Notes: a model not told the origin generated them from the letters alone. Shown: positions 1 through 64,000, counted from the first letter of the stretch. The stretch is DNA of 64,000 bases from Candidatus Bilamarchaeum sp. (GCA_035455205.1 DATIFM010000008.1:13146-77145); one strand, 5' to 3'. Translations and numbers: made by a program.

Positions 1-653
1 GAGAGCACGAGCGCCTTCGGGAGTATGTTGCGGCTGTCCTTCACCTCCTCGGCGAGGTTCGCTATGTTCTCGAAGCCGATATAAGCGAAGAAGATGACCG
101 AAACTGCGGCTATGATGCCGGAGATTCCCGCGGGCGGAAGCTCGAGCAGGTTTACCTCGGCCTGCGGGGCGATGAGGAAAGCCGCGCCTATCACGATTAG
201 CAGGCCGAGCATCTCTATGAGCGTCGAAACGATGTTGAAAGTCGCGGATTCCCTGATTCCGGCATAGTTGAGGAGCGTCATGAGGCCTATCAGGCCGAGG
301 GCGGCCGCTTTCGGCTCGATGCCGGTAAGGGCCGAGAAATATCCGCCGAATCCGAGTGCCACGGTGGACGCGGCTATAAGCGTGCCGACAGAGAGCACCC
401 ATCCGACGAGGAACGAGAGCGGCTCGCGGCCGAATGCTTTCCGGGTGTAATTGTATTCGGCGGCCTCCTTGGGGAACATGCCTGAAAGCTCGGCGTAGCT
501 GAGGCCGGAAAACACCGCGATGACCGCGGAAACAAGGAACGCCAGCCAGAGCATGTTGCCCGCGAGGCCTGCCCCTACGGCTATCAGGGCGTATATTCCC
601 GCCCCGAGTATGACGCCTATCCCGTAAAGTGTGGTGCTGAACAAATCCAGCTC
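1..653 (-). CDS. APC-family amino acid/polyamine permease (partial, 3' end beyond window start)
   Basis: Minus-strand translation from GTG near 651-653 gives KVKLKRELDLFSTTLYGIGVILGAGIY..., a multi-TM hydrophobic protein with the typical N-terminal APC permease signature; RBS-like GGAGCGGG lies upstream. Not in the ORF track because it runs off the window. Confidence 0.55.
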
Positions 654-664
654 GCGCTTCAGTT

Positions 665-1468
665 TCACCTTTGATACCCGCTCCGGATATCCTTGCGAAT
701 CTTATAAACTTTAGCGGCCCGGGCGAGCGCGTTTTTGGGAAGCTCCGCGACGAGGAGGCTCTCCCTGCTGTGCGCGGCCAGCTTCACAGCACCGCGCACC
801 GGGACAGTGAGCTGGGAGTGCCCGATGAGCCGGTCGCCCGGCTCGTATACGCCGGCCGCGTTGGCGTATGCAATCGCGCACTCGTTCTCGAATGCGCGCA
901 CGAAGCAGAGTGCGTCGATGTTTTTCGACTCGGAAGGGTAATTGCTTATCCTGGCATCAGACCAGAAGCTCGGGACGTATATGATTCCCGCGCCCCCCTG
1001 CGCCATTTTCCTGAATATCGCGGGGTTCACGAGGTCCCAGCAGATTGCGAGGCCGGCCTTCCCGAAGCGCGTATTGAAGACGGAGATTTCCGCGCCCGGG
1101 CAGAGCCGTTCGCGCTCGCTGTGCCAGAGGTTCATCTTGCGGTAGCAGCCGAGAAGCCGCCCGCCCCGCTCGAAATAGCACGCGGTGTTGTATGCCTTCC
1201 CTTTTTCGGATTCGACGAAGGAGCCGCTCACGATGTCAATCCTGCTCTTTTTGGCGAGGTTCGAAAACAGCCTCCTGTAAGCGCCCTTCGAATCGATGAG
1301 TTCCGGCCTGCCCTTGACCGAGCCCGTGAGGCAGTATTCGGGAAGGACAAGGACGTCTGCGCGCCCGGCCCGGGCTTTCCGGATGAATTTCCGTATTTTC
1401 GCGATGTTCGCCTCGACATCGCCCTGCGCTATCTCCATCTGCGCTATCGCGATTCTCATAATGACCAA
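665..1468 (-). CDS. carbon-nitrogen hydrolase (nitrilase/amidase superfamily)
   Basis: 267 aa; Glu-Lys-Cys catalytic triad context is visible (LPEY, YRKMNLW, LAICWD). Confidence 0.8.
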   Translation of the reverse strand: MVIMRIAIAQMEIAQGDVEANIAKIRKFIRKARAGRADVLVLPEYCLTGSVKGRPELIDSKGAYRRLFSNLAKKSRIDIVSGSFVESEKGKAYNTACYFERGGRLLGCYRKMNLWHSERERLCPGAEISVFNTRFGKAGLAICWDLVNPAIFRKMAQGGAGIIYVPSFWSDARISNYPSESKNIDALCFVRAFENECAIAYANAAGVYEPGDRLIGHSQLTVPVRGAVKLAAHSRESLLVAELPKNALARAAKVYKIRKDIRSGYQR

Positions 1469-2244
1469 ACGTACAGGTTCGTGTAGGTTTTATTGCCTAT
1501 CGTCATCGAGTAGTGCTCGCGCAGGACTCCGTGCGGCATCATTCCCAAATCGTGGCAGGAGCGCATCACCGGCGCGGCTATGGTTTCGGCCAGAGTTATC
1601 GAGGAGCCGTCCCTTTCAAGGGCCTCGGCCCGGATTTTCGCGGCGAGCGCGGTGGTCATGCCTATCCCCCGGATTGATGGGATGGAGGCGCTCAAAGTGA
1701 ATTCAACGACCGGAATCCCCCCGTAATGGCAGGTCTGCCCGAAAAGGGCGGATACCATGCGCCCTTTGCTGAAGACGCCATATGCGATCGAATCCCGGAG
1801 GCGGGAGAGCAGAACCCCCGAATTGAGCGGCACAGGATAATCGGAATAGGTCTGCGAGTAGAGGAATTCGAGGTCCAACGCCGTCCGCTGGTCCGCCTGG
1901 AGGCGGACGATATCAAGGTTTTCTGGCAGGGGCCGCCTTGCCGAGCACAGGACTTTCGCGAGGTAGAGCGTCTCATCATGGAGCGTCTGCTCCGAGGGGA
2001 GACGCGAGGGCAGGTTGAACCCTAAAAAAACCAGCTCGCCGCGCCCTGCCGGGAATTTCGCCTCGACCCTGAATTCATCCTCTTTCACGGGGCCCTCGGT
2101 GAGGACGCGCAATACTCCGCGGCTGGAGCCGCTCCGCATCATCTCATAGCGGACGACCCCTTTGAGCCTCTCTATATCAGAGCACGAAGCGAATTCGGGG
2201 TGCGCAAGCTCGATGCGCCTGAGCCTCGGGTTGTGTGCCAGCAT
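1456..2244 (-). CDS. putative GNAT-fold N-acetyltransferase with N-terminal extension
   Basis: C-terminal segment VVEFTLSASIPSIRGIGMTTALAAKI matches the GNAT motif A (R-x-x-G-x-G/A); remainder has no recognisable motif. Confidence 0.4.
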   Translation of the reverse strand: MLAHNPRLRRIELAHPEFASCSDIERLKGVVRYEMMRSGSSRGVLRVLTEGPVKEDEFRVEAKFPAGRGELVFLGFNLPSRLPSEQTLHDETLYLAKVLCSARRPLPENLDIVRLQADQRTALDLEFLYSQTYSDYPVPLNSGVLLSRLRDSIAYGVFSKGRMVSALFGQTCHYGGIPVVEFTLSASIPSIRGIGMTTALAAKIRAEALERDGSSITLAETIAAPVMRSCHDLGMMPHGVLREHYSMTIGNKTYTNLYVWSL

Positions 2245-2250
2245 GCATAC

Positions 2251-4368
2251 CTACTCCTGCGCCGGCTCGTTGCTTACTACCGTCCAGAGGGACTTGTGGA
2301 GGACAATCCGGAGGCCGGTTGCCGGGAGCGAGAATGCCGCCCAGTATTCTTCGAGGGCAGGGGTGAAAAAGGCGATTTCCTGCGGATTGAGGCCCCGGCG
2401 CTCGACGCGGAGCGACGCGTCGAAGAGCGGCTGGAGGCGCCGCATGGCTTTAGTAACCGAGTCGGGGTCCGAAGCCCTCAGCCGCGAGCCTTCGAGGATT
2501 TTTTTGATTCTCGGGAGGCTGAGGGGGTTGAGGCGTATCTCCTTGAGCGCGGATTCCGTTATCAGGCCCTCCTCCTTTAGCTGGGCGCAGGCGGCAATCA
2601 CGTCGCGCCCCTGCGGCGGCCTCTTTATGAGCGAGTCCTTCACGTCGCTCCGGACGTAAATCCTTCCGCCAACCATCCCCGTCCCGAGGAAATCCCCGGC
2701 GATTGGCGTGTCCACGTCCTCCCGGCCGAGGTGGCCGAGGCCGAGGACAAGGCCGGTACCGCCGCTTGCCATCTTCATGAAATACTGGCCCACGGTCTCG
2801 CCTATCACGACGAATGGCTCGTGGCCGTCCTTCGGGCGCAGCTGCTGGCACCCCCTGGAGTCGAGGGAGCCGCGGTGGAAAAGATACTCGCCCTGGAACG
2901 CGTTCGCGTGCATCATGCCCGCGTTAGCATGGCAGACGACCTTGCGGACGCTCGAGGCTTCGAGGCAGTTGTCCTGCATCGGACCGACGATTTCAAGGGT
3001 CCCGTCGCCGTCGGTGTAGCTCGCGCCGTGGCTTCCGAGGGTGCCCGCGTATATGCGGTGGCCGGTTATGCGCTCGCCCGCAAACTGGTTGGGCTCACCG
3101 CGGAGGCGGCCTTCGGCCGTCTTCCGGTCCATCGAAGGGGCGGAGATGAAAGGGCGCCTGCTCCGCCCGGACTCGATTATCCCGGAGCGCGAGGACGCCC
3201 AGAGGAACTTTCCGGGCTCCGGCGAATACGCCTCGACCTTGGGCGAGAATATGTCGAGGCCGGTCGCGGCCTCGATCTGGCGGAGCTCGCTTGCCACGAA
3301 AACCCTGCCGTCCTCGTGGTCTATGACTATCTGGAGTGGGCGGAATGTGTTCCGGTCCCTGAACGCAAGGAGCTGGACCTCGTCCTCGTAGGTAATCAGG
3401 GCGATGCTCGAGACCGGACCGTCCAGGCCGAAGCCGCGGTAGCTTTTGGCGATGGCATCGAGTCTCGCGCGCTCCGCGCTCCCCCGGAGGAGCTGGGTGA
3501 TGTGGTTGTCGAAGGCCGGGACGAGCGCGGAAAGTATTCCGGAAATCGAAAGCCCCGGCTCGGACATCAGCCCGGTCTTGAGCATGGTGTAAATCATTCC
3601 GGCGATGACCTCGCTGTCCGTTCCCACCCAGCTTTTCCTGAGCTTCGCGATGAACGAGTCCACGCCGTTCTTGGTGGAGTTGTGGTACAGCTCGGCAAGC
3701 CTCGACTCGCAGGCCGCGAGGTTCGCGCGGTAGCTCGTCACATCGCCGTTGTGCACGATTCCGACGTTCCCGAACCCGAAGGGATGGGCGCGGGCGACCT
3801 TGGGCTCTGAGCCCGTGGGATAGCGCGTGTGGGCTATCATGCCGGTAGCCGGCATCTCCCCAAATCCGTAGATGCGCTCCTGCTCCGAGAGCGATTCGAG
3901 GCCCTTGTAGAGCGTGAGGCCGTGGCCGAACGAGATTATCCGGCCGTCATCCACTCCGACCTGCGAATTCGCGCGTATCACGGCCGAAAGCAGGTGGATG
4001 TATTCTGCCTCGGTCTTGGCCTGGTAAATCTGCCCCTGTCCCTTGTTTATTTCCCCGACGCGGACGCCTTCCTCTTCGAGGATGCCGCGGATGCGCTCCG
4101 CGAAGACGTCGGTGCGCGCCCATATGCACAGGTTCTTGCCCCTCTGGCCGCGCTCGGCGTGGGCGAGCATAACTCCGTTGCCGTAGGTGCCCCCGCGCGC
4201 GGACTCGGCCTCGCAAATCCCGCGGACCGCGCAGTTTCCCGTGAGGGGCTTCTCGCCGAATGAGAGAGCGCCGAAGATGGCGCAGTTCGAGGAATCCTTC
4301 TGCGCCTTGCGCACCGGCTCAAGCGCCAATGTAATCAACTCCGAGAAGGGACGCCGTCCGGGCATCAA
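2251..4368 (-). CDS. glutamate synthase subunit: class-II glutamine amidotransferase domain fused to the GXGXG (GltS C-terminal) domain
   Basis: N-terminal Ntn-type amidotransferase motifs (CAIFGAL, IAHTRYPTGS, IVHNGDVTSYRANL) and C-terminal glycine-rich beta-helix motif (GGTGLVLGLGHLG...GDFLGTGMVGGRIYV). Overlaps the upstream gene by about 50 nt. Confidence 0.75.
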   Translation of the reverse strand: MMPGRRPFSELITLALEPVRKAQKDSSNCAIFGALSFGEKPLTGNCAVRGICEAESARGGTYGNGVMLAHAERGQRGKNLCIWARTDVFAERIRGILEEEGVRVGEINKGQGQIYQAKTEAEYIHLLSAVIRANSQVGVDDGRIISFGHGLTLYKGLESLSEQERIYGFGEMPATGMIAHTRYPTGSEPKVARAHPFGFGNVGIVHNGDVTSYRANLAACESRLAELYHNSTKNGVDSFIAKLRKSWVGTDSEVIAGMIYTMLKTGLMSEPGLSISGILSALVPAFDNHITQLLRGSAERARLDAIAKSYRGFGLDGPVSSIALITYEDEVQLLAFRDRNTFRPLQIVIDHEDGRVFVASELRQIEAATGLDIFSPKVEAYSPEPGKFLWASSRSGIIESGRSRRPFISAPSMDRKTAEGRLRGEPNQFAGERITGHRIYAGTLGSHGASYTDGDGTLEIVGPMQDNCLEASSVRKVVCHANAGMMHANAFQGEYLFHRGSLDSRGCQQLRPKDGHEPFVVIGETVGQYFMKMASGGTGLVLGLGHLGREDVDTPIAGDFLGTGMVGGRIYVRSDVKDSLIKRPPQGRDVIAACAQLKEEGLITESALKEIRLNPLSLPRIKKILEGSRLRASDPDSVTKAMRRLQPLFDASLRVERRGLNPQEIAFFTPALEEYWAAFSLPATGLRIVLHKSLWTVVSNEPAQE

Positions 4369-6616
4369 GGTAGTGGCTCGCGCGCAGTATGTTCCGGTTG
4401 CCGGTCACAGAGCTTATCATCGAAAGCCCGGACGCGCCCATGTGCTGCCTGAGCTCGGCCGCGAGGCCCGATAGGAGGTTGAGCTGGCGCTGGTATGTCG
4501 GCTCGGTTATCAGCTTCGACGGGTCGCAGACGACCGCGTCCGCACCGAGGCACGCGAGGGCATAGATGTCCCTGGAGCTCCGGATGGCGGCGCGGGCGAT
4601 GAGCACGGTTTTCCTGCGCAGTATCATGCCGTCATGTATCGCGAGGCTGAGCGCATCGTCTGCCTGGCTCACGGCCACATCGAGCGGGATTTTTCCGGCC
4701 ATCCCCATAGCGCCTGCGATTATGAGCCCGTCCACGCCGGCGCGGGCGAGCGAGACCGAATCCTCGCGGATGCTTTCCGAGGCTTCGATTGACGCGTAGA
4801 CGGGCGTGGATGGGGATAGCATCTTAATCTCCCGGATGTTCTCCCTCGTCGCGTCCGCGACCGAAAGCAGAACGCCCGACGATTCGCGGATGTGGTAAAT
4901 CTTGGCCGGGATTTCCGCCGCGCCCACGGGGATTATCCTCCGCTTGGGGTCCTCGGCCGTGCTGCTGCAAAGTATTATCGTGTTCTTCTCGCGCGCGAGC
5001 TTCGTCGTCTCCTCCCCGTTCCCGTCCTCGAGTATGAGGGGCATGCTGATGTTGACGCTCCCGGGCAGCCTCACCATCGTCTCTATCACCTCTCGGTGGG
5101 AGTCGTATGCCGGACCCACGACGGTCCTCCCCTCGTGGTCGAGGAGGTCGAGGTTCGAGTACGGCGCGTCGAGGTCGGTCGTGCGCCCCATGCTCGAAAC
5201 CGATGGCTTGCCGGTCTTTGCGAGGCTCTCAAGCAGGTCTGAATAGTATTTCTGGGGGGATTTTGCCGGAGCCGGATAGGCCGGGGCGCTGGAAGGGACG
5301 CCGAGCATCGACGCGAGCTCGCGCGGCATCTTTTCCGCATGCAAAAGCTCGCTGTGGCCGACCGCATCGGATGCGGTTGCGAACCCGAAAGTGCGCAGGC
5401 AGTCCCCGAGCTCCATGCGGTATGCCCTGAAGAAGCGGTCGAGGGCGTCAGTTGCCCAGGCGAGGTCGAGCTCGCGCTTGCGCCAGCCGCCTTCCATGGT
5501 CGGTATCGCGGTCAGCGCGGTCGGGCAGTCCTTGTGGCACATGTTAACGACCTTGCACCCGAGGCCCACGAGCGACGCGGTGCCGAGGAGCACGCCGTCT
5601 GCGCCAAGGAGCATGAGCTTGAACGCCTTTGATGGAAGGTCGACGCGGCCTGCGGCGATTATCCTGAATTTCTCGCGCATGCCGATGCGTTCTATCTGCC
5701 TGTGCGCCAGCCTGACGGCGAGCTCGATTTCCATGCCGATGTGGTCGCGGTGGACATTGGGCGCGGCGCCGGTCCCTCCGCCCCTTCCGTCTATTATTAT
5801 GCCGTCCGCGCCTGCCCTCGCGGCCCCGGCCGCGACGTGCTCGATGGAGTGCGACGCCCCGGCCTTCACGAGGACGGGTTTCCCGGTCACGTGCTTCACG
5901 GCCTGCACGAGTGCGCGCATCTCCTCGATTGAGAACACCCTGCTCGCGTCGGAAAGTATGTCCACGCCTCCCGGCATTCCCCTTATTCGCCGTATCGTTT
6001 CCGTGACTTTGGCCTTGGGAAGGTGGCCGCCCATCCCGATTTTGGCCGACTGGCTCATCTTTATCGAGACGACGCAGGCCTGCCTGAGCATGTCCGGGTT
6101 CACGCCGAAGAGCCCGGTCGCGACCTGCACCATGATGTTCGGGTTGCCGATTATCGGGGGAGCGACTCCGCCCTCGCCAACGCCGAAGATGAAGTCGTTC
6201 ATTTTCGCCGCCTCTGCGACGGCCTGGTGCACTTCCTGCTGCGTCGCGCCGAATGAGTATTCCCCGAAAAGGATTGGAGCCGAGTAAGTGCGGCCCCCGA
6301 GCGGGAAGCCGAGGTCAGATGAGGCGAGCGCCGGGGCAGAGGGGGGCTCAAGGACCAGCATGTCCGAGACAGGGTAAGGAGGCGAATCGAAGCGGGGGTT
6401 GAAGCTCACGAGCTCGTCGAGCGAGAACTGGGACTGCCCGGTCGCGCCCATCCGCTGGAGCCGGTCGATTATCCCCTCGGTGAAATATTTCCTTCCGCCC
6501 GTCTCCCGGTTCCGCGGCGGCGTCTTGGCAAGGTAGGCTCCCATCAGCCTCGGGCCCCTCGAAGTAGGGTTACCCCTGTCCGGAGAGACTTCATCCACCT
6601 GCCTAGACAAAAACAA
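4319..6616 (-). CDS. glutamate synthase FMN-binding (GltB domain 2-like) subunit with an extra C-terminal TIM-barrel-like domain
   Basis: FMN-domain hallmarks GVGEGGVAPP and IDGRGGGTGAAP; C-terminal about 330 aa is glycine-rich and barrel-like but unassigned. Confidence 0.7.
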   Translation of the reverse strand: MFLSRQVDEVSPDRGNPTSRGPRLMGAYLAKTPPRNRETGGRKYFTEGIIDRLQRMGATGQSQFSLDELVSFNPRFDSPPYPVSDMLVLEPPSAPALASSDLGFPLGGRTYSAPILFGEYSFGATQQEVHQAVAEAAKMNDFIFGVGEGGVAPPIIGNPNIMVQVATGLFGVNPDMLRQACVVSIKMSQSAKIGMGGHLPKAKVTETIRRIRGMPGGVDILSDASRVFSIEEMRALVQAVKHVTGKPVLVKAGASHSIEHVAAGAARAGADGIIIDGRGGGTGAAPNVHRDHIGMEIELAVRLAHRQIERIGMREKFRIIAAGRVDLPSKAFKLMLLGADGVLLGTASLVGLGCKVVNMCHKDCPTALTAIPTMEGGWRKRELDLAWATDALDRFFRAYRMELGDCLRTFGFATASDAVGHSELLHAEKMPRELASMLGVPSSAPAYPAPAKSPQKYYSDLLESLAKTGKPSVSSMGRTTDLDAPYSNLDLLDHEGRTVVGPAYDSHREVIETMVRLPGSVNISMPLILEDGNGEETTKLAREKNTIILCSSTAEDPKRRIIPVGAAEIPAKIYHIRESSGVLLSVADATRENIREIKMLSPSTPVYASIEASESIREDSVSLARAGVDGLIIAGAMGMAGKIPLDVAVSQADDALSLAIHDGMILRRKTVLIARAAIRSSRDIYALACLGADAVVCDPSKLITEPTYQRQLNLLSGLAAELRQHMGASGLSMISSVTGNRNILRASHYLDARTASLLGVDYIGA

Positions 6617-6635
6617 ACACCGCAGGCTAGTTTGT

Positions 6636-6655
6636 GAAAATGGATTTATAAGACT
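6636..6655 (-). promoter_or_regulatory. putative archaeal TATA box (TTATAAAT on minus strand) about 27 nt upstream of the glutamate synthase start; leaderless transcript likely
   Basis: AT-rich hexamer in an otherwise GC-rich intergenic region; spacing consistent with archaeal BRE/TATA to start codon. Confidence 0.25.
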
Positions 6656-6689
6656 TTAGATGGGTGATAATTGGATTTCGTTATCCGTA

Positions 6690-7526
6690 CTATTGTTTTT
6701 TGCGCGATGCCCTGAGCATCGCGGTGTGTTCATCAGCATAGGCGGCCGCGGTCTTTGCATCCGGGAGCCTCGCAGCCATCGCGAGAATGTCCGGAAAGTT
6801 GCCGGGGTCGGCTTCCTCGAGTGCTTTCAGTGCCTTCACGAGAGTGTCGAATTCGGCGCCCTTCCAGTCCGGGCGGATGCGCCGGAGGCTGTCCTCCCAG
6901 CCCGGGGGCTTTTCCCCTGAAAGGGAGAATATCAGGCCGCTCGTAGCGGCGTTCGCATTCGGGTCGGGAGCGTCGGCAACGAGGGCGGAGACGAAAGCCG
7001 CAGCCTCGATGTCGCTCTTTTTCGCTGCGAGGGCGGCTAGCGGGTTGTCAGGCTCGTCGGGGTCGAACTCGGTCATTATGTGGCGTATCCTGAAGCGCAC
7101 CGAGCGCGCGACCGCATCCCGGGACTCGCGGTCGAGCTTGTCCCTGTGCATCCTTTTTTCGAGCCGCTCGAGGAACAGGGCCGCGTAGTGCCCGAGCATC
7201 GCCGCTCCGAGCCCCTCCACCGTAGCGAGGGAGCGAAGGCCGCTCACGTGGGCAAGGAGAAGCGCGGAAACAGTGCGCGCGTCGTATTCGGCGCCGAGCG
7301 CTGAGCGGCACTCCGATAGCGCAGGCTCGGGAAGCTCCCGCGCGGATGCAAATCCCTGAATCTCGTCTGCGGCGCTCCTGAGCCTCTCAGGCACCGTCCC
7401 CTTTGCCGAAGCCCCGCGCACGTGGGCCGAAAGCGAGGGGGAGATTTTTGCGAGCGCGGAGAGCGCATCCTCGAGCCGCCTCCCCGCGAAAGAAAGCGCA
7501 AAGTCCGAGACTTCAGCCTTATCCAT
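6690..7526 (-). CDS. hypothetical protein (278 aa, Ala/Leu-rich, no recognisable motif)
   Basis: Intact ORF with coherent composition; likely co-transcribed with the small basic protein upstream on the same strand. Confidence 0.35.
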   Translation of the reverse strand: MDKAEVSDFALSFAGRRLEDALSALAKISPSLSAHVRGASAKGTVPERLRSAADEIQGFASARELPEPALSECRSALGAEYDARTVSALLLAHVSGLRSLATVEGLGAAMLGHYAALFLERLEKRMHRDKLDRESRDAVARSVRFRIRHIMTEFDPDEPDNPLAALAAKKSDIEAAAFVSALVADAPDPNANAATSGLIFSLSGEKPPGWEDSLRRIRPDWKGAEFDTLVKALKALEEADPGNFPDILAMAARLPDAKTAAAYADEHTAMLRASRKKQ

Positions 7527-7530
7527 GGAG

Positions 7531-7722
7531 TTACTCTTTGTTGAGCTCCTTTTCGGCGAGGTCGATCGCGAGCTTGGAGGTATCGATGAGCAGCTTGCTC
7601 ACACCGTTTTTCTTTATCGGGGGCTTGGTGGAGTACATGTAGCTTGCCGTGCCTGTGAGCTTCCTCTTCTTTGCGTCAGCGGCGTTGGCATATTTCAGGT
7701 TGGCCTTGGATATCACGACCAT
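7531..7722 (-). CDS. small basic protein (63 aa, Lys-rich), unassigned
   Basis: MVVISKANLKYANAADAKKRKL...; small basic archaeal protein, possibly nucleic-acid binding; no confident family call. Confidence 0.3.
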   Translation of the reverse strand: MVVISKANLKYANAADAKKRKLTGTASYMYSTKPPIKKNGVSKLLIDTSKLAIDLAEKELNKE

Positions 7723-7868
7723 GTACGGCCGGTTGCCGCACTTTTCCTCGATTATCTTCGCGCACGCCTCTATGGCTTCCTTAAGGTCCTTGTCAGCTTC
7801 CAGAATATCACCTGTCAGGGGTTCCTTTGCCGGACAACAATTAAAAACAATGCAAGCGTTCGGTCTTC

Positions 7869-9527
7869 ATGCTCAGGCACGACATAGTGATAGTCGGGGC
7901 GGGCCTTGCCGGGCTCCGGGCGGCGATAGAGCTCAACAGGAAGGCCGACTGCGCCATAATATGCAAGACCTACCCCAACCTCGCGCATTCGACTGAGGCG
8001 CAGGGCGGCATAAATGCAGCCATCGACCCCGACGACAGCTGGCAGGACCACGCCTACGACACCTGCTACGGGGGAGATTACCTGAACGACCAGGACGCGG
8101 TCGAGGCGCTCTGCTCGGACGCGCCCCGCGTGATAGAGGAGCTCGTCGGCTATGGCGTGAATTTCAACCGCACCAAAAGCGGCATGATAGCCCAGAGGGC
8201 GTTCGGCGCGCAGAAGTTCAACCGCACGTGCTTCGCGGCCGACCGGACCGGCCATGCCCTGCTCCATTCCCTCTACAGGCAGGCCATCTCCCTCGGCGTC
8301 ACGATATACAACGAGTGGCAGGCGGTTTCCCTGGTGAAGAAGGGGGGGCGCGTCAGCGGAATCGTCGCCCTCGACATGGCAGACGGGGAGTTCAAGGCCG
8401 TTGCGGCAAAGGCGGTGATACTCGCGTCCGGGGGGGCCGGGAGAGTGTACGGGAAGACCACGAACCCCGAGAACACGGGCGACGGGATTGCGATCGCGTA
8501 CAATGCGGGCGCGCCCATCATGGACATGGAGATGGTCCAGTTCCACCCGACGACATTGCGCGGCTCGAACAAGCTGCTCTCCGAGGCAGCCCGCGGCGAG
8601 GGGGCATACCTAATCAACGCCAAGGGCGAGCGGTTCATGAAAAGGTACGCGCCGGACAAGATGGAGCTCGCTTCGCGCGACGTCGTATCGCGCGCAGAGG
8701 CGACCGAGATAATGGAGGGGCGGGGGGTCCTCGGGGACTCGGTGTACCTGGATTTCCGGCACCTCGAGCCGGAATTGATTAACACCCGCCTGCCGGACAT
8801 CAGGAAGAACGCGCTCGAACTCGTCGGCATAGACATAACGAAGGAGCCCGTGCCTGTCCAGCCGGGCCAGCACTACACGATGGCAGGAATTTCGACCGAC
8901 ACCGAATGCAAGACCCAGATACAGGGCCTCTTTGCCGCCGGGGAGTGCGCCTGCATCAGCGTCCACGGGGCGAACAGGCTGGGAGGAAACTCCCTCATGG
9001 AAACGTTCGTGTTCGGGCGGAGGGCCGCAGCCAGCGCTCTCAGATTTATCAAGGGCAAGGCGTTCGAGCCGATAGGCGAGACGGTGACAAAAATCGAGGA
9101 GGAGCGCGCCGCGAGATGGATGAAGAACGAGGGCAGGCTGGTCCGCCATTTGAGATTTGAGCTCGGGAAAGCCATGGACGACTTTGCCGGCCCGTTCCGC
9201 GACGGGGCCATGCTCGGAAAGGCGAGGGAGGCGGTTGCGAGGCTGAAGAAGGAGCCGATAGCCGTGAGCGAGCACAGCCACGTCTTCAACGCGGAACTGC
9301 AGGCCGCATACGAGCTGTGGTTCATGCTCGACCTAGCGCAGTGCACGGTCGCAAGCGCGATGGACAGGAAGGAGAGCCGGGGCGCGCACAGCAGGACCGA
9401 CTTCCCGAAAAGGGACGACAGGAACTGGCTGAAGCACATCCTCTGCACGAAGGCCGAGGACGGCCCGGCGCTGTCCTACAGGCCGGTGAGCATAACGAGG
9501 TGGAAGCCGGTCGAAAGGCACTATTAG
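7869..9527 (+). CDS. succinate dehydrogenase/fumarate reductase flavoprotein-family FAD oxidoreductase (SdhA/FrdA/TfrA/NadB-like)
   Basis: N-terminal FAD dinucleotide motif IVIVGAGLAGLRAA, the HSTEAQGG segment with a His at the covalent-FAD position, and the HYTMAGI active-site motif. No Fe-S partner subunit gene is adjacent. Confidence 0.8.
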   Translation: MLRHDIVIVGAGLAGLRAAIELNRKADCAIICKTYPNLAHSTEAQGGINAAIDPDDSWQDHAYDTCYGGDYLNDQDAVEALCSDAPRVIEELVGYGVNFNRTKSGMIAQRAFGAQKFNRTCFAADRTGHALLHSLYRQAISLGVTIYNEWQAVSLVKKGGRVSGIVALDMADGEFKAVAAKAVILASGGAGRVYGKTTNPENTGDGIAIAYNAGAPIMDMEMVQFHPTTLRGSNKLLSEAARGEGAYLINAKGERFMKRYAPDKMELASRDVVSRAEATEIMEGRGVLGDSVYLDFRHLEPELINTRLPDIRKNALELVGIDITKEPVPVQPGQHYTMAGISTDTECKTQIQGLFAAGECACISVHGANRLGGNSLMETFVFGRRAAASALRFIKGKAFEPIGETVTKIEEERAARWMKNEGRLVRHLRFELGKAMDDFAGPFRDGAMLGKAREAVARLKKEPIAVSEHSHVFNAELQAAYELWFMLDLAQCTVASAMDRKESRGAHSRTDFPKRDDRNWLKHILCTKAEDGPALSYRPVSITRWKPVERHY

Positions 9528-9604
9528 CTTGCTCGCCCCCCAGGGCTCGCCACGGATTTGGCACTATTCATCATTTTTAAGCACTAATATACCAATTGAT
9601 AGCC

Positions 9605-10489
9605 ATGCACGCCCGCAGGCTCCCCTCTCCGGAAGAAAGGCTCAGGGCCAATTTCGCAAGGGCAGCGGTCCTGCTGTCATATATATCATGCAGGGAGGAG
9701 AAGGCGAAGTTTTCCGGGACGGAGCTTGCCAAAGATGATATTGCATTGCCGCCGAAGCCGGATTCCGCCCTGCCCGCGATAGGGAGGCTGGACCGGAGCC
9801 CCCGGAGCCTGCCGGGTGCGTGCCCGGATGGGATGGCCGAGCACAGCAATTTCTGCATGGACCGGTTCGAGGGCCGCCTAGTATATATAGAGGACGGCAG
9901 GCCCCACCCGCATTTTTTGAGGCCGGTGGATTTCACGAAAGTCAGGGCCCGGTCCGATTTCGGTGCCTTCCCTCAGGGATACCTGAGCCAGCTGGAATCC
10001 GCAACCGTCTGCTCCAACGCCGGAAAGCGCCTTTGCACCCTCAGGGAGTGGATGGAGGCCTGCACTGCGGGGGGAAAGAGGAGGTTCCCGTATGGCGAGG
10101 GCGCAAGAGGCAACATATGCAACTCGGGAAAGGGCCCGCACGTGATGAGCCTCTACCATGGCGGCAATCATCCGGGCCACTACTGGGACAACAATCAGTT
10201 CAACGACCCGATTCTGAACGTGACGCACGGCTACCTTGCAAGGACGGGGATGCACCCGGAGTGCGTGAGCGAGAGGGGCGAATCCGACCTCACAGGAAAT
10301 TTGCACGAGTGGGTGAGCGATGTAGGGGAAAACGGGATGGGGACTTTTGCAGGGAGCTGCTACTCGGACAACGACATGCCGTGCTCGTATTACGCGCAGG
10401 TGCATGCGAGGCAGTATCATGATTATTCGACTGGAGTCCGCTGCTGCAGCGGCAAGGAGGGAAAAAATGAGAAGAATCGCGTTCACTAG
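9605..10489 (+). CDS. FGE-sulfatase (formylglycine-generating enzyme-like) domain protein, probable lipoprotein, paralog 1
   Basis: GNLHEWVSD matches the GNxWEW hallmark of the FGE-sulfatase fold; Cys-rich; N-terminal hydrophobic segment ends in LSYISC (lipobox-like). ATG at 9605 preferred over the track's TTG at 9596. Confidence 0.6.
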   Translation: MHARRLPSPEERLRANFARAAVLLSYISCREEKAKFSGTELAKDDIALPPKPDSALPAIGRLDRSPRSLPGACPDGMAEHSNFCMDRFEGRLVYIEDGRPHPHFLRPVDFTKVRARSDFGAFPQGYLSQLESATVCSNAGKRLCTLREWMEACTAGGKRRFPYGEGARGNICNSGKGPHVMSLYHGGNHPGHYWDNNQFNDPILNVTHGYLARTGMHPECVSERGESDLTGNLHEWVSDVGENGMGTFAGSCYSDNDMPCSYYAQVHARQYHDYSTGVRCCSGKEGKNEKNRVH

Positions 10490-11402
10490 CATGGTTTTGC
10501 TCTCGTGCAACCGGGAGAAGGCTTACGAGGCGCCGCAGGGCACGCTGCCCGAGCCCTCGCGCACTTACGCGCCGATGGCGGAAGCGCCTATTGCGAGGCC
10601 GCCTGCGTCCCCGGCGCCGAAAAGGACTGCATCCGGAGCTTCCGCGGAGAAGCCGGAGGCCGGCACAAGCGCGGCAGCGGGTTCATCCTCGGATGCAGGG
10701 CCTGCCCTGGCCCTGAAACTGGGGACGGGTGCAGGATGCCCCGAAGGCATGGCGCGTACCGGGAGCTTCTGCATCGACCGGTTCGAGATAGCGCTGGAGG
10801 GGAAGGATGGCACGAGGTTCCGCCACAACGTTCATCCGCCAGAAGGCATGGACGGCCTCTCAGCCATATCCATCCCTGAAGTCAGCCCGCAGGGCCACCT
10901 CTCCCAGCCGCAGGCCATGAAGGCGTGCCAGAACGCCGGCAAGAGGCTCTGCACCTCGGACGAATGGGAGGCGGCATGCAAAGGGAAAGCGGGAAATCCG
11001 TTCCCCTACGGCGCGGCCATGGACGCGTCGGCCTGCAACGTCGACAAGAGGTCGCCCCACATCCTCGACTATTATTTCCCCGGCACGCCGCACCTCAAGA
11101 GGACAGGGAAGGAATTCAACGACCCGATGCTCCTCCTCGACCCGGCATACCAGACGAAAGCCGGCCGCATGCCTCTCTGCGTCACTCCCGAAGGCGTGTA
11201 CGACATGGACGGAAACATGAGCGAATGGGTGAGCGACTCCGAATCGAGGGGCGGGGTCACTTACGGCACCTTCCGCGGGGCGCCATTCTCGGGATACGCG
11301 AAGGAGGGGTGCGCGAGGAAAACCACAGCCCACGATGCAAGATATTACGATTACTCCACGGGGGCAAGGTGCTGCGCGGACATGCGGGGACGGGGTTTAT
11401 AA
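10467..11402 (+). CDS. FGE-sulfatase domain lipoprotein, paralog 2
   Basis: Start ATG at 10467 preceded by AGGAGGG; signal peptide MRRIAFTSMVLLSC (lipobox LLSC); GNMSEWVSD motif; clearly paralogous to the upstream gene (shared CxDRFE, QxxACxNAGKRLCT, EWxxAC blocks). Overlaps the upstream gene by about 23 nt. Confidence 0.65.
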   Translation: MRRIAFTSMVLLSCNREKAYEAPQGTLPEPSRTYAPMAEAPIARPPASPAPKRTASGASAEKPEAGTSAAAGSSSDAGPALALKLGTGAGCPEGMARTGSFCIDRFEIALEGKDGTRFRHNVHPPEGMDGLSAISIPEVSPQGHLSQPQAMKACQNAGKRLCTSDEWEAACKGKAGNPFPYGAAMDASACNVDKRSPHILDYYFPGTPHLKRTGKEFNDPMLLLDPAYQTKAGRMPLCVTPEGVYDMDGNMSEWVSDSESRGGVTYGTFRGAPFSGYAKEGCARKTTAHDARYYDYSTGARCCADMRGRGL

Positions 11403-11426
11403 ATACGAATATACACTTATTATAAC

Positions 11427-12254
11427 ATGCTTGAATTGAACAGGCCCCCCGGCAGGCGCGAGGAGAGGAACCTCATCGCCGGCCGCTACTGCCTCATCGA
11501 GGAGGTGGGGAGGGGGAGGCTCGGCTCCGTGCACAAGGCCCTCGACTGCGAGAGCGGGGGCACGGTCGCATTGAAGTTCGGCCTTGGGGACATGGGCTTT
11601 GCCCGCACTTCCCTCATGAACGAGGCAAGCGCGCTCGCCAGGGTGTCCCACGAAGGGGTGGCCGGCCTAAGGGGCGCCGGCGAGTCGGAAATGGGCCCTT
11701 TCATAGTCATGGATTATGTGCACGGACTGAACCTGAGGCAGCTCCTCAAAAGCGGGGGCATGCCTTCGGGGATGGCCATGAGGGCCATGGGCACGGTTTT
11801 GGGCGCCCTCGAATCCAGCCACCAGAGCGGCGTCGTCCACCGGGACATAAAGCCGAAGAACGTAATGATAGGGACGGACGGGAAGGCGAGGCTCGTGGAT
11901 TTCGGATTCGCCCGGGTGAGCGGGGAGAGCGATTACACCGAGAAGTTCACCCACGCCTTCGGCAACCCGATTTACAGCCCGCCCGAGGACCTCCGGGGAA
12001 ACGCGGACCCGAGGGTGGACATCTACTCGGCAGGCGTGATGCTTTACGAGCTCATGATAAACAGGAACAGGTTCTACTTCGTCAGCGCAATGAAGCTTCT
12101 CGAGCTCCGGACGAGCATCGGGAGGGCTTTCGGAGGGCGGAACGTGCCCGCAGACGCCCTCGAGATAGCGCACAAGGCGACGGAAAGGGACCCGGAAATG
12201 CGGTTCCAGAGCGCAAGGGCGATGAGGGAGGCCCTCGAGAACATCATCGTGTAG
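11427..12254 (+). CDS. Hanks-type serine/threonine protein kinase (kinase domain only, cytoplasmic)
   Basis: GRGRLGSV glycine loop, VALK lysine, HRDIKPKN catalytic loop, DFGFA and SPPE motifs. TATA-like TTTATAAA about 25 nt upstream. Confidence 0.85.
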   Translation: MLELNRPPGRREERNLIAGRYCLIEEVGRGRLGSVHKALDCESGGTVALKFGLGDMGFARTSLMNEASALARVSHEGVAGLRGAGESEMGPFIVMDYVHGLNLRQLLKSGGMPSGMAMRAMGTVLGALESSHQSGVVHRDIKPKNVMIGTDGKARLVDFGFARVSGESDYTEKFTHAFGNPIYSPPEDLRGNADPRVDIYSAGVMLYELMINRNRFYFVSAMKLLELRTSIGRAFGGRNVPADALEIAHKATERDPEMRFQSARAMREALENIIV

Positions 12255-12260
12255 GGTTTG

Positions 12261-12770
12261 TCATTGGGTGAGCCGCTTCATGCAGGAGGCGGCAAGGGAA
12301 ACCAGCGAAGAGTCGGCCATATCCTTCATGCCGGAAACCGTCTCGGCTATCCCCATCAGGACGATTTTTGAAAGGTCGCTGAATTCCGCGTCATGCGAGG
12401 CCCTGCGCAATATGTGCCCCAGCATCATCCGCGAAAGGGCAGGGTCGGCGCCGTCAACCGTGATTATGGCCATCGACACGAACATGCACGCGGCTATCTT
12501 CTCCTCCGCGGTCCTTTCCACGAAAGCCCCGAGCGCGGCCGCGGCGGAGCGGCGGTCGAGGGCGAGCGTCTGCGCGAAACCCTCTATGTCGAAATCGGTG
12601 TAGACGCTGTTCGGGTCCGAGCCGCCCTCGAAATGGGACATCGCCAGGGACACCAGGCGCTCGAGGGCGCCGGCGGGCGAGGAGCCGAGGGACTCGAGGA
12701 GAGCCTCGTGCCTGGAGCGCGCCTTCCTGCCGCGCATGTCTATTTCGAGGACCTTGCGCCCGTAAGCCAT
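12261..12770 (-). CDS. hypothetical protein (169 aa)
   Basis: ORF only; no motif recognised. Its antisense strand generates the spurious N-terminal extension of track ORF 12393..14543. Confidence 0.35.
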   Translation of the reverse strand: MAYGRKVLEIDMRGRKARSRHEALLESLGSSPAGALERLVSLAMSHFEGGSDPNSVYTDFDIEGFAQTLALDRRSAAAALGAFVERTAEEKIAACMFVSMAIITVDGADPALSRMMLGHILRRASHDAEFSDLSKIVLMGIAETVSGMKDMADSSLVSLAASCMKRLTQ

Positions 12771-12905
12771 GGATTGAAGGGGAAGCGCCGGTTTTTAGAT
12801 TCGAGCAGGAAAAAAGCGAAAATTTTCCGTGTACCGCACGCGGATTGCGGGAAAAATTGCAAAATTTCCAAACTCTTAAAAATCTTAAACGCGTGTGTGG
12901 TGCTC

Positions 12906-14543
12906 ATGAGAAACTTGATTATTTTGCTGGTTGCTTCGGTGATACTGATAAGCGGGTGCACGCAGGAGTGCCCCCAGGATGCCAAGCCGGTCTGCGGCTC
13001 TAACGGCGTCACTTACAAGAACGCCTGCCTCGCCCAGAAGGCCAACGCCACTGTCGTGAGCCAGGGCGCGTGCCCGGCAACGGCAGCGTGCACGGACTCC
13101 GACGGCGGAAAGGACATATTCACCGCAGGAAGCGTCACCGAGGGGGGTGCAGCGTCCGACGACATGTGCGCCAGCCCCGACAGCGTGCTCGAGAGGTTCT
13201 GCAAGGACTCCTCCGCGCTGTCTGAGAACCTGCCCTGCCCGTCAGGCTACCAGTGCGACGGCGGCAAATGCGTCGAAGTCGCCTGCTCTGACAGCGACGG
13301 CGGGATAAAGGAGGACGTGAAGGGGAGCGTAACCGCGGGAGGCAAGACCTCCGGCGACGAATGCGCCGACTCCGGCTCGGTCAAGGAATTCTACTGCGAC
13401 GGAGGAAAGGCGAACTCCAAGGAAATAGTGTGCGCCTCGGGAATGTCCTGCGTTAACGGCGCGTGCGTCAAGACGCTGTGCACCGACTCCGACGGCGGGA
13501 AGGACCCGGCGATAAAGGGCACCGCGAAGGCCGGAAGCGTCTCGCAGACGGACTCCTGCGACGGCAACGCCCTCACGGAATACTTCTGCGACGGCGACTC
13601 GGTTAAATCCGAGAAGGCCAACTGCCCGAGCGGCTACAGCTGCACGGACGGCAAGTGCGCAAAGAGCGTGTGCACGGACTCCGACGGCGGAAAGACCGCG
13701 GACGTGAAGGGCACCGTATCTTACGGGACCGCATCCCAGACGGACAGCTGCTACAGCAACACGCAGGTGCTCGAGTATTTCTGCGCCTCGGACGACAGCT
13801 ATACATCCGAGAAGATGAGCTGCGGGACGAACAGGGAATGCTTCGACGGCAAGTGCAGGAACGTCGAGTGCGCAGTCGACCTCCAGATAGTCGACGTGAG
13901 CGACAAGAGGGTCGAGCTCAAGGCCTTCGACGACTCGGACGAGCTGAAGCTCTACGAGAACGAAGTCGTTGAGATAAACGACGGCATGTTCCTCATGCTG
14001 GACACGATAAGCGGCAACCAGACGAGCCTGAAGCTGTTCAGGACGTTCGCGAAGCTGCAGGACAATGACGACGAGTGCAGCACGGACATCAGCGCAGGGG
14101 ACACCGAGAACGACCTCTGCGGAAGGAACACGGGCGACGTCGAGATAGGCAGCGTCAATGACAGCGGCGGATACGCGTTCCTCACCCTGCAGGAATACTT
14201 CGCAACGCAGTATTACTCGCAGGAGGGGAGCATAAAGAACTGGACCGACAACGTCCAGTGCCAGGACGACGAGGAGTCGTTCGACACGTATACGGCAGAC
14301 TTCTACCCGCGCCTCGACACGGCCTCATCGGGCCTCAACCTCGACGGAAGGAAGCTGAAGCTGTTCAGCCTCGACTCCAGGATAATCGAGGTCACCGGGG
14401 ACAGTGTCACACTCGACATTGACGGCGACGACGTCGAGCTGCAGGAGAGCGACACCTTCGAGTACCGCAACGAGCGGTACAGGGTGACGTCGCTCGAATT
14501 CGACGACGGCGGCCTCACGAGGATGGAAATCGAGCTCGACTGA
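12906..14543 (+). CDS. secreted lipoprotein with N-terminal Kazal-like domain, four tandem 6-Cys repeat modules and an acidic C-terminal domain
   Basis: Signal peptide MRNLIILLVASVILISGC (lipobox); Kazal hallmark PVCGSNGVTYKNAC; repeats beginning CTDSDGGKD / CSDSDGGIK at about 65-aa spacing; C-terminal about 230 aa rich in Asp/Glu. True start is ATG 12906, not the track's 12393. Confidence 0.7.
   Translation: MRNLIILLVASVILISGCTQECPQDAKPVCGSNGVTYKNACLAQKANATVVSQGACPATAACTDSDGGKDIFTAGSVTEGGAASDDMCASPDSVLERFCKDSSALSENLPCPSGYQCDGGKCVEVACSDSDGGIKEDVKGSVTAGGKTSGDECADSGSVKEFYCDGGKANSKEIVCASGMSCVNGACVKTLCTDSDGGKDPAIKGTAKAGSVSQTDSCDGNALTEYFCDGDSVKSEKANCPSGYSCTDGKCAKSVCTDSDGGKTADVKGTVSYGTASQTDSCYSNTQVLEYFCASDDSYTSEKMSCGTNRECFDGKCRNVECAVDLQIVDVSDKRVELKAFDDSDELKLYENEVVEINDGMFLMLDTISGNQTSLKLFRTFAKLQDNDDECSTDISAGDTENDLCGRNTGDVEIGSVNDSGGYAFLTLQEYFATQYYSQEGSIKNWTDNVQCQDDEESFDTYTADFYPRLDTASSGLNLDGRKLKLFSLDSRIIEVTGDSVTLDIDGDDVELQESDTFEYRNERYRVTSLEFDDGGLTRMEIELD
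13089..13875 (+). repeat. four tandem about 195-nt coding repeats (units start near 13089, 13284, 13479, 13671)
   Basis: DNA-level recurrence of tgcacggactccgacggcgg(a/g)aagga / tgctctgacagcgacggcggg; each unit encodes C-x-DSDGG-...-C-...-(F/Y)C-...-C-(P/A)SG(Y/M)xCxxGxC. Confidence 0.7.
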
Positions 14544-14576
14544 TTTTTTTTATTTTTATCATTTTCGGGGTCAATA

Positions 14577-14828
14577 ATGGACAGGCCGGCGATATACACC
14601 GAGAACAAGACGGTCATAGACCTCGGCGGCAGCCTGAGCTGGTTCGCCTGCATAATCCTTGCGATTCTGATTATCCATTTCAGCTGCGGCGCGGGCACGG
14701 CCACAGGCTACGTGGGCGAAATCTGCGCAAGGGGCTTCGGGATACAGGACTATCTCGGCCTCATATGCTGCGCACCGCTCTACCTGCTTGCCGTAATACT
14801 CGCAAGCGGCGGCCTCAGGATCTGGTAA
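14577..14828 (+). CDS. small membrane protein (83 aa, 2 TM), hypothetical
   Basis: Hydrophobic segments FACIILAILIIHF and LICCAPLYLLAVILASGG. Confidence 0.3.
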   Translation: MDRPAIYTENKTVIDLGGSLSWFACIILAILIIHFSCGAGTATGYVGEICARGFGIQDYLGLICCAPLYLLAVILASGGLRIW

Positions 14829-16053
14829 ACTTTTCGAGTTCTCTGAGGAGGAACGGGTCCAGCCTCGCAATCAAATGCTCCCGGACCTTGGCATCCTTGA
14901 AGCGGTAAGAGAGCACGGGCTCTCCCGTGTCCGTGACGAAGCGCGCCTTCCACTTGTTCTTGTATACGGTGAGCCCGGTCGTCCTGAAGGGGCCGCCGAG
15001 GCCGAAATCGAGCATCGCCACCCCTTTTTCGCACGCGTGCGATACGGAGAAATAATAGAGGGCCGAGCCGACGCCTGAGCGCATCAGCGCCCTGCTCCCT
15101 TCGAGCACGCCGATTGCCTTGAGCGCCAGAACCCGGCCGGGGCATTCTTGAACGAGGACTCCGCCGAGGGTGGCGTCGCCCCGGCAGGCAAAGAGAAGGT
15201 AACCGGCCCGGAACAGGGACTCCAGCTCGGAGAAAGTCGGCCTGACGGCGTTGCTCTCATGCATGGCCTCGAGCGTCGGCAGGTGCATGGATTTGTAGAA
15301 AAGGACGAAGTCATCCCGGTCCCGCGATATCCGGGGCATGAACCCTGCCTTCCGTATCTTGTTGATGTCGCTCCGGGCAGAGTGCGGGAGGCCCTTTTCG
15401 TATTCTGCGAGCGTGGCGGGTATGTCGATGATGGCGCGCACCGAGGACGGGGTGGCAAAATCGCCCCCTCCTGCGCCGGACTCCGGGACGGAGAGGATTT
15501 CGAGGTCCGCATCCCGGGCATCTTCGCGGCCTGCAGGCACGGCTCGCGCGGGGACGTCGAAGAGGGTTTCCGAAAGCAGGGCCGCCTTGTGCCCGGGAGT
15601 CCTGAGGAGCACAGTAAGGGGCAGGCCGCCGCACCGCCCCTTCGCGACATATGAGCGCGGGAAAAGCCGCGACTTGAGGCGGTACGCGGCCCCTGCAAGC
15701 ACAGGGAAGGAATTCCTCAGGGCAGAAAGGAGCGGCTCGGAGATTCCGGATCGGGGCCGCCCGAGGGCGTGAAGCCGGAGCCGGGCGGCGGCAGGCGCGG
15801 GGATGCCGCAGGAGACGGCGAGTCGCCCGGCCCTGTGCTCGCCGGCGAGTGAGGCAAGGGCGCATGCAAGTGCGTCCTCGTCGAAGCCGTCCGGAAATTC
15901 AAGGTTGGAGAGGGTGCCTCCTGCGAAGTCGAAAGTGAGCGCGTCGCGCTCGTCCCTTTTCACGGAAAAACGCCGGGCGCCCGGACCGCCGGTGCGGATC
16001 AGCTCCCGCCCCGGAGGCCCGCGCTCGTCGCCGACGAATCTGGCATATTGCAT
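14815..16053 (-). CDS. hypothetical protein with C-terminal FemAB/BioF2-like GNAT-fold acyltransferase domain
   Basis: Start placed at MQYARFVG (ATG 16053..16051); C-terminal pattern ALYYFSVSHACEKGVAMLDFGLGG...GLTVYKNKWKAR resembles the FemAB/CelD-type acyltransferase fold. The track's longer ORF (to 16482) is an antisense overlap with the leuA-like gene. Confidence 0.4.
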   Translation of the reverse strand: MQYARFVGDERGPPGRELIRTGGPGARRFSVKRDERDALTFDFAGGTLSNLEFPDGFDEDALACALASLAGEHRAGRLAVSCGIPAPAAARLRLHALGRPRSGISEPLLSALRNSFPVLAGAAYRLKSRLFPRSYVAKGRCGGLPLTVLLRTPGHKAALLSETLFDVPARAVPAGREDARDADLEILSVPESGAGGGDFATPSSVRAIIDIPATLAEYEKGLPHSARSDINKIRKAGFMPRISRDRDDFVLFYKSMHLPTLEAMHESNAVRPTFSELESLFRAGYLLFACRGDATLGGVLVQECPGRVLALKAIGVLEGSRALMRSGVGSALYYFSVSHACEKGVAMLDFGLGGPFRTTGLTVYKNKWKARFVTDTGEPVLSYRFKDAKVREHLIARLDPFLLRELEKFTRS

Positions 16054-16147
16054 AGTCGCATCCCGCGTGATAGTATCCCGTGAGAAGCTTAAAAGGCGCG
16101 CAGATATGTTTTTATTGCTCGGATGATATGTGAGAGCGGCGGGAACA

Positions 16148-17221
16148 ATGGCTTTGATGATACAGGACACGACGCTGAGGGAGGGACAGCAGACTGCGTT
16201 CGTGAGCTTCACCAGGGAGCAGAAGCTGGAGCTTGCCGCCATGCTCTCGGATTTCGGGGTGGACTTCATCGACATCATGCCCGCGGCCTCGCCGAGGGAG
16301 CAGGCGATGAACAAGGAGCTTAACGGCATGGGCCTGCGGCCGAATGTCGTCTCGCTCTGCCGCACCATGAAGGAAGACATAGACAAGGCAATCGAGGCCG
16401 ACGCGAAATGGGTCGGAGTGTTCCAGGGGACTTCCCAGATACACCTCGAGTCCAAGCTCAGGATGGACGAGGATGCCAGCATAAGGAAGATAGAGGAGGC
16501 GGTGTCCTACGCCGCATCGCGCGGCCTGAAGGCCCGATTCGGCCTCGAGGACGCCTCGAGGACATCATACGATTATTTGATAAGGACGTGCCGGGCCGCG
16601 AGGGACGCGGGCGCGTGCCGGATAACGCTCGCGGACACGCTCGGGGCGATGCGCCCGGACAGGATGAAGGAGCTTGTCGCGAAAGTGAAGGCCGAGGCCG
16701 GCCTCCCGATAGACGTCCATTGCCACAATGATTTGGGCCTCGCGCTCGCGAACTCGCTTGCCGCCTACGAGGCAGGGGCCTCCTGCGTGCACACGACGAT
16801 AAACGGCTGCGGCGAGAGGGTCGGGATAGTGAAGCTCGCCGAGCTCGTGATGGCGATGGAAATCCTCTATGGGGAGAGGCTGAACGTGAAAAAGGAGATG
16901 CTGTATGCGCTCTCCGAGAAGTTCTCGGAGTTCAGCGGCATCCCCACGTGCCCGCTCATGCCTGTCGTCGGCAAAAACGCGTTCAGGCACAAGAGCGGCA
17001 TCCATACCGCCGCGCTCCTGCGCGACAAGAGGACGTACGAGCTTTTCGAGCCGCAAAGCGTAGGCAACAGGCGAAGGTACATACTCGGCGAATACACCGG
17101 AAAGGCGCTCATGAAGCACCTCTCGGACAGCCTCCACATGAACCTGAGCGACGAGCAGATACAGAGGGAGCTGCGCAAGATAAAGGGAAAGGGCGGAGAC
17201 ATATTCGACTTCCGTGATTGA
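16148..17221 (+). CDS. 2-isopropylmalate / (R)-citramalate / homocitrate synthase family (short form without regulatory domain)
   Basis: LREGQQ motif (QDTTLREGQQTAFV), HMGL-like TIM barrel, HxH metal site (VHCHNDLG). 358 aa, so the LeuA C-terminal regulatory domain is absent. Confidence 0.85.
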   Translation: MALMIQDTTLREGQQTAFVSFTREQKLELAAMLSDFGVDFIDIMPAASPREQAMNKELNGMGLRPNVVSLCRTMKEDIDKAIEADAKWVGVFQGTSQIHLESKLRMDEDASIRKIEEAVSYAASRGLKARFGLEDASRTSYDYLIRTCRAARDAGACRITLADTLGAMRPDRMKELVAKVKAEAGLPIDVHCHNDLGLALANSLAAYEAGASCVHTTINGCGERVGIVKLAELVMAMEILYGERLNVKKEMLYALSEKFSEFSGIPTCPLMPVVGKNAFRHKSGIHTAALLRDKRTYELFEPQSVGNRRRYILGEYTGKALMKHLSDSLHMNLSDEQIQRELRKIKGKGGDIFDFRD

Positions 17222-17459
17222 CATGAAGGCGTTTGTAGGGATAACTGGAACGGACGAGAAGCAGGTTTCTGCGGTTGCAGGGCGCCTAGCCTCGATAGAG
17301 GGGGTGGACGAAGCCATCGAGCTTGCCGGCCCGCTCGACCTGATGCTCAGGGTGAGCTCGGACTCGGCAAGCGGGATGAGCCGCATCATGGAGCGCATCA
17401 AGGCGACAGAGGGAGTGATGTCCGCGACGAGCTACCTCGTAATCGGTGAGAGTAAATGA
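17214..17459 (+). CDS. stand-alone Lrp/AsnC C-terminal (RAM) ligand-binding domain protein
   Basis: 81 aa; pattern G...DEAIELAGPLDLMLRVSSD...GVMSATSYLVI fits the RAM fold. Overlaps the neighbouring genes by a few nt (operonic). Confidence 0.45.
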   Translation: MIDMKAFVGITGTDEKQVSAVAGRLASIEGVDEAIELAGPLDLMLRVSSDSASGMSRIMERIKATEGVMSATSYLVIGESK

Positions 17460-18691
17460 GCAGCCTAGTCGAGAAGATTCTTTCGTGCCACGCGCACCGC
17501 GAGGTGCATGCGGGCGAGACGATAATAGCGGACGTGGACCTCCTGATGGCTCACGACGTGACATGCGCATGGTCCATCGAGCCGTTCAAGAAAATCGCGC
17601 AGCGGGTCTTCGACCCGAAGAAGATAGTCGTCCCGTTCGACCACATATTCCCGAGCTCGCACATGGGCGCGTCCGTGATGCAGAAGAAGGTGATGGAATT
17701 CTGCAGGGAGCAGGGGATTGCGACGCTCTATGACGGCGTCGGGCACCAGGTGCTCGCCGAGAAATACCAGGTGCCGAACAGCCTCATGGTCGGCGCGGAC
17801 AGCCACACGCCCACGGGGGGCGGCGTGAGCGCCCTGACCCTCGGCGTCGGGAGCACGGACATGGCCATACTTTTCGCGACCGGGAAGACGTGGCTGAGCG
17901 TGCCCGAGACAATACACATCAGGATGAAGGGGAGGTTCAAGAAAGGCGTTTATGCGAAGGACGCGGGGCTCAGGCTGATGGCCGAGCTCGACCCGAAGGA
18001 GACCGGATACCGCGTCATCGAGTTCGAGGGACCAGAACTGGACGTCCCGGAAAGGATGACGCTCTGCAACCTCTGCTCCGAGATGGGCGCGAAGACCGCG
18101 ATATTCCCGGCAGACAGGCAGACGGAAAAATACCTGAGGGAGAACAATCGCTACGCGCCTTTCGAGGAGATACGCACGGACTCGGAATCCGACTACTGCA
18201 AGAGCGTTGAAATCGACCTCGACTCCCTCGAGCCCATCGTCGCAAGGCCGCCGCACATCACTGGCGGCGTCCCGGTTGGGGAGACCGAGGGCATAGAGCT
18301 GAACCAGATATTCCTCGGCTCCTGCACGAACGGAAGGGTGGAGGACCTAGAAATAGCCGCGAAAATCCTCAAGGGGAAGAAAGTGAAGGAGGGCGTGCGC
18401 TTCATAGTGACTCCAGCTTCCCGGCAGGCATACCAGCAGGCGCTCGAGCGGGGGCACCTTTCGGTGCTGAACGAGGCCGGCGCGATACTGTGCAACCCCG
18501 GCTGCGGCCCGTGCCTCGGGCGGCAGCAGGGAGTCCTTGCCGACGGCGAAGTATGCCTCTCGACGAGCAACCGGAACTTCCCCGGGCGCATGGGAAGCCC
18601 CAAGGCAGAGATATACCTCTGCTCGCCGGCGACCGCCGCCGCGAGCGCGATAAGCGGGAGGATAACAGACCCGAGGAAGGTGCTCATATGA
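17456..18691 (+). CDS. leuC: 3-isopropylmalate dehydratase / homoaconitase large subunit (aconitase family)
   Basis: Aconitase signatures MVGADSHTPTGGG and NPGCGPCLGRQQGVL...STSNRNFPGRMGS. Could equally be hacA/aksD; assignment within the family is ambiguous. Confidence 0.85.
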   Translation: MSSLVEKILSCHAHREVHAGETIIADVDLLMAHDVTCAWSIEPFKKIAQRVFDPKKIVVPFDHIFPSSHMGASVMQKKVMEFCREQGIATLYDGVGHQVLAEKYQVPNSLMVGADSHTPTGGGVSALTLGVGSTDMAILFATGKTWLSVPETIHIRMKGRFKKGVYAKDAGLRLMAELDPKETGYRVIEFEGPELDVPERMTLCNLCSEMGAKTAIFPADRQTEKYLRENNRYAPFEEIRTDSESDYCKSVEIDLDSLEPIVARPPHITGGVPVGETEGIELNQIFLGSCTNGRVEDLEIAAKILKGKKVKEGVRFIVTPASRQAYQQALERGHLSVLNEAGAILCNPGCGPCLGRQQGVLADGEVCLSTSNRNFPGRMGSPKAEIYLCSPATAAASAISGRITDPRKVLI

Positions 18692-19188
18692 TTTGGAAAT
18701 TCCCGGACAACATAAACACGGACTTCATAAGCCCGGCACGGTACAACCTCGCATCCAGCCTCGACGCCAACGCGAAGGAGCTTGCGAAGATTGCGTTCGT
18801 CGAGTACAGGCCGGAGTTCCCCAAGAACGTGAAGGAGGGCGACATCATCGTCGCGGGGGAGAACTTCGGGTGCGGCTCGTCCCGCGAAAGCGCCGTGGTC
18901 GCGCTCCAGGCCTGCGGCATCAAGGCGATACTCGCCAAATCGTTCGCGAGGATATTCTTCAGGAACGCGATAAACATCGGCATGCGCTGCATCGCGATAG
19001 ACACGAGCGGCTTCGAGGAAGGCGACGAAATCGAGATAGACAGCAAAAAGAACGTCGTGCGCAACAGGACGAGGGGCATCGAGCGCGGATACAAGGAAGA
19101 TGAATTGACAAAAAAGATACTCGCAGAAGGCGGGATAATCTCTTTCATTCAGAAGAACGGCACTGGCTCGCTGGAAAGGCTTCTATGA
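18688..19188 (+). CDS. leuD: 3-isopropylmalate dehydratase / homoaconitase small subunit
   Basis: Start overlaps the leuC stop (ATGA); the protein has the small-subunit GDNIDTD-equivalent region (NINTDFISP) and GENFGCGSSRE. Confidence 0.8.
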   Translation: MIWKFPDNINTDFISPARYNLASSLDANAKELAKIAFVEYRPEFPKNVKEGDIIVAGENFGCGSSRESAVVALQACGIKAILAKSFARIFFRNAINIGMRCIAIDTSGFEEGDEIEIDSKKNVVRNRTRGIERGYKEDELTKKILAEGGIISFIQKNGTGSLERLL

Positions 19189-20177
19189 AAATCTGCTACA
19201 TTCCCGGGGACGGAATAGGCCCGGAACTGATGAAGCATGCGCTCAGGGCGCTGGATGCGCTGGGCAGCTTCAGCCTCGTGGAGGCGAAGGCGGGCTATGA
19301 CTGCTTCAGGGAAAGCGGGAAGTCGCTCCCGGACGAGTCGCTCGCAAGCGCGAAAGCCGCGGACGCGGTACTTTTTTCCGCGCTCACATCGCCGCCCGAG
19401 AGCGTCGCGGACTACCGCAGCCCGGTGCTCCAGCTCCGCAAGGGCCTCGACCTTTACGCGAACGTCAGGCCGTGCAGGTCGTACCCGAACGTGAAAACGC
19501 TCTTTGATGGGATAGACCTCACGATAGTCCGCGAGAACACTGAAGGCATGTATTCCGGGATTGAATGGGTCGAGGGCGAGAGCGCTTTCCTGAAAAGGGT
19601 CGTCACGAAAAAAGGCTCGGAGAGGGTAGTGCGGTTCGCCTTCGAGTGGGCAAAATGCCACGGGAAGGGCAAGGTCACGGTAGTGCACAAGGCAAACGTC
19701 CTGCGGAAGACATGCGGGCTGTTCCTGCAGACCGCGAAGGAAGTCGCGCGCGACTATCCGGAGATAGAGATGGAGGACGTCATTGTGGATGCGATGGCGA
19801 TGAGGCTCATCAAGCACCCGCAGGATTTCCAGGTCATCGTGACCACGAACCTTTTCGGGGACATACTTTCGGACGAGGCGGCCCAGCTCGTCGGGGGGCT
19901 CGGGATGACGCCTTCGATGAACAAAGGCGATTCGCACGCGCTCTTCGAACCGACGCACGGCAGCGCGCCGAAATACGCGGGAAAAGACGTCGTGAACCCT
20001 TGCGCCATGATGCTATCCACCGCGATGATGCTCGACCACCTTGGCCAGAAAGGGATGGGCGAGCGGCTCCGGTCGGCGGTAGTCAAGACGCTTTCGGAAG
20101 GAAAAAAGCTCACGAAGGACTTGGGCGGCACGGCAAAGACGAGCGAGATGGTCGAGGAGATAGTCAGGAACCTATGA
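19185..20177 (+). CDS. leuB: 3-isopropylmalate / homoisocitrate / isocitrate dehydrogenase family
   Basis: MKICYIPGDGIGPEL N-terminus and the NLFGDILSDEAAQLVGGLGM decarboxylating dehydrogenase signature. Confidence 0.85.
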   Translation: MKICYIPGDGIGPELMKHALRALDALGSFSLVEAKAGYDCFRESGKSLPDESLASAKAADAVLFSALTSPPESVADYRSPVLQLRKGLDLYANVRPCRSYPNVKTLFDGIDLTIVRENTEGMYSGIEWVEGESAFLKRVVTKKGSERVVRFAFEWAKCHGKGKVTVVHKANVLRKTCGLFLQTAKEVARDYPEIEMEDVIVDAMAMRLIKHPQDFQVIVTTNLFGDILSDEAAQLVGGLGMTPSMNKGDSHALFEPTHGSAPKYAGKDVVNPCAMMLSTAMMLDHLGQKGMGERLRSAVVKTLSEGKKLTKDLGGTAKTSEMVEEIVRNL

Positions 20178-20864
20178 GCGGTGGCGCCTTATTCTCTCGA
20201 GTAGGTTCCCTGAGGCGAAAGCGGTGTCGTCGCTGGAGATATAAGTAAGATAGTCCTTGCCGTGAAGTATCTTCCCCCGCTCGCGAAGCTCCTTTCCGGC
20301 GATTATCTCCTTTTCAAGGACGCAGAACTTGTTCCCGCCGTAATGGAGCGGGATTGGCGTCCCGGAGCGGTATTTTTTGCTTTCCATGTCGTAATAGTCG
20401 GAATTCACGAAGCAGGCGACGGGCTCGAGGACCATGACAGGCCTGTCGGTTCCCGAGGTGTCGGATGGCTTCAGGATCTCGAGGACCCGCATCTCCACGG
20501 AGGCGATGCACTTTTTCAGCCGCGGCGGCTTCACGATTGAGGAAGGGGCTGTCTCGATTCCCAGGATGGAGAACTTGTCCTCCCCCTCGCGGAACCCGCC
20601 CCAGGCGCTGTCCCACAGGGTGTCGAGCGTCTCCTCGTCGCCGAACGGGATGCTCGCGACGAGCTCCGGGTTCTTTTCTATGTTCTTGAACGTCTTGCGC
20701 CTCGGGTTGATGGCGATTATCAGCCGGACGGGGATGTGCGTTAGCCCGGTCAAAGTCACCATGGGGGCGATGTTGGGGCCCGAGCCGGACTGGGTAGTTA
20801 TCCAGAACAGGGGGAACGGCCGCATCACGCCGGAAAAGCTTTTCGGGTCGAGTTCCTGCATCAT
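20172..20864 (-). CDS. flavin reductase-like (FMN-binding split-barrel) protein
   Basis: ITTQSGSGPNIAPM segment typical of the flavin reductase domain; 4-nt overlap with the upstream adenylate-forming enzyme gene. Confidence 0.55.
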   Translation of the reverse strand: MMQELDPKSFSGVMRPFPLFWITTQSGSGPNIAPMVTLTGLTHIPVRLIIAINPRRKTFKNIEKNPELVASIPFGDEETLDTLWDSAWGGFREGEDKFSILGIETAPSSIVKPPRLKKCIASVEMRVLEILKPSDTSGTDRPVMVLEPVACFVNSDYYDMESKKYRSGTPIPLHYGGNKFCVLEKEIIAGKELRERGKILHGKDYLTYISSDDTAFASGNLLERIRRHRS

Positions 20865-22120
20865 GAGCCCACCTTCGAGAACACCACCCTGAGCTTTCCT
20901 GTCCTGCCTTTCTTAATCCCGCTGGTCCGCTCGAACTCGACCCGCACGCTTTCCCCGAAGCACTGCCGCCGGATACCCTGGGCTATCTCAACCTTGGCCG
21001 CATCAGGGATGTCGCTTGCTACGGGCACGTAGCGGAAAATAAAAAGGCCGCGCTCGGCCTGCTCAATCTGGTATTCGTAGAAATGCGAGAGAAGCGCGTA
21101 TTTCACGTAGAAGCTTTTTCCCGGAACGGTACGCCCGCCCGGCAGAATTATCTGGTCGTCCTTCCGCCCCGTGAGGTCTGTGATGACCGGCGTCTCCTTC
21201 CCGCAATCGCATTCCCTGCCCCAACTGGCCTCGTCCCCTATCCTGAACCTGAAGAGGGGCATCGCCCGGTTGAAGAGGGGGCTTACCACGAGCTCGCCCT
21301 GGCCGCTCTTTTTCGGCCTGCCTTTTTCGTCCACAATCTCCACGATGCAGGATTTGGATTCAACATGGAGGCTCCTTCCCTTCACGCATTCGCGCGCTAT
21401 CGAGGAGCACTCCATGGAGCCGTAGTGCGTGTAGACAGGGCAGGAGAACGAGTCGGAAAGCTCCTTCCGGACGTCCTCGGAGAGAAGCTCGCCGACGCAC
21501 ACAATGTTCTTCAAGCGCAGCGGGTTCGGGACGCGCGAGTTCATCTTCGCGATGAGCGAGAGGGCCGATGGATATCCGCGGATTGTCTTGGGCCGGTGCT
21601 TCATCAGCATCGCGAAGTTCTTCTCGGGCGGGTCGTAGACGGGAAGGAACATCTTCGGGAACAGCGGAAGCATCCTGTCGAGGTTCCTGTCGAAATCCAC
21701 CGAATGCAGCCGGCAGTAGAGCTGGAAGGGGGCGCGGCCGTACGATATGTCGGTAGCGTATCGCACTGCCTGCCGCAGGCACGCCGTGTCGATGTCCTGG
21801 TAGATGCGCGTAGGCGTGCCGGATGAGCCGGAGGTCTGGGCAAATCCGAGCGCCTTTACGTCGAAATAGTCCGGAACGAACGCCTCAGGGTGGTCGCGGA
21901 TGTCGGGTTTCCCGGTGAGGGGAATGCTCTCGGGGCTTTCGAAGAAGTCGGCAGGAGTAACGCCCTTCAGCTTATCCCCGTAGAACTTCGTCCGCATCGC
22001 CGCCTTCAGCTGGCGGCCGAGCTTTTTTTCCTGCAGTTTCCGCAGGGCATCGGCATCCAGCGACTCCTCGCGCCACCAGTTCGCAAAATGCGTGAGGAAT
22101 GAGACGGTCTTTCCGAGCAT
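20861..22120 (-). CDS. phenylacetate-CoA ligase / coenzyme F390 synthetase-like adenylate-forming enzyme
   Basis: AMP-binding P-loop-like TSGSSGTPTRIY, overall PaaK-like length and organisation. Confidence 0.7.
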   Translation of the reverse strand: MLGKTVSFLTHFANWWREESLDADALRKLQEKKLGRQLKAAMRTKFYGDKLKGVTPADFFESPESIPLTGKPDIRDHPEAFVPDYFDVKALGFAQTSGSSGTPTRIYQDIDTACLRQAVRYATDISYGRAPFQLYCRLHSVDFDRNLDRMLPLFPKMFLPVYDPPEKNFAMLMKHRPKTIRGYPSALSLIAKMNSRVPNPLRLKNIVCVGELLSEDVRKELSDSFSCPVYTHYGSMECSSIARECVKGRSLHVESKSCIVEIVDEKGRPKKSGQGELVVSPLFNRAMPLFRFRIGDEASWGRECDCGKETPVITDLTGRKDDQIILPGGRTVPGKSFYVKYALLSHFYEYQIEQAERGLFIFRYVPVASDIPDAAKVEIAQGIRRQCFGESVRVEFERTSGIKKGRTGKLRVVFSKVGS

Positions 22121-22194
22121 CGGTGCACCAGAATAGCTTTCCCGGGGAACGTTTTTTATTGGACATGCAAAAGCTATAAAAGATTAATAAGAGT

Positions 22195-22962
22195 GTGGAT
22201 TCCATGTCCCCTGCACGGTATCTTCTCTTGGTTCTGGTCCTGTCGGCGGCCGCCTTTTCCACGGCGCCCGCCTGGGTCGTGAAAGACACGGTAGTCGAGT
22301 ATTCCGTAGGGAGCGACAAGATAACTTTCACTGTGCTCTCGAACAACGGCACCGACGTCAAGATGCAGATAAAGCCTTCCACCGCCCCGAACTCTTACAC
22401 CGCAACCGAGAACGCGAGCGCCATGTACGGGCAGATTTGGTTCGACAGCGAGCTGCTCTCGGGCGCCTCGTATGGCAGGACTTACGGGGACTTGACTGTC
22501 ACCGACGAAGGCACCGAGACCTATGCCGGCAAGGAATACCACACGATAACCCTGAATGGGGAAATCAGCGGCTCCGACACGACAAGGGTATATGACAAGG
22601 AAACCGGACTCATGCTGAAGCAGACCGTGACAGCAGCCGGAGCGCCTCAGGTGGTTCTCGCCAAGTTCACTCCGCCCGCGGCCCCTGCGCCGCCTCCGCC
22701 GCCCCCGCCCCAGCAGCCCGCGAACCAGACGAACACGAGCCAGCCCTCGCAGCCCCAGCAGCCTCCGGCCAACCAGACCTCGCAGCCAAGCCAGCCATCC
22801 CAGCCATACCAGCCGCCGACAGTAACCCCCAACCCTCCCGCGGAGGAACCGGCCGAAGAAACGCCCGAGGCGCCGGCGAAGCGGTCGATAACCTCGGCCT
22901 GCTGCGGAAGCGCGGTCATACTCCTCGCGCTGCTTGCGGCGTTCGCGAAAAGGGAGGCCTGA
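22195..22962 (+). CDS. secreted surface protein with Pro/Gln/Ser-rich linker and C-terminal TM anchor
   Basis: Signal peptide LLLVLVLSAAAFSTAPA; low-complexity PPPPPPPQQPANQTNTSQPSQPQQPP...; C-terminal hydrophobic SAVILLALLAAFAKREA. Confidence 0.5.
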   Translation: MDSMSPARYLLLVLVLSAAAFSTAPAWVVKDTVVEYSVGSDKITFTVLSNNGTDVKMQIKPSTAPNSYTATENASAMYGQIWFDSELLSGASYGRTYGDLTVTDEGTETYAGKEYHTITLNGEISGSDTTRVYDKETGLMLKQTVTAAGAPQVVLAKFTPPAAPAPPPPPPPQQPANQTNTSQPSQPQQPPANQTSQPSQPSQPYQPPTVTPNPPAEEPAEETPEAPAKRSITSACCGSAVILLALLAAFAKREA

Positions 22963-22968
22963 GGGCGC

Positions 22969-25482
22969 TCAGGATTTCGAGTCCTTCCTGACCATCTTCC
23001 TGAATATCTCGAGGAATATCGGATCTATCGGCTCAAGATACCTGGAGAGCTGGGGAAGGAACCGGTTCAGGATGCCCAGGCTCTCGAAGTGCCTTCCGAA
23101 CTGGTCGGCGTAGAGCGCCATCCGAGTATAACCCTGCAGCCCCCCGTGCAGCGCAGCCTGGTCCACATAGGGGATGAGCGGCGCGATTGACGGAGCGCTT
23201 ACATGCGCGTCTGTTATTGTCTTGCCGAAGGCCAGGTCGTGGTGGTGGCCCTGCACCATTAGGAATGCGCCATCCCTCCGCTGAAGCGTCTTGTGCTCCA
23301 TGAGGCCGGTGACGTGGTCGCGCGACGAGCGGGCCTTGTGGATTCCGAAAATCGGGATTCCCTTCGCGGTCACCTGCCCGCTCCCGATCCACCCGCCATA
23401 GAAAACGTGGATGCGCGGGTCGTTCTCGCGGAACCCGCCCGTCATTTTCACCGCGCTCGCGATGCGCACGGCCTCGTCCAGCCTCTCGTCGCGGTGAGAC
23501 TGGTTGTAGTGGTTGCCCGAAATGAATATCGCTTCCCCGCCCCGGGAAATCACTTCCGCCGCGTGCTCGATGAGCGGTATCAGGAGATGTATCTGCCGGT
23601 CGAGGTTCGGGACGGTGTAGGCGCAGGACGCCCTCCGGTAGAATTCGCGCATCGCCCTCTCGAAATCGAGCGGGCCGAGCGACGGGTCGCCGTTTATCCT
23701 TTCCCCGAGCAGGCGCCGGAACTCGTGCTCGTCGAGGAAATTCCTGGCCACGACCTCGTTGGCCTTCGAGCCGAGCGTCCCTTCTACCATGTCACCGCCG
23801 AAGATTATCAAATCGGGGATGCCCAAGGCCCTGCTGTCTGCGATTGCGGCCCGCATTATCTCCTGGTTCGAGTGGGAGTCCCACGGATTTCCGATGCCGA
23901 TATGGTAGTCGCTGTGAATCTCGGCTATCACCCGCTTTATCCTCCGTATCGGAGGGGGCTGGAAAATGTCCTCGAGGGGGGCCTTGTTCTGCACGAGCAT
24001 CCGAAGCTGCTCGTCCGAAAGGCGGGATGGGAGCTCGAGTGCGAACCGCGATGCCGCCTTCGCCCCCGGCTCCCCGGATTGCCCGTCTTCGAGGGTCGCA
24101 AGCCTGCGCCGGAGCTTTTCGCGCTCTGAGTAGAGAATCGGCCTCGCAAGCTGCTCCAGGTGGGCCAGGCCGAGCATTTCGAAAGAGAGGGCGCCGTCCC
24201 TCGCCGCGGTTATTATCGTCAGGCCGGAATCCAGCTGCGATTTGTCCAGTGCTTCGGTCTGGGGGGTCTTTATCTTCCGGTTGTAGGCGTCGAAGAGCCC
24301 AGCCGGGTCCGAGAATCCCCCCTGCTGGAAAACATACATCGGATGGGCGTCGGCATAGGACTGCGGGAGCGCCCAGCCTTTTGTTCCGGGGTGGTGGGAG
24401 AACAGGAACAGGTCCACCTTGGGAAGGAGCCCGTAGGACTGCAACTTCGACTGGACCTCCTCCCGGCCGGCGAGCGCGGCCTTCTTTGCCGTTTTTGAGG
24501 TGTTCTCGAGGTTGTGCCCTACCGCGACCCGCAGCCCGCCGACGTCGATGAGGGAGATGTTGTCCTGGAGTATCCGGACATCCGTTCCCTCGAACAGGCG
24601 GTGGAGGACGTCAAGGTATTCCCTCGTTGCCCTTTCCTTCAGCTCCTTGGTTTCGGAGGGCGTCATGTATTCGGTGTTCGTCCTCCTCACGGCCCCGAGG
24701 TTGGCAAGGTCATCCTCGAAGAGAGCGATGCGCTCATCCAGCTTCTTGCGCCGGCCGATGAGCTGCTCCCTCTTTGCAGAGATTGCCTTTACCTCCCGGG
24801 ACAGCTTCCGTATCCGGTTCTCTTCCCCTTCGTGGCGGCCTTCGTCGTGCATCCTCCGCTTCCGTCTCCTTCCCAAAGCCTTCATCTCGCGGAGCAGGGA
24901 GTCCGACTCCTCTTCCATGCTTGCGAGGCGGGCGTCAATGGTGCCTTCCTCGTCCCTCAGCGTGCCAATGCGCGCCTGGAGGCTCTCTGCTTTCCTCGAT
25001 TCTGCGATCATCCGGTCGGTAATCGTCTCTATGTTCGCATGGTCCTCCTCGCCCATTACGTACACTAGCGGTGTCTTGCCGGCCTTTTCCGAGAGGAGCT
25101 TCATCGCCCTTCGCATAACCTCGCAGGAGTCGTTGATGTCGTCGATGCCGTCCATGAGGAACTCCATTTTCTGGCGGTTGCCCCTCGAGCCCCGGGTGGG
25201 CACCTCGGGGAGTGCACCCCCGTTGATGACGATAAGGTCGAACTTGCCGCCCTTTTCACCAAGCAGGCCGCACAGCCCGAGGAAGGCGTTGAAGTTGAAT
25301 GCCGCCGTCCCCCCGAAGAGCTCGCCCATGGAAAGTATCCGGACATCCCGCGCGAGCCGGTCGGCAAGCGGCCTGAAGAGGGAAAACCGGCTGCGGCCCT
25401 CGCCCAAATCATCCATCACTTTCAGGGGCCTGCGCATTTCCAGGTACTCGGCATTTTCAAAAAGGGCATGTGGGGAAGCCAA
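22969..25482 (-). CDS. large protein with two calcineurin-like metallophosphoesterase domains separated by a charged coiled-coil
   Basis: C-terminal domain has a complete motif set (IHSDYHIG, FGGDMVEG, ISGNHYNQ, VQGHHHD); N-terminal domain is degenerate (DLIVINGG, VMGEEDHAN, VAVGHN, LFSHHPG); the middle is RK/E-rich heptad-like. Confidence 0.55.
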   Translation of the reverse strand: MASPHALFENAEYLEMRRPLKVMDDLGEGRSRFSLFRPLADRLARDVRILSMGELFGGTAAFNFNAFLGLCGLLGEKGGKFDLIVINGGALPEVPTRGSRGNRQKMEFLMDGIDDINDSCEVMRRAMKLLSEKAGKTPLVYVMGEEDHANIETITDRMIAESRKAESLQARIGTLRDEEGTIDARLASMEEESDSLLREMKALGRRRKRRMHDEGRHEGEENRIRKLSREVKAISAKREQLIGRRKKLDERIALFEDDLANLGAVRRTNTEYMTPSETKELKERATREYLDVLHRLFEGTDVRILQDNISLIDVGGLRVAVGHNLENTSKTAKKAALAGREEVQSKLQSYGLLPKVDLFLFSHHPGTKGWALPQSYADAHPMYVFQQGGFSDPAGLFDAYNRKIKTPQTEALDKSQLDSGLTIITAARDGALSFEMLGLAHLEQLARPILYSEREKLRRRLATLEDGQSGEPGAKAASRFALELPSRLSDEQLRMLVQNKAPLEDIFQPPPIRRIKRVIAEIHSDYHIGIGNPWDSHSNQEIMRAAIADSRALGIPDLIIFGGDMVEGTLGSKANEVVARNFLDEHEFRRLLGERINGDPSLGPLDFERAMREFYRRASCAYTVPNLDRQIHLLIPLIEHAAEVISRGGEAIFISGNHYNQSHRDERLDEAVRIASAVKMTGGFRENDPRIHVFYGGWIGSGQVTAKGIPIFGIHKARSSRDHVTGLMEHKTLQRRDGAFLMVQGHHHDLAFGKTITDAHVSAPSIAPLIPYVDQAALHGGLQGYTRMALYADQFGRHFESLGILNRFLPQLSRYLEPIDPIFLEIFRKMVRKDSKS

Positions 25483-25571
25483 ACCATCACCTCTCGTATC
25501 GGACGGGCCGGCGCGCTATAAAAGGGTATTCCGGAAAATCCGGAAATTATTGCAAAGTATTTCCGCCCGCG

Positions 25572-26480
25572 CTACCGTTTCATGGAAATATTCCAAGAGC
25601 CCGGGGCAAGGGACGACAAAACGCCCTGGAGGTCGGGCGCCACGATTCCTCTTTCGTATCCCGACACCGCATCGATTTCATATATGCCCGTCGCACCTTT
25701 CATGACTAGGCACACAGGGACGCCCATGAACAGCGGGAGGCTGAGGTCGAGCTCGAAAATGTCCCCGGCAACAAGGGCTTCGCCCCTTGAAACGCCCGCC
25801 GACGCGAGTATTCCTTCGATAATTTCCCAGTATTTTTTCCGGCGAAGCAAAACAGGGCGCCCGAGCCCGCCCACTTCCATGCCCTCCGGCACCGCGGCCC
25901 ATGAGTCGTCGATGGCATATTTCTGCGCGCTCCCGAAAACGGGCGGGGCACGGCCGGGCCCGAGTTGCGCAAGCTTCCGCTCCACATTCCCCGCTTCCGA
26001 GCTCGTGACAATGAAGACGGGGAATTTGTCCATCAGCTCACGCAGGAATTCCCCGGCCCCGTCCCTGAAAACCGTCGGGTTCAGGGGATAATTCCGGTGG
26101 AAGATGGAATCTGAGAGTTTCAGCCTCTCCGCCTTGTCCATGAACAGGCCGAGCGAGTCGAGGACAGCCCCCGCCGTTGCAGTCGCCAGGATGTGGGGGT
26201 CCGCATAAGCCGGGGCGACTATCTTTCCGCCCACGCTCCACCCGAAGTCCGGGCTTTCGTCCAGCTTCCTTCGCTCGGCTTCCCAGAGGCGGCCGAGCTC
26301 CGCTTCGGCGATGCCAAGGACGCTGCACAGGTCGAGCAGGTAGCGCTCGCCGAATCCCGCGGCCTCCTTCTCGACGTCGGTGAGGGTGCCGTCAAAGTCC
26401 AGGATGACGCACCTTACAGGGAACCGGCCGCGCTTTTTTCCGGCTTCCGCGGTCCGCAGTTTCATCGCATCAGGCGGCAT
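25572..26480 (-). CDS. HAD-superfamily hydrolase
   Basis: Motif I VILDFDGTLTD; start placed at an internal Met (MPPDAMKLR...) because the 5' part of the track ORF has no coding character. Confidence 0.6.
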   Translation of the reverse strand: MPPDAMKLRTAEAGKKRGRFPVRCVILDFDGTLTDVEKEAAGFGERYLLDLCSVLGIAEAELGRLWEAERRKLDESPDFGWSVGGKIVAPAYADPHILATATAGAVLDSLGLFMDKAERLKLSDSIFHRNYPLNPTVFRDGAGEFLRELMDKFPVFIVTSSEAGNVERKLAQLGPGRAPPVFGSAQKYAIDDSWAAVPEGMEVGGLGRPVLLRRKKYWEIIEGILASAGVSRGEALVAGDIFELDLSLPLFMGVPVCLVMKGATGIYEIDAVSGYERGIVAPDLQGVLSSLAPGSWNISMKR

Positions 26481-26607
26481 TTTCCGGGTATTTAGGGCTT
26501 TATGCGGAAAACGCGGAAATTTTGCCGCGCTAAGGCCCCCAATGAGGCTCACGGCCGGAAATTTTCCAAGCTGTAACGTTATTAAACGCACAGTGATTAG
26601 GCTCAGC

Positions 26608-27990
26608 ATGAGACTAACTTTCTATGGCGCTGCCGGAATCGTGACAGGCTCATGCCACCTGCTCGAGGCCGCGGGGCAAAGGATTCTCGTCGATTGCGGC
26701 ATGTTCCAGGGGGCCAAGGAGGTAACGAGGCTGAACTACGAGCACTTCGGCTTCGACCCGAAGAAGGTCTCGTGCCTGCTCCTCACCCACGCCCACATCG
26801 ACCACTGCGGGCTGATTCCGAAGCTCGTGAAGGCCGGGTTCCGCGGCTCGATAATCGCGACTCCCCCGACAGTGCAGCTAGCCAAGATAATGCTCGAGGA
26901 CTCCGCGACCGTCAACAAGGAGGAGACCGAGCAGGAGAACCGGAGGCGCCTCCGTGAAGGGCTGCCGCCCCGCAAGCCGCTCTACACGCTGGACGACGTG
27001 AGGCATTCCCTGCATTTTTTCCGCCCGCTCCGCTATAACACGCCGCTCCAGATCGGGAAGGGGCTGAAGGTCACGCTCAGGGACGCCGGGCACATACTCG
27101 GCTCGGCAATGGTGGACTTGTCGGTGAACGAGAGCGGGAAAAACACCCGCATAGTCTTTTCGGGCGACATGGGCCAGGGAGGGACGCCCCTCGTAGAGGA
27201 CCCAAAGATAATAGACGAGGCGGATTTTGTTCTCATCGAATCGACATACGGTAGCCGCGCGCACGGAAGCGTGTCGACCAGGCAGGAGCTCCTTTCGCGC
27301 GAAGTGAAGGACACGTTCAGGAGGGGCGGCATGCTCATGATTCCCTCGTTCGCCGTCGAGAGGACGCAGGAGATAATCTACTACCTCCACAGGATGGAGA
27401 AGGAAGGGAGCCTGCCGAACGAGTCCGTTTTCCTCGACAGCCCGCTCGCCATCGAAGCGACGAAAGTGTTCAACGCGAACCTCGACTACTTCTCCCCGGC
27501 GCTCCGGAGGGAGTTCAAGGAGCCGTTCACGTTCAAGAAGCTGAAATTCCTCAAGACGATTGAGGACTCGTCGTCCCTGAACGACTACCGGAAGCCGTGC
27601 ATCGTGATAGCCGGGAACGGGATGTGCACCGCCGGCAGGATAAAGTTCCACCTGAAGCACCACCTCTGGGACCCGAGGAGCACGGTCTGCTTCGTTGGAT
27701 ACCAGGCAGAAGGCACCCTCGGCAGGCTGATACTCGAGGGAGCAAGGAAAGTGCACATGATGGGCTTCGACGTCGCTGTGAAGGCGAAAGTCCGGCACCT
27801 AGACAATTTCTCGTCGCACATAGACGCGGCCGGAATGATAAGGTGGCTCGGCGCGATGCGCAGGAAGCCCCGGCGCATCTTCATCGTGCACGGCGAGGAA
27901 TCGTCCTCGAAGGAGCTCGAGTCGAGGCTGAAATCGAGAGGGTATAAGACCCACGTCCCGATATTGGGCGAGAGCGTCGAGCTTTACTGA
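26608..27990 (+). CDS. metallo-beta-lactamase fold beta-CASP ribonuclease (aCPSF2 / RNase J-like)
   Basis: Start at MRLTFYGAAGIVTGSC; HxHxDH motif LLTHAHIDHCG; beta-CASP region with conserved D/H residues (IESTYG, VHGEE). Upstream part of the track ORF is non-coding. Confidence 0.75.
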   Translation: MRLTFYGAAGIVTGSCHLLEAAGQRILVDCGMFQGAKEVTRLNYEHFGFDPKKVSCLLLTHAHIDHCGLIPKLVKAGFRGSIIATPPTVQLAKIMLEDSATVNKEETEQENRRRLREGLPPRKPLYTLDDVRHSLHFFRPLRYNTPLQIGKGLKVTLRDAGHILGSAMVDLSVNESGKNTRIVFSGDMGQGGTPLVEDPKIIDEADFVLIESTYGSRAHGSVSTRQELLSREVKDTFRRGGMLMIPSFAVERTQEIIYYLHRMEKEGSLPNESVFLDSPLAIEATKVFNANLDYFSPALRREFKEPFTFKKLKFLKTIEDSSSLNDYRKPCIVIAGNGMCTAGRIKFHLKHHLWDPRSTVCFVGYQAEGTLGRLILEGARKVHMMGFDVAVKAKVRHLDNFSSHIDAAGMIRWLGAMRRKPRRIFIVHGEESSSKELESRLKSRGYKTHVPILGESVELY

Positions 27991-28001
27991 ATGCGGGCTA
28001 C

Positions 28002-28199
28002 TTATTCCCGCGCATGAGGCATCCGGTAGGACTTGCGGATGCCTTCGGCGCACGGGCTGCACATTCCGTGGCTTTCTATCTCGCTCTTGAGCCGGCTCTG
28101 AAGAGGCTCGGCTATCGGCTCGTGGGTGTCGCGGCGCTTGACCGTGTTGCACCAGCTGCAGTTCACGAGTTCCTTGTGGCGAAGTTCTACCAAACGCAT
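28002..28199 (-). CDS. small zinc-ribbon protein (about 65 aa), hypothetical
   Basis: CxxC...CxxC pairs (NCSWCN and HGMCSPCAEG). Confidence 0.25.
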   Translation of the reverse strand: MRLVELRHKELVNCSWCNTVKRRDTHEPIAEPLQSRLKSEIESHGMCSPCAEGIRKSYRMPHARE

Positions 28200-28318
28200 C
28201 ACCTCTTGGCCGGGAGATGGGATCTCCCCGCGCTTGTGTGACACGCGGCTGAATGGTTTATTTAAAATTCCATGAAATACCATGAACAAACAGGAAAAGG
28301 GACGAACAAGCAACAGGT

Positions 28319-29266
28319 TCAGGAATCAGACTCGAGGCGGTGCAGTGTCGCCATCACTGCCGTAAAATCGTCTTCCACGGGGGATAACGCCCACCCGGAA
28401 GGGTCGATTTCATAGGGAGACTGCCATGACTCGATAACTGCAGAGTCTATAGCCCGGACAATTGCGGCCGTGCTTTGCCTGCCCCTGACGATTCCTGAAA
28501 GGTGCACGTTCCCGCTGCAGTCGGTGACGGCGTTGGTTGCCGGGTCGAGCAAGACCTTCAGGTTTTTCGTGAGGCCGTCCGTCGCGACGAGGACGCTTTC
28601 GCCGGGGGCGTTCATGATGCCCCCGTAGCCCATGACTTTGGACGCGTTGAACCGGAACAGGTCTACCGGGTTTGATACGAGGTTCCGGGTAGCGAGGTAT
28701 TCTTCGACGCTCATCTGGCTGACCGGCCTTTTCTTCGGGCCGTAGCGGTATTCGAGCACTCGCTCGGCAAATCCGTCCCGGATGCGGTATGCCGGCGAAT
28801 CCCCGGCTCCGGTAACATAAATTCCGCCGTCAGGGTATAGGATTGCAAGCGTTGCGGTTGTTCCCCCGGCCGCCCTCGCTTCACGGGGGAGGTCCATTGA
28901 CGAGAGGAGGTCAAAGCCCGGATAGAACAGGTTCCCCCGCATCCCGGACTTCAGGAGGCTGAGGAAAATATCCGCCATCTTCTCCGAGAGTATCGTTCCG
29001 GCATCCTTGTAGCCGTCGAAGGCGCCTATGGCGGCTATCCGCTCGCTTATGAAGACTATCGCCGCGTCCTGGCAGATGGGGGCATCATCCTTCTTCCTGA
29101 CTATTGCGGATATGGAAAGGCGCTCGGAAGAGTAGTCGAAGGTGGAGTCCTCGCTCCTGTCGGCTGCGAGCCTTGCACAGAGGATCGGGCCCTCTTCCCT
29201 GACTACCGCATTCTCGAAACGCATCTTCGGCCGGCCTTTTATATCAGGCCGGTGGATTAGCGTCAT
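28319..29266 (-). CDS. putative PP2C-type Ser/Thr protein phosphatase
   Basis: Degenerate PP2C motifs AIGAFDGYKDAG, ATDGLTKN, DDFTAV; weak assignment. Confidence 0.4.
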   Translation of the reverse strand: MTLIHRPDIKGRPKMRFENAVVREEGPILCARLAADRSEDSTFDYSSERLSISAIVRKKDDAPICQDAAIVFISERIAAIGAFDGYKDAGTILSEKMADIFLSLLKSGMRGNLFYPGFDLLSSMDLPREARAAGGTTATLAILYPDGGIYVTGAGDSPAYRIRDGFAERVLEYRYGPKKRPVSQMSVEEYLATRNLVSNPVDLFRFNASKVMGYGGIMNAPGESVLVATDGLTKNLKVLLDPATNAVTDCSGNVHLSGIVRGRQSTAAIVRAIDSAVIESWQSPYEIDPSGWALSPVEDDFTAVMATLHRLESDS

Positions 29267-29289
29267 AAAAATATACTAATTAGGACAGA

Positions 29290-30114
29290 TTATAAATGGC
29301 CTTCATCCGCGAGCGCGGCCATCTTGGCACGGGTTTCCTCGTCCGGAAGGGGTTCCTTTCCCGCCCCGGCGTTGTCGAGCATGTTTTTCCGGACTGAAGT
29401 GCCCGGAATCACGCAGGTCACTGCTGGATTGGATAGGATGTATTTGAGGAAGAACTGCGCCCAGCTCCTTATCCCGTAATCCCCGGCCCACCCAGGCAGG
29501 GGTTTGCCCCTCACTTTGCTGAAAAGCGCGCCCTGCCCGAAGGGCTGGTTGATAATGACTGCGACGTTGTTTTCCATGGCCGCGGGAAGGAGGGTTTTTT
29601 CGGCGTTTCTGCCCGTTATGGAGAGGTTGACCTGCAGGAAGTCGATTTTCTCCGAGCGGACTATCTTTTCGAGGGCCGGGTGAGCCGAGTCCACGTAATG
29701 GGTGATGCCGATATAGCGGATTTTCCCTTCCTTTTTCCATTGCCTGAGGGTTCCGAGGTGGGTTTCCCAGTCCAAAAGGTTGTGGATTTGCATCAGGTCC
29801 ATTGTTTTCCTGCGCATTTTGCGCAGAGATTCCTCCATCTGCCGGATTCCGCCCTGTTTTCCTGATGTCCAGACTTTCGTAGCGTAGAAGAATTTGTCGG
29901 AGAGGCCTGTTTCAGCAGTAAGCTCGCCCAGGACTTCCTCGGATTTCCCGTACATCGGCGAGGAGTCGATTACTTTCCCGCCGGTTTCCGCGAGCGTCCT
30001 TAGGACGTTTTTGAGAGGCTCCTTTTCCTTGCCCGTTACGTCGAACTGGAGCCACGAGCCGAGGCCGACTACCGGGATTTGCTCGCCGGACGAGGGGATT
30101 GGGCGCAAAAGCAT
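29290..30114 (-). CDS. aldo/keto reductase
   Basis: IPVVGLGSW, YGKSEEVLG, HYVDSAHP and C-terminal AKR segments. Confidence 0.85.
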   Translation of the reverse strand: MLLRPIPSSGEQIPVVGLGSWLQFDVTGKEKEPLKNVLRTLAETGGKVIDSSPMYGKSEEVLGELTAETGLSDKFFYATKVWTSGKQGGIRQMEESLRKMRRKTMDLMQIHNLLDWETHLGTLRQWKKEGKIRYIGITHYVDSAHPALEKIVRSEKIDFLQVNLSITGRNAEKTLLPAAMENNVAVIINQPFGQGALFSKVRGKPLPGWAGDYGIRSWAQFFLKYILSNPAVTCVIPGTSVRKNMLDNAGAGKEPLPDEETRAKMAALADEGHL

Positions 30115-30137
30115 GGATGGCTTTCGCGGGATTTCTT

Positions 30138-31052
30138 TTATAGCCTGCCCTCGGACTTCAGCCGTTTCAGCTCATCCGGAGGGACGCCGTAGTCGGCAGT
30201 ATCGACCGAATCCGGGATAGGGCCCCGCTTGTACCGCCAAAGCGGCGCGGTGTCCAGGCGGTAGAGGAATTTCCAGCCGGAATACGTCGGGGCGTAGTCT
30301 ATCCTCGTGCAGCCGCGGCTTTTGGCAAGCTTTATTTCCTCGGCCAGCACGACCTTCCGCGTATCCTTGTATCTTGAGTCCACGCCCCAGAGGCAGACGG
30401 ACATCGTTCGCCCGTAGAAGAAATACTGCAGTATCGATGCCGTTTCCCCGTCCTTTATGAGCGACCAGTATTCGGTGCGCGGGTCCCTGTCCAGGATGTC
30501 GTAGCAGGCCGAATCCCCCGGGTCCCCTGTAGCGAAGTCGGACTTCTCCCCGAAAACCAGTATGTTCAGCGCCGCCATCTCCTTCAGCGTCCCTTTTCTC
30601 ATGAACTCATAGCTTCCGAACTGCCTGCACGAGTTCCTGAAGTTCTTCTGGTGCTTGCCGGAGAACCGCTTGAGGTAGTCGTCTATGCCGTTTATGTTAG
30701 TGAGGTCTATGAAGAATTGAGGGCAAAGCCCTTCGAGGCAGCCGTCAAATCTTTCATCCAGGAAATCGAAATAGATGTTTTCCGGTATTTGTTTTGTTGT
30801 CTTCATGAATTCGGGGTCGAATGTGAGGTAGTTCTTCTCCGCGGTAGCCCCGCCCATTATGGAATAGTAGCCGCCCTCGGGCTCGAACTGGAGCGGGAAG
30901 AAGTTTTTCCCGTCATAAAGTATTAGGGGCTTGTAGCCGAATTCCCTGCACAGGGCCACCCTGATGTCCCAGTCGTCGGTCCAGACCTGTTTTTCCGGAA
31001 CGAACCTGTCCCAGACTGGCTTGGCTTCGTCTAATGAGATTTCACGCATCAA
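30138..31052 (-). CDS. hypothetical protein, possible FemAB/GNAT-fold acyltransferase
   Basis: C-terminal pattern ILQYFFYGRTMSVCLWGVDSRYKD...GCTRIDYAPTYSGWKFLYRL resembles the FemAB/CelD-like fold; low confidence. Confidence 0.35.
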   Translation of the reverse strand: MMREISLDEAKPVWDRFVPEKQVWTDDWDIRVALCREFGYKPLILYDGKNFFPLQFEPEGGYYSIMGGATAEKNYLTFDPEFMKTTKQIPENIYFDFLDERFDGCLEGLCPQFFIDLTNINGIDDYLKRFSGKHQKNFRNSCRQFGSYEFMRKGTLKEMAALNILVFGEKSDFATGDPGDSACYDILDRDPRTEYWSLIKDGETASILQYFFYGRTMSVCLWGVDSRYKDTRKVVLAEEIKLAKSRGCTRIDYAPTYSGWKFLYRLDTAPLWRYKRGPIPDSVDTADYGVPPDELKRLKSEGRL

Positions 31053-31118
31053 TTTTCCTTCCTCATCCGGGGTTTAAAGAATGCGCCCTGAGGGAAGAGA
31101 TTTAAAACAAAAGCGGGA

Positions 31119-31337
31119 ATGGATGTCAAAACCGAGGGTTTGACTATGGCAAAAAAAATCGTATGCGAGCTGTGTCAGAAGGAAATCACCGGCAAGCGCA
31201 ATTCCATCCTGATTGAGAGGGAGGGCGACCCGCAGAACGTGATAGAGGATTTGGATACCGTCTGCCAGGGCTGCAGCGAAAAGATACTCTTTTCCATCGA
31301 GAACCTGAGAAAGCCTGAGAAGAAATACCGGCGCTAG
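31119..31337 (+). CDS. small zinc-ribbon protein (72 aa)
   Basis: CELCQKE ... CQGCSEK. Confidence 0.4.
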   Translation: MDVKTEGLTMAKKIVCELCQKEITGKRNSILIEREGDPQNVIEDLDTVCQGCSEKILFSIENLRKPEKKYRR

Positions 31338-31846
31338 CGTTTCCGGTCCATTATGCCTTCGGTTTTCGGCATCTGCTTTTTGTCCGGGCGCTTCAGCGCG
31401 AGAACCCGGGCCAGCCCCTCAGGGAGCTTGGGCTCGGTGAGAATCTCCTCCTCTATCCATTTCAGGTGGAACAGCGCGAGGAATTCGGAGATGAGCGAGT
31501 CCATGCGGGAGGCCCGCCTTTCCGCCTTCACGGGCTCCAATGAGACGCGCTGGGGGGCGGCAGTGGGGCTTCCGGTAATAAGCACCCAGGAGTCCTGCGC
31601 CGATTCCATGCATTTCTTGCAAAGCCTTTTGCCGTTCAATACGTACACATGCCGGAGTTCCCTGCCGCACCGCTCGCATGTTTCGGAGTACGAGACTGGT
31701 CTGAGCCGCTCTCTTGGAGTTTTGTGGATGATGCGGCTCTCTTCGTCGCGCCTGTTCTGCTGGACGACATGCTCGAAGTAATCATAAGGGAGAGCCACGG
31801 AATGCTCCGTCTCCTGGCCATTTGTAAAATCAGAATTGTTGGCCAT
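31334..31846 (-). CDS. hypothetical protein with central zinc ribbon
   Basis: CERCGRE ... CKKCMES; 4-nt overlap with the convergent small gene. Confidence 0.4.
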   Translation of the reverse strand: MANNSDFTNGQETEHSVALPYDYFEHVVQQNRRDEESRIIHKTPRERLRPVSYSETCERCGRELRHVYVLNGKRLCKKCMESAQDSWVLITGSPTAAPQRVSLEPVKAERRASRMDSLISEFLALFHLKWIEEEILTEPKLPEGLARVLALKRPDKKQMPKTEGIMDRKR

Positions 31847-32001
31847 GCTCTCCCTCCCCTGTTGGTAATATGCAGGTTTGGGCTCTTAATAGGGAGCATT
31901 TCGGCGATGCGAAAGTTATCGAGGCAGCAAAGGGTTATTAACAGGGATTCGGTAGCTTTTTAGGGTGCGGTGCTCGAACACCTCACCTTCGAGGTGTCAA
32001 T

Positions 32002-32121
32002 ATGGCAAAAGCAAGCAGAGGCGGAAGGATGACCGCGGCTAAAAGGCGCGCGGCAAAGGGCAAGGGTGGAAAAGGCATGGTCAAAAACCGCCCGGCAGGA
32101 AAAAGAATCATGAGGACATAG
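32002..32121 (+). CDS. very small basic protein (39 aa; MAKASRGGRMTAAKRRAAKGKGGKGMVKNRPAGKRIMRT), possibly ribosomal-like
   Basis: Below the ORF-track length cut-off; strongly basic, typical of unannotated archaeal small ribosomal or nucleic-acid-binding proteins. Confidence 0.3.
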   Translation: MAKASRGGRMTAAKRRAAKGKGGKGMVKNRPAGKRIMRT

Positions 32122-32253
32122 TCTCATTGTAACCTTATTTTTTCTTTGATATTTTCAGTTTTGGCGCCCGCAACGAGGGAGCCGCAAGTAATACGGAAAG
32201 TAACCTTCAAAAAGGAAAGAAGCGCATTTAAACCTTTGCTGGGGGGTCTATCC

Positions 32254-32508
32254 ATGTCAAGGTACGTCGAAGTCGGAAGTCTGCTAGTCGCTTTGATCGT
32301 CCTCTTGCTGCTGATCATGTTCATCCAGAATCCGATCGCGCTGATAATCAACTCGATCATAGCGATCTTAATCATGTTCCTCCTCAACGCCATCTTCGGC
32401 CTGGGAATCCCAATCAACATAATCACCATCCTGATTGTGGCGATAGGCGGCATCGTAGGCCTCCTGCTGATAATCATATTGAGATTGATGAAGATAGCAT
32501 TCGTCTGA
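32254..32508 (+). CDS. BofA-like small membrane protein, paralog 1
   Basis: ALIINSIIAILIMFLLNAIFGLGIPINIITILIVAIGGIVGLLLII resembles the BofA (pro-sigma-K processing inhibitor) family signature GIPIN...GGIPG. Confidence 0.5.
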   Translation: MSRYVEVGSLLVALIVLLLLIMFIQNPIALIINSIIAILIMFLLNAIFGLGIPINIITILIVAIGGIVGLLLIIILRLMKIAFV

Positions 32509-32509
32509 G

Positions 32510-32761
32510 GTGAGCGTTGTGGCGTTTGGATTGTTCGGGTTGTTGATTGCGCTTCTGATAGTCTACCTGATATTCAGGTTCCTGAAGAACCCCATGTACA
32601 TTATAGTGAACTCGATAATGGGCATCGTGGTTTTCCTTATCCTGAACGTCTTCGGGATTGGCATACCGATAAACATCTTTTCAATCGGGATTGTTGCGCT
32701 AGGCGGCATCCCCGGTGTCCTGCTTGTCCTGCTCATCCATTTCCTCGGGCTCGGATTCTAG
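32510..32761 (+). CDS. BofA-like small membrane protein, paralog 2
   Basis: GTG start; IIVNSIMGIVVFLILNVFGIGIPINIFSIGIVALGGIPGVLLVLL. Confidence 0.5.
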   Translation: MSVVAFGLFGLLIALLIVYLIFRFLKNPMYIIVNSIMGIVVFLILNVFGIGIPINIFSIGIVALGGIPGVLLVLLIHFLGLGF

Positions 32762-32829
32762 CGCCAACCCGGAGGGGTTGGCCAAATAGAGGTCAGTGTC
32801 AACCCCAGCGGGGTTGACAAACTGACAGA

Positions 32830-33006
32830 TGCTCCTGCCGGGATTTGAACCCGGGTCCTCAGAGTTCTTCCGCCTTTTGGGAAAAGGCGGCCCAAAACTG
32901 ATTATTGGCGAACCCTCCGAGGGTTCGCAAACAGATAGTTTTTGGGCGCTTTTTCCAAAAAAGCGCTGAGAGTCTGATATCCTTGACCGGGCTAGACTAC
33001 AGGAGC
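32830..33006 (-). tRNA. tRNA-Glu (anticodon CUC, tentative) with a 102-nt intron in the anticodon loop (exons about 32967..33006 and 32830..32864)
   Basis: Sense strand GCTCCTGTAGTCTAGCCCGGTCAAGGATATCAGACTCTCA [intron] CTCTGAGGACCCGGGTTCAAATCCCGGCAGGAGCA. Acceptor stem 7 bp, T-arm CCGGG-TTCAAAT-CCCGG, anticodon stem TCAGA/TCTGA. The D-arm is irregular, so isotype and exact intron borders are tentative. TATA-like TTTAAAAA about 35 nt upstream. Confidence 0.65.
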
Positions 33007-33224
33007 TAATTAGCCGAGCTAATCTTGGGAATAAACGTTTTTAAACAAAGGTTATCCGCGCCCAAGGAGCTTCTTTATGCTCTCGGGCATCTTCCTGCAG
33101 GAGCAATTCTTCGCATGCCCCCGGTGCCACTTGATCCTCTGCTCCAATGTGGGGTTCTTCGGCATCTTGTTCTTCAAATGCCATTCGGCGTTCATGAGTA
33201 TAAGAGCGGGACAAAGAATAAATA

Positions 33225-34049
33225 TCAGACCCCGAACTTCCGGATGAAAGACAGCACGTCATCGCCCCATATGGACGGATTCATGCAAAACCCGCCATGG
33301 CCTTCCTCGGGGGTAGTCCCGTAAGGCGGGTATATCTTGGCCTCGGCCGGTTCATGCCCGCCCGAGAGCATCTCCGCCGAAAACACCTCCGTCGGTTCTG
33401 TGTGATAGTCGTTTTCTGCTTGCAGGAAGAAAACAGGCACAGTGGAATTAACCACAGCCTGTTTCAGGCGCTCCCGCAGGATTGTATTGCCCCAGGATTC
33501 CGAGTCGCCGGCAAAGTCCACTGCCGCCTTCAGCCCCAGATCGCGCTCGGCCGTGAAAAGGGTCTCGATGCCCCCGTAAGAGCATCCCATGACCGCTACC
33601 CGGTCAGGATAGACGAAGCTCAGGTTCTTCACATAGTATGCGGCAGCCTCAACGTCATCGGCCTGAGCGGCAAGCAGTTCAGTCTGGAGGGCGCTCCTTT
33701 CGCTTTGGCCCGCGGCAGCGGTCAGGTCGCCGATATAAGGGCCTTCGGATAATCCCTGTCCCCGGCGGTGGGGGACGAATGTGACATAGCCTCTCTGGGC
33801 GAAAAATGCCGCGACAGGCTCCTTCGGGCCCGGCATCTCTTCGCTCCCGTGATTATAGATGATGGCGGGGAAGGGGCCGGGGCCGGAGGGCACGAAAAGA
33901 TAGCCCTTGAGCTCGTATGGGCTTGCCGAGTAGGTGACTACCTGGACGGAATAATTCGCTTCTCCAGTCTGGTTTACGGACTGATTGGCCGGAGAAGTGA
34001 TTACGCAGCCGGCCATCAGGAGAACCGCGAATATTGCCAGGTACCTCAT
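33225..34049 (-). CDS. dienelactone hydrolase-family alpha/beta hydrolase, lipoprotein
   Basis: Signal peptide MRYLAIFAVLLMAGC (lipobox); nucleophile elbow GCSYGG; DLH-like layout. Confidence 0.6.
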   Translation of the reverse strand: MRYLAIFAVLLMAGCVITSPANQSVNQTGEANYSVQVVTYSASPYELKGYLFVPSGPGPFPAIIYNHGSEEMPGPKEPVAAFFAQRGYVTFVPHRRGQGLSEGPYIGDLTAAAGQSERSALQTELLAAQADDVEAAAYYVKNLSFVYPDRVAVMGCSYGGIETLFTAERDLGLKAAVDFAGDSESWGNTILRERLKQAVVNSTVPVFFLQAENDYHTEPTEVFSAEMLSGGHEPAEAKIYPPYGTTPEEGHGGFCMNPSIWGDDVLSFIRKFGV

Positions 34050-34071
34050 ATTTTCACCTGAATAAAAAAAA

Positions 34072-34371
34072 TTAATTAGGCCCGACAATCAGCTCGTCCG
34101 AAATCATGTCCGAATCGTCGTAGTTCTCGACCGAGAGGTCGTCCAAATCCACGAGAATCGAGCTGTTTCCGGATGACGGCTCATCCGGAGGAGGGATTAT
34201 CTCCTCGGGCATGACATCATCCTCCTTCTCCGAGCCGGTAGTCAGGTCCCTGTCGCCGATTTCGCCGGCTGGCTGGGCGGGGGAGGGAGTGGGGGACTTG
34301 TAGGTTCTCCCTCCCACGCAACCCAGCAGCAGCAGAAAGGCCAGGCCGGCAACGAACAAAGCCTTGTTCAT
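34072..34371 (-). CDS. small acidic lipoprotein (99 aa)
   Basis: MNKALFVAGLAFLLLLGC lipobox signal peptide; Asp/Glu/Pro-rich mature part. Confidence 0.45.
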   Translation of the reverse strand: MNKALFVAGLAFLLLLGCVGGRTYKSPTPSPAQPAGEIGDRDLTTGSEKEDDVMPEEIIPPPDEPSSGNSSILVDLDDLSVENYDDSDMISDELIVGPN

Positions 34372-35291
34372 TGGCCCGACCTCAGCGAAGTGACTATCTC
34401 GCGGAGCTTTGCCGCCGCATCCTTCAGGTCGTTCCAGAGGTTTTCGCCCTGGCTTGCCGAGTATTGCTCGTCCCCGACGGAGCCGAGGATGGAGTTCGCG
34501 TCGTCAAGGCTGTCCTGGGCCTCATCAACCTTGTCTCCAAGGCCTGCGGCCCTTGCACCGTCCGAAACGTAGTCGAGGATGCTTTGGAGCTTCTCGCCTC
34601 CGAATTTGGCGGCAAAGTGGAAGTTCTTTCCTCCGGGGCAGCCATCGAACAGGCAGTAGTTCAGGAGCGCGCTCCGGACTTCTGCCGGAGTGTCAGCCGA
34701 ATCTATCGCGGAGTGGAGCGGGTCGACAATCTCGTCTTTGGCATCGGATATAAGGGAACTGAGCCCCTCTGTGGAAACACCCTTGCCCGAAAGGTCGGAT
34801 GCCTGCTCCCCGGCAAGTTCAAGCGCCTTGTCGTATGCGTCGGCCTTCGCGTTCGCGAACCGCTTCATGCTCTCGAAGTTGCACGTGTCGTATTCAGAGC
34901 GCATCGAGTCGTATTCGGACTTAAGCTCGAGCCTCGTCTCGAGGGTGACATTGTGCCTCCCCCTTTCGGAAAGGATGGCCTGGACGCCCTCCCTCATGTC
35001 GGGCATATACGTCCCGATGATGAACGCCCTGAAGCCGGCGGCGTCGCCCGCGTCGGCGAGGTCCTGGAGCGAATCCAAATCGCCGTTCAGCTTGTCCACA
35101 GAATCCTGCAGATTCGTATTATCCGCATGGTCCATTATCGACCCCATGACGCCGGTCATGAAGTCCGTCTTGCATATAACATTGTCCATTGCAGCATCGA
35201 GCCCATCCCCCTTGATGTCATAGAAAGGGCCTTGCGAGAATGCAAACGGAACAAGCAGCAGTAGCATCACGTACTTGGTTTCCATATACAT
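34368..35291 (-). CDS. secreted hypothetical protein (about 307 aa)
   Basis: Signal peptide METKYVMLLLLVPFAFSQG; Asp/Ala-rich, predicted helical; no family motif. Confidence 0.4.
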   Translation of the reverse strand: MYMETKYVMLLLLVPFAFSQGPFYDIKGDGLDAAMDNVICKTDFMTGVMGSIMDHADNTNLQDSVDKLNGDLDSLQDLADAGDAAGFRAFIIGTYMPDMREGVQAILSERGRHNVTLETRLELKSEYDSMRSEYDTCNFESMKRFANAKADAYDKALELAGEQASDLSGKGVSTEGLSSLISDAKDEIVDPLHSAIDSADTPAEVRSALLNYCLFDGCPGGKNFHFAAKFGGEKLQSILDYVSDGARAAGLGDKVDEAQDSLDDANSILGSVGDEQYSASQGENLWNDLKDAAAKLREIVTSLRSGQ

Positions 35292-35399
35292 ACCTCCGCG
35301 CAAAGCGCGAACGATATGCACTTTTCGGAACGCAATATATACCTAGCGTGGAACGAGTGGAACAGGCCACCCCGATAGGGCAAAATGAGTGGGAAACAA

Positions 35400-36287
35400 T
35401 CACTGGCTGAGCATGTCAGTGAGTGTAATCAGGTTCCGGTTGCCTTTCTGCGACTTCTGGATGATTCCGCGGCTTTCGAGGGAGGCGAGGCGGCGGGACA
35501 GCGTCGCTTTCGCGATGTGGGTGTTCAGGTAGAGCGTCGCCTGCGTGGTCTTGCCCTTGTTCCGGTGGATTTCCCTAATTATCTCCTTGTCCACCTCGTC
35601 GAGGGTGAGGAAAACCTTGCTGGATTCGATTTCAGGCGGCGCCTGAGCGGGCGGAGCCGCAGGGGGAATCGGTTTTTTACGGACGAAATAGAATAGAGCG
35701 AGGATTGCGATTATTCCGCCGGCCACGAACAGGAGAGTGTAGTCGCCCCCGGTTCCAGCCAGTTCATAGCCCGCCTTCAGCCGGACGTTATGTTTGTTGT
35801 CCACCGAAGGGGCGCTCCAGCTCACGAGGAGGGAGCTCCCGGAATCCGAAACGTCGCCGTTCGTGCTCTTCAGGACCGCCCCGCGCGGGAGCGCGAGCGA
35901 TGCCGAGAAGGATGACAGGTTGACCGAGGAGCCCATCACGAGCTCGAAATTCCAGTCCGGGCCCTCCTTCTTGGTGTACGAATCCGAAACGACCTCGAAT
36001 TGCAGGTAGTCCAGGGGGACATTTGCGTGAATCAGGGTGTAGTTGCCGAAGCTCTCGGCTTCATGGTCGATAATGAGGCCGGTCTTGTCCTTCACGGTCA
36101 CGGATGAGGGTATCCCCGAAACGTTAAGGTAGACGTCTTTTCCTTCCATGCCCGGATATTCAGCGGAAACAGTAAGGGTTGCCGAGCCGGCCGAATCGAG
36201 CGTTGCGTCGGCAGTCATGCTGGCGCAAAACACGAGCTGGGATAGGAGAAGGATAAGGAATGAATAGCGGAAAGTGGAAATGGTCAT
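35400..36287 (-). CDS. membrane-anchored protein: extracytoplasmic N-terminal domain, single TM, cytoplasmic winged-helix DNA-binding domain
   Basis: N-terminal signal/TM LILLLSQLVFCAS; TM LLFVAGGIIAILALFYF; C-terminal KGKTTQATLYLNTHIAKATLSRRLASLESRGIIQKSQKGNRNLITL (MarR/TrmB-like wHTH). Confidence 0.5.
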   Translation of the reverse strand: MTISTFRYSFLILLLSQLVFCASMTADATLDSAGSATLTVSAEYPGMEGKDVYLNVSGIPSSVTVKDKTGLIIDHEAESFGNYTLIHANVPLDYLQFEVVSDSYTKKEGPDWNFELVMGSSVNLSSFSASLALPRGAVLKSTNGDVSDSGSSLLVSWSAPSVDNKHNVRLKAGYELAGTGGDYTLLFVAGGIIAILALFYFVRKKPIPPAAPPAQAPPEIESSKVFLTLDEVDKEIIREIHRNKGKTTQATLYLNTHIAKATLSRRLASLESRGIIQKSQKGNRNLITLTDMLSQ

Positions 36288-36964
36288 CTCCTGCGCTTCT
36301 TGGATTTCCGGGTTTTCGCCTTGGCTTTTCTTACGGTTTTTTTCGCTTTGACGGCGTGTTTTTTTACGGCCGTCTTTTTCTTCCGGACAGGCTTTTTCGC
36401 CTTTCGCTCAGGCGCTTTCGGGGATGACTCGGGCCTCGGCGAAAGGTGCGCCACTGCGTCGGAAGCGTGCGAGCGCACGCGGTGTATAAGCGAACTTACT
36501 ATGTTGTGGCCCTTGCTCGCCGAAAGGACGTAGGTGTCCGGGCTTTTGGATGAGTCGAAATGTGCCGGCTCGCCCATTACGGGCCTTTTCGGCATTTCCA
36601 GCGCGGTCTTTATCTGAATCTGGTCTATGGGCGCCTTTGCGGTGAACTTCGGCTCGAAGTTCAGGGCCGGCCGGGCGGCCTTCAGTTCGGGCTTCAATGG
36701 CGCCCGGAAGTCGAAGACGGACTGCCGGTGGGGAAGCGGGGAGAAGCCGGAGGAGCTGCGCATCACCTCGGGCATGAGGAGCTGGGCCTCGGGGTTCCTG
36801 CCATAGACTGAAATGAATTCCATCGCCGCGCTCCGGAGGGCCACCGGACCCTTGTCGGACGCCCATGACTTCAGTTCGCCCCATGCGGCGCGGGCCGGCA
36901 TCCCGCTCCTTGCTATCTGCCTTGCCTGCAGAGCCAAATCCCCCGGAGTATCTTTGGAAAGCAT
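36284..36964 (-). CDS. hypothetical protein with histone-H1-like Lys-rich C-terminal tail
   Basis: C-terminus KKPVRKKKTAVKKHAVKAKKTVRKAKAKTRKSKKRRR; 4-nt overlap with the downstream membrane wHTH gene. Confidence 0.45.
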   Translation of the reverse strand: MLSKDTPGDLALQARQIARSGMPARAAWGELKSWASDKGPVALRSAAMEFISVYGRNPEAQLLMPEVMRSSSGFSPLPHRQSVFDFRAPLKPELKAARPALNFEPKFTAKAPIDQIQIKTALEMPKRPVMGEPAHFDSSKSPDTYVLSASKGHNIVSSLIHRVRSHASDAVAHLSPRPESSPKAPERKAKKPVRKKKTAVKKHAVKAKKTVRKAKAKTRKSKKRRR

Positions 36965-37025
36965 GAAGAGTATAACTCCAAAAACCTTAATTTATCTATC
37001 TGTCTAGAGCTAATCAGGTGCGCTT

Positions 37026-38483
37026 ATGGATTTCAAGAGGCCTAATTTCACGAAAGTTTCGGATTACATCTGGGAAATAGGGACGGACTACAAGGAAGGG
37101 ATGAGGGTCCCGGCTAGGATTTACGCGAGCGAGTCAATCCTGAAGCAGATGGATTCGCACGTATACGACCAGATAACGAACGTCGCCACTTTGCCGGGCA
37201 TAGTGAAGCACGCATTGTGCATGCCGGACGGGCACAGCGGCTACGGCTTCCCCATCGGGGGCGTTGCAGCCATGGACGCGACCGAGGGCGTGATCAGCCC
37301 GGGAGGGATAGGCTTCGACATCAACTGCGGCATGAGGCTCATACTCACGAACCTGACACTGAAGGACGTCCAGCCGCATCTGAAGCAGCTTGTGAACAGG
37401 CTTTTCGAGCGCGTGCCAGCCGGCGTCGGGAGCAAGGGGTTCGTGAAGCTGGACGCCAACACGTTCCGCAGGGCGATAGAGGAAGGCGCCGAGTGGTGCG
37501 TGAAAGAGGGGTACGGCTGGAGCGACGACCTGGAAGTCACCGAGCTCAAGGGCCGCTTCGAGGGCGCGGACGAGAAGAAGGTCACGAACAGGGCTGTCGA
37601 AAGGGGGAAGGACCAGATAGGAACGCTCGGCTCGGGGAACCACTACCTCGAGATTCAGCATGTGCGGCCGGAGAACCTGATTGACAGGGCGCTCGCGAAG
37701 AAATGGGGCCTTTTCGAGGACCAGATAGTGATAATGTTCCACTGCGGCTCGCGGGGCTTCGGCCACCAGGTCGCGACAGACTACCTCAACGTTTTCCTGA
37801 ACGTCATGGAAAGCAAATACAAGATTAAGATACTCGACAGGGAGCTTGCATGCGCGCCGTTCAACTCGCCGGAGGGCCAGGACTATTTCTCGGCGATGAA
37901 GTGCGGCGTGAACATGAGCTTTGCCAACAGGCAGACCATCGTCCACCGCCTGCGGGAGGTGTTCTCGGAAGTCTTCAGGACCGACGCGGAAAAACTGGGC
38001 ATGAGGCAGGTCTACGATGTCGCCCACAACCGGGCGTCGCTGGAAAAGCACCTCGTGGATGGAGCATGGCGCGAAGTGATAGTCCACAGGAAGGGAGCCA
38101 CGGCGGCATACGGCCCCGGGAGCGAATACCTGATGGAGAGATACCGGGAGGACGGCCAGCCGGTCATAATCGGCGGGAGCATGGAAACGGGCTCCTATTT
38201 GCTTGCCGGGACGAAGGAAGGCGCCGCCACATGGTACACCACCGCGCACGGGAGCGGCAGGACGATGTCCCGTACGGAGGCCAAGAGGAGATGGAAGGGC
38301 GAGACGCTCCAGAAGGACATGGAGAAGAAGGGCATACTTGTCAAGAGCGTATCCTATGCCGGCCTCGCCGAGGAGGCCGGAGGGGCGTACAAGGACATAG
38401 ACGAAGTCATAAACGCCACGCACGAGGCGGGCATCTCGAGAAAAGTCGCCAAGCTGATTCCGATAGGGAACGTCAAGGGCTAG
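37026..38483 (+). CDS. rtcB: RNA-splicing ligase RtcB (tRNA exon ligase)
   Basis: RtcB hallmark segments GGIGFDINCGMRL, GSGNHYLEIQ, HCGSRGFGHQ, AHNRA, AHGSGR. Confidence 0.92.
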   Translation: MDFKRPNFTKVSDYIWEIGTDYKEGMRVPARIYASESILKQMDSHVYDQITNVATLPGIVKHALCMPDGHSGYGFPIGGVAAMDATEGVISPGGIGFDINCGMRLILTNLTLKDVQPHLKQLVNRLFERVPAGVGSKGFVKLDANTFRRAIEEGAEWCVKEGYGWSDDLEVTELKGRFEGADEKKVTNRAVERGKDQIGTLGSGNHYLEIQHVRPENLIDRALAKKWGLFEDQIVIMFHCGSRGFGHQVATDYLNVFLNVMESKYKIKILDRELACAPFNSPEGQDYFSAMKCGVNMSFANRQTIVHRLREVFSEVFRTDAEKLGMRQVYDVAHNRASLEKHLVDGAWREVIVHRKGATAAYGPGSEYLMERYREDGQPVIIGGSMETGSYLLAGTKEGAATWYTTAHGSGRTMSRTEAKRRWKGETLQKDMEKKGILVKSVSYAGLAEEAGGAYKDIDEVINATHEAGISRKVAKLIPIGNVKG

Positions 38484-38932
38484 TTACCCTTCAATGCGGC
38501 CGCGAAGTCCCTTTCCTTTTTCGGGTCGTCCATGGAGGCGAAATCCTGAATCAGGACGCCTGCCATCACGACGGCATGGTTCGAGTCGGGCTGGAACTTA
38601 GTCACGTTGTCCGCAATCGCATCGATTACGAAGAGCGGGTCGTGGAGATTACCCACTTTAAGCATGACGATGTCGAGGAAGCGGCAGAGGTCGGTGACGT
38701 CGAAGCGCTCGAGCGACACGAGTTTTCTTGCAAGGCCCTCGATATGCTCCCCGGAGCAGCCCATATAGGCAAGCTGGAGGGCGAAAACCTCGAGCTTTCT
38801 CGAAACAACTGCCTTGGCCATCAGCTGGAGCTGGTCCTCGGGGTCATAGAGCTTGTCGAGGAGGACTTCCCGCTCCCGGACCCTGAACCGGATGGAAACG
38901 CTCTCCTTCCTGAGGGGCCCGACTAGCTTCAT
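38480..38932 (-). CDS. hypothetical protein, paralog A of a tandem pair
   Basis: Shares blocks with the adjacent gene (RKLVS..R.D...(I/L)C.FLD). Confidence 0.4.
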   Translation of the reverse strand: MKLVGPLRKESVSIRFRVREREVLLDKLYDPEDQLQLMAKAVVSRKLEVFALQLAYMGCSGEHIEGLARKLVSLERFDVTDLCRFLDIVMLKVGNLHDPLFVIDAIADNVTKFQPDSNHAVVMAGVLIQDFASMDDPKKERDFAAALKGN

Positions 38933-39388
38933 TCAGATACCAGACTCCAGGCTCTTAATGAGAATCTGCTCGCGGGGCGTTCCCTGCGACGTGCGCGCTT
39001 CCTCGAAAAGCTGGAACGAGCGCATGGAGCGCTGGGAATGCGTGGTCTCCATTGCGGTGCGCGATGAAATCAGCTCTATCCACTGGACGGGCTTATCCAG
39101 CCGGTCCGCGAACATCAGAGCGGTGTCGAGAAAGTCGCATATAGAGGAGAGGTCTAGCCGGTCGCTCGAAACGAGCTTCCTGATGACCCGCTCGATTTCG
39201 CGGCTGTCCTCGCCCTTGCGCTGGAGCGCGTGCGTAAGCGACCGGATGCACCGCTCGGTCTCGATTTTCGCGACTATCCCGTGCGCGAAGTCGAAAGATT
39301 CGATACGGTCCACGAGGACGGTCTGTCCGTTCAGGCTGAAAGAAAGTGTCATGCTGGGCGGCTGCGCCCGGGCCTTGCTTGCCCTCAT
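38933..39388 (-). CDS. hypothetical protein, paralog B of a tandem pair
   Basis: REIERVIRKLVSSDRLDLSSICDFLDTALMF aligns with EHIEGLARKLVSLERFDVTDLCRFLDIVML of paralog A. Confidence 0.4.
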   Translation of the reverse strand: MRASKARAQPPSMTLSFSLNGQTVLVDRIESFDFAHGIVAKIETERCIRSLTHALQRKGEDSREIERVIRKLVSSDRLDLSSICDFLDTALMFADRLDKPVQWIELISSRTAMETTHSQRSMRSFQLFEEARTSQGTPREQILIKSLESGI

Positions 39389-39450
39389 ACTCCCACCAGG
39401 GAGGAGTTTGCCTCTATGCGCTTTTAAACCATAGCATTTCCATTAGCACC

Positions 39451-40326
39451 ATGAAGGTCCCGCTAACGATAATCACTGGCTACCTCGGAGCAGGGAAGAC
39501 CACACTGCTCAGGAGGATAGTCGAGGAGAGCGGGAGGAAAATCGCCATCCTGATGAACGAGTTCGGCGACATCGCCATAGACAGCAGGGTCGTCCAAGGG
39601 AGGAACATCATGATGGCCGAGCTCGCCGGCGGGTGCGTCTGCTGCTCGCTCTCGGGCGAGTTCGAGCATGCGATAAAGGAGATTCTTGAAACCGTGAAGC
39701 CGGAGTGGATAATAGTCGAGACCACCGGGGTAGCCGAGCCTGCGGCCCTGGCCGAGGACGTCGTGGAGAACATTGCCGGAGTCAGGCTGGATGCCATCGT
39801 CACGATTGCCGACTGCGACTCCCTTACGAGGTTCCCGAGCCTCGGGCACACCGGGCGCGAGCAGATTGAACTGGCCGACACGATAATACTGAACAAGATA
39901 GACCTCGTCGATGACATGGGCCTCGGCAAGTGCAGGGAGAAAGTCATCGGCATAAACAACAGGGCGCTCATCATCGAGGCGGTCATGTGCGAGTTCGACA
40001 CGGAAATCCTTTTCGGGGTGGGGCGGACCGCGCCCGTGAAGGGGCACAGGACGCACAAAATCGAGTTCGAGTACTTCGAGTTCGTCTCGCCAGCGAGGCT
40101 GGACAGGGAGAAAGTTATCGCCGTCATCGAATCGCTCCCCCCGGAGATATACAGGTGCAAGGGGTTCTTCGCGACGAGCGAGCGGGGGTATTTCGTCAAT
40201 TATGTGGCGGGCCGGCATTCGATAGAGGAATACGACTGCTACAGGACGGAGCTTGTTTTCATAGGAAAGGGCATCGCGAAGCTGAGGGAGCAGGTCTGGA
40301 AGTCGCTCTGGCAGTGCATTATATAG
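39451..40326 (+). CDS. COG0523-family (CobW/YjiA/ZigA-like) metallochaperone GTPase
   Basis: Walker A GYLGAGKTTLL, metal-binding GGCVCCS motif, NKIDL G4 motif, CobW C-terminal domain. Confidence 0.8.
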   Translation: MKVPLTIITGYLGAGKTTLLRRIVEESGRKIAILMNEFGDIAIDSRVVQGRNIMMAELAGGCVCCSLSGEFEHAIKEILETVKPEWIIVETTGVAEPAALAEDVVENIAGVRLDAIVTIADCDSLTRFPSLGHTGREQIELADTIILNKIDLVDDMGLGKCREKVIGINNRALIIEAVMCEFDTEILFGVGRTAPVKGHRTHKIEFEYFEFVSPARLDREKVIAVIESLPPEIYRCKGFFATSERGYFVNYVAGRHSIEEYDCYRTELVFIGKGIAKLREQVWKSLWQCII

Positions 40327-40464
40327 TTTCGCGCGAAAGAAAATGCGGATGAACCGGAGCCCCGATGATTTGGATAATACCCAAGCTTATGAGGGGCCGA
40401 GGGGACTGGTTTTTGTCCACTGAAAAACCCATTCCGGGTTTTTGTGGACATCAGGGAGATACTG

Positions 40465-40896
40465 ATGCCTTTCAAATTCATAGACGGGGTTGCCATCGCG
40501 GACGTCGCCTTCGAAGCGAGGGGAAAGACCATCGAGGCGATGTTCATAAGCGCGGGGGAAGCCCTCATGAACACGCAGGTGAAGGACCTCAGGTCCATCG
40601 GGGCGAAAGTGGAGAAAAGGTTCTCGCTCGAGAACAAGGACGAGGAGAGGCTCCTTCACGACTTTCTTCAGGAGCTGATTTTCCTCAAGGATGCGGAACT
40701 GCTACTTTTCAGGGAATACGAGGTTGAGATAGCAAAAAAAGAGGGCGGCTTCAGGCTCAGTGCGAGCCTCAGGGGCGAGCAAATCGACCAGAAAAAGCAC
40801 GAGCTCCTCGTGGACGTGAAAGCGGTCAGCTGGCACATGTTCAAGATTGAAAAGACGAAAACAGGCTGGAAGTGCTTCGTCATCCTCGACGTATAA
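40465..40896 (+). CDS. archease (RtcB activator)
   Basis: MPFKFIDGVAIADVAFEARG N-terminus and overall about 140-aa archease layout. Confidence 0.85.
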   Translation: MPFKFIDGVAIADVAFEARGKTIEAMFISAGEALMNTQVKDLRSIGAKVEKRFSLENKDEERLLHDFLQELIFLKDAELLLFREYEVEIAKKEGGFRLSASLRGEQIDQKKHELLVDVKAVSWHMFKIEKTKTGWKCFVILDV

Positions 40897-41215
40897 GAAT
40901 CTCACCGGCGAGCCCCTTTACGATTGGAGAGGACGGATCTGCCGAAAGCTGCCTCAGGATGGGCGCGGAAAACGACGAGAGCCTGAATTCGAGCGCCCTG
41001 AGCGCCTCTTCCTTCGTCTCCGGATAAGGCGTATTTCCGGCCACGAAAGAGAGCGAGTCGATGTCATGCAGGCCGCAAAGGGCAAGGTGGCGCTCGTCCT
41101 TTCCGGCCGAGAAAGCCGCGCTCTCCCGCGCCTGTGAGAACCGCTCGGCCGAAGGGGACTTCGAGCGGAACCCGTCAGCAGCCTCATGAACCGGGATCCT
41201 CATCGCTAGTGCCAT
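40880..41215 (-). CDS. hypothetical protein (111 aa)
   Basis: ORF only. Confidence 0.25.
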   Translation of the reverse strand: MALAMRIPVHEAADGFRSKSPSAERFSQARESAAFSAGKDERHLALCGLHDIDSLSFVAGNTPYPETKEEALRALEFRLSSFSAPILRQLSADPSSPIVKGLAGEILIRRG

Positions 41216-41219
41216 GATT

Positions 41220-42080
41220 TCACCTGCTTATCGCCGTGCCGGCTTTTCCGGCAAGGGCTTCGCGAATATTGCCTATCGAGCAGATTACGGCTTTTCCGCC
41301 ATGCCTGGCGAACCGGACTGCTGCCTCAACTTTCGGCTTCATGCTCCCCTCGGCGAATTCGCCGGAGCGCAGAAGCCTTTCCATCTCAGCGGCCCGCGCC
41401 CTGCGTATGGGGATTTTCGCGCCTGAAAAGTCGCGGTATGCGCAGTCGACGGAAGTGATGAAGACCAGGAGGTCTGCTTTCACCGTCGATGCAAGGAGCG
41501 ACGAGAAATCGTCCTTGTCAATGACCGCCTCGAGCCCCCGGCCGCCTTTTGCGACGGGTATACCCCCGCCTCCCCCGCAAACCACTGCAAAGCCCGCGCG
41601 CATGAGCGTGATTATCGCGTCCTTTTCAAGTATCCCGAGCGCCTTGGGCGAGGGGACGACGAGCCGGTAGCCCCGGCCGGAGTCCATGACATACTTTCCT
41701 TTGGGCTTCTTCGCGTAGAACGGCCCGACGGGCTTCGTGGGGTGCCTGAAGGCGGGGTCTTTCTCGCTGACGACTACGCGCGTGAGGACGGCTGCCGATT
41801 TGCGCGGAAGAGCGCCCTGCATGAAATAGCCTATCTCGCCCTGCGTCATGGCATCGAGGACATCAAGCGGCATCTCGGGGACTTTCCGCGTCGCGTGCTG
41901 CTGGAGGAGGAGCGAGCCGACCTGCGGCCCGTTCCCGTGCGTGAGGGCGACCTCGTGGGAGCGGAGCAGCCCGGAAAGCCTGCGCAGCGCGCTTTTCGCG
42001 GCTTTCCTCTGCTCCGCCGCGGTCCCGGCGGCACCTTTTGGGAGTAGGGCATTCCCGCCAAGTGCGATGACGACGCGCAT
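41220..42080 (-). CDS. arcC: carbamate kinase
   Basis: MRVVIALGGNALL N-terminus, HGNGPQVG, and the carbamate kinase C-terminal glycine-rich region VVCGGGGGIPV. The upstream part of track ORF 41220..43589 is antisense to the next gene. Confidence 0.8.
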   Translation of the reverse strand: MRVVIALGGNALLPKGAAGTAAEQRKAAKSALRRLSGLLRSHEVALTHGNGPQVGSLLLQQHATRKVPEMPLDVLDAMTQGEIGYFMQGALPRKSAAVLTRVVVSEKDPAFRHPTKPVGPFYAKKPKGKYVMDSGRGYRLVVPSPKALGILEKDAIITLMRAGFAVVCGGGGGIPVAKGGRGLEAVIDKDDFSSLLASTVKADLLVFITSVDCAYRDFSGAKIPIRRARAAEMERLLRSGEFAEGSMKPKVEAAVRFARHGGKAVICSIGNIREALAGKAGTAISR

Positions 42081-42131
42081 GGACTTGAATTCCAGGGATA
42101 GAATAAAAAACGGGTAGGGCGATATTGCTCC

Positions 42132-43436
42132 ATGAGAAGAAAAGTGCTCATTCTCGGCGCTGCCGGACGGGATTTCCATAATTTCAACATGTTCTTCAGG
42201 GACAACGAGAACTACGAAGTGGTGGGCTTCACCGCGACTCAGATACCGAACATCTCCAACCGGAGGTATCCGCCTGAGCTTGCCGGGAAGCTTTACCCGA
42301 AGGGAATACCGATTTACGAGGAGAAGGAAATGGAGTCGCTCCTCGAGAAGCACTCGATAGACTGGGTATATTTCTCGTACTCGGACGTCTCGCACGAGTA
42401 CGTTATGCACCTTGCATCGCGGGCGCAGGCCAAGGGCGCGAGCTTCGTCCTTTTGGGGCCCCACCTGACTCAGCTGAAAAGCACGAAGAAGGTCATTTCG
42501 GTGACCGCGGTCAGGACGGGGGCGGGAAAGAGCACGCTCAGCAGGGCGATATCGGACATTCTCACAAGGAAGAAGGTGCGCTTCGCGATTGTCAGGCACC
42601 CGATGCCCTACGGGGACCTCGTGAGGCAGAGGTGCCAGAGGTTCGCGAGCTTCAAGGACCTCGACGATGCCAAGTGCACGATCGAGGAGAGGGAGGAATA
42701 CGAGCCTCACATCAAGAACGGCCATGTCGTTTTCGCGGGCGTGGACTATGCCGAGATACTGAAGGCGGCTGAGAAGGAGGCGGACGTCATACTCTGGGAC
42801 GGCGGGAACAACGACCTGCCGTTCATCGCGCCAGACCTCAACATAGTCATCGCGGACGCCCTGAGGCCCGGCCACGAGACCCTTTATTACCCGGGCGAAT
42901 CCAACTTCCGCTCGGCCCAGATCATCGTGATAAACAAGACGAGCGAGAATCCGATGGACGTAAAGCGCATAATGAAGAACGTCGAGAAATTGAACCCTAA
43001 GGCGCGGGTCATCGAGGCGGACATGGATCTGATTCCGGACAAGGAAGTCAATGTCTGGGGCAAGAAGGCGATAGTCATCGAGGACGGCCCCACCGTGACC
43101 CATGGGGGGATGAAGTTCGGTGCGGGCTTCGAGTACGCCGCAAGGAGCGGCGCCGTCGTGATTGACCCGCACGAGTTCGCGGTCGGCAGCATAAAGAAAC
43201 TGTATTCCGATTTCGACCACCTGCGGGAGGTCCTCCCGGCGATGGGCTATTACGACGAGCAGCTTAAGGAGCTCGCTGAAACGATCGAGAGGAGCGGGGC
43301 CGAGGTCGTGATTTCCGGCACCCCCGTCGACCTGGGCAACCTGCTGAAAGTGAAGATACCGATAATCCACGTGAACTACTCGCTCGTGGAGAGGTCGGGA
43401 AGCCTCGAGAAGGAGATTGCGGCGTTCCTGAAATAG
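42132..43436 (+). CDS. P-loop protein of the cyclic 2,3-diphosphoglycerate synthetase-like (COG2403-type) family
   Basis: Rossmann-like N-terminus KVLILGAAGRDFHNFN, central Walker A VRTGAGKSTLSRAI; length 434 aa. Family call is from memory of the architecture, not from a search. Confidence 0.4.
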   Translation: MRRKVLILGAAGRDFHNFNMFFRDNENYEVVGFTATQIPNISNRRYPPELAGKLYPKGIPIYEEKEMESLLEKHSIDWVYFSYSDVSHEYVMHLASRAQAKGASFVLLGPHLTQLKSTKKVISVTAVRTGAGKSTLSRAISDILTRKKVRFAIVRHPMPYGDLVRQRCQRFASFKDLDDAKCTIEEREEYEPHIKNGHVVFAGVDYAEILKAAEKEADVILWDGGNNDLPFIAPDLNIVIADALRPGHETLYYPGESNFRSAQIIVINKTSENPMDVKRIMKNVEKLNPKARVIEADMDLIPDKEVNVWGKKAIVIEDGPTVTHGGMKFGAGFEYAARSGAVVIDPHEFAVGSIKKLYSDFDHLREVLPAMGYYDEQLKELAETIERSGAEVVISGTPVDLGNLLKVKIPIIHVNYSLVERSGSLEKEIAAFLK

Positions 43437-43437
43437 G

Positions 43438-43944
43438 CTACTTGTTCTCGCCCTTGTATTTTCCCTCGTAGAGCGAGCTTGCGCCCTCGGCAAGGCGCAT
43501 GAAGACCATCTGCCCGATTTTCGCGTTCCGCTTGAAAGTGACTCCGTGCTCGTTCCTGACGACGAGGAGCGCCTCGCTCCTCCCTTCATATCCCGGGTCC
43601 CAGACCGCGCATTCTAGGGTGACGCCGCAGCGCAGGAGCGAAGAGCGGGGGAGGCAGAGCCCCGCGACGTCCTTCGGAATCCGGACGTACTCGTTGAATA
43701 CGACCTTGTATGCCCCGGGCTTCAGGGTCACGCGGTCGCCGCCTGCGGCCCCCGCCCCGCCATCGAACGGTATCGGGTCGACGTCGCTTATCTTCCGCTC
43801 CTTGTTGTCGAAGTCTATGACGCCTGCGTTCCTGAACAGGTAAACTTCCTTCAGCGTGATGTCGATTCCGCAGGGCTGGTACTGGCTGCTGTGCAGGTTC
43901 TCGAAAATCTTCGCCTCCTCAAGGTGCTGTTTGGGCAGAATCAT
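43438..43944 (-). CDS. dcd: dCTP deaminase / dUTPase-family protein
   Basis: 168 aa beta-barrel dUTPase-like protein; GIDITL...LCLPRSSL...G.VDPGY-type segments (CGIDITL, GLCLPRSSLLRCG, VWDPGYEG). Confidence 0.7.
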   Translation of the reverse strand: MILPKQHLEEAKIFENLHSSQYQPCGIDITLKEVYLFRNAGVIDFDNKERKISDVDPIPFDGGAGAAGGDRVTLKPGAYKVVFNEYVRIPKDVAGLCLPRSSLLRCGVTLECAVWDPGYEGRSEALLVVRNEHGVTFKRNAKIGQMVFMRLAEGASSLYEGKYKGENK

Positions 43945-43991
43945 GATGTGGATTCCTCGGCAACGTTTTTATTAGTTAGACAAGTTTCCCA

Positions 43992-45467
43992 ATGGTGAGG
44001 GAAATGGCAAGGAAGTACAGGATGCTTATAGGCGGCGAGTGGGTAACCGGGGAAAGCTGGTTCGACAGCATAAACCCGGCAAGCGAGGAGCACCTCGCGA
44101 GCTTCCCGAGCGCGACGAAGGATGACCTGAACAGGGCGGTCGACGCGGCGGAGGATGCCTTCCCGAAGTGGGCCATGACGCCCCCTCCGGCCCGGGGAAG
44201 GATTCTTTTGAAGGCGGCCACGCTCCTGCGGGAAAGGAAGGAGAAGCTGGGGCGGCTCGTCGCGACCGAAATGGGGAAGGTGATGAGCGAGGCGCTCGGG
44301 GACGTCCAGGAGGCGATAGACTGCTTCGAGTATTTCGCCGGGGAGGGAAGAAGGCTTTTCGGGAACACGACTACGAGCGAGCTCAGGAGAAAATTCTGCA
44401 TGACGGTACGGAGGCCGGTCGGGGTCGTCGGCCTCATCACCCCGTGGAACTTCCCGACGGCAATACCGGCATGGAAGCTCGGACCCGCCCTCGTGTGCGG
44501 GAACACGGTCGTATTCAAGCCCAGCTCGGACACCCCGCTTTGCGCGTATGAGATTGTCAGGATACTCGGGGAGGCAGGAGTCCCGCCGGGGGTCGTGAAT
44601 TTCGTCACCGGGAGCGCAAGCACCGTGGGCGAGGGGATGGTGAAGCACCACAAGATACAGGGAATCTCGTTCACGGGCTCGAGGGCAACGGGGGAGTGGA
44701 TAACCAAAAACGCCGGCCTCAAGAAGGTCGGGCTCGAACTCGGCGGCAAGAACCCGATAATAGTGATGGACGATGCGGACCTCGCGCTCGCCGTCGACGG
44801 AATCATCTGGGGCGCGTTCGGCACCACGGGGCAGAGGTGCACTGCGGCAAGCCGCGTCATAGCAGAGGAGAGCATCAAGGACAGGCTCCTCGAGATGCTC
44901 GTCGCGAGGGCGCAAAAGCTCAGGCTCGGCCCGGGAACCGAGAAGACTACGGACGTCGGCCCGCTGATAAACGCCGCGGCGCTCGAGAAGACCGCGAGAT
45001 ATGTCGAGATAGGGCAGGACGAAGGCGCGAAGCTCGCCTGCGGCGGGAAGAAAAGGGGCGGCAAGGGGTTCTTCTACGTGCCGACGATATTCGACGAAGC
45101 CGAGAAGGACATGAGGATTGCCAAGGAGGAGATTTTCGGTCCGGTCCTTTCCGTCCTGGAGGCGGACGGCCTCGAAGAGGCGGTGGAGATCGCGAACTCG
45201 GTCGAGTACGGCCTCAGCTCGGCGATATACACGAGGGACATCTCGAACGCGTTCCGGGCAATCGAGGGGATAGAGGCCGGGATTACATACGTGAATGCGA
45301 GCACTATCGGCGCGGAGGTCCATCTTCCGTTCGGGGGGGTTAAGGGGACCGGCCACACGAGGGAAGCCGGCATAATGGGCATAGACGAGTTCTCGAACGT
45401 GAAGAGCGTGTATGTCGACTATTCCGGCAGGCTGCAGAAGGCGCAGATTGACGTTAAGGAGGATTAG
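43992..45467 (+). CDS. NAD(P)-dependent aldehyde dehydrogenase
   Basis: ELGGKNP glutamate motif and catalytic Cys motif FGTTGQRCTAASR; GSxxxG cofactor region FTGSRATG. Confidence 0.9.
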   Translation: MVREMARKYRMLIGGEWVTGESWFDSINPASEEHLASFPSATKDDLNRAVDAAEDAFPKWAMTPPPARGRILLKAATLLRERKEKLGRLVATEMGKVMSEALGDVQEAIDCFEYFAGEGRRLFGNTTTSELRRKFCMTVRRPVGVVGLITPWNFPTAIPAWKLGPALVCGNTVVFKPSSDTPLCAYEIVRILGEAGVPPGVVNFVTGSASTVGEGMVKHHKIQGISFTGSRATGEWITKNAGLKKVGLELGGKNPIIVMDDADLALAVDGIIWGAFGTTGQRCTAASRVIAEESIKDRLLEMLVARAQKLRLGPGTEKTTDVGPLINAAALEKTARYVEIGQDEGAKLACGGKKRGGKGFFYVPTIFDEAEKDMRIAKEEIFGPVLSVLEADGLEEAVEIANSVEYGLSSAIYTRDISNAFRAIEGIEAGITYVNASTIGAEVHLPFGGVKGTGHTREAGIMGIDEFSNVKSVYVDYSGRLQKAQIDVKED

Positions 45468-45468
45468 C

Positions 45469-45996
45469 ATGGTTGCAAAAAAGCTCTACCTGCTCCAGAT
45501 CGAGCAGGACGGGATTCCGGACGACGTTTACCATTTCCTGCCCGAAGGCGAGCAGAAGATGCTCGTCGAGAAAGGCGGCAGGTTCTATTTGAGGGATGAG
45601 CACCGCAAAAAGCTCAAGGTCGTGCTGACCGGAGGGGCCTTCGACGTCCTGCACATCGGGCACCTCTTCACGCTCAGCGAAGCGAAGAAGTACGGGGACG
45701 TGCTCGTCGTCGCCGTAGCCAAGGACGAGCACATAAAGAAGAAGGGCAGGGAGCCCATACACAGCCTTGAATACAGGAAGATGATGGTCGGGGCGATGAA
45801 GATGGTCGACATGGCCATCGGCGGCTTCGAGGACCCGAAAAAGATGCTGAAGCTCGTCCAGCCGCAGGTAATTGTCTATGGCTACGACCAGAAGGAGTTC
45901 CTGAAGCCCGAAGGCGTGCAGGTCGTGAAGCTCGAGCGCAAGATAGACGACTCGAAGTTCAAGAGCGGGAAGATACTGGAAAGCCTCGGCCTCTAG
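45469..45996 (+). CDS. cytidylyltransferase-family nucleotidyltransferase (RibL/FAD synthetase-like) with N-terminal extension
   Basis: AGGAGGA RBS before ATG 45469; (H/T)xGH motif VLTGGAFDVLHIGH. Confidence 0.55.
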   Translation: MVAKKLYLLQIEQDGIPDDVYHFLPEGEQKMLVEKGGRFYLRDEHRKKLKVVLTGGAFDVLHIGHLFTLSEAKKYGDVLVVAVAKDEHIKKKGREPIHSLEYRKMMVGAMKMVDMAIGGFEDPKKMLKLVQPQVIVYGYDQKEFLKPEGVQVVKLERKIDDSKFKSGKILESLGL

Positions 45997-46015
45997 GCAA
46001 ATTTATAAAGATTGT

Positions 46016-46417
46016 TTGAGGGGGTATTCCATGTTCATAGGTCAGTTCAAGCCGATGCAGATGAAAGAGCCCGGCGAGGGGGAGAAGGAGCCGGAAACGA
46101 AGCAGGAGAAGGCTCCGGAGGCTGCGAGGTCGAATTCTTCGGAGGAATTCCTCAAGACGCCCGAGGCCAAGGAGTTCGTGAATAAATGGTCCGGAAAGAT
46201 GAAGGACGGCAAGCCGGTAGTGACCAAGCGGGGCGTCACCGAGATGCTCGGCACGCTCCACAGGAATTCGGCGCTCTCGGACAAGGACGTCATGAAGGAG
46301 ACCGACAGGGTCCTCATGAGGCTCACGGGGCTAGACGGGTTCAGCAGCACCATTAACAGCCTGAAGGCGAAAGCCGAGGGCATATTCAAGGGCCTTAAGC
46401 AGGCATTGGGTGGCTAA
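46016..46417 (+). CDS. hypothetical protein (133 aa, Lys/Glu-rich)
   Basis: ORF only. Confidence 0.35.
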   Translation: MRGYSMFIGQFKPMQMKEPGEGEKEPETKQEKAPEAARSNSSEEFLKTPEAKEFVNKWSGKMKDGKPVVTKRGVTEMLGTLHRNSALSDKDVMKETDRVLMRLTGLDGFSSTINSLKAKAEGIFKGLKQALGG

Positions 46418-46542
46418 TGGCAGAGAACTATGCGCACTATGTGAAACAGGGCATATGCCCCAGCTGCAAAAACAAGCTCGCGCACAAGGAAGGGTGCGTC
46501 GAGTGCGAGTTCTGCGGGTGGAGCATATGCGAAGAATCATAG
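46417..46542 (+). CDS. mini zinc-ribbon protein (41 aa; MAENYAHYVKQGICPSCKNKLAHKEGCVECEFCGWSICEES)
   Basis: Start overlaps the upstream stop (TAATG); two CxxC-like pairs; below the ORF-track size cut-off. Confidence 0.3.
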   Translation: MAENYAHYVKQGICPSCKNKLAHKEGCVECEFCGWSICEES

Positions 46543-46550
46543 TTTTTAAA
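46538..46550 (+). promoter_or_regulatory. putative archaeal TATA box (TTTTAAATGA) about 30 nt upstream of tRNA-Asn
   Basis: AT-rich element at canonical spacing from the tRNA 5' end. Confidence 0.3.
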
Positions 46551-46579
46551 TGATTGTCAATGAATAAGCTCTACTATTT

Positions 46580-46704
46580 GCCTCGGTAGCTCAGTCGGTA
46601 GAGCGGCTGACTGTTATCTTTTGGGAATGAACAGCCCGTTTTGGGGCGCCTTTTCCCAAAAGGCGCACATCAGCAGGCCGGAAGTTCAAATCTTCCCCGG
46701 GGCG
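46580..46704 (+). tRNA. tRNA-Asn (anticodon GUU) with a 52-nt canonical-position intron (46617..46668)
   Basis: GCCTCGGTAGCTCAGTCGGTAGAGCGGCTGACTGTTA [intron] ATCAGCAGGCCGGAAGTTCAAATCTTCCCCGGGGCG. Clean cloverleaf: 7-bp acceptor, D-arm GCTC/GAGC, anticodon stem GCTGA/TCAGC, T-arm GGAAG-TTCAAAT-CTTCC; intron between positions 37 and 38. Confidence 0.8.
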
Positions 46705-46753
46705 TTTTGGTTTACTGGCCAACCCCGCAGGTTGGCAGAATTTGATTACTGGG

Positions 46754-47203
46754 TCAGCCATCCGGAATTACTGGCTCGACTAATTTTGCCAGTTTTTCCA
46801 ATGACTCCTGCCATCCAAGATAGCACATTTCAGCCGGTATGACAGCCGGAATGCCTTCCTGGACAACTTTAAGCTCCGTCCCGCAGGAAACCTTCTTCAG
46901 CCAGACCGAAGTGACCATTTCCCCGGGCAAATCTGGGTTATCGAATTTGTCGGTGTATTTCAAGAACTCGTTTGGCTTCAGTTCGAGATATTTTCCGCCG
47001 AAGGAATGCCCGTTGCCGGTAGAAAAATTGATGAATGACATTTTGTAATTTCCGTCCACTTTAACTTCCATGCTGTGGACAACGCACACGAAACCGTAGG
47101 GCGGAATCCAGGATGCGAGCGCATTGGCCTCGGTAAAGGCGCGATAGACCTTTTCAGGTGGTGCTTTGAGTACTCTATGCAAGGTAACGCTGTTGCCTGT
47201 CAT
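46754..47203 (-). CDS. SRPBCC-superfamily (AHSA1/polyketide cyclase-like) protein
   Basis: 149 aa with typical SRPBCC beta-grip pattern (LHRVLKAPPEKVYRAFTE...). Confidence 0.6.
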   Translation of the reverse strand: MTGNSVTLHRVLKAPPEKVYRAFTEANALASWIPPYGFVCVVHSMEVKVDGNYKMSFINFSTGNGHSFGGKYLELKPNEFLKYTDKFDNPDLPGEMVTSVWLKKVSCGTELKVVQEGIPAVIPAEMCYLGWQESLEKLAKLVEPVIPDG

Positions 47204-47319
47204 GTCCGGTTTTTACAAATAAAATTTATATACACGCCGCATTGAGAGCGGTTAAGTTAACCTCGGTAAATTAGCAGATTTAAAATTATGGAGGAAAATT
47301 GAAAACGGGCTGATGAAGT

Positions 47320-47634
47320 ATGATAGAAGGAAAAATCGCTACGGGCGTTGTGCACAGCGTGCCACCGGATTTGCGAAAAGAACTCTCTTCCGATCCGGAC
47401 GCACTTGCAAAATGGAACAGCTTAACGCCGCTTGCGCGCAATGAATGGATATGCTGGGTGACCTCGGTTAAAAAGCCGGAAACCAGAAGAGAGCATGTTG
47501 AAAGGGTGTGCCCGGAGCTTAAGGAGGGCATGCGCCGCCCTTGTTGCTGGATAGGCTGTATCCACCGCAAGGATAAGTCAGTTAGCCCTTCGGTGCGGCA
47601 TTTGCTGGATAGGCGAGCCAAGAAGAAAGACTAG
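47320..47634 (+). CDS. YdeI/OmpD-associated family protein
   Basis: LTPLARNEWICWVTSVKKPETRREHVER pattern. Confidence 0.55.
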   Translation: MIEGKIATGVVHSVPPDLRKELSSDPDALAKWNSLTPLARNEWICWVTSVKKPETRREHVERVCPELKEGMRRPCCWIGCIHRKDKSVSPSVRHLLDRRAKKKD

Positions 47635-47700
47635 AACCCCGGGTCTGACTAAACCCGGGGCGTTTTGATTGACCGGGCAAAAATGCCCGGCAGGAAAAGA

Positions 47701-48117
47701 CTACTTTTTCTTCTCCGGCTTACCCATCATCGGCTGGAGCAGGCTCAGGGTGTTCCCTTCGGTGTCCGTGAATGACACGTAGGCGCCGACGCCGGGGATG
47801 TCCATCGGCTTGCCGTGGATTTTCCCACCGGCCTTCTCCACTATCTTCATGTGCTCGTTTATGTCGTCAACCGCGATGACGACTGATGGGTGCGCCTCGC
47901 CCATATCCTTGGTCTTCTCGTAAAGCCCGCCGTTTATCGAGCCGGGGTTTTTCGGGCGGCCGTCCTTGCCGGATTCGCTCGTAGTCACGACCACGTAGTT
48001 GCCCATGTCTGGGCCCATCTGGTCCGCCTTCCAGCCGAAAACTTTCGTATAGAACTCCACCATCCGCTTCCTGTCCTCTGCCGGCAGTTCAAAATGCACA
48101 ACTGGGTTCATCTTCAT
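47701..48117 (-). CDS. VOC (glyoxalase/bleomycin-resistance) family protein
   Basis: PVVHFELPAEDRKRMVEFYTKVFGW N-terminal VOC module, second half GG.....P...GVGAYVSFTDTEGNTLSL. Confidence 0.7.
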   Translation of the reverse strand: MKMNPVVHFELPAEDRKRMVEFYTKVFGWKADQMGPDMGNYVVVTTSESGKDGRPKNPGSINGGLYEKTKDMGEAHPSVVIAVDDINEHMKIVEKAGGKIHGKPMDIPGVGAYVSFTDTEGNTLSLLQPMMGKPEKKK

Positions 48118-48176
48118 TCCATCACCTGATTTTATCAAAGTAAAGTAGATTTTAAATCCGTGCGGAGCCGCTCCGC

Positions 48177-48455
48177 TCAGTTACTGACTTTTTTGAAAGA
48201 GAGGCCCTTGTCCTTCAATGCCCGCCTCAGCTTCAGGACGGCATCAGGGCCCACGCCGTGGAGCGCCAGGACTTCCGCTTCGGTGCGCTTTGCAAGCTGT
48301 GCGAGGTTCCGGATTTTTGCCCCCGACAGGGCGCGAAGCGCGGGGGAGGCGAGCTTTGGAAAGTCGCTTTGCATCCTGAAGCCGGGCCAGCATTTGGGGC
48401 AGACGGGGCAATCGCTATTGAACACGTGACCGCGGCTGCAGGTCTTTTTCACCAT
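48177..48455 (-). CDS. small zinc-finger plus helix-hairpin-helix protein
   Basis: Start MVKKTCSRGH; CxxC pair DCPVCPKC; HhH-like LAQLAKRTEAEVLALHGVGPDAVLKL. Confidence 0.4.
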   Translation of the reverse strand: MVKKTCSRGHVFNSDCPVCPKCWPGFRMQSDFPKLASPALRALSGAKIRNLAQLAKRTEAEVLALHGVGPDAVLKLRRALKDKGLSFKKVSN

Positions 48456-48622
48456 TAAGATTCCTTCAGCAGGAAAAAATAAAAGCCGGTCCGGAACCAG
48501 GCGCAGTTTGCGGCTCGTGTGGGTTTCCCCGGAGCACTGATTCGGCAGGCAATTCGTTGATTGTGGAAACAGCTGGGGGCCGGGTTTAAATACGCCCGGC
48601 GCCATGCCAGTCTGTGATTAAG

Positions 48623-49021
48623 ATGAAAAAACGCATGGCGGCAGAAAAACCCGCAACGAACACTGCAAAGGCCGCCACCAGCAGGAGTGCCGAAGGCGCG
48701 GCGGTTTTCGGCTCCGCCCTGCCCCCTGACAAGGCCGCCGAACTCGTAAGCGACCTCGAATCGGACGAACTCTCGAGGAGCCTTGTGGCTGCGGCTGAAA
48801 TAATCGAGAACTACAGGGCAGTGGCAGGAGCGGCCGCGGTAAACCCAGAATTGAACATGACAAGAATCAACGTGATGCTCAATGATATTTTTGAGAAAAA
48901 TATCTCGAAGATCGTCGAGATTCTCTCCGAACAGGGGCTCAGGTTTTTGGCCGAATCGTCGGTAATCAGCTCCATGGCGGTAAAAGATGCCGCGAAAAAG
49001 CGGCTGATGTCGGCACAATAG
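48623..49021 (+). CDS. hypothetical protein (about 132 aa)
   Basis: ORF only. Confidence 0.3.
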   Translation: MKKRMAAEKPATNTAKAATSRSAEGAAVFGSALPPDKAAELVSDLESDELSRSLVAAAEIIENYRAVAGAAAVNPELNMTRINVMLNDIFEKNISKIVEILSEQGLRFLAESSVISSMAVKDAAKKRLMSAQ

Positions 49022-49192
49022 ACGCTTCGCCCGGTTTCCGGCCGGGCTATTCCGGAACTCACTGGAATTCCACGATTGTGGAAGCAGAAATCGTCGATTG
49101 TGGAACGTATTGGTTAATATATTTCAAAGAAGATTTTCTATAAGAGGCATGGGCGCAGGGAGAGCTACGGGGCTGAACCAGAGGAAGGTGGC

Positions 49193-49588
49193 ATGAAGGA
49201 AATCACTATAATAGAAAACGATAGGCTCGGGCTGGTTGCAGATGTTTTGGGGATTCTGGAAAAGGCGGGCATGGAGATTGTTTCCCTGAACATACAGATT
49301 GTGACTGACAAAGCAATAATAACGGCCGGCCTGAGCGATGCAGAAAAAGGCAAGGGATTGCTGGAAGCGGAAGGGTATGAAGTTGAAGACATAAATTCGT
49401 TCGTCGTGAGGCTGGGAAAAGGGGGAATCGGCCGGCTAATTTCAAAACTCCGAAAATGCGGGGCGGAAATCCTGAAGTCCAGGGAGATTTGTACTGATGC
49501 CGAGTTCGTTGTGTATTCTATCGTCGTTGACGATCCAGCCAGGGCGGCACAGACGCTTAAGGGACTCCTGCTCGCAAGCAGGTCGTAG
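49193..49588 (+). CDS. tandem ACT-domain protein
   Basis: Two beta-alpha-beta-beta-alpha-beta-like units (IIENDRLGLVADVLGILEKAGMEI; CTDAEFVVYSIVVDDPARAAQTL). Confidence 0.5.
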   Translation: MKEITIIENDRLGLVADVLGILEKAGMEIVSLNIQIVTDKAIITAGLSDAEKGKGLLEAEGYEVEDINSFVVRLGKGGIGRLISKLRKCGAEILKSREICTDAEFVVYSIVVDDPARAAQTLKGLLLASRS

Positions 49589-49647
49589 TAGGAAGTACGA
49601 CTCGGGAAGCGCAGGCAGGAGCGCATCAGATTGGGAGGAGTTGCCAA

Positions 49648-50622
49648 GTGGAAGGACCGATATCAAGATACATGGAAAGGAATTTCAGGCATTTCAATGC
49701 CGGGGAGCTTCTGGAGGCCGCGAAGGCATACAGGGCGCATATCGCAGCAGGGGGTAAAATGTTCCTGGCGATGGCCGGGGCGATGAGCACAGCCGAGCTC
49801 GGGATTAGCCTCGCCCAGATGATAAGAAGCGGGATGGTCCACGCGATATCCACAACGGGAGCGAACCTCGAGGAGGACATTTTCAACCTAGTCGCCCGCA
49901 ATGAATACGTGATGGTCAGAAATTATCGCGACCTGACTCCCGAGGACGAGCTTGGGCTCCTCAAAAGGGGGCTCAACAGGGTTACGGACACGTGCATCCC
50001 CGAGGAAGCTGCCATGCGAAAGATAGAGAGGCTCATCATAGAGATATGGAAGAAGCACGACAAGGAGGGGGCACCAGCCTTTCCCCACGAATATGTCTAC
50101 GAATTGATTCGCTCTGGAAGCCTGGAAAAGCTATACCAGGCCGACCCGATGGACAGCTGGGTCCTAGCTGCATGCGAGAAGGGAATCCCGATTTTCGTGC
50201 CGGGATGGGCAGATTCCACTCTCGGCAACGTATTTGTCGCCGAACACCTCAAGGGAGGCATTAGGAATACCGGCATAGTGAAGGAGAGCCTCGCATACAT
50301 GAAGGAGCTCGTAGGCTGGTACCAAAAGGAATCGGCGGACAGCAAAATCGGCTTTTTCCAGATTGGCGGGGGGATAGCTGGCGATTTCCCCATCTGCGCA
50401 GTTCCACTGATCAATCAGGACATTCACCTGAAGAACGTGCCCATATGGTCCTATTTCTGCCAGATAAGCGACTCAACTACCAGCTATGGCTCATATTCGG
50501 GCGCAGTCCCCAACGAGAAAATCACATGGGGCAAGCTGATGCCTGACTCCCCCCGCTTCATGATAGAGTCAGATGCCACCATCGTCGCCCCCCTCCTTTT
50601 CGCCTACGTTCTCGGGCAATGA
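49648..50622 (+). CDS. dys: deoxyhypusine synthase
   Basis: GTG start after GGGAGGAG; DHS hallmark segments ISTTGANLEEDI, VPGWADSTLGN, GGGIAGDFPI. Confidence 0.88.
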   Translation: MEGPISRYMERNFRHFNAGELLEAAKAYRAHIAAGGKMFLAMAGAMSTAELGISLAQMIRSGMVHAISTTGANLEEDIFNLVARNEYVMVRNYRDLTPEDELGLLKRGLNRVTDTCIPEEAAMRKIERLIIEIWKKHDKEGAPAFPHEYVYELIRSGSLEKLYQADPMDSWVLAACEKGIPIFVPGWADSTLGNVFVAEHLKGGIRNTGIVKESLAYMKELVGWYQKESADSKIGFFQIGGGIAGDFPICAVPLINQDIHLKNVPIWSYFCQISDSTTSYGSYSGAVPNEKITWGKLMPDSPRFMIESDATIVAPLLFAYVLGQ

Positions 50623-52026
50623 TGCGTCATTAGGCTCGCCGGTTTGGCCATCATCAGGAGAGGAATGCTCCGCGCCGCCCTTGGGGGGTTCGTCGGCTAC
50701 GGCGGCTTCCGACTCTTCGATTATTTCCTCCAGCTCATTTCCGGAGCCGGCCGCGGTTTTCCGGTCCGGCCGGTCGTAATGGAAAATCCCGAGAGTGGCG
50801 ACGATGTTCGACAGGAGTATGACCCCGAACACGACCTGCTGGAAATTGGGGATTGATATTCCGCTAGCAAGAGGCAGGGAGGCAAGTACTGCGGCCGCAA
50901 GACCGCGGGGGAGCATCGCAACGACGATTTTTCTGTCTTTCTCGGGAAAATCCCCTAGAGTGATTTTCTGAACAAGCCAGCGGGAAAACGCGAAAAGGAC
51001 GAGAAGCGACAGCGACAGGACAAGGACTTCCAAGTTGAAGTAGCTAGGCGAGAGCAGGAGGCCAAGATAGACGAAGAAGAAAGTGCGCACGAAAAACGTG
51101 ATTTCCTCCTGGAAAAGCCTTATCATCGGGCTTATCTTGAATTTGTGCCCAAGTCGCAGGAGCTGGCCGAGTTCCTTCGAGTTTCCCAGTATCATGCCGA
51201 ATACGAAGACCGCGAACCCGCCGTTCCCTTTCACTGCCTCGGTGACCGAGTAAAGGCCGAACACGAGCGCCAGGGTAAGCATGTATGAATATTTGGAGAC
51301 CGAGAAACGGGAGCTCACGGCTATCCACAGGATGGCTCCGACTGCCCCGAGGGCAATCGCGAATGAGAAGGAAGATAAGAGCAGGCCTGCAATCGTTCCC
51401 GCGCCGGGAGTCTCGCCAGCTAGAATGAGCTGGATTGTTAAGGCGGCGGCGATTATGCAGAGGGCGTCGGTTATCGTCGATTCGATCGTAAGGAGGGATT
51501 TCGATTCCTTGCCGATGTTAGTTTTTTCGACCATCGTTATGACTATGGCCGAACTCGTTCCGCCCGCTACGGCGCCAAGTAGTATGCCGTGGAGAAGGGG
51601 CCAGCCGAGCGCGGCGACGCTGAAGACCGCGACGAGGCCGACGCTGACGATGAAGACGAGGAACGTGAAAAGGGTGCTGCGTGGGATTGCGCGCGCTACA
51701 GAGAATATGTCGATCATCAGGCCAGCATCGAAAAGGAGCACGATGAGGGCGAGGGTGGCCACGAATGGCAATATCGACACGATAACCGAGTCAGGGCCGG
51801 CATCCACCAAGTGGAGGACTGGGCCGAGAAGGAACCCGAACAGCATCAGGATAAGCACCTGTGATATCCGGGTTTTCTCGAAAAAAATCAACGCGAAGAA
51901 ACCGATGAGGATGGTCAGCCCCATCTCGAAGAACAGCTCGAACATGTCTCTGATTAACCCCGTATCCCTTAAAAAGCGGCCGAGGGAAGGGGCAGGGATA
52001 AAAGGCAGGACGGGGAATCGGAGCAA
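50569..52026 (-). CDS. monovalent cation/proton antiporter (Na+/H+ exchanger family) with acidic C-terminal tail
   Basis: About 12 predicted TM segments, Na_H exchanger-like glycine/proline pattern; convergent 54-nt overlap with the DHS gene. Confidence 0.6.
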   Translation of the reverse strand: MLRFPVLPFIPAPSLGRFLRDTGLIRDMFELFFEMGLTILIGFFALIFFEKTRISQVLILMLFGFLLGPVLHLVDAGPDSVIVSILPFVATLALIVLLFDAGLMIDIFSVARAIPRSTLFTFLVFIVSVGLVAVFSVAALGWPLLHGILLGAVAGGTSSAIVITMVEKTNIGKESKSLLTIESTITDALCIIAAALTIQLILAGETPGAGTIAGLLLSSFSFAIALGAVGAILWIAVSSRFSVSKYSYMLTLALVFGLYSVTEAVKGNGGFAVFVFGMILGNSKELGQLLRLGHKFKISPMIRLFQEEITFFVRTFFFVYLGLLLSPSYFNLEVLVLSLSLLVLFAFSRWLVQKITLGDFPEKDRKIVVAMLPRGLAAAVLASLPLASGISIPNFQQVVFGVILLSNIVATLGIFHYDRPDRKTAAGSGNELEEIIEESEAAVADEPPKGGAEHSSPDDGQTGEPNDASLPENVGEKEGGDDGGI

Positions 52027-52037
52027 CAGGTGATGGA

Positions 52038-52970
52038 ATGAAAGCCGCTCAAATAAGCAAGTACGGAGAGAGCAGCGTGGAGATTAACGATGTAGGCAGG
52101 CCTGAGCCGGGCGAGGGCGAAATCCTCGTAGAGGTGCACGCTGCGGGCGTGAACCCGTTCGACTGGAAGATACGCGACGGAATGTACGAGAAGATGATGC
52201 CGCTCAAGCTTCCGGCGACGCTCGGCGGGGATTTTTCAGGGCTCGTCGCGGCCGTGGGAGCGAATGTTTCCGGATTCAAAAAAGGCGACGGCGTCTTCGG
52301 CTCGGCCAACGTGCTTTCGGGAGGCTCGGGCGCTTTCGCCGAATTCGCGATAGCGAAGACCAAAAATGCCGCCCTCAAGCCGAAAAAGGCAGGCCACACA
52401 GAAGCCGGGGCGATGCCCCTGACCGGCGCGAGCGCGCTGCAGGGGCTCGTCGACCACATGAAGCTCGGCAGGGGCCAGAAGGTCCTCATACATGGCGGCG
52501 CGGGAGGAATCGGCACCGCGGCCATACAGATAGCAAAGGACATCGGCGCCTATGTGGCTGCGACCGCCGGGGAAAAGGATTTGGAGTTCGTGAAGTCCCT
52601 GGGCGCGGATGAGGCGATAGACTACAGGGGCCAGCGGTTCGAGAAGCTGCTCGAAGGCTTCGACGCCGTATTCGACACGGTCGGCGGGGAAACATACGCG
52701 AAGTCGTTCATGGTCCTCAAAAAGGGCGGCGTCATAGTGTCGATGCTCGAGCAGCCGAGGCAGGAGCTGATGGAACAGTACGGGGTAAGCGCGATTGCGC
52801 AGGGGACGCATGTTACCGGCGAGCGCCTCGCGAAGCTGGCCTCCCTCATAGACAGGGGAGTCGTCAGGGCGCACATAGACAAGGCATTCCCCCTCGCCAA
52901 GGCGGCCGAGGCGCTCGACTACCAGAAGAAGGGGCACCCGAGGGGCAAGGTAGTGCTTGAGATGAAATAG
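52038..52970 (+). CDS. zinc-type alcohol dehydrogenase / NADPH:quinone oxidoreductase (MDR family)
   Basis: MKAAQISKYGES...GEGEILVEVHAAGVNPFD, Rossmann GGAGGIGTAAIQIA. Confidence 0.85.
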   Translation: MKAAQISKYGESSVEINDVGRPEPGEGEILVEVHAAGVNPFDWKIRDGMYEKMMPLKLPATLGGDFSGLVAAVGANVSGFKKGDGVFGSANVLSGGSGAFAEFAIAKTKNAALKPKKAGHTEAGAMPLTGASALQGLVDHMKLGRGQKVLIHGGAGGIGTAAIQIAKDIGAYVAATAGEKDLEFVKSLGADEAIDYRGQRFEKLLEGFDAVFDTVGGETYAKSFMVLKKGGVIVSMLEQPRQELMEQYGVSAIAQGTHVTGERLAKLASLIDRGVVRAHIDKAFPLAKAAEALDYQKKGHPRGKVVLEMK

Positions 52971-54032
52971 TCAGGTCTCGACGGCGAGGACTTCCCCGGT
53001 CGCCCTGTCGATAATCACGTCGGTTTCAGGCCCGGAGTCGGCGTCTATCTGGATGACATAGCAGAGCTTTCCGAACTTCTTTTCCATCTCGACGTCCGTA
53101 ACTTTCCCGGGAACCCTTTCGAGCGCAATCTGCCGCGCCTCCTGCTCGGTTATGTTCGCCTTCGTTTCGGGCGCGGGGGCAACCGAAGGGGACGGCGAGG
53201 CGCCGTACTCGACACTAACGAGCTCCTCCCTCTCTCCGTCCTCGACGACTATTTCCAGCGCGACTCCGCCGATATCCGCGCAATAGAACTTGTGCTCATC
53301 CGCCCCCGGCTCGAGGGGCGTCCAGTCCCGCGTCTTGATGCAGCCGGTGAAATTCCCGTAAGGAACCGAAACGGACTCGTTAAGGGAAAGGACATCCGCA
53401 GTGTCCTCGGCCTCACCCGCATAGTATTCCTGCAGGTAGGACCGGCCGATTTCCGGATTCGCCAGCATGATTATGCCCGGCTTTGCCCCGTCCACGCCGG
53501 CTTCCCATGAGCCGGAAGTCGTGGTAACAACGCCGCCCGAAAGCTCCTTGGTATCTTCTCCGAAATACCAGACGCTGCCTTCCCTGTCCTGCGCATAATA
53601 GTCGCGCGTGTCCTCAATCAGGTCGCCCTCGAGCCATACGCGGTCCCAGACGACGACGGTGCGCACGCCCATCACCATCCTCGTCTCGCTGGTGACAAAT
53701 AGCTCGGCCCGCTCGAGGCCGTCCTCGGTCTGAGACTCGAAAACCATCTTTTTGCCGGGCGTGAGCGAGAAATATTTGTTGGTTATGTTCGACGTGAAAT
53801 CCTGAGCGCGGATTTCGGGGTTGTAAGGCGGCGCACTCGTATTTGTCTGGTTTGACGGTGGTGGAGTAGCGGGGGGCGTAGCGTTCTGGGGCGGCACAGG
53901 AGGCGGGTTCGGGGCAGTTGGAGTGATGTTGGTAAGGTTTTCCTGAGGCTTTGGCGCCTGCGCGCAGCCGAAAACCGAGAATGCCAGAACCACCGCCAGA
54001 AGAATCCAGATAATTTTCACCATTCGCTTCAA
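52971..54032 (-). CDS. secreted lipoprotein with Pro/Thr-rich linker and C-terminal PepSY domain
   Basis: Signal peptide MKRMVKIIWILLAVVLAFSVFGC; linker PPVPPQNATPPATPPPSNQTNTSAPP; PepSY-like ITEQEARQIALERVPGKVTDVEMEKKFGKLCYVIQIDA. Confidence 0.5.
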   Translation of the reverse strand: MKRMVKIIWILLAVVLAFSVFGCAQAPKPQENLTNITPTAPNPPPVPPQNATPPATPPPSNQTNTSAPPYNPEIRAQDFTSNITNKYFSLTPGKKMVFESQTEDGLERAELFVTSETRMVMGVRTVVVWDRVWLEGDLIEDTRDYYAQDREGSVWYFGEDTKELSGGVVTTTSGSWEAGVDGAKPGIIMLANPEIGRSYLQEYYAGEAEDTADVLSLNESVSVPYGNFTGCIKTRDWTPLEPGADEHKFYCADIGGVALEIVVEDGEREELVSVEYGASPSPSVAPAPETKANITEQEARQIALERVPGKVTDVEMEKKFGKLCYVIQIDADSGPETDVIIDRATGEVLAVET

Positions 54033-54088
54033 CTCCGTGAGAAGTATTTTTTCCGGCAGTTTAAATATGCCTTAGTCCAACAATAGAA

Positions 54089-54625
54089 CTATCCCCACAT
54101 TTCGATGACATTGTTGACGAGCGAATCCAGGAAGCTCTCGCGGTAAGCGATGAGCAGGCCGATTATTGCATCCTTTTCCGGAACAAGCCGGTAAAACGTC
54201 TTTCTTCCCTCCCTCCTGGACTTGATTATGCCGCGCTCTTCGAGTTTTTTCATGTGCCATGTCGCTGTCGATGGGGAAATCCCGGCCTTTCGGGCCAGCA
54301 AATCGTTATTGCAGTTGTCGTGGATAAGCAGGGTCAGGATTATGGCTCTCAGGGTCTTCTGCCGGAGCAAGCCGATAAGCTTCTTTTTGCCCGGGTCGAA
54401 GGCACGCGGATAATACCTCACGTTGTTGCCATCCTTCTGCTCGGAAATGAGCCCGTGCTTCGCAAGGTACGAGAGATGGTGCCGGACTGTCCCCGTGGGC
54501 AGTCCTGACCTCCGTTCAATTTCCCGGAAATGGCTTCCGGCGTGCTTCTCTACGGCTTCGAAAATCTTCCTTCGGGATTTCAACTGGAGGATTTTTTCGA
54601 TATCGCCGGAAAACGCATCCATCAT
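54089..54625 (-). CDS. transcriptional regulator with two ArsR/TrmB-type winged-helix domains
   Basis: HFREIERRSGLPTGTVRHHLSYLAKHGLISE and PSTATWHMKKLEERGIIKSRREGRKTFYRL. Confidence 0.65.
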   Translation of the reverse strand: MMDAFSGDIEKILQLKSRRKIFEAVEKHAGSHFREIERRSGLPTGTVRHHLSYLAKHGLISEQKDGNNVRYYPRAFDPGKKKLIGLLRQKTLRAIILTLLIHDNCNNDLLARKAGISPSTATWHMKKLEERGIIKSRREGRKTFYRLVPEKDAIIGLLIAYRESFLDSLVNNVIEMWG

Positions 54626-54628
54626 GCT

Positions 54629-55165
54629 TCACTTCCTCAGTATACCCAGGAAGAAACTCAGGAGTATCGCAAAGTCCAGGAAGCTTGCAGCCGGATCGAT
54701 AAAGGCCCAGTCCTCCATGAAAAGCGCGGAAGCGAGCATGAAGCTTTTGACCGAGTAGAGGAAGAATGCCGCGCTCACGAAAACGAGCCTTTCGTTGCCG
54801 GAACGCCTGAATGCCATGAGGGTCAACGCGAGGAGGGCAGCGGAAAGGATGCCGCTGAGGAGATTCAGCAGCTTGTCCAGCTCAAGCCCCATGATGGAAA
54901 TATCGCCCTCGTCAAGCGCGAAGGCGCATTGGAAAAAGATGAGGGAGATCAGAAGAAAAAGAGCCGGCCGGTTCATCGCGGAACGTCCTGGTAAGTCCAT
55001 GATCTGCCTTGTGCACCCAGCCTTATATTGGTTGCCTGCCAAAGCCGGCACATGGGAATGAGCAAGAAGGACCTTTCGAGGAAGAAGGCTAACATAAAGG
55101 CAAAGCTCGAAGAGCTTGAGAAAAAAGCGAGGATGGACCCCCTCAAGAAGAACAAGGCGCTCCAC
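54629..55165 (-). CDS. membrane protein (about 5 TM), hypothetical
   Basis: Hydrophobic profile only. Confidence 0.3.
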   Translation of the reverse strand: MERLVLLEGVHPRFFLKLFELCLYVSLLPRKVLLAHSHVPALAGNQYKAGCTRQIMDLPGRSAMNRPALFLLISLIFFQCAFALDEGDISIMGLELDKLLNLLSGILSAALLALTLMAFRRSGNERLVFVSAAFFLYSVKSFMLASALFMEDWAFIDPAASFLDFAILLSFFLGILRK

Positions 55166-55212
55166 GACGAAGTCGAGCAGCTGAAGAAGAAGCTCGCCGA
55201 GGCAGACTGAAC

Positions 55213-55581
55213 TCAGAACATGGTATTGTCGTTTGCCGACTTTTCGGGAATCTTCTGTATCACGTCCCAGTGCTCTTCGGCCTTCCCGTCCTTTATCCGG
55301 AAAATGTCAACGACCGCGCTCCCGCGGTCGTCCTTGGTGTACCGGTAGAGGGAGTGGACTATCACGAAGTCGCCGTCCGAGAAGATGCGCTTCAGCTCCC
55401 ATTTCAGGTCCGGGAACATCTTGTAGAATCCCGGAATCGCCTTCACGAACCCTGCGCGCCCCGTCGGGACGTCAGGATTGTGCTGGATGTACCTTTCGCT
55501 CAGCATCGCAGCCGCGGCATTCACGTCCTTCTTGTTGAAAGCCGTATCCAAAAGCTTCTTCACGAGTTCCTTGTTTTCCAT
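55213..55581 (-). CDS. SnoaL-like / NTF2-fold protein (about 122 aa)
   Basis: Start MENKELVKKLLDTAFNKKDVNAAAAMLSERYIQHNP...GDFVIVH...EHWDVIQ typical of SnoaL-like cyclase fold; the track's longer ORF is antisense to the next gene. Confidence 0.5.
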   Translation of the reverse strand: MENKELVKKLLDTAFNKKDVNAAAAMLSERYIQHNPDVPTGRAGFVKAIPGFYKMFPDLKWELKRIFSDGDFVIVHSLYRYTKDDRGSAVVDIFRIKDGKAEEHWDVIQKIPEKSANDNTMF

Positions 55582-55650
55582 AACATCCCTCACGGGCCTT
55601 ACTGCGCGAAGATTATAAACCCATTTTCCGAAAGTATCTGCGGTGAGAGT

Positions 55651-56028
55651 ATGGATGAAAGGAGGATAGCGCAGATTTCCGACGATGCGACGAGCGGCAG
55701 GATAACGTTCAATGAGGCGCTGAGGCTGCTGCGCGAGCAGGGCGTCCAGGGCTACAGGGTGGATGTGAACACGCACTCCAAGATATTCTTCGACGCAAAG
55801 AACACGTTCCTCAAGAAGGAGGAGGCTGACACGGCGCTGAGCCCGGCCTTCGACTGGAACCGCGTAAACGACGCCCTGCGGCAGATGCGCGAAGGAAGCC
55901 TGACCTTTGACGAATTCCTCGCGCGCCTCGGCGCGGCGGGGGTGTGCGAGCTTCTCGTGGACATCATCGGCAGGAGGGTCTTCTACCTCGGCCTGTACGA
56001 GAATTACGTCGAGCCCATACCCGCCTGA
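55651..56028 (+). CDS. hypothetical protein (about 125 aa)
   Basis: Start MDERRIAQI; no firm family call. Confidence 0.3.
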   Translation: MDERRIAQISDDATSGRITFNEALRLLREQGVQGYRVDVNTHSKIFFDAKNTFLKKEEADTALSPAFDWNRVNDALRQMREGSLTFDEFLARLGAAGVCELLVDIIGRRVFYLGLYENYVEPIPA

Positions 56029-56070
56029 GCGACCATCCGCTCTTAAAATTTTGCCGGCGAAAACCGTGCA

Positions 56071-57246
56071 ATGGCAAAATGGATGAATCCGACGGTCATA
56101 GGGGCATCGCTCACGAGCTTCCTGTCGGATTTCGGCCACGAATCAGTAACCGTCATGCTCCCCTCGTTCCTCGCGAGCCTCGGCGCGCCGGCGTATGCGC
56201 TCGGGCTTATAGAAGGCGTGAGCGACGGGCTTTCCAGTTTTGCCAAGCTAATCTCAGGATACTACTCGGACAAGCTAGGACGGCGCAGGGAGATAGCGAT
56301 ACTCGGCTACCTCGCAACCGGCATATTCCCGGCGTTCGTCGCAATCGCGACGTCCTGGCCGATGATACTTTTCGCGAGGGCGCTCGCGTGGTTCGGGAGG
56401 GGCGCAAGGGGCCCGCCCAAGGACGCGATTATTTCCAGCGCCGTCGAGGAAAAGGACCTCGGCAAGGCCTTCGGGTTCCACAGGACGGCTGACACCCTCG
56501 GGGCCATCATAGGCCCGCTGATGGCTTTCATGCTGGTTTCCGTCATGAGCCTGAATAACATATTCTGGCTCGCGGTCATACCCGGGACGCTTGCGGCGTT
56601 CGTCTTCTTTGCATTTGTCAGGGAGAAGCGCCCGGTTCCGGCCAAAAGCAGGGACGGGATAGTCGTTTCCCTTGCCGGCCTCCCGGGCAGGTTCAGGAAG
56701 TTCCTGCTCTCGGTGGGGATTTTCGGGATGGCCGACTTCTCGCACACGCTTCTCATATTCTTCGCGGTGAGCGAGCTCACTCCATCGATGGGATTCACGC
56801 AGGCGACTGCGATGGGGATACTGCTCTTCGGCCTCAGGAACGTTGCATATGCCCTGATGTGCTACCCTTTCGGCGCGCTAGGGGACAGGTTCGGGAGGAA
56901 ACGGGTTCTCGCCGCAGGGTATGCAGTCGCGGTCCTGACGTTCATCGGGTTCATGGTCGCTCCCCCGGACCTTGCGGCCTACGCCGTGCTGTTCGCGCTC
57001 GCGGGTGCGTTCATAGCTGCAGAGGACACGCTCGAGAACGCGGTGGCGGGGGAACTCGTGGAAAAGGAGAGGCGCGCGCTCGGGTATGGCGCGCTCGCGA
57101 CGGTCAACGGGGCCGGGGATTTCGTATCGAGCCTTGTAGTGGGCGCCCTCTGGACGGCTGCCGGCTTCGGGGCCGGATTCGCATTTTCTGCAGTCGTGGG
57201 GGCTGCAGGGGTTGCCGCGCTCGTCATAAGCAACGGCCGTGAATAA
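56071..57246 (+). CDS. MFS transporter
   Basis: 12-TM profile; MFS motif A-like GYYSDKLGRRREIAILG and second-half repeat GALGDRFGRKRVL. Confidence 0.85.
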   Translation: MAKWMNPTVIGASLTSFLSDFGHESVTVMLPSFLASLGAPAYALGLIEGVSDGLSSFAKLISGYYSDKLGRRREIAILGYLATGIFPAFVAIATSWPMILFARALAWFGRGARGPPKDAIISSAVEEKDLGKAFGFHRTADTLGAIIGPLMAFMLVSVMSLNNIFWLAVIPGTLAAFVFFAFVREKRPVPAKSRDGIVVSLAGLPGRFRKFLLSVGIFGMADFSHTLLIFFAVSELTPSMGFTQATAMGILLFGLRNVAYALMCYPFGALGDRFGRKRVLAAGYAVAVLTFIGFMVAPPDLAAYAVLFALAGAFIAAEDTLENAVAGELVEKERRALGYGALATVNGAGDFVSSLVVGALWTAAGFGAGFAFSAVVGAAGVAALVISNGRE

Positions 57247-57441
57247 AAAAATCAGGGCGGGGTTTTTCCGCCCTCGAGGATGCTCTTTATCCTGTGCAGG
57301 ATTATCAGCTTCAGGAGCTCAGCCTCGTCCTCTGAAAGCCCGAATTCCATACATTCACCCCGCGATTCACGCGCAGCCGGGGAAAAAGAGCCTTGAGGAG
57401 GTATGCTGATTTCCCGGGCAATTTAAAAGCCGGAGCGGCAA

Positions 57442-57933
57442 TTGAAGGCCATGGACAAGGAGTTCCCGAAATACGTTCTTGTTTCGGTCCTGCTTTTCTT
57501 CGCAATCTTCCTCGCGGCACAGATGCTCCTGCCGCAGACGGTCCCGGAAGGGACGGATCTCCTGAATTACAGGTACACCGAGGACACGAGGCTCCAGCTC
57601 CATATCCATCCGTGGCTGGAAATCTGGATTGACGGGAAGAACGAGAGCATACCGGCGAACATCGGGATAGACGGGGGGGGCATCCGGGTAATCCACACCC
57701 ACGACGAGACAGGTAAAATACACGTGGAGTCTCCATGGCCCCACGAATTCTACCTGAAGGACTTTTTCTACATATGGGGCAAAAGGTTCGACAGCGAATG
57801 CATCTTCGAATTCTGCACTGACGCGAACCACACGCTCGATGTTTACGTGGACGGCGCGCGGAGCGGCCTCTACGGGGACATACCCCTCGAGGACGGGCAG
57901 AAGATAAAAATAGTGTATTCCGGGAGAAAATAA
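57442..57933 (+). CDS. membrane-anchored extracytoplasmic HxH-motif protein, family member 1
   Basis: N-terminal TM VLVSVLLFFAIFLAA; conserved blocks LHIHPWLEIWIDG, IHTHDETGKIHVE, FYLKDFFYIWG; C-terminal CxxxC. Confidence 0.45.
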   Translation: MKAMDKEFPKYVLVSVLLFFAIFLAAQMLLPQTVPEGTDLLNYRYTEDTRLQLHIHPWLEIWIDGKNESIPANIGIDGGGIRVIHTHDETGKIHVESPWPHEFYLKDFFYIWGKRFDSECIFEFCTDANHTLDVYVDGARSGLYGDIPLEDGQKIKIVYSGRK

Positions 57934-57970
57934 CCCGGTGCGAGCCCTCAAGGGCGAGCAAACCGGAAAA

Positions 57971-58741
57971 CTAGACGTTGCAGACGGTGCCGGCGCAGGT
58001 CGATTCGTCCGAGGGCATGCCGCGCTCGGGGCATTTCTCGGACTGTATGCAGGCGCGGTCGCCGACCATTGAAAGCTGGTCTGCTATAGGCGCGGCCGGG
58101 TCGCCATAGGTTATAAGTATCCTGTCGAGGTCCTCGAAAACGTATTTTTCCATTGCAGGCTCGTCCTTCCACTCCCTTCCGTAGTGCTGGACGAACATGC
58201 GGAGAGCATTTTTTCCGTCATTGCAGAATGCCGCTTTCGCGTCGGTGACGAAGCAGGTCGAGTTGAACGTCATGTTGAGCGAGCCGAAGAACTCGGCCAG
58301 GGTCACGTTCCTTGCGTGGTGGTGGATGATTCCCCCGTCCATGTCGTGGAGGTGGACACGGCTGTTTACGACGTTGTCCTTCACGGACATGTACCTGGCC
58401 TGCGAGAAGTTGAAGGCAGTGCCGTTGAGGTAGACCATGAAATCCGCGTGCGTGTGGTACGGCACCGGGCCCGTGGGCTCCCGGGTGAGCGAGAGGATGA
58501 GGAATATCACGAAAACCGCGGCCACAGCGCCGGTGAGCAGCAGGAAGTTCCTCCTGAGCGGGGCCTTCAGGGGGAACATCGTGTAGAATACGTATGAGAG
58601 CGCGAGGAATATCAGCAGGGAGACCGTGAGCGCGGCCGGGTTGTCGAGGAGGATATCGAGCGGGGAGTGCTCCTCCGCAACCTCGCCGAGGTGCGCGAAA
58701 GCGGCGGAAATGAGCAATATGGAAAGGAGAAGGAGCCTCAT
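57971..58741 (-). CDS. polytopic membrane protein with C-terminal HxH-motif domain, family member 2
   Basis: Three TM segments, then YHTHADFMVYLNG, VHLHDMDGGIIHHH, LAEFFGSLN, Cys-rich C-terminus. Confidence 0.45.
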   Translation of the reverse strand: MRLLLLSILLISAAFAHLGEVAEEHSPLDILLDNPAALTVSLLIFLALSYVFYTMFPLKAPLRRNFLLLTGAVAAVFVIFLILSLTREPTGPVPYHTHADFMVYLNGTAFNFSQARYMSVKDNVVNSRVHLHDMDGGIIHHHARNVTLAEFFGSLNMTFNSTCFVTDAKAAFCNDGKNALRMFVQHYGREWKDEPAMEKYVFEDLDRILITYGDPAAPIADQLSMVGDRACIQSEKCPERGMPSDESTCAGTVCNV

Positions 58742-58751
58742 TGGAATCCCG

Positions 58752-59021
58752 TCAGGAAAGGTCGCGGTGAGTCTCGTACATGAACGCTGCCGGCTCGTGC
58801 TCCTTTGCGAGGCGCTGGATCACGAAGCCGAAAATCTCGGTAGAGTTGACCTCCTTGCGCCCCTTGAGGAATTTCTTCAAATCCGCGACTATCTTTGCGG
58901 CGATGTTCTCGCACAGCTTCTCGCCCACGCTGCAGTCCATGCAGGCGGCATAAACCGAGCCGTAAACCTTCTTTTCATCGAAAGTCTCCTTCTTTCCCCT
59001 TCGCTTCACCACCAGTGACAT
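58752..59021 (-). CDS. stand-alone ATP-cone domain protein (89 aa)
   Basis: VVKRRGKKETFDEKKVYGSVYAACMD matches the ATP-cone N-terminal signature (VIKRDG..E.FD..KI). Confidence 0.5.
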   Translation of the reverse strand: MSLVVKRRGKKETFDEKKVYGSVYAACMDCSVGEKLCENIAAKIVADLKKFLKGRKEVNSTEIFGFVIQRLAKEHEPAAFMYETHRDLS

Positions 59022-59025
59022 TCCA

Positions 59026-59736
59026 TCAACCCAGATTTATCGTTCCGTTCGCTATGAGCATGAGGAGCCAGCCGAGCAGCACGAGCAGGATGCCTATCGC
59101 GAGGCGCATGTTCGCGCGGTTCGCCTGCTTCCACATCTGCATGTCGCTCACCTTGACCCCGATGAGGGTCGCCCCGAGAATCGCAAGCAGGGGCGCCACG
59201 AATATGACGTTGTATATCAGGAGGAGCCCGAACGCCGCGAGGTTGAAGTTCTGCGACAGCACGAGCGTGATAGCCAGGTATGGACCTCCGGTGCAGGGAA
59301 GCTCGACCCCGGCAACGAACGCTCCGAGGATTATCATGCTGAGTGGGTTGATGTTCTGCATCATCCGCTTGATGTCCTTCGAGCGCTCGGCAGGTATCGA
59401 GAGCGAAATGCCTTCGCCATACCAGAAGAAGTCCTTTATCTCGACGAGCGCGCCGAGGACCACGATGACTCCCACAGCAACCGAGATGTACTGCGCGGTC
59501 CAGAGAGGAATGACCGAAAGGAACAGTATGAGGCCGAGGCCTGCCAGGAGGTAGGTGACGTACACCGCCGCGACATAAATGCCCCCGTAGAACAAAAGCC
59601 TCTTGCGCAGCTCGCTGTTCGAAGCCATGAGGGCCACGAGAAGTATCATGACGCCTATCGCGCAGGGGTTGATGGAGTCTATCGCCGCGGTAACGAGGAC
59701 CGTGCCGAGCTGGGGGAGAGATGCATCGACCGCCAT
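59026..59736 (-). CDS. ccdA: CcdA/DsbD-family transmembrane thiol-disulfide electron transporter
   Basis: Two conserved Cys in TM helices (DSINPCA and ELPCTGGP), about 6 TM. Confidence 0.7.
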   Translation of the reverse strand: MAVDASLPQLGTVLVTAAIDSINPCAIGVMILLVALMASNSELRKRLLFYGGIYVAAVYVTYLLAGLGLILFLSVIPLWTAQYISVAVGVIVVLGALVEIKDFFWYGEGISLSIPAERSKDIKRMMQNINPLSMIILGAFVAGVELPCTGGPYLAITLVLSQNFNLAAFGLLLIYNVIFVAPLLAILGATLIGVKVSDMQMWKQANRANMRLAIGILLVLLGWLLMLIANGTINLG

Positions 59737-60488
59737 CAGGGTGGGCCTCCGATGTCCGCGTTTATGAGCGCGGCGGGCTTCTCGGTGAAGACCAGCTTGA
59801 TTCGGTCGATTTTCACCGGGCCGTTGTCTACGGTGTAGGGGGATATGACATAGCCCGGGCCGTCATCCACGGGCTCGCCGTTCACGAACGTGAGCCACCG
59901 GGCGCTCCTGCCGTTGCACAGGTCGCCGTCGCTCCAGGTCATCACGCCGTCGTTCGTGGGAAGCGTGAGGCTGTTGTTGTCGAAGTTGCCTCCGGCCTGC
60001 ACGAAGAAATTCCTCAGGCTGGCTTCCTCCTTCTTGAGAAGGACCCCCTCGACGTGGATGCGGTTGTCGTTGTGCTCGTGGACTACGGGGGTCCCGATGC
60101 GGTTCTCGATTCCCGTCGGGTCGATGAGCTCGTATTCCCGGTCGCAGGCCCAGACTTCGTAATCCGCATGCCAGTGGACGGGCCCCTTGGTCTCGGATAC
60201 GAGGTTCAGGTAGAGCGTGGAGCCTGCAAGGTATGCGGTGGCCGCGATTATTGGCGCCGAAATGAACAGATAAACGGTCTTCTTCGCCTGCTCGGAAGTG
60301 CTCTTGACGAAAATCGCGTAGAATATCGCGAGCCCTGAGACGAGCGAGGCGGCATAAACGGCGAAAAGCGGGTTCGGCAGGCCCAGGTAGCCCCACGGGT
60401 CGGCGTGGATGTTTTCAATCGAGCCGCCTTCCGCGCAGAACGAGAGGGCACTGAACGCAATCATGAGGAGTGCCGCACGGAATCGCAT
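59736..60488 (-). CDS. secreted/membrane HxH-motif protein, family member 3
   Basis: Signal peptide MRFRAALLMIAFSALSFCAEG; blocks VHWHADYEVWACD, VHEHNDNRIHVEG, LRNFFVQAG; stop overlaps the ccdA start. Confidence 0.45.
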   Translation of the reverse strand: MRFRAALLMIAFSALSFCAEGGSIENIHADPWGYLGLPNPLFAVYAASLVSGLAIFYAIFVKSTSEQAKKTVYLFISAPIIAATAYLAGSTLYLNLVSETKGPVHWHADYEVWACDREYELIDPTGIENRIGTPVVHEHNDNRIHVEGVLLKKEEASLRNFFVQAGGNFDNNSLTLPTNDGVMTWSDGDLCNGRSARWLTFVNGEPVDDGPGYVISPYTVDNGPVKIDRIKLVFTEKPAALINADIGGPP

Positions 60489-60538
60489 GAAAACCTAATG
60501 CTCCGAATATTTATATAATTTCTCTCGGCGTGGATTTT

Positions 60539-60946
60539 ATGGACGCATCGGGGATATTGAAGGAAGCGAGGACGGTTGCGGTCGTCGGGCTCTCGGACAA
60601 GCCCGAGAGGCCGAGCTACGATGTCGCGCTCTACCTGCAGAATCACGGCTACCGGGTAATCCCGGTCAACCCGATGATAAAGGAGTGGCGGGGGCTGAAA
60701 TCATACGCATCGCTCTCGGACATCCCCAAGTCCGAGAAAATCGACGTCGTCGACATTTTCCGCAAATCCGAGGACGTCCCTCCGATAGTCGACGAGGCCA
60801 TCAGGATAGGCGCGAGGGCGGTCTGGATGCAGCTCGGAATCGTGAACGAGGGGGCGGCGGGAAAGGCGCGGGAGGCCGGGCTCGAAGTGGTCATGGACAA
60901 ATGCATGAAAATAGAGCACGGAAGGATGCATGCGCCGGATATTTAA
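60539..60946 (+). CDS. CoA-binding domain protein (YccU-like)
   Basis: TVAVVGLSDKPERPSYDVALYLQNHGYRVIPVNP and later ARAVWMQLG typical of the small CoA-binding fold. Confidence 0.65.
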   Translation: MDASGILKEARTVAVVGLSDKPERPSYDVALYLQNHGYRVIPVNPMIKEWRGLKSYASLSDIPKSEKIDVVDIFRKSEDVPPIVDEAIRIGARAVWMQLGIVNEGAAGKAREAGLEVVMDKCMKIEHGRMHAPDI

Positions 60947-60968
60947 TTGTTATATATGATATTAGAGC

Positions 60969-63281
60969 ATGGGTTTGCTTGATTTTGAGGCGGCCGGCCC
61001 CCAGCTGAAGAGAATCAAGATGAGCGAGCTCGACCCCGAGCTGCTCGACAAGGTGCTTGAACTCGCATGGGAGCACGGCGAAATTTCGATAACTTCTTCT
61101 ACGGACCTCGAATTCGTCTACCGGATTTACAAGGCCGAGAAGGCCAAGGACGAGAAGGGGCGAGAGCTGCTCAAGAAGGCCGAGGGCCTGATTGTGATGC
61201 TCGGCGCGCTCCACCACGACAGGGAGATGCAGGAGCGGAGGGAGCAGCGCACCCGCGACGAGAAGTCGAAGATGCCGCACCGCGCCCTCATGGAAGACGA
61301 AATAAACGTCGGGGCGAAGACGCGCGCGCTTTTCGGGTCCATCGGGATAGAGGACGAGAGGGAGATGCAGCTCGCTATCGGCCTACTCGGCGAGCGCAAG
61401 ATTGAGCAGCGCATCGCCCTGGCCAAGAAGTCTGCGCTCGGCGACAAGCTCCTTCGGAGCCTCTTTTCAGAGAACCCCGAGCTCATCAGGATAGCGAGGG
61501 ACGACGACTTCATCCAGGAACTGAGCGCCATAGAGAACAAGAGGGACATGATTGACCGGTGGAAGGAGACGAACAAGCTCCCGCTCCCGGTGTGGGCAGA
61601 CTACAACCAGTCGCCGAGCGTCCTCCTCGTGGAATATACGAACATGTACCGCGCCCTCGTGATAGGGATGGATGAGGGGCGCCTTGATGCCGGCCCCCGG
61701 AGCGCCGAGCAGGTTGTGAAGATGCTCAGGGAGATAGGCTTCACGATGCAGGAAAAGGACGGCGCGCTCATCATCAAGGGTCCGGACGGCAAGGCGATAA
61801 CGATACCCGAAGGCCCGTCCGAGATGCCGCACGCGATGGATGAGAGGAAGGCGTGGAACTGGCTCGTAGGAGGCGAGGAAGTGTCCCCGGGCGAGCAGGT
61901 CTCGACAGGCAAGATCCTGCGCACCGTCGAGTCGATAATCAGGAGCAAGGCTATGGCCGGGGACGAAGTCGATGTCATAGTTGTCACGGGCGACAAGAGG
62001 AAGCTGTCGCAGATAAACCAGCTCTTCGGCAGGAACTACGGCGACCACGCCCTCGATGCGTACAGGAAGATATTCGACATGGCAGTCACGGAGGCCGCGG
62101 GCAGGGGAACGCCGCACCTCATCAGGCCCTCCATGAGCGGGGACGAGACGATAGGCATAATCGTCGTCCAGAGGGGCGAGGGCGGGGAAGTGCGGGAGAA
62201 ACTAAGGCGGTGCCTGGAGGAGGCGACGTCGAGCGTGTTCAGGAAAATCAGCCAGCCGGGCACGGTGCTCGGGGGCGCGATGAAGTTGCTGCGCAACCCG
62301 AGGGATTCGGTGGAGGCGCTCATTGACATCAGCGAGCCGGTTTTCGTCAGGAATATAGAGGGTTCGGTGGTCGCGACGCGCCCGGACGGGAGCGACGCGA
62401 TGATAACGAGGCCCGACGGAATGCGCGAATTCCTCGCCGCGCAGGTAAGGACCACGGATGAGCAGGGCTCCGCGCGCCACGCACCGGCGCTGCGGAAGGC
62501 GCTCAATACGCCCACGAGCCCCCAGATAGAGAGCAGGACCGCGCTCATGGACGCGGACGAAAAGGCGAGCGGCGTCGCGTTCGAACTGAAGATGGCGGTC
62601 TCGGACCAGGCAATCCTCAATGAGATGCAGGCGCTCCTTCCGTTCACGGGCAAGGGTTTGTACGAGGTCGCCAGGAACTCGTTCGGCATCCGCGGGCTCA
62701 ACACGTTCCTCGGCCATTATGGCGCGAACGGCCTGATACAGGAGGTCGAGAACGCGGTCGGGGCATTCGGCGAGTCGGAAGGCCTGGATATCAGGCGCAC
62801 GGGGACGCTGAAATACGTAATCGAAAGCGGGACCGCGGAGCAGGCGGCCGCCCTCAAGTCGTTCGTGGACCGGAGGCTGGACGAATCCGGCATCGGCCTC
62901 AGGACCATCGTGAATCCCAAGGCCGTCCGCGACGCGACGCCTGCCGAAATCGAGGGGCAGATAGCGAACGGCCACCTCGGGCTCGAGTGGGCCAGCAATG
63001 ACTATGCGAACGCGAATGCCGCGATAAGCGCGATGGCCATCGGAAGCGACCTCGCGCTCGCCCAGATTCTCGGCCCGGGGAGCGGCCTCGATGGGGTAAC
63101 CGGCTTCATCAGGGGCCACCCCGAAGTCAGGAATTACCTCGACTTTTTCACGGCGGTCCGGAGCGAGGGGATTTCCGGTTCGGACGGGCAGGAGCTCGAG
63201 AGGCAGTTCTCGGCGTTCATACGCACGCGCGGGAACGAATTCGCCTCCCGCCTCGAATCAGTGCGCGCCCAGCCGGCCTGA
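60969..63281 (+). CDS. large hypothetical protein (770 aa), tandem paralog 1
   Basis: No recognisable catalytic motif; N-terminal about 230 aa is homologous to the next gene. Confidence 0.5.
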   Translation: MGLLDFEAAGPQLKRIKMSELDPELLDKVLELAWEHGEISITSSTDLEFVYRIYKAEKAKDEKGRELLKKAEGLIVMLGALHHDREMQERREQRTRDEKSKMPHRALMEDEINVGAKTRALFGSIGIEDEREMQLAIGLLGERKIEQRIALAKKSALGDKLLRSLFSENPELIRIARDDDFIQELSAIENKRDMIDRWKETNKLPLPVWADYNQSPSVLLVEYTNMYRALVIGMDEGRLDAGPRSAEQVVKMLREIGFTMQEKDGALIIKGPDGKAITIPEGPSEMPHAMDERKAWNWLVGGEEVSPGEQVSTGKILRTVESIIRSKAMAGDEVDVIVVTGDKRKLSQINQLFGRNYGDHALDAYRKIFDMAVTEAAGRGTPHLIRPSMSGDETIGIIVVQRGEGGEVREKLRRCLEEATSSVFRKISQPGTVLGGAMKLLRNPRDSVEALIDISEPVFVRNIEGSVVATRPDGSDAMITRPDGMREFLAAQVRTTDEQGSARHAPALRKALNTPTSPQIESRTALMDADEKASGVAFELKMAVSDQAILNEMQALLPFTGKGLYEVARNSFGIRGLNTFLGHYGANGLIQEVENAVGAFGESEGLDIRRTGTLKYVIESGTAEQAAALKSFVDRRLDESGIGLRTIVNPKAVRDATPAEIEGQIANGHLGLEWASNDYANANAAISAMAIGSDLALAQILGPGSGLDGVTGFIRGHPEVRNYLDFFTAVRSEGISGSDGQELERQFSAFIRTRGNEFASRLESVRAQPA

Positions 63282-63314
63282 AACAATTATATTCAGCGGC
63301 AGGGATACACATGC

Positions 63315-64000
63315 ATGGACATCGACCCGGATATCAGCGTCTTGCGGAAGATGAAGCTTTCCAGCATCGAGCCCGCCCTGGCCAATGAGATAATCGAATT
63401 CGCACAGAGCGTCGGCTATGAGGCCACAATCACGTCCGACACCAGCCTCGGGTTCCTCGTGAAGATATACAAGGCCGAACGCGCGAAAGAGAGGCGGGGG
63501 AGGAAGGCCCTCCAGAAAGCGGAGAATCTCATCCTGAAGCTTTCCTCACTCCATTTAGAGCAGCACCAGCGGGAGAATCAGAGGCGGAAAGCCGAGCGTG
63601 CGAAGAAGATTCCCTTGCACGAGCCGGAAATAGAGATTCCTGTGTCGAAGAAGACGAAGGAGCTCTTCGAATCCATAGGAATCAAAGACGAGAAGTTCAT
63701 GATGGCGGCAGTAGGCATGCTGGGCGAGAAGGAAGCCGGGGAGAGGGTTGCGCTGGTCCATGCCACGTCGCTGGGAAAGGAACTCGCGCAGAGGGTTTTC
63801 GGGGAGTATCCTGAGGTGCTCCTCGTGATGCCGGACTCGGAGTTCATTTCCGAGCTCGAAGCGATGGAGAACAAGAAGTACATTATTGACATCAGGAAGG
63901 CTGACACGGAGAGGCCGGTCCCAATATGGGCAGACTACGAGAACGCGCCGGGAATACTCCTTGACAGCTATGCGGACATCGAGCGCCTCCTCGAGTTGCA
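63315..64000 (+). CDS. large hypothetical protein, tandem paralog 2 (partial, runs off window)
   Basis: MDIDPDISVLRKMKLSSIEPALANEIIEFAQSVGYEATITSDTSLGFLVKIYKAERAKERRGRKALQKAENLI... aligns with MSELDPELLDKVLELAWEHGEISITSSTDLEFVYRIYKAEKAKDEKGRELLKKAEGLI... of the upstream gene; shared later blocks (ELFESIGI(K/E)DE, LPxPxWADY). Not in the ORF track because there is no stop inside the window. Confidence 0.5.
   Translation, partial: MDIDPDISVLRKMKLSSIEPALANEIIEFAQSVGYEATITSDTSLGFLVKIYKAERAKERRGRKALQKAENLILKLSSLHLEQHQRENQRRKAERAKKIPLHEPEIEIPVSKKTKELFESIGIKDEKFMMAAVGMLGEKEAGERVALVHATSLGKELAQRVFGEYPEVLLVMPDSEFISELEAMENKKYIIDIRKADTERPVPIWADYENAPGILLDSYADIERLLEL

Follow-up and report, generated by a model that had tools for sequence, protein, structure and literature searches.

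We analyzed a window of 64,000 nucleotides from Candidatus Bilamarchaeum sp., an archaeon of the Micrarchaeota (DPANN) (GCA_035455205.1 DATIFM010000008.1:13146-77145), in which an initial annotation had described three related genes around a CcdA-like gene and a gene for an ATP-cone protein. All five open reading frames (ORFs) are present at the coordinates that it gave. The ORF of paralog A (57442..57933, plus strand) encodes a signal-anchor helix and a predicted beta-grasp domain with five conserved histidines, hereafter the five-His domain. This ORF comprises 163 amino acids from a TTG at 57442, and the NCBI call comprises 160 amino acids from an ATG at 57451, which is likely the true start. 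Protein A is identical to P0001 ('hypothetical protein VLD37_01275, Candidatus Bilamarchaeum sp.').

The other four genes lie on the minus strand, in the order paralog C (59736..60488, 250 amino acids), the CcdA-like membrane protein of the GAP/SfLAP-DsbD superfamily (59026..59736, 236 amino acids), the stand-alone cytoplasmic ATP-cone protein (58752..59021, 89 amino acids) and paralog B (57971..58741, 256 amino acids). As noted previously, the stop codon of C overlaps the start codon of the CcdA-like gene, with one base common to both (cccTGATGgcg). Because the genes are spaced by -1, 4 and 10 nt, C, the CcdA-like gene, the ATP-cone gene and B look like one operon. On the plus strand beyond C lies a CoA_binding_2 gene (60530..60946; PF13380, E 1.8e-44), which we treat as context only; in Micrarchaeota its divergent position beside the operon is conserved, and it also occurs at loci L001, L003, L129 and L130.

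A family of five-His domains

The similarity between A, B and C in pairwise BLASTP is weak but non-random (E 1e-3, 2e-6 and 5e-5). A profile built from homologs of A, searched against 5.8 billion proteins, finds B (P0015) at E 1.9e-34 and C (P0016) at E 2.1e-30, and a single profile unites all three at E 1e-30 to 1e-67. The three proteins are thus true paralogs within a single domain family, as the initial annotation had proposed. Its motifs hold as well, with HxH, HxH(D/N), IH(V)E and FF occupying alignment columns of little or no variation. The domain spans residues ~46-161 of A (57577..57924, plus strand; supported by conservation in 249 and 461 diverse domains), ~88-215 of B (58097..58480, minus strand; from alignments) and ~100-236 of C (59781..60191, minus strand; from 51 C-type proteins).

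The initial annotation did not recognize the domain as a named family, and neither Pfam-A (2025 copy) nor NCBIfam release 20 contains a model for it. We obtained no Pfam match for A at E<=1, only sub-threshold Pfam matches to unrelated families for B and C, no NCBIfam match for any of the three, and no match of A, B or C to the Pfam models of CopC, PCuAC, SCO1/SenC, CusF or HMA. We also found no literature on the family. Nevertheless, 4536 clusters at 50% identity match the profile at E<=1e-3, and these come from both bacteria and archaea, including Actinomycetota, Burkholderiales, Chloroflexota, Eremiobacterota, Patescibacteria, Thaumarchaeota, Thermoplasmata and DPANN. Some members (P0013, P0118, P0183, P0237) carry a cytoplasmic C2H2-like zinc finger ahead of the transmembrane (TM) helix, and in others the domain heads very large surface proteins.

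Structure prediction, proposed with the initial annotation, yielded an AlphaFold2 model of A (pLDDT 96.9) with a helix at residues 8-28 followed by beta strands. In this model the five-His domain is a beta-grasp, with the His pairs on or beside strands 53-55, 84-85 and 94-97. The best Foldseek match was 3u7z, also a beta-grasp (E 0.018, prob 0.99, query-normalised TM 0.36); no match had E<1e-3, and thus there was no significant solved relative in this search. The best structural matches, the SLBB-type beta-grasp domains of DUF4430 (3u7z) and the transcobalamin beta domain, have a beta-grasp core in common with the predicted five-His domain (Foldseek prob 0.97-0.99), but E values are only 0.02-0.1, TM is 0.36-0.43 on the query, and the alignments have 8-13% identity without sequence similarity. 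Membership of the metallo-beta-lactamases (HxHxDH) was considered and rejected, as the only match covers 41 residues around HIHADF (E 0.078) and the predicted fold is that of a beta-grasp rather than an alpha-beta/beta-alpha sandwich.

The key residues of the A domain are H54, H56, H85, H87, D88, G91, H94 and E96, together with a C120/C125 pair. Across the family the five His residues are 98-99% conserved, D88 is 82% and G91 95% conserved, and position 96 is occupied by E in 68% and by H in 31% of sequences. Of 461 non-identical domains, 442 retain the complete set of five His and 14 have two or fewer, most of the latter being the degenerate first copy in tandem-domain proteins of Burkholderiales. 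This all-or-none pattern of loss points to a single site, which, judged from sequence conservation, is most likely a metal site.

Hydrophobic segments and charge, from which we read topology, support the placement of the five-His domain on the outer face of the membrane, in agreement with the extracytoplasmic location assigned previously: members carry an N-terminal signal anchor, a lipobox, or a signal peptide plus two TM helices. Protein B consists of a signal peptide (ending AFA, followed by HLGE...), a short acidic outer peptide, two TM helices, the five-His domain, in which the sixth position is His (IIHHH), and a Cys-rich tail. Two of its cysteines lie in the domain and four in this tail (ACIQSEKCPERGMPSDESTCAGTVC; 57974..58060, minus strand), which is seen in the B-type alignment consensus and is typical of B-type proteins (e.g. 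P0049, P0062, P0034, P0039, P0088). In P0049, P0062, P0065, P0076 and P0078 the B-type domain is preceded by a fused N-terminal DsbA/Thioredoxin_4 domain, and at L005 a B-type gene has a DsbA gene immediately upstream.

Protein C consists of a signal peptide, a short outer peptide, two TM helices and the five-His domain. Residues H105, H107, H137, H139, H145 and E147 are each 100% conserved among 51 C-type proteins, as are C115 and C191, which are 76 residues apart. The Cys pairs of the initial annotation are not shared by the whole family, cysteines being kept only within DPANN subtypes (C120/C125 in A, two in the domain and four in the tail of B, C115/C191 in C). The mature N-terminus of C-type proteins reads [ASG]-H-[GDE] in 34 of 52 cases, compared with 6 of 254 control windows; C of this window has FCAEGG instead. 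We take this N-terminus to resemble the N-terminal His arms of known metal-binding proteins, and the N-terminal His that follows signal-peptide cleavage in C-type and some B-type proteins recalls the His brace of CopC and YcnI.

The CcdA-like and ATP-cone proteins and their linkage to C-type genes

The membrane protein had been called a CcdA/DsbD-type transporter. It matches PF11139 (SfLAP/GAP; 49.2 bits, cut-off 35) and has no PF02683 (DsbD_TM) match at E<=10, while homologs ~60% identical to it match PF02683 over its full length (E 4e-8 to 6e-6, 26.2-33.4 bits), two of the four tested passing the cut-off of 27.1 bits. The call is supported at the level of the DsbD superfamily, and the Pfam match of the protein itself is to PF11139. 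Database names are similarly divided between 'GAP family protein' (NCBI) and 'cytochrome c biogenesis protein CcdA' (JGI). Its motifs are NPC25 in TM1 and LPC148TGGPY in TM4; P24-C25 and P147-C148 are invariant in 38 sequences, as are D20 and E145, a few residues before each Cys. An AlphaFold2 model (pLDDT 71) has six long helices, and Foldseek returned nothing below E 0.67 for it in the PDB and no CcdA chain.

The protein shares six TM helices in a 3+3 repeat, with Pro-Cys in TM1 and TM4, with the CcdA/DsbD proteins that serve extracytoplasmic thiol-oxidoreductase partners in systems such as CcdA-ResA/TlpA/Etrx and ScsABCD. Further likenesses to these systems are a gene beside that of a presumed outer-face client and, elsewhere in the family, a copper link through Sco, PCuAC and TlpA neighbours. 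In contrast to them, the membrane protein scores best as GAP/PF11139, and the client is not a thioredoxin-fold CxxC protein but a predicted five-His beta-grasp with two widely spaced cysteines. Classical CcdA systems have a thioredoxin-fold partner. Here the operon encodes no thioredoxin-fold protein, nor do the neighbouring genes of the window that we scanned, and other families dominate the flanks of the C-type, CcdA-like and ATP-cone genes at related loci. In the literature the DsbD family is associated with thiol exchange as well as with resistance to Hg and Cu, and GAP/DsbD proteins belong to the LysE superfamily, most families of which carry metal ions (PMC4608589). Because the host is archaeal and Cys pairs are present, glycolipid export as in mycobacterial Gap and Sap is unlikely for the CcdA-like protein.

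The 89-residue protein matches PF03477 at residues 4-78 (E 1e-11, 45.7 bits, cut-off 25.8) and nothing else, which bears out its description as an ATP-cone-only protein. Among 70 orthologs, K6 and K18 are 100%, R7 97%, G9 94%, E12 and D15 96%, Y20 and S22 at least 93%, C27 83% and C30 only 13% conserved. The conserved N-terminal residues are the canonical ones of ATP-cones and presumably contact nucleotide; the allosteric nucleotide sensing put forward in the initial annotation is a candidate function. The protein thus shares with the ATP-cones of ribonucleotide reductase and NrdR a Pfam match above cut-off and the N-terminal VxKRxG...E..D..K motif, but unlike them it stands alone, without zinc ribbon or catalytic domain, and its gene lies in an envelope operon unrelated to nucleotide reduction. 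To our knowledge, the ATP-cone is known only from nucleotide reduction, and we know of no CcdA system for which an ATP-cone gene has been described.

We surveyed 80 DPANN metagenome loci, of which those named by taxon are from Micrarchaeota or Woesearchaeota. The linkage to ccdA-like genes pointed out in the initial annotation recurs: the gene immediately upstream of the CcdA-like gene is of the C-type at 55 of 55 loci, the one immediately downstream encodes an ATP-cone protein at 63 of 68, and 44 of 49 loci have the full triad. C-type, CcdA-like and ATP-cone genes, in this order, are a module conserved across the DPANN-type loci sampled, and the linkage is specific to the C-type. B orthologs follow the ATP-cone gene at L001, L003, L129, L130 and ERZ27296333. 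A P2A-type cation ATPase gene is present at 17 of the 80 loci, directly upstream on the same strand at 10. Directly downstream at 8 loci is a gene for a MerA/lipoamide-dehydrogenase-like flavoprotein disulfide reductase, which reaches no MerA cut-off. The 150 flanking ORFs scanned at DPANN loci include 8 VIT1 and 3 cupredoxin genes.

Gene neighbourhoods of the family in other genomes

We also examined five-His genes at 15 plasmid loci in annotated records and at 120 chromosomal loci, the latter all true family members. Annotated metal-resistance genes lie within 4 kb at 11 of the 15 plasmid loci, although plasmids in general are rich in such genes. At L139 and L229 the co-directional order is MerR, P-type ATPase, five-His gene, and at L230 and L231 it is merA, merB, five-His gene; in Pseudarthrobacter plasmids the gene sits inside real merA-merB operons, after merA-merB. 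Other combinations include HMA/P-type ATPase, a CsoR-type regulator, DUF305 and multicopper oxidase (L145), P-type ATPase, HMA, CDF and ArsR (L141), ArsR with P-type ATPase (L142), CopC and CopY (L143), and P-type ATPase, DUF305, MerR and thioredoxin (L147). The predicted metal-binding role suggested in the initial annotation is strongly, if indirectly, favored both by these contexts and by the conservation and all-or-none loss of the five His.

On chromosomes, TlpA-like thioredoxins, Sco, PCuAC and VKOR recur as neighbours. Among 150 ORFs scanned as immediate neighbours are Thioredoxin (8), Redoxin (7), PCuAC (3) and VKOR (3), followed in a second tier by SCO1/SenC (4) and MauE (3). Most chromosomal loci are without an informative neighbour, and thiol-redox or copper-chaperone genes occur at roughly 10-15%. 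Genes for zf-HC2 proteins and ECF sigma factors adjoin the five-His gene at some loci. The domain is also found fused to redoxin, to cyclophilin foldases and to SkfF, the permease in a pathway for a peptide that contains a disulfide. As these neighbourhoods suggest different metals (Cu, Hg, Zn/Cd and, with VIT1, a Ca/Mn-type P2A ATPase), metal specificity may vary between lineages.

Possible functions of the domain and the triad

The best explanation of these data, in which we have moderate confidence, is an envelope metal-handling domain combined with a thiol relay from the CcdA-like protein to the C-type protein. The data show that the three proteins are paralogs, how large the family is, its class of fold, the conservation of its residues, the all-or-none loss of the His set, the topology as read from hydrophobic segments and charge, and the gene linkage; metal binding, the identity of the metal, the nature and direction of the membrane protein's cargo and the role of the ATP-cone protein are what we infer here. 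The membrane-tethered proteins A, B and C would each present a beta-grasp domain of ~115 residues on the outer face, where five His, one Glu/His and one Asp are arranged in three i,i+2 pairs (HxH, HxHD, HxE/H) on neighbouring extended segments and would together constitute one site that binds an ion of a transition metal. Members of the family would accordingly serve as a module for metal handling in the envelope, be it as acceptor, donor, buffer or sensor, next to cation pumps and thiol:disulfide oxidoreductases. In the triad, the CcdA-like protein may take up reducing equivalents on the cytoplasmic side and deliver them, by thiol-disulfide exchange, to the Cys pair of the C-type domain, and this pair may control the state of the adjacent His site or its bound metal, for example by reducing the metal or by keeping the site able to bind or release it. 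The ATP-cone protein may couple the relay to nucleotide status on the cytoplasmic side. Servicing of the domain by CcdA-delivered reducing equivalents, as the initial annotation envisaged, is plausible because the linkage to C-type genes is nearly absolute (55 of 55 loci) and the two Cys are invariant only in C-type proteins.

The membrane protein could equally be a Cys-lined metal carrier, and metal transport is the main rival to the thiol relay. In a mer-like scheme, which we consider unlikely overall, the outer five-His domain and its N-terminal His-acidic arm would capture an ion and pass it to the six-helix protein, as MerP does to MerT; the paired Cys with Asp20 and Glu145 in TM1/TM4 would be the metal path, the ATP-cone protein would regulate flux or the flavoprotein reductase would receive the metal, and electrons would not be the cargo. 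The LysE-superfamily relationship (PMC4608589), the better PF11139 score, the invariant acidic residues just before each Cys, the lack of a thioredoxin-fold partner in the operon, the downstream flavoprotein at 8 loci, the position after merA-merB in Pseudarthrobacter and the frequent adjacency of P-type ATPases and VIT1 all fit this scheme. An outer, here putative, metal binder, a membrane protein with paired helix Cys and, at some loci, a class-I flavoprotein disulfide reductase indeed recall MerP-MerT-MerA, but the domain would use His/Glu ligands, which would be poor for Hg, instead of a Cys pair, has no sequence relation to MerP or MerT, and is accompanied by a flavoprotein below every MerA cut-off. 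Pro-Cys in TM1/TM4 is moreover exactly the electron-relay signature of CcdA/DsbD, close homologs pass the DsbD_TM cut-off, and cysteines invariant only in C-type proteins fit a thiol-exchange partner better than a His-based hand-off. Likenesses to the envelope copper chaperones CopC, YcnI, PCuAC and Sco are the small tethered or secreted domains, putative metal binders here, and the P-type ATPases, multicopper oxidases and TlpA-like reductases encoded nearby, but the five-His domain matches none of their models, is predicted to be a beta-grasp instead of cupredoxin-like or thioredoxin, and has a site of five or six His instead of His/Met or Cys.

Nearest in fold are ligand-binding beta-grasps (DUF4430, 3u7z; the transcobalamin beta domain), consistent with a non-metal function in which the His cluster is a catalytic or ligand site (corrinoid, haem, sugar) or part of a transmembrane-signalling sensor. 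The zinc finger before the TM helix, the zf-HC2 and ECF sigma-factor neighbours and the very large surface proteins headed by the domain could be accommodated as well. We consider this improbable: the structural matches are weak (E >= 0.018, TM 0.36 on the query), E/H alternation at position 96 and all-or-none His loss are characteristic of metal ligands, metal resistance gives the strongest signal from gene context, and a sensor would still probably sense metal. Oxidative folding, with the domain as a DsbA partner or a metal-dependent disulfide generator that replaces DsbB/VKOR through the B-type Cys-rich tail in organisms without quinones, appears quite improbable. It draws on the five DsbA/Thioredoxin_4 fusions, the DsbA gene at L005, the redoxin, cyclophilin and SkfF fusions and the VKOR neighbours, but the tightest DPANN partner is a reductive-type DsbD-superfamily protein, family-wide Cys conservation is absent and many members lie in metal-resistance operons. 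A bolder combination, which we regard as very improbable, makes the domain a metal-centred disulfide catalyst that replaces DsbB/VKOR as the partner of DsbA, with the triad as a nucleotide-gated redox relay. Such a catalyst would act outside the cell in quinone-less DPANN and CPR organisms and would explain the DsbA fusions; if so, the triad would be a transmembrane thiol/metal redox relay of a previously undescribed kind.

Returning to the favored metal-handling domain with a thiol relay to the C-type protein, metal-binding and redox assays should be straightforward, the soluble domains being small and predicted at very high confidence. The family comprises at least 4500 sequence clusters without a curated model, and its members are encoded in plasmid-borne resistance operons of the mercury, copper and P-type-ATPase kinds, some of them on plasmids from clinical mycobacteria. 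Conservation of the triad is very strong in DPANN archaea, which retain little dispensable DNA in their small genomes, and the triad ties the ATP-cone to an envelope process. If metal binding is true, the family would be a missing part of envelope metal homeostasis.

Sequence, fold and topology of a five-His domain family

The initial annotation grouped three genes into a family of extracytoplasmic proteins with paired histidines, namely A (57442..57933, plus strand, a 163-aa open reading frame, for which NCBI uses the ATG at 57451 to give 160 aa), B (57971..58741, minus strand, 256 aa) and C (59736..60488, minus strand, 250 aa). It placed beside them an ATP-cone protein (58752..59021, minus strand, 89 aa) and a CcdA-like membrane protein (59026..59736, minus strand, 236 aa), and all five open reading frames were recovered. 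Pairwise BLASTP of A, B and C gave E values of 1e-3, 2e-6 and 5e-5, and a profile made from A together with its homologs, run against 5.8 billion sequences, recovered B (1.9e-34) and C (2.1e-30), with the columns in common being the motifs on which the grouping had been based. The paralogy of A, B and C is real. The suspicion that their domain had no family name was also borne out, as no Pfam-A or NCBIfam model matched A, B and C gave sub-threshold noise only, and no homolog had a precomputed Pfam domain across the five-His region. Searching every PDB sequence with a family profile gave chance matches only; the best of these, to a metallo-beta-lactamase, was rejected as a chance HIHADF stretch. 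We found no paper on this domain or on the triad of C-type, membrane protein and ATP-cone genes.

When 1.84 billion cluster representatives were scanned in full with HMMER, 4536 family proteins matched at E≤1e-3, of which 2858 remained at E≤1e-10. At least 120 loci in GTDB species genomes match a degenerate DNA pattern that encodes HTHD..G.IH.E, and 120/120 loci listed encode a true family member. The sources listed include actinomycetotal genomes (Amycolatopsis, Arthrobacter, Kitasatospora, Nonomuraea, Leifsonia, Curtobacterium), other bacteria (Burkholderiales, Eremiobacterota, Chloroflexota, Patescibacteria, Melainabacteria) and archaea (Thaumarchaeota, Thermoplasmata/Poseidoniales, Aeropyrum).

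Across 249 diverse domains (A numbering), conservation reaches 98-99% for H54, H56, H85, H87 and H94, Glu (68%) or His (31%) occupies position 96, and D88 and G91 are conserved at 82% and 95%, respectively; no column reaches 60% Cys. All five His are present in 442 of the 461 non-identical domains and two or fewer in 14, with intermediate counts in only 5, some of which are alignment truncations. The His-poor domains, in which HxH, HTHD and IHxE have decayed jointly, are mostly the first copy in tandem-domain Burkholderiales proteins. Such all-or-none loss shows these residues to act as a unit. The tandem proteins (L018, L056, L073, L080, L228) are lipoproteins with two copies of the domain, the first without the His set (YTH..., NTVD, IRM) and the second intact.

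The AlphaFold2 model of A (pLDDT 96.9, 85-sequence alignment) has an N-terminal helix (residues 8-28) and, after it, a small beta domain that includes a single helix (105-112); the three His-containing pairs map to strands 53-55, 84-85 and 94-97 or lie next to them. A Foldseek search of this model against the PDB matched beta-grasp proteins only, led by the DUF4430 structure 3u7z, a "putative metal binding protein" (E 0.018, probability 0.99), and including the transcobalamin beta domain, ThiS, MoaD and Urm1. As all matches were beta-grasp and none had E <1e-3, the model assigns the domain to the beta-grasp fold class with no solved homolog.

From its sequence, A, with a Lys-rich N-terminus, one hydrophobic helix and then the domain, is a signal-anchored protein with the domain outside. 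In B and C, a signal peptide and a short acidic segment precede two hydrophobic helices, which are joined by a loop rich in Lys and Arg and followed by the domain; this arrangement puts the domain as well as the N-terminal peptide outside. A type IV pilin-like N-terminus was considered and rejected, as the sequence lacks a prepilin cleavage motif. The predicted mature N-terminus is [ASG]-H-[GDE] in 34 of 52 C-type proteins (for example FAHGTEE, FSHEEEEE and SAHEVAEE) versus 6 of 254 control windows; it is AFA|HLGE in B, an Acidovorax member has HGDD right after its signal peptide, and C of the window does not carry the motif at its predicted mature N-terminus. Of the DPANN subtypes, A-type proteins are short, with C120/C125; B-type proteins have His at position 96 (IIHHH) and the tail ACIQSxKCPERGxPxDESxC..C; and in 51 C-type sequences C115, C191, the five His and the Glu are all 100% conserved. 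Two B-type proteins (P0022, P0068) carry an extra outer domain of ~110 aa ahead of the two transmembrane helices. This domain, whose first residue beyond the signal peptide is His (FA|HDESEGGELKF), had no Pfam match.

The operon and a conserved gene module in DPANN

The C stop and membrane protein start codons have one base in common (TGATG), and the four minus-strand genes are spaced by -1, 4 and 10 nt, so we read them as one operon. A is convergent to B across a gap of 37 nt. Identical proteins are recorded in a Candidatus Bilamarchaeum sp. MAG (locus tags VLD37_01275, _01280 and _01295), which assigns the window to Micrarchaeota (DPANN). A CoA_binding_2 (PF13380) gene (60530..60946, plus strand) is divergent to the operon, as at 5/5 Micrarchaeota loci examined (the window, L001, L003, L129 and L130), and the two may have a regulatory region in common. 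Beyond it lie two tandem large plus-strand genes, 60969..63281 and 63315..64000 (the second running off the window end), whose products are, by eye, loosely alike at their N-termini. The only Pfam match of the 60969..63281 product is a weak GGDEF-like stretch (E 0.007), and an 810-875 aa protein occupies its position beside the operon in L003, L129 and L130; this gene is a conserved operon neighbour.

The ATP-cone call was confirmed by a match to PF03477 (E 1e-11), and in 70 orthologs conservation is 93% or higher at the N-terminal residues K6, R7, G9, E12, D15, K18, Y20 and S22. The window protein contains ACMDC, of which C27 is conserved at 83% versus 13% for C30; given the low conservation of this second Cys of the CxxC, a role of the ATP-cone protein as a dithiol electron donor is not supported and was rejected.

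The description of the membrane protein as CcdA/DsbD-type held at the superfamily level. Its best Pfam match is GAP (SfLAP/GAP, PF11139; 49.2 bits, cut-off 35), and DsbD_TM is not reached by the window protein itself; homologs ~60% identical to it match DsbD_TM over the full model length (26-33 bits, cut-off 27.1). Database names are divided between "GAP family protein" (NCBI) and "cytochrome c biogenesis protein CcdA" (JGI). GAP and DsbD both belong to the LysE superfamily (Tsu and Saier, PMC4608589), most other families of which move metal ions, and the roles of DsbD include thiol exchange, mercury resistance and copper resistance (PMC4608589). The motifs D20-S-x-N-P-C25 in TM1 and E145-L-P-C148-T-G-x-P-Y in TM4 are invariant in 38 sequences save at positions 22, which is nearly invariant, and 151. 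The AF2 model of this protein was mediocre (pLDDT 71), and Foldseek against the PDB returned no CcdA or DsbD.

Three other sets of Micrarchaeota genes, L001/L002, L130 and ENA ERZ27296333, run in the same order (C-type, membrane protein, ATP-cone, B-type), with a shorter ATP-cone then B-type arrangement in L003 and L129; in other Micrarchaeota loci the A-type gene adjoins and the CoA_binding_2 gene is divergent. The C-type, membrane protein and ATP-cone genes are kept together in L131 (Woesearchaeota) and L134 (Micrarchaeota). A JGI metagenome scan with two conserved membrane-protein peptides matched at least 600 stretches; of the 600 listed, 588 encode a relative, and linkage was counted in the best 80 of these 588 (50-67% identical; L148-L227). 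Within these 80, at 55/55 loci that extend 800 nt or more upstream, the next upstream gene is a five-His gene in the same orientation; an ATP-cone gene lies directly downstream at 63/68 loci, the full triad is present at 44/49, and a further five-His gene lies within 1.5 kb downstream at only 1/51. By these counts the triad is a conserved module, and the B and A additions are specific to the window clade.

The families that occur most often in the 150 flanking ORFs scanned are a cation ATPase, a flavoprotein, VIT1 and cupredoxin. The ATPase, of P2A type (PMR1/SERCA-like), is present at 17 of the 80 loci; at 10 it immediately precedes the triad in the same orientation, and at 4 it immediately follows it. 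VIT1 accounted for 8 of these 150 ORFs and cupredoxin for 3. In 8 loci, a class-I flavoprotein disulfide reductase follows directly after the ATP-cone gene; it is related to lipoamide dehydrogenase and MerA, below every cut-off. The large window ORFs scanned include neither a P-type ATPase nor VIT1, and no lipoamide-dehydrogenase/MerA-like flavoprotein is encoded near the window operon.

Elsewhere in the window, a 716-aa protein (12393..14543, plus strand) matches a Kazal-type protease-inhibitor domain (E 2e-6), which to our knowledge is unusual for an archaeon. A 308-aa ORF (55213..56139, minus strand) matches SnoaL_2 (E 9e-17) over its last ~120 residues only, and its N-terminal part is Arg/Ala-rich and overlaps a long opposite-strand ORF, so the genuine start probably lies inside the ORF; L001 and L130 also have a SnoaL gene near the operon. 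ARAGORN found no tRNA or tmRNA across the 64 kb window, and G+C falls from ~0.60 to 0.52-0.55 in two stretches, 30-34 kb and 46-52 kb.

Chromosomal, plasmid and fusion contexts of the wider family

The family as a whole has no universal neighbour (at least 120 genome loci); most chromosomal loci lack an informative one, and the largest neighbour clusters reflect clade-specific synteny, such as an epimerase in Eremiobacterota. The 150 immediate neighbours listed at 120 genome loci include Thioredoxin (8), Redoxin (7) and AhpC-TSA (7), models that overlap and count the same TlpA-like proteins, as well as PCuAC (3), VKOR (3) and thioredoxin-reductase-like flavoproteins (3); the next 150 include SCO1/SenC (4) and MauE/DoxX (3). 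In Eremiobacterota, the five-His gene is accompanied by TlpA-like, Sco-like (CxxxCP) and MauE-like genes.

A tblastn search of PLSDB returned 26 plasmid records, and metal-homeostasis genes lie within 4 kb at 11 of the 15 annotated loci examined, a raw count not set against plasmid background. MerR, P-type ATPase and five-His genes are co-directional in that order on M. abscessus pGD22-1 and Streptomyces pFRL4, and merA, merB and a five-His gene follow one another on two Pseudarthrobacter plasmids, one of which has CcdA and TlpA 2 kb away. A Curtobacterium plasmid locus contains HMA, P-type ATPase, CsoR-type regulator, DUF305 and multicopper oxidase genes; single plasmid loci have P-type ATPase, HMA, CDF and ArsR; ArsR, P-type ATPase and CopY; CopC and CopY; P-type ATPase, DUF305, MerR and thioredoxin; DUF305; and TlpA and CopY. 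Save for two frameshifted copies, the plasmid genes have intact His motifs.

Fusions place DsbA/Thioredoxin_4 N-terminal to B-type domains, and in L005 a DsbA gene immediately precedes a B-type gene; other partners are redoxin, cyclophilin with Calx-beta or cadherin-like surface arrays, FG-GAP and DUF4214. On Anoxybacillus amylolyticus pDSM15939_1 (L137:3369-5405), the SkfF permease encoded in a sporulation-killing-factor operon is extended by one more TM helix and, at its C-terminus, a five-His domain, the SkfF model stopping at residue 459 of 678; the next gene is annotated as a HEAT-repeat protein, and no skfH-like thioredoxin gene is annotated in the 7.8 kb around skfF. Four members (P0013, P0118, P0183, P0237) have a cytoplasmic C2H2-like zinc finger (e.g. 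CPRCGNHVKAENLPDHLRKAH) before the TM helix, a sequence arrangement that suggests a transmembrane sensor or anti-sigma-like protein.

Proposed role in envelope metal handling or thiol relay

Several features lead us to infer that the five-His domain forms a single metal-binding site: five near-invariant His with Glu or His at a sixth position and Asp 88, i,i+2 pairs on adjacent extended segments that are lost all-or-none, an extracytoplasmic location with N-terminal His-acidic arms, and repeated placement beside P-type ATPases and within mer and cop islands in bacteria and archaea. Gene contexts differ in the metal they suggest, namely Cu, Hg, Zn/Cd or Mn/Ca/Fe. Thiol:disulfide oxidoreductases are a second recurrent theme and are compatible with a metal site; envelope copper handling depends on TlpA, Sco and CcdA-type reductants.

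For the window operon we favour a thiol relay, in which the CcdA-like protein would pass reducing equivalents to the two Cys whose invariance is restricted to C-type proteins, because co-occurrence of these Cys with the membrane protein is perfect and the Pro-Cys motifs of TM1 and TM4 are a relay signature. The main alternative is that the membrane protein itself carries metal, as part of a mer-like route of import or hand-off. This alternative is genuinely supported by the best Pfam match of the membrane protein being GAP and not DsbD, by the acidic residues that adjoin each of its Cys, by an operon that has no thioredoxin-fold partner, and by the MerA-like flavoprotein that follows in some loci. 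It is also possible that the domain has a role in oxidative folding, to which the DsbA fusions point, or that it binds a non-metal ligand or acts as a sensor.

The five-His beta-grasp family is large, unnamed and extracytoplasmic, and more general than the initial annotation could show. The triad is a near-invariant DPANN module that joins this family to a DsbD-superfamily protein and a stand-alone ATP-cone, and together they would constitute an envelope metal-handling or thiol-relay system.
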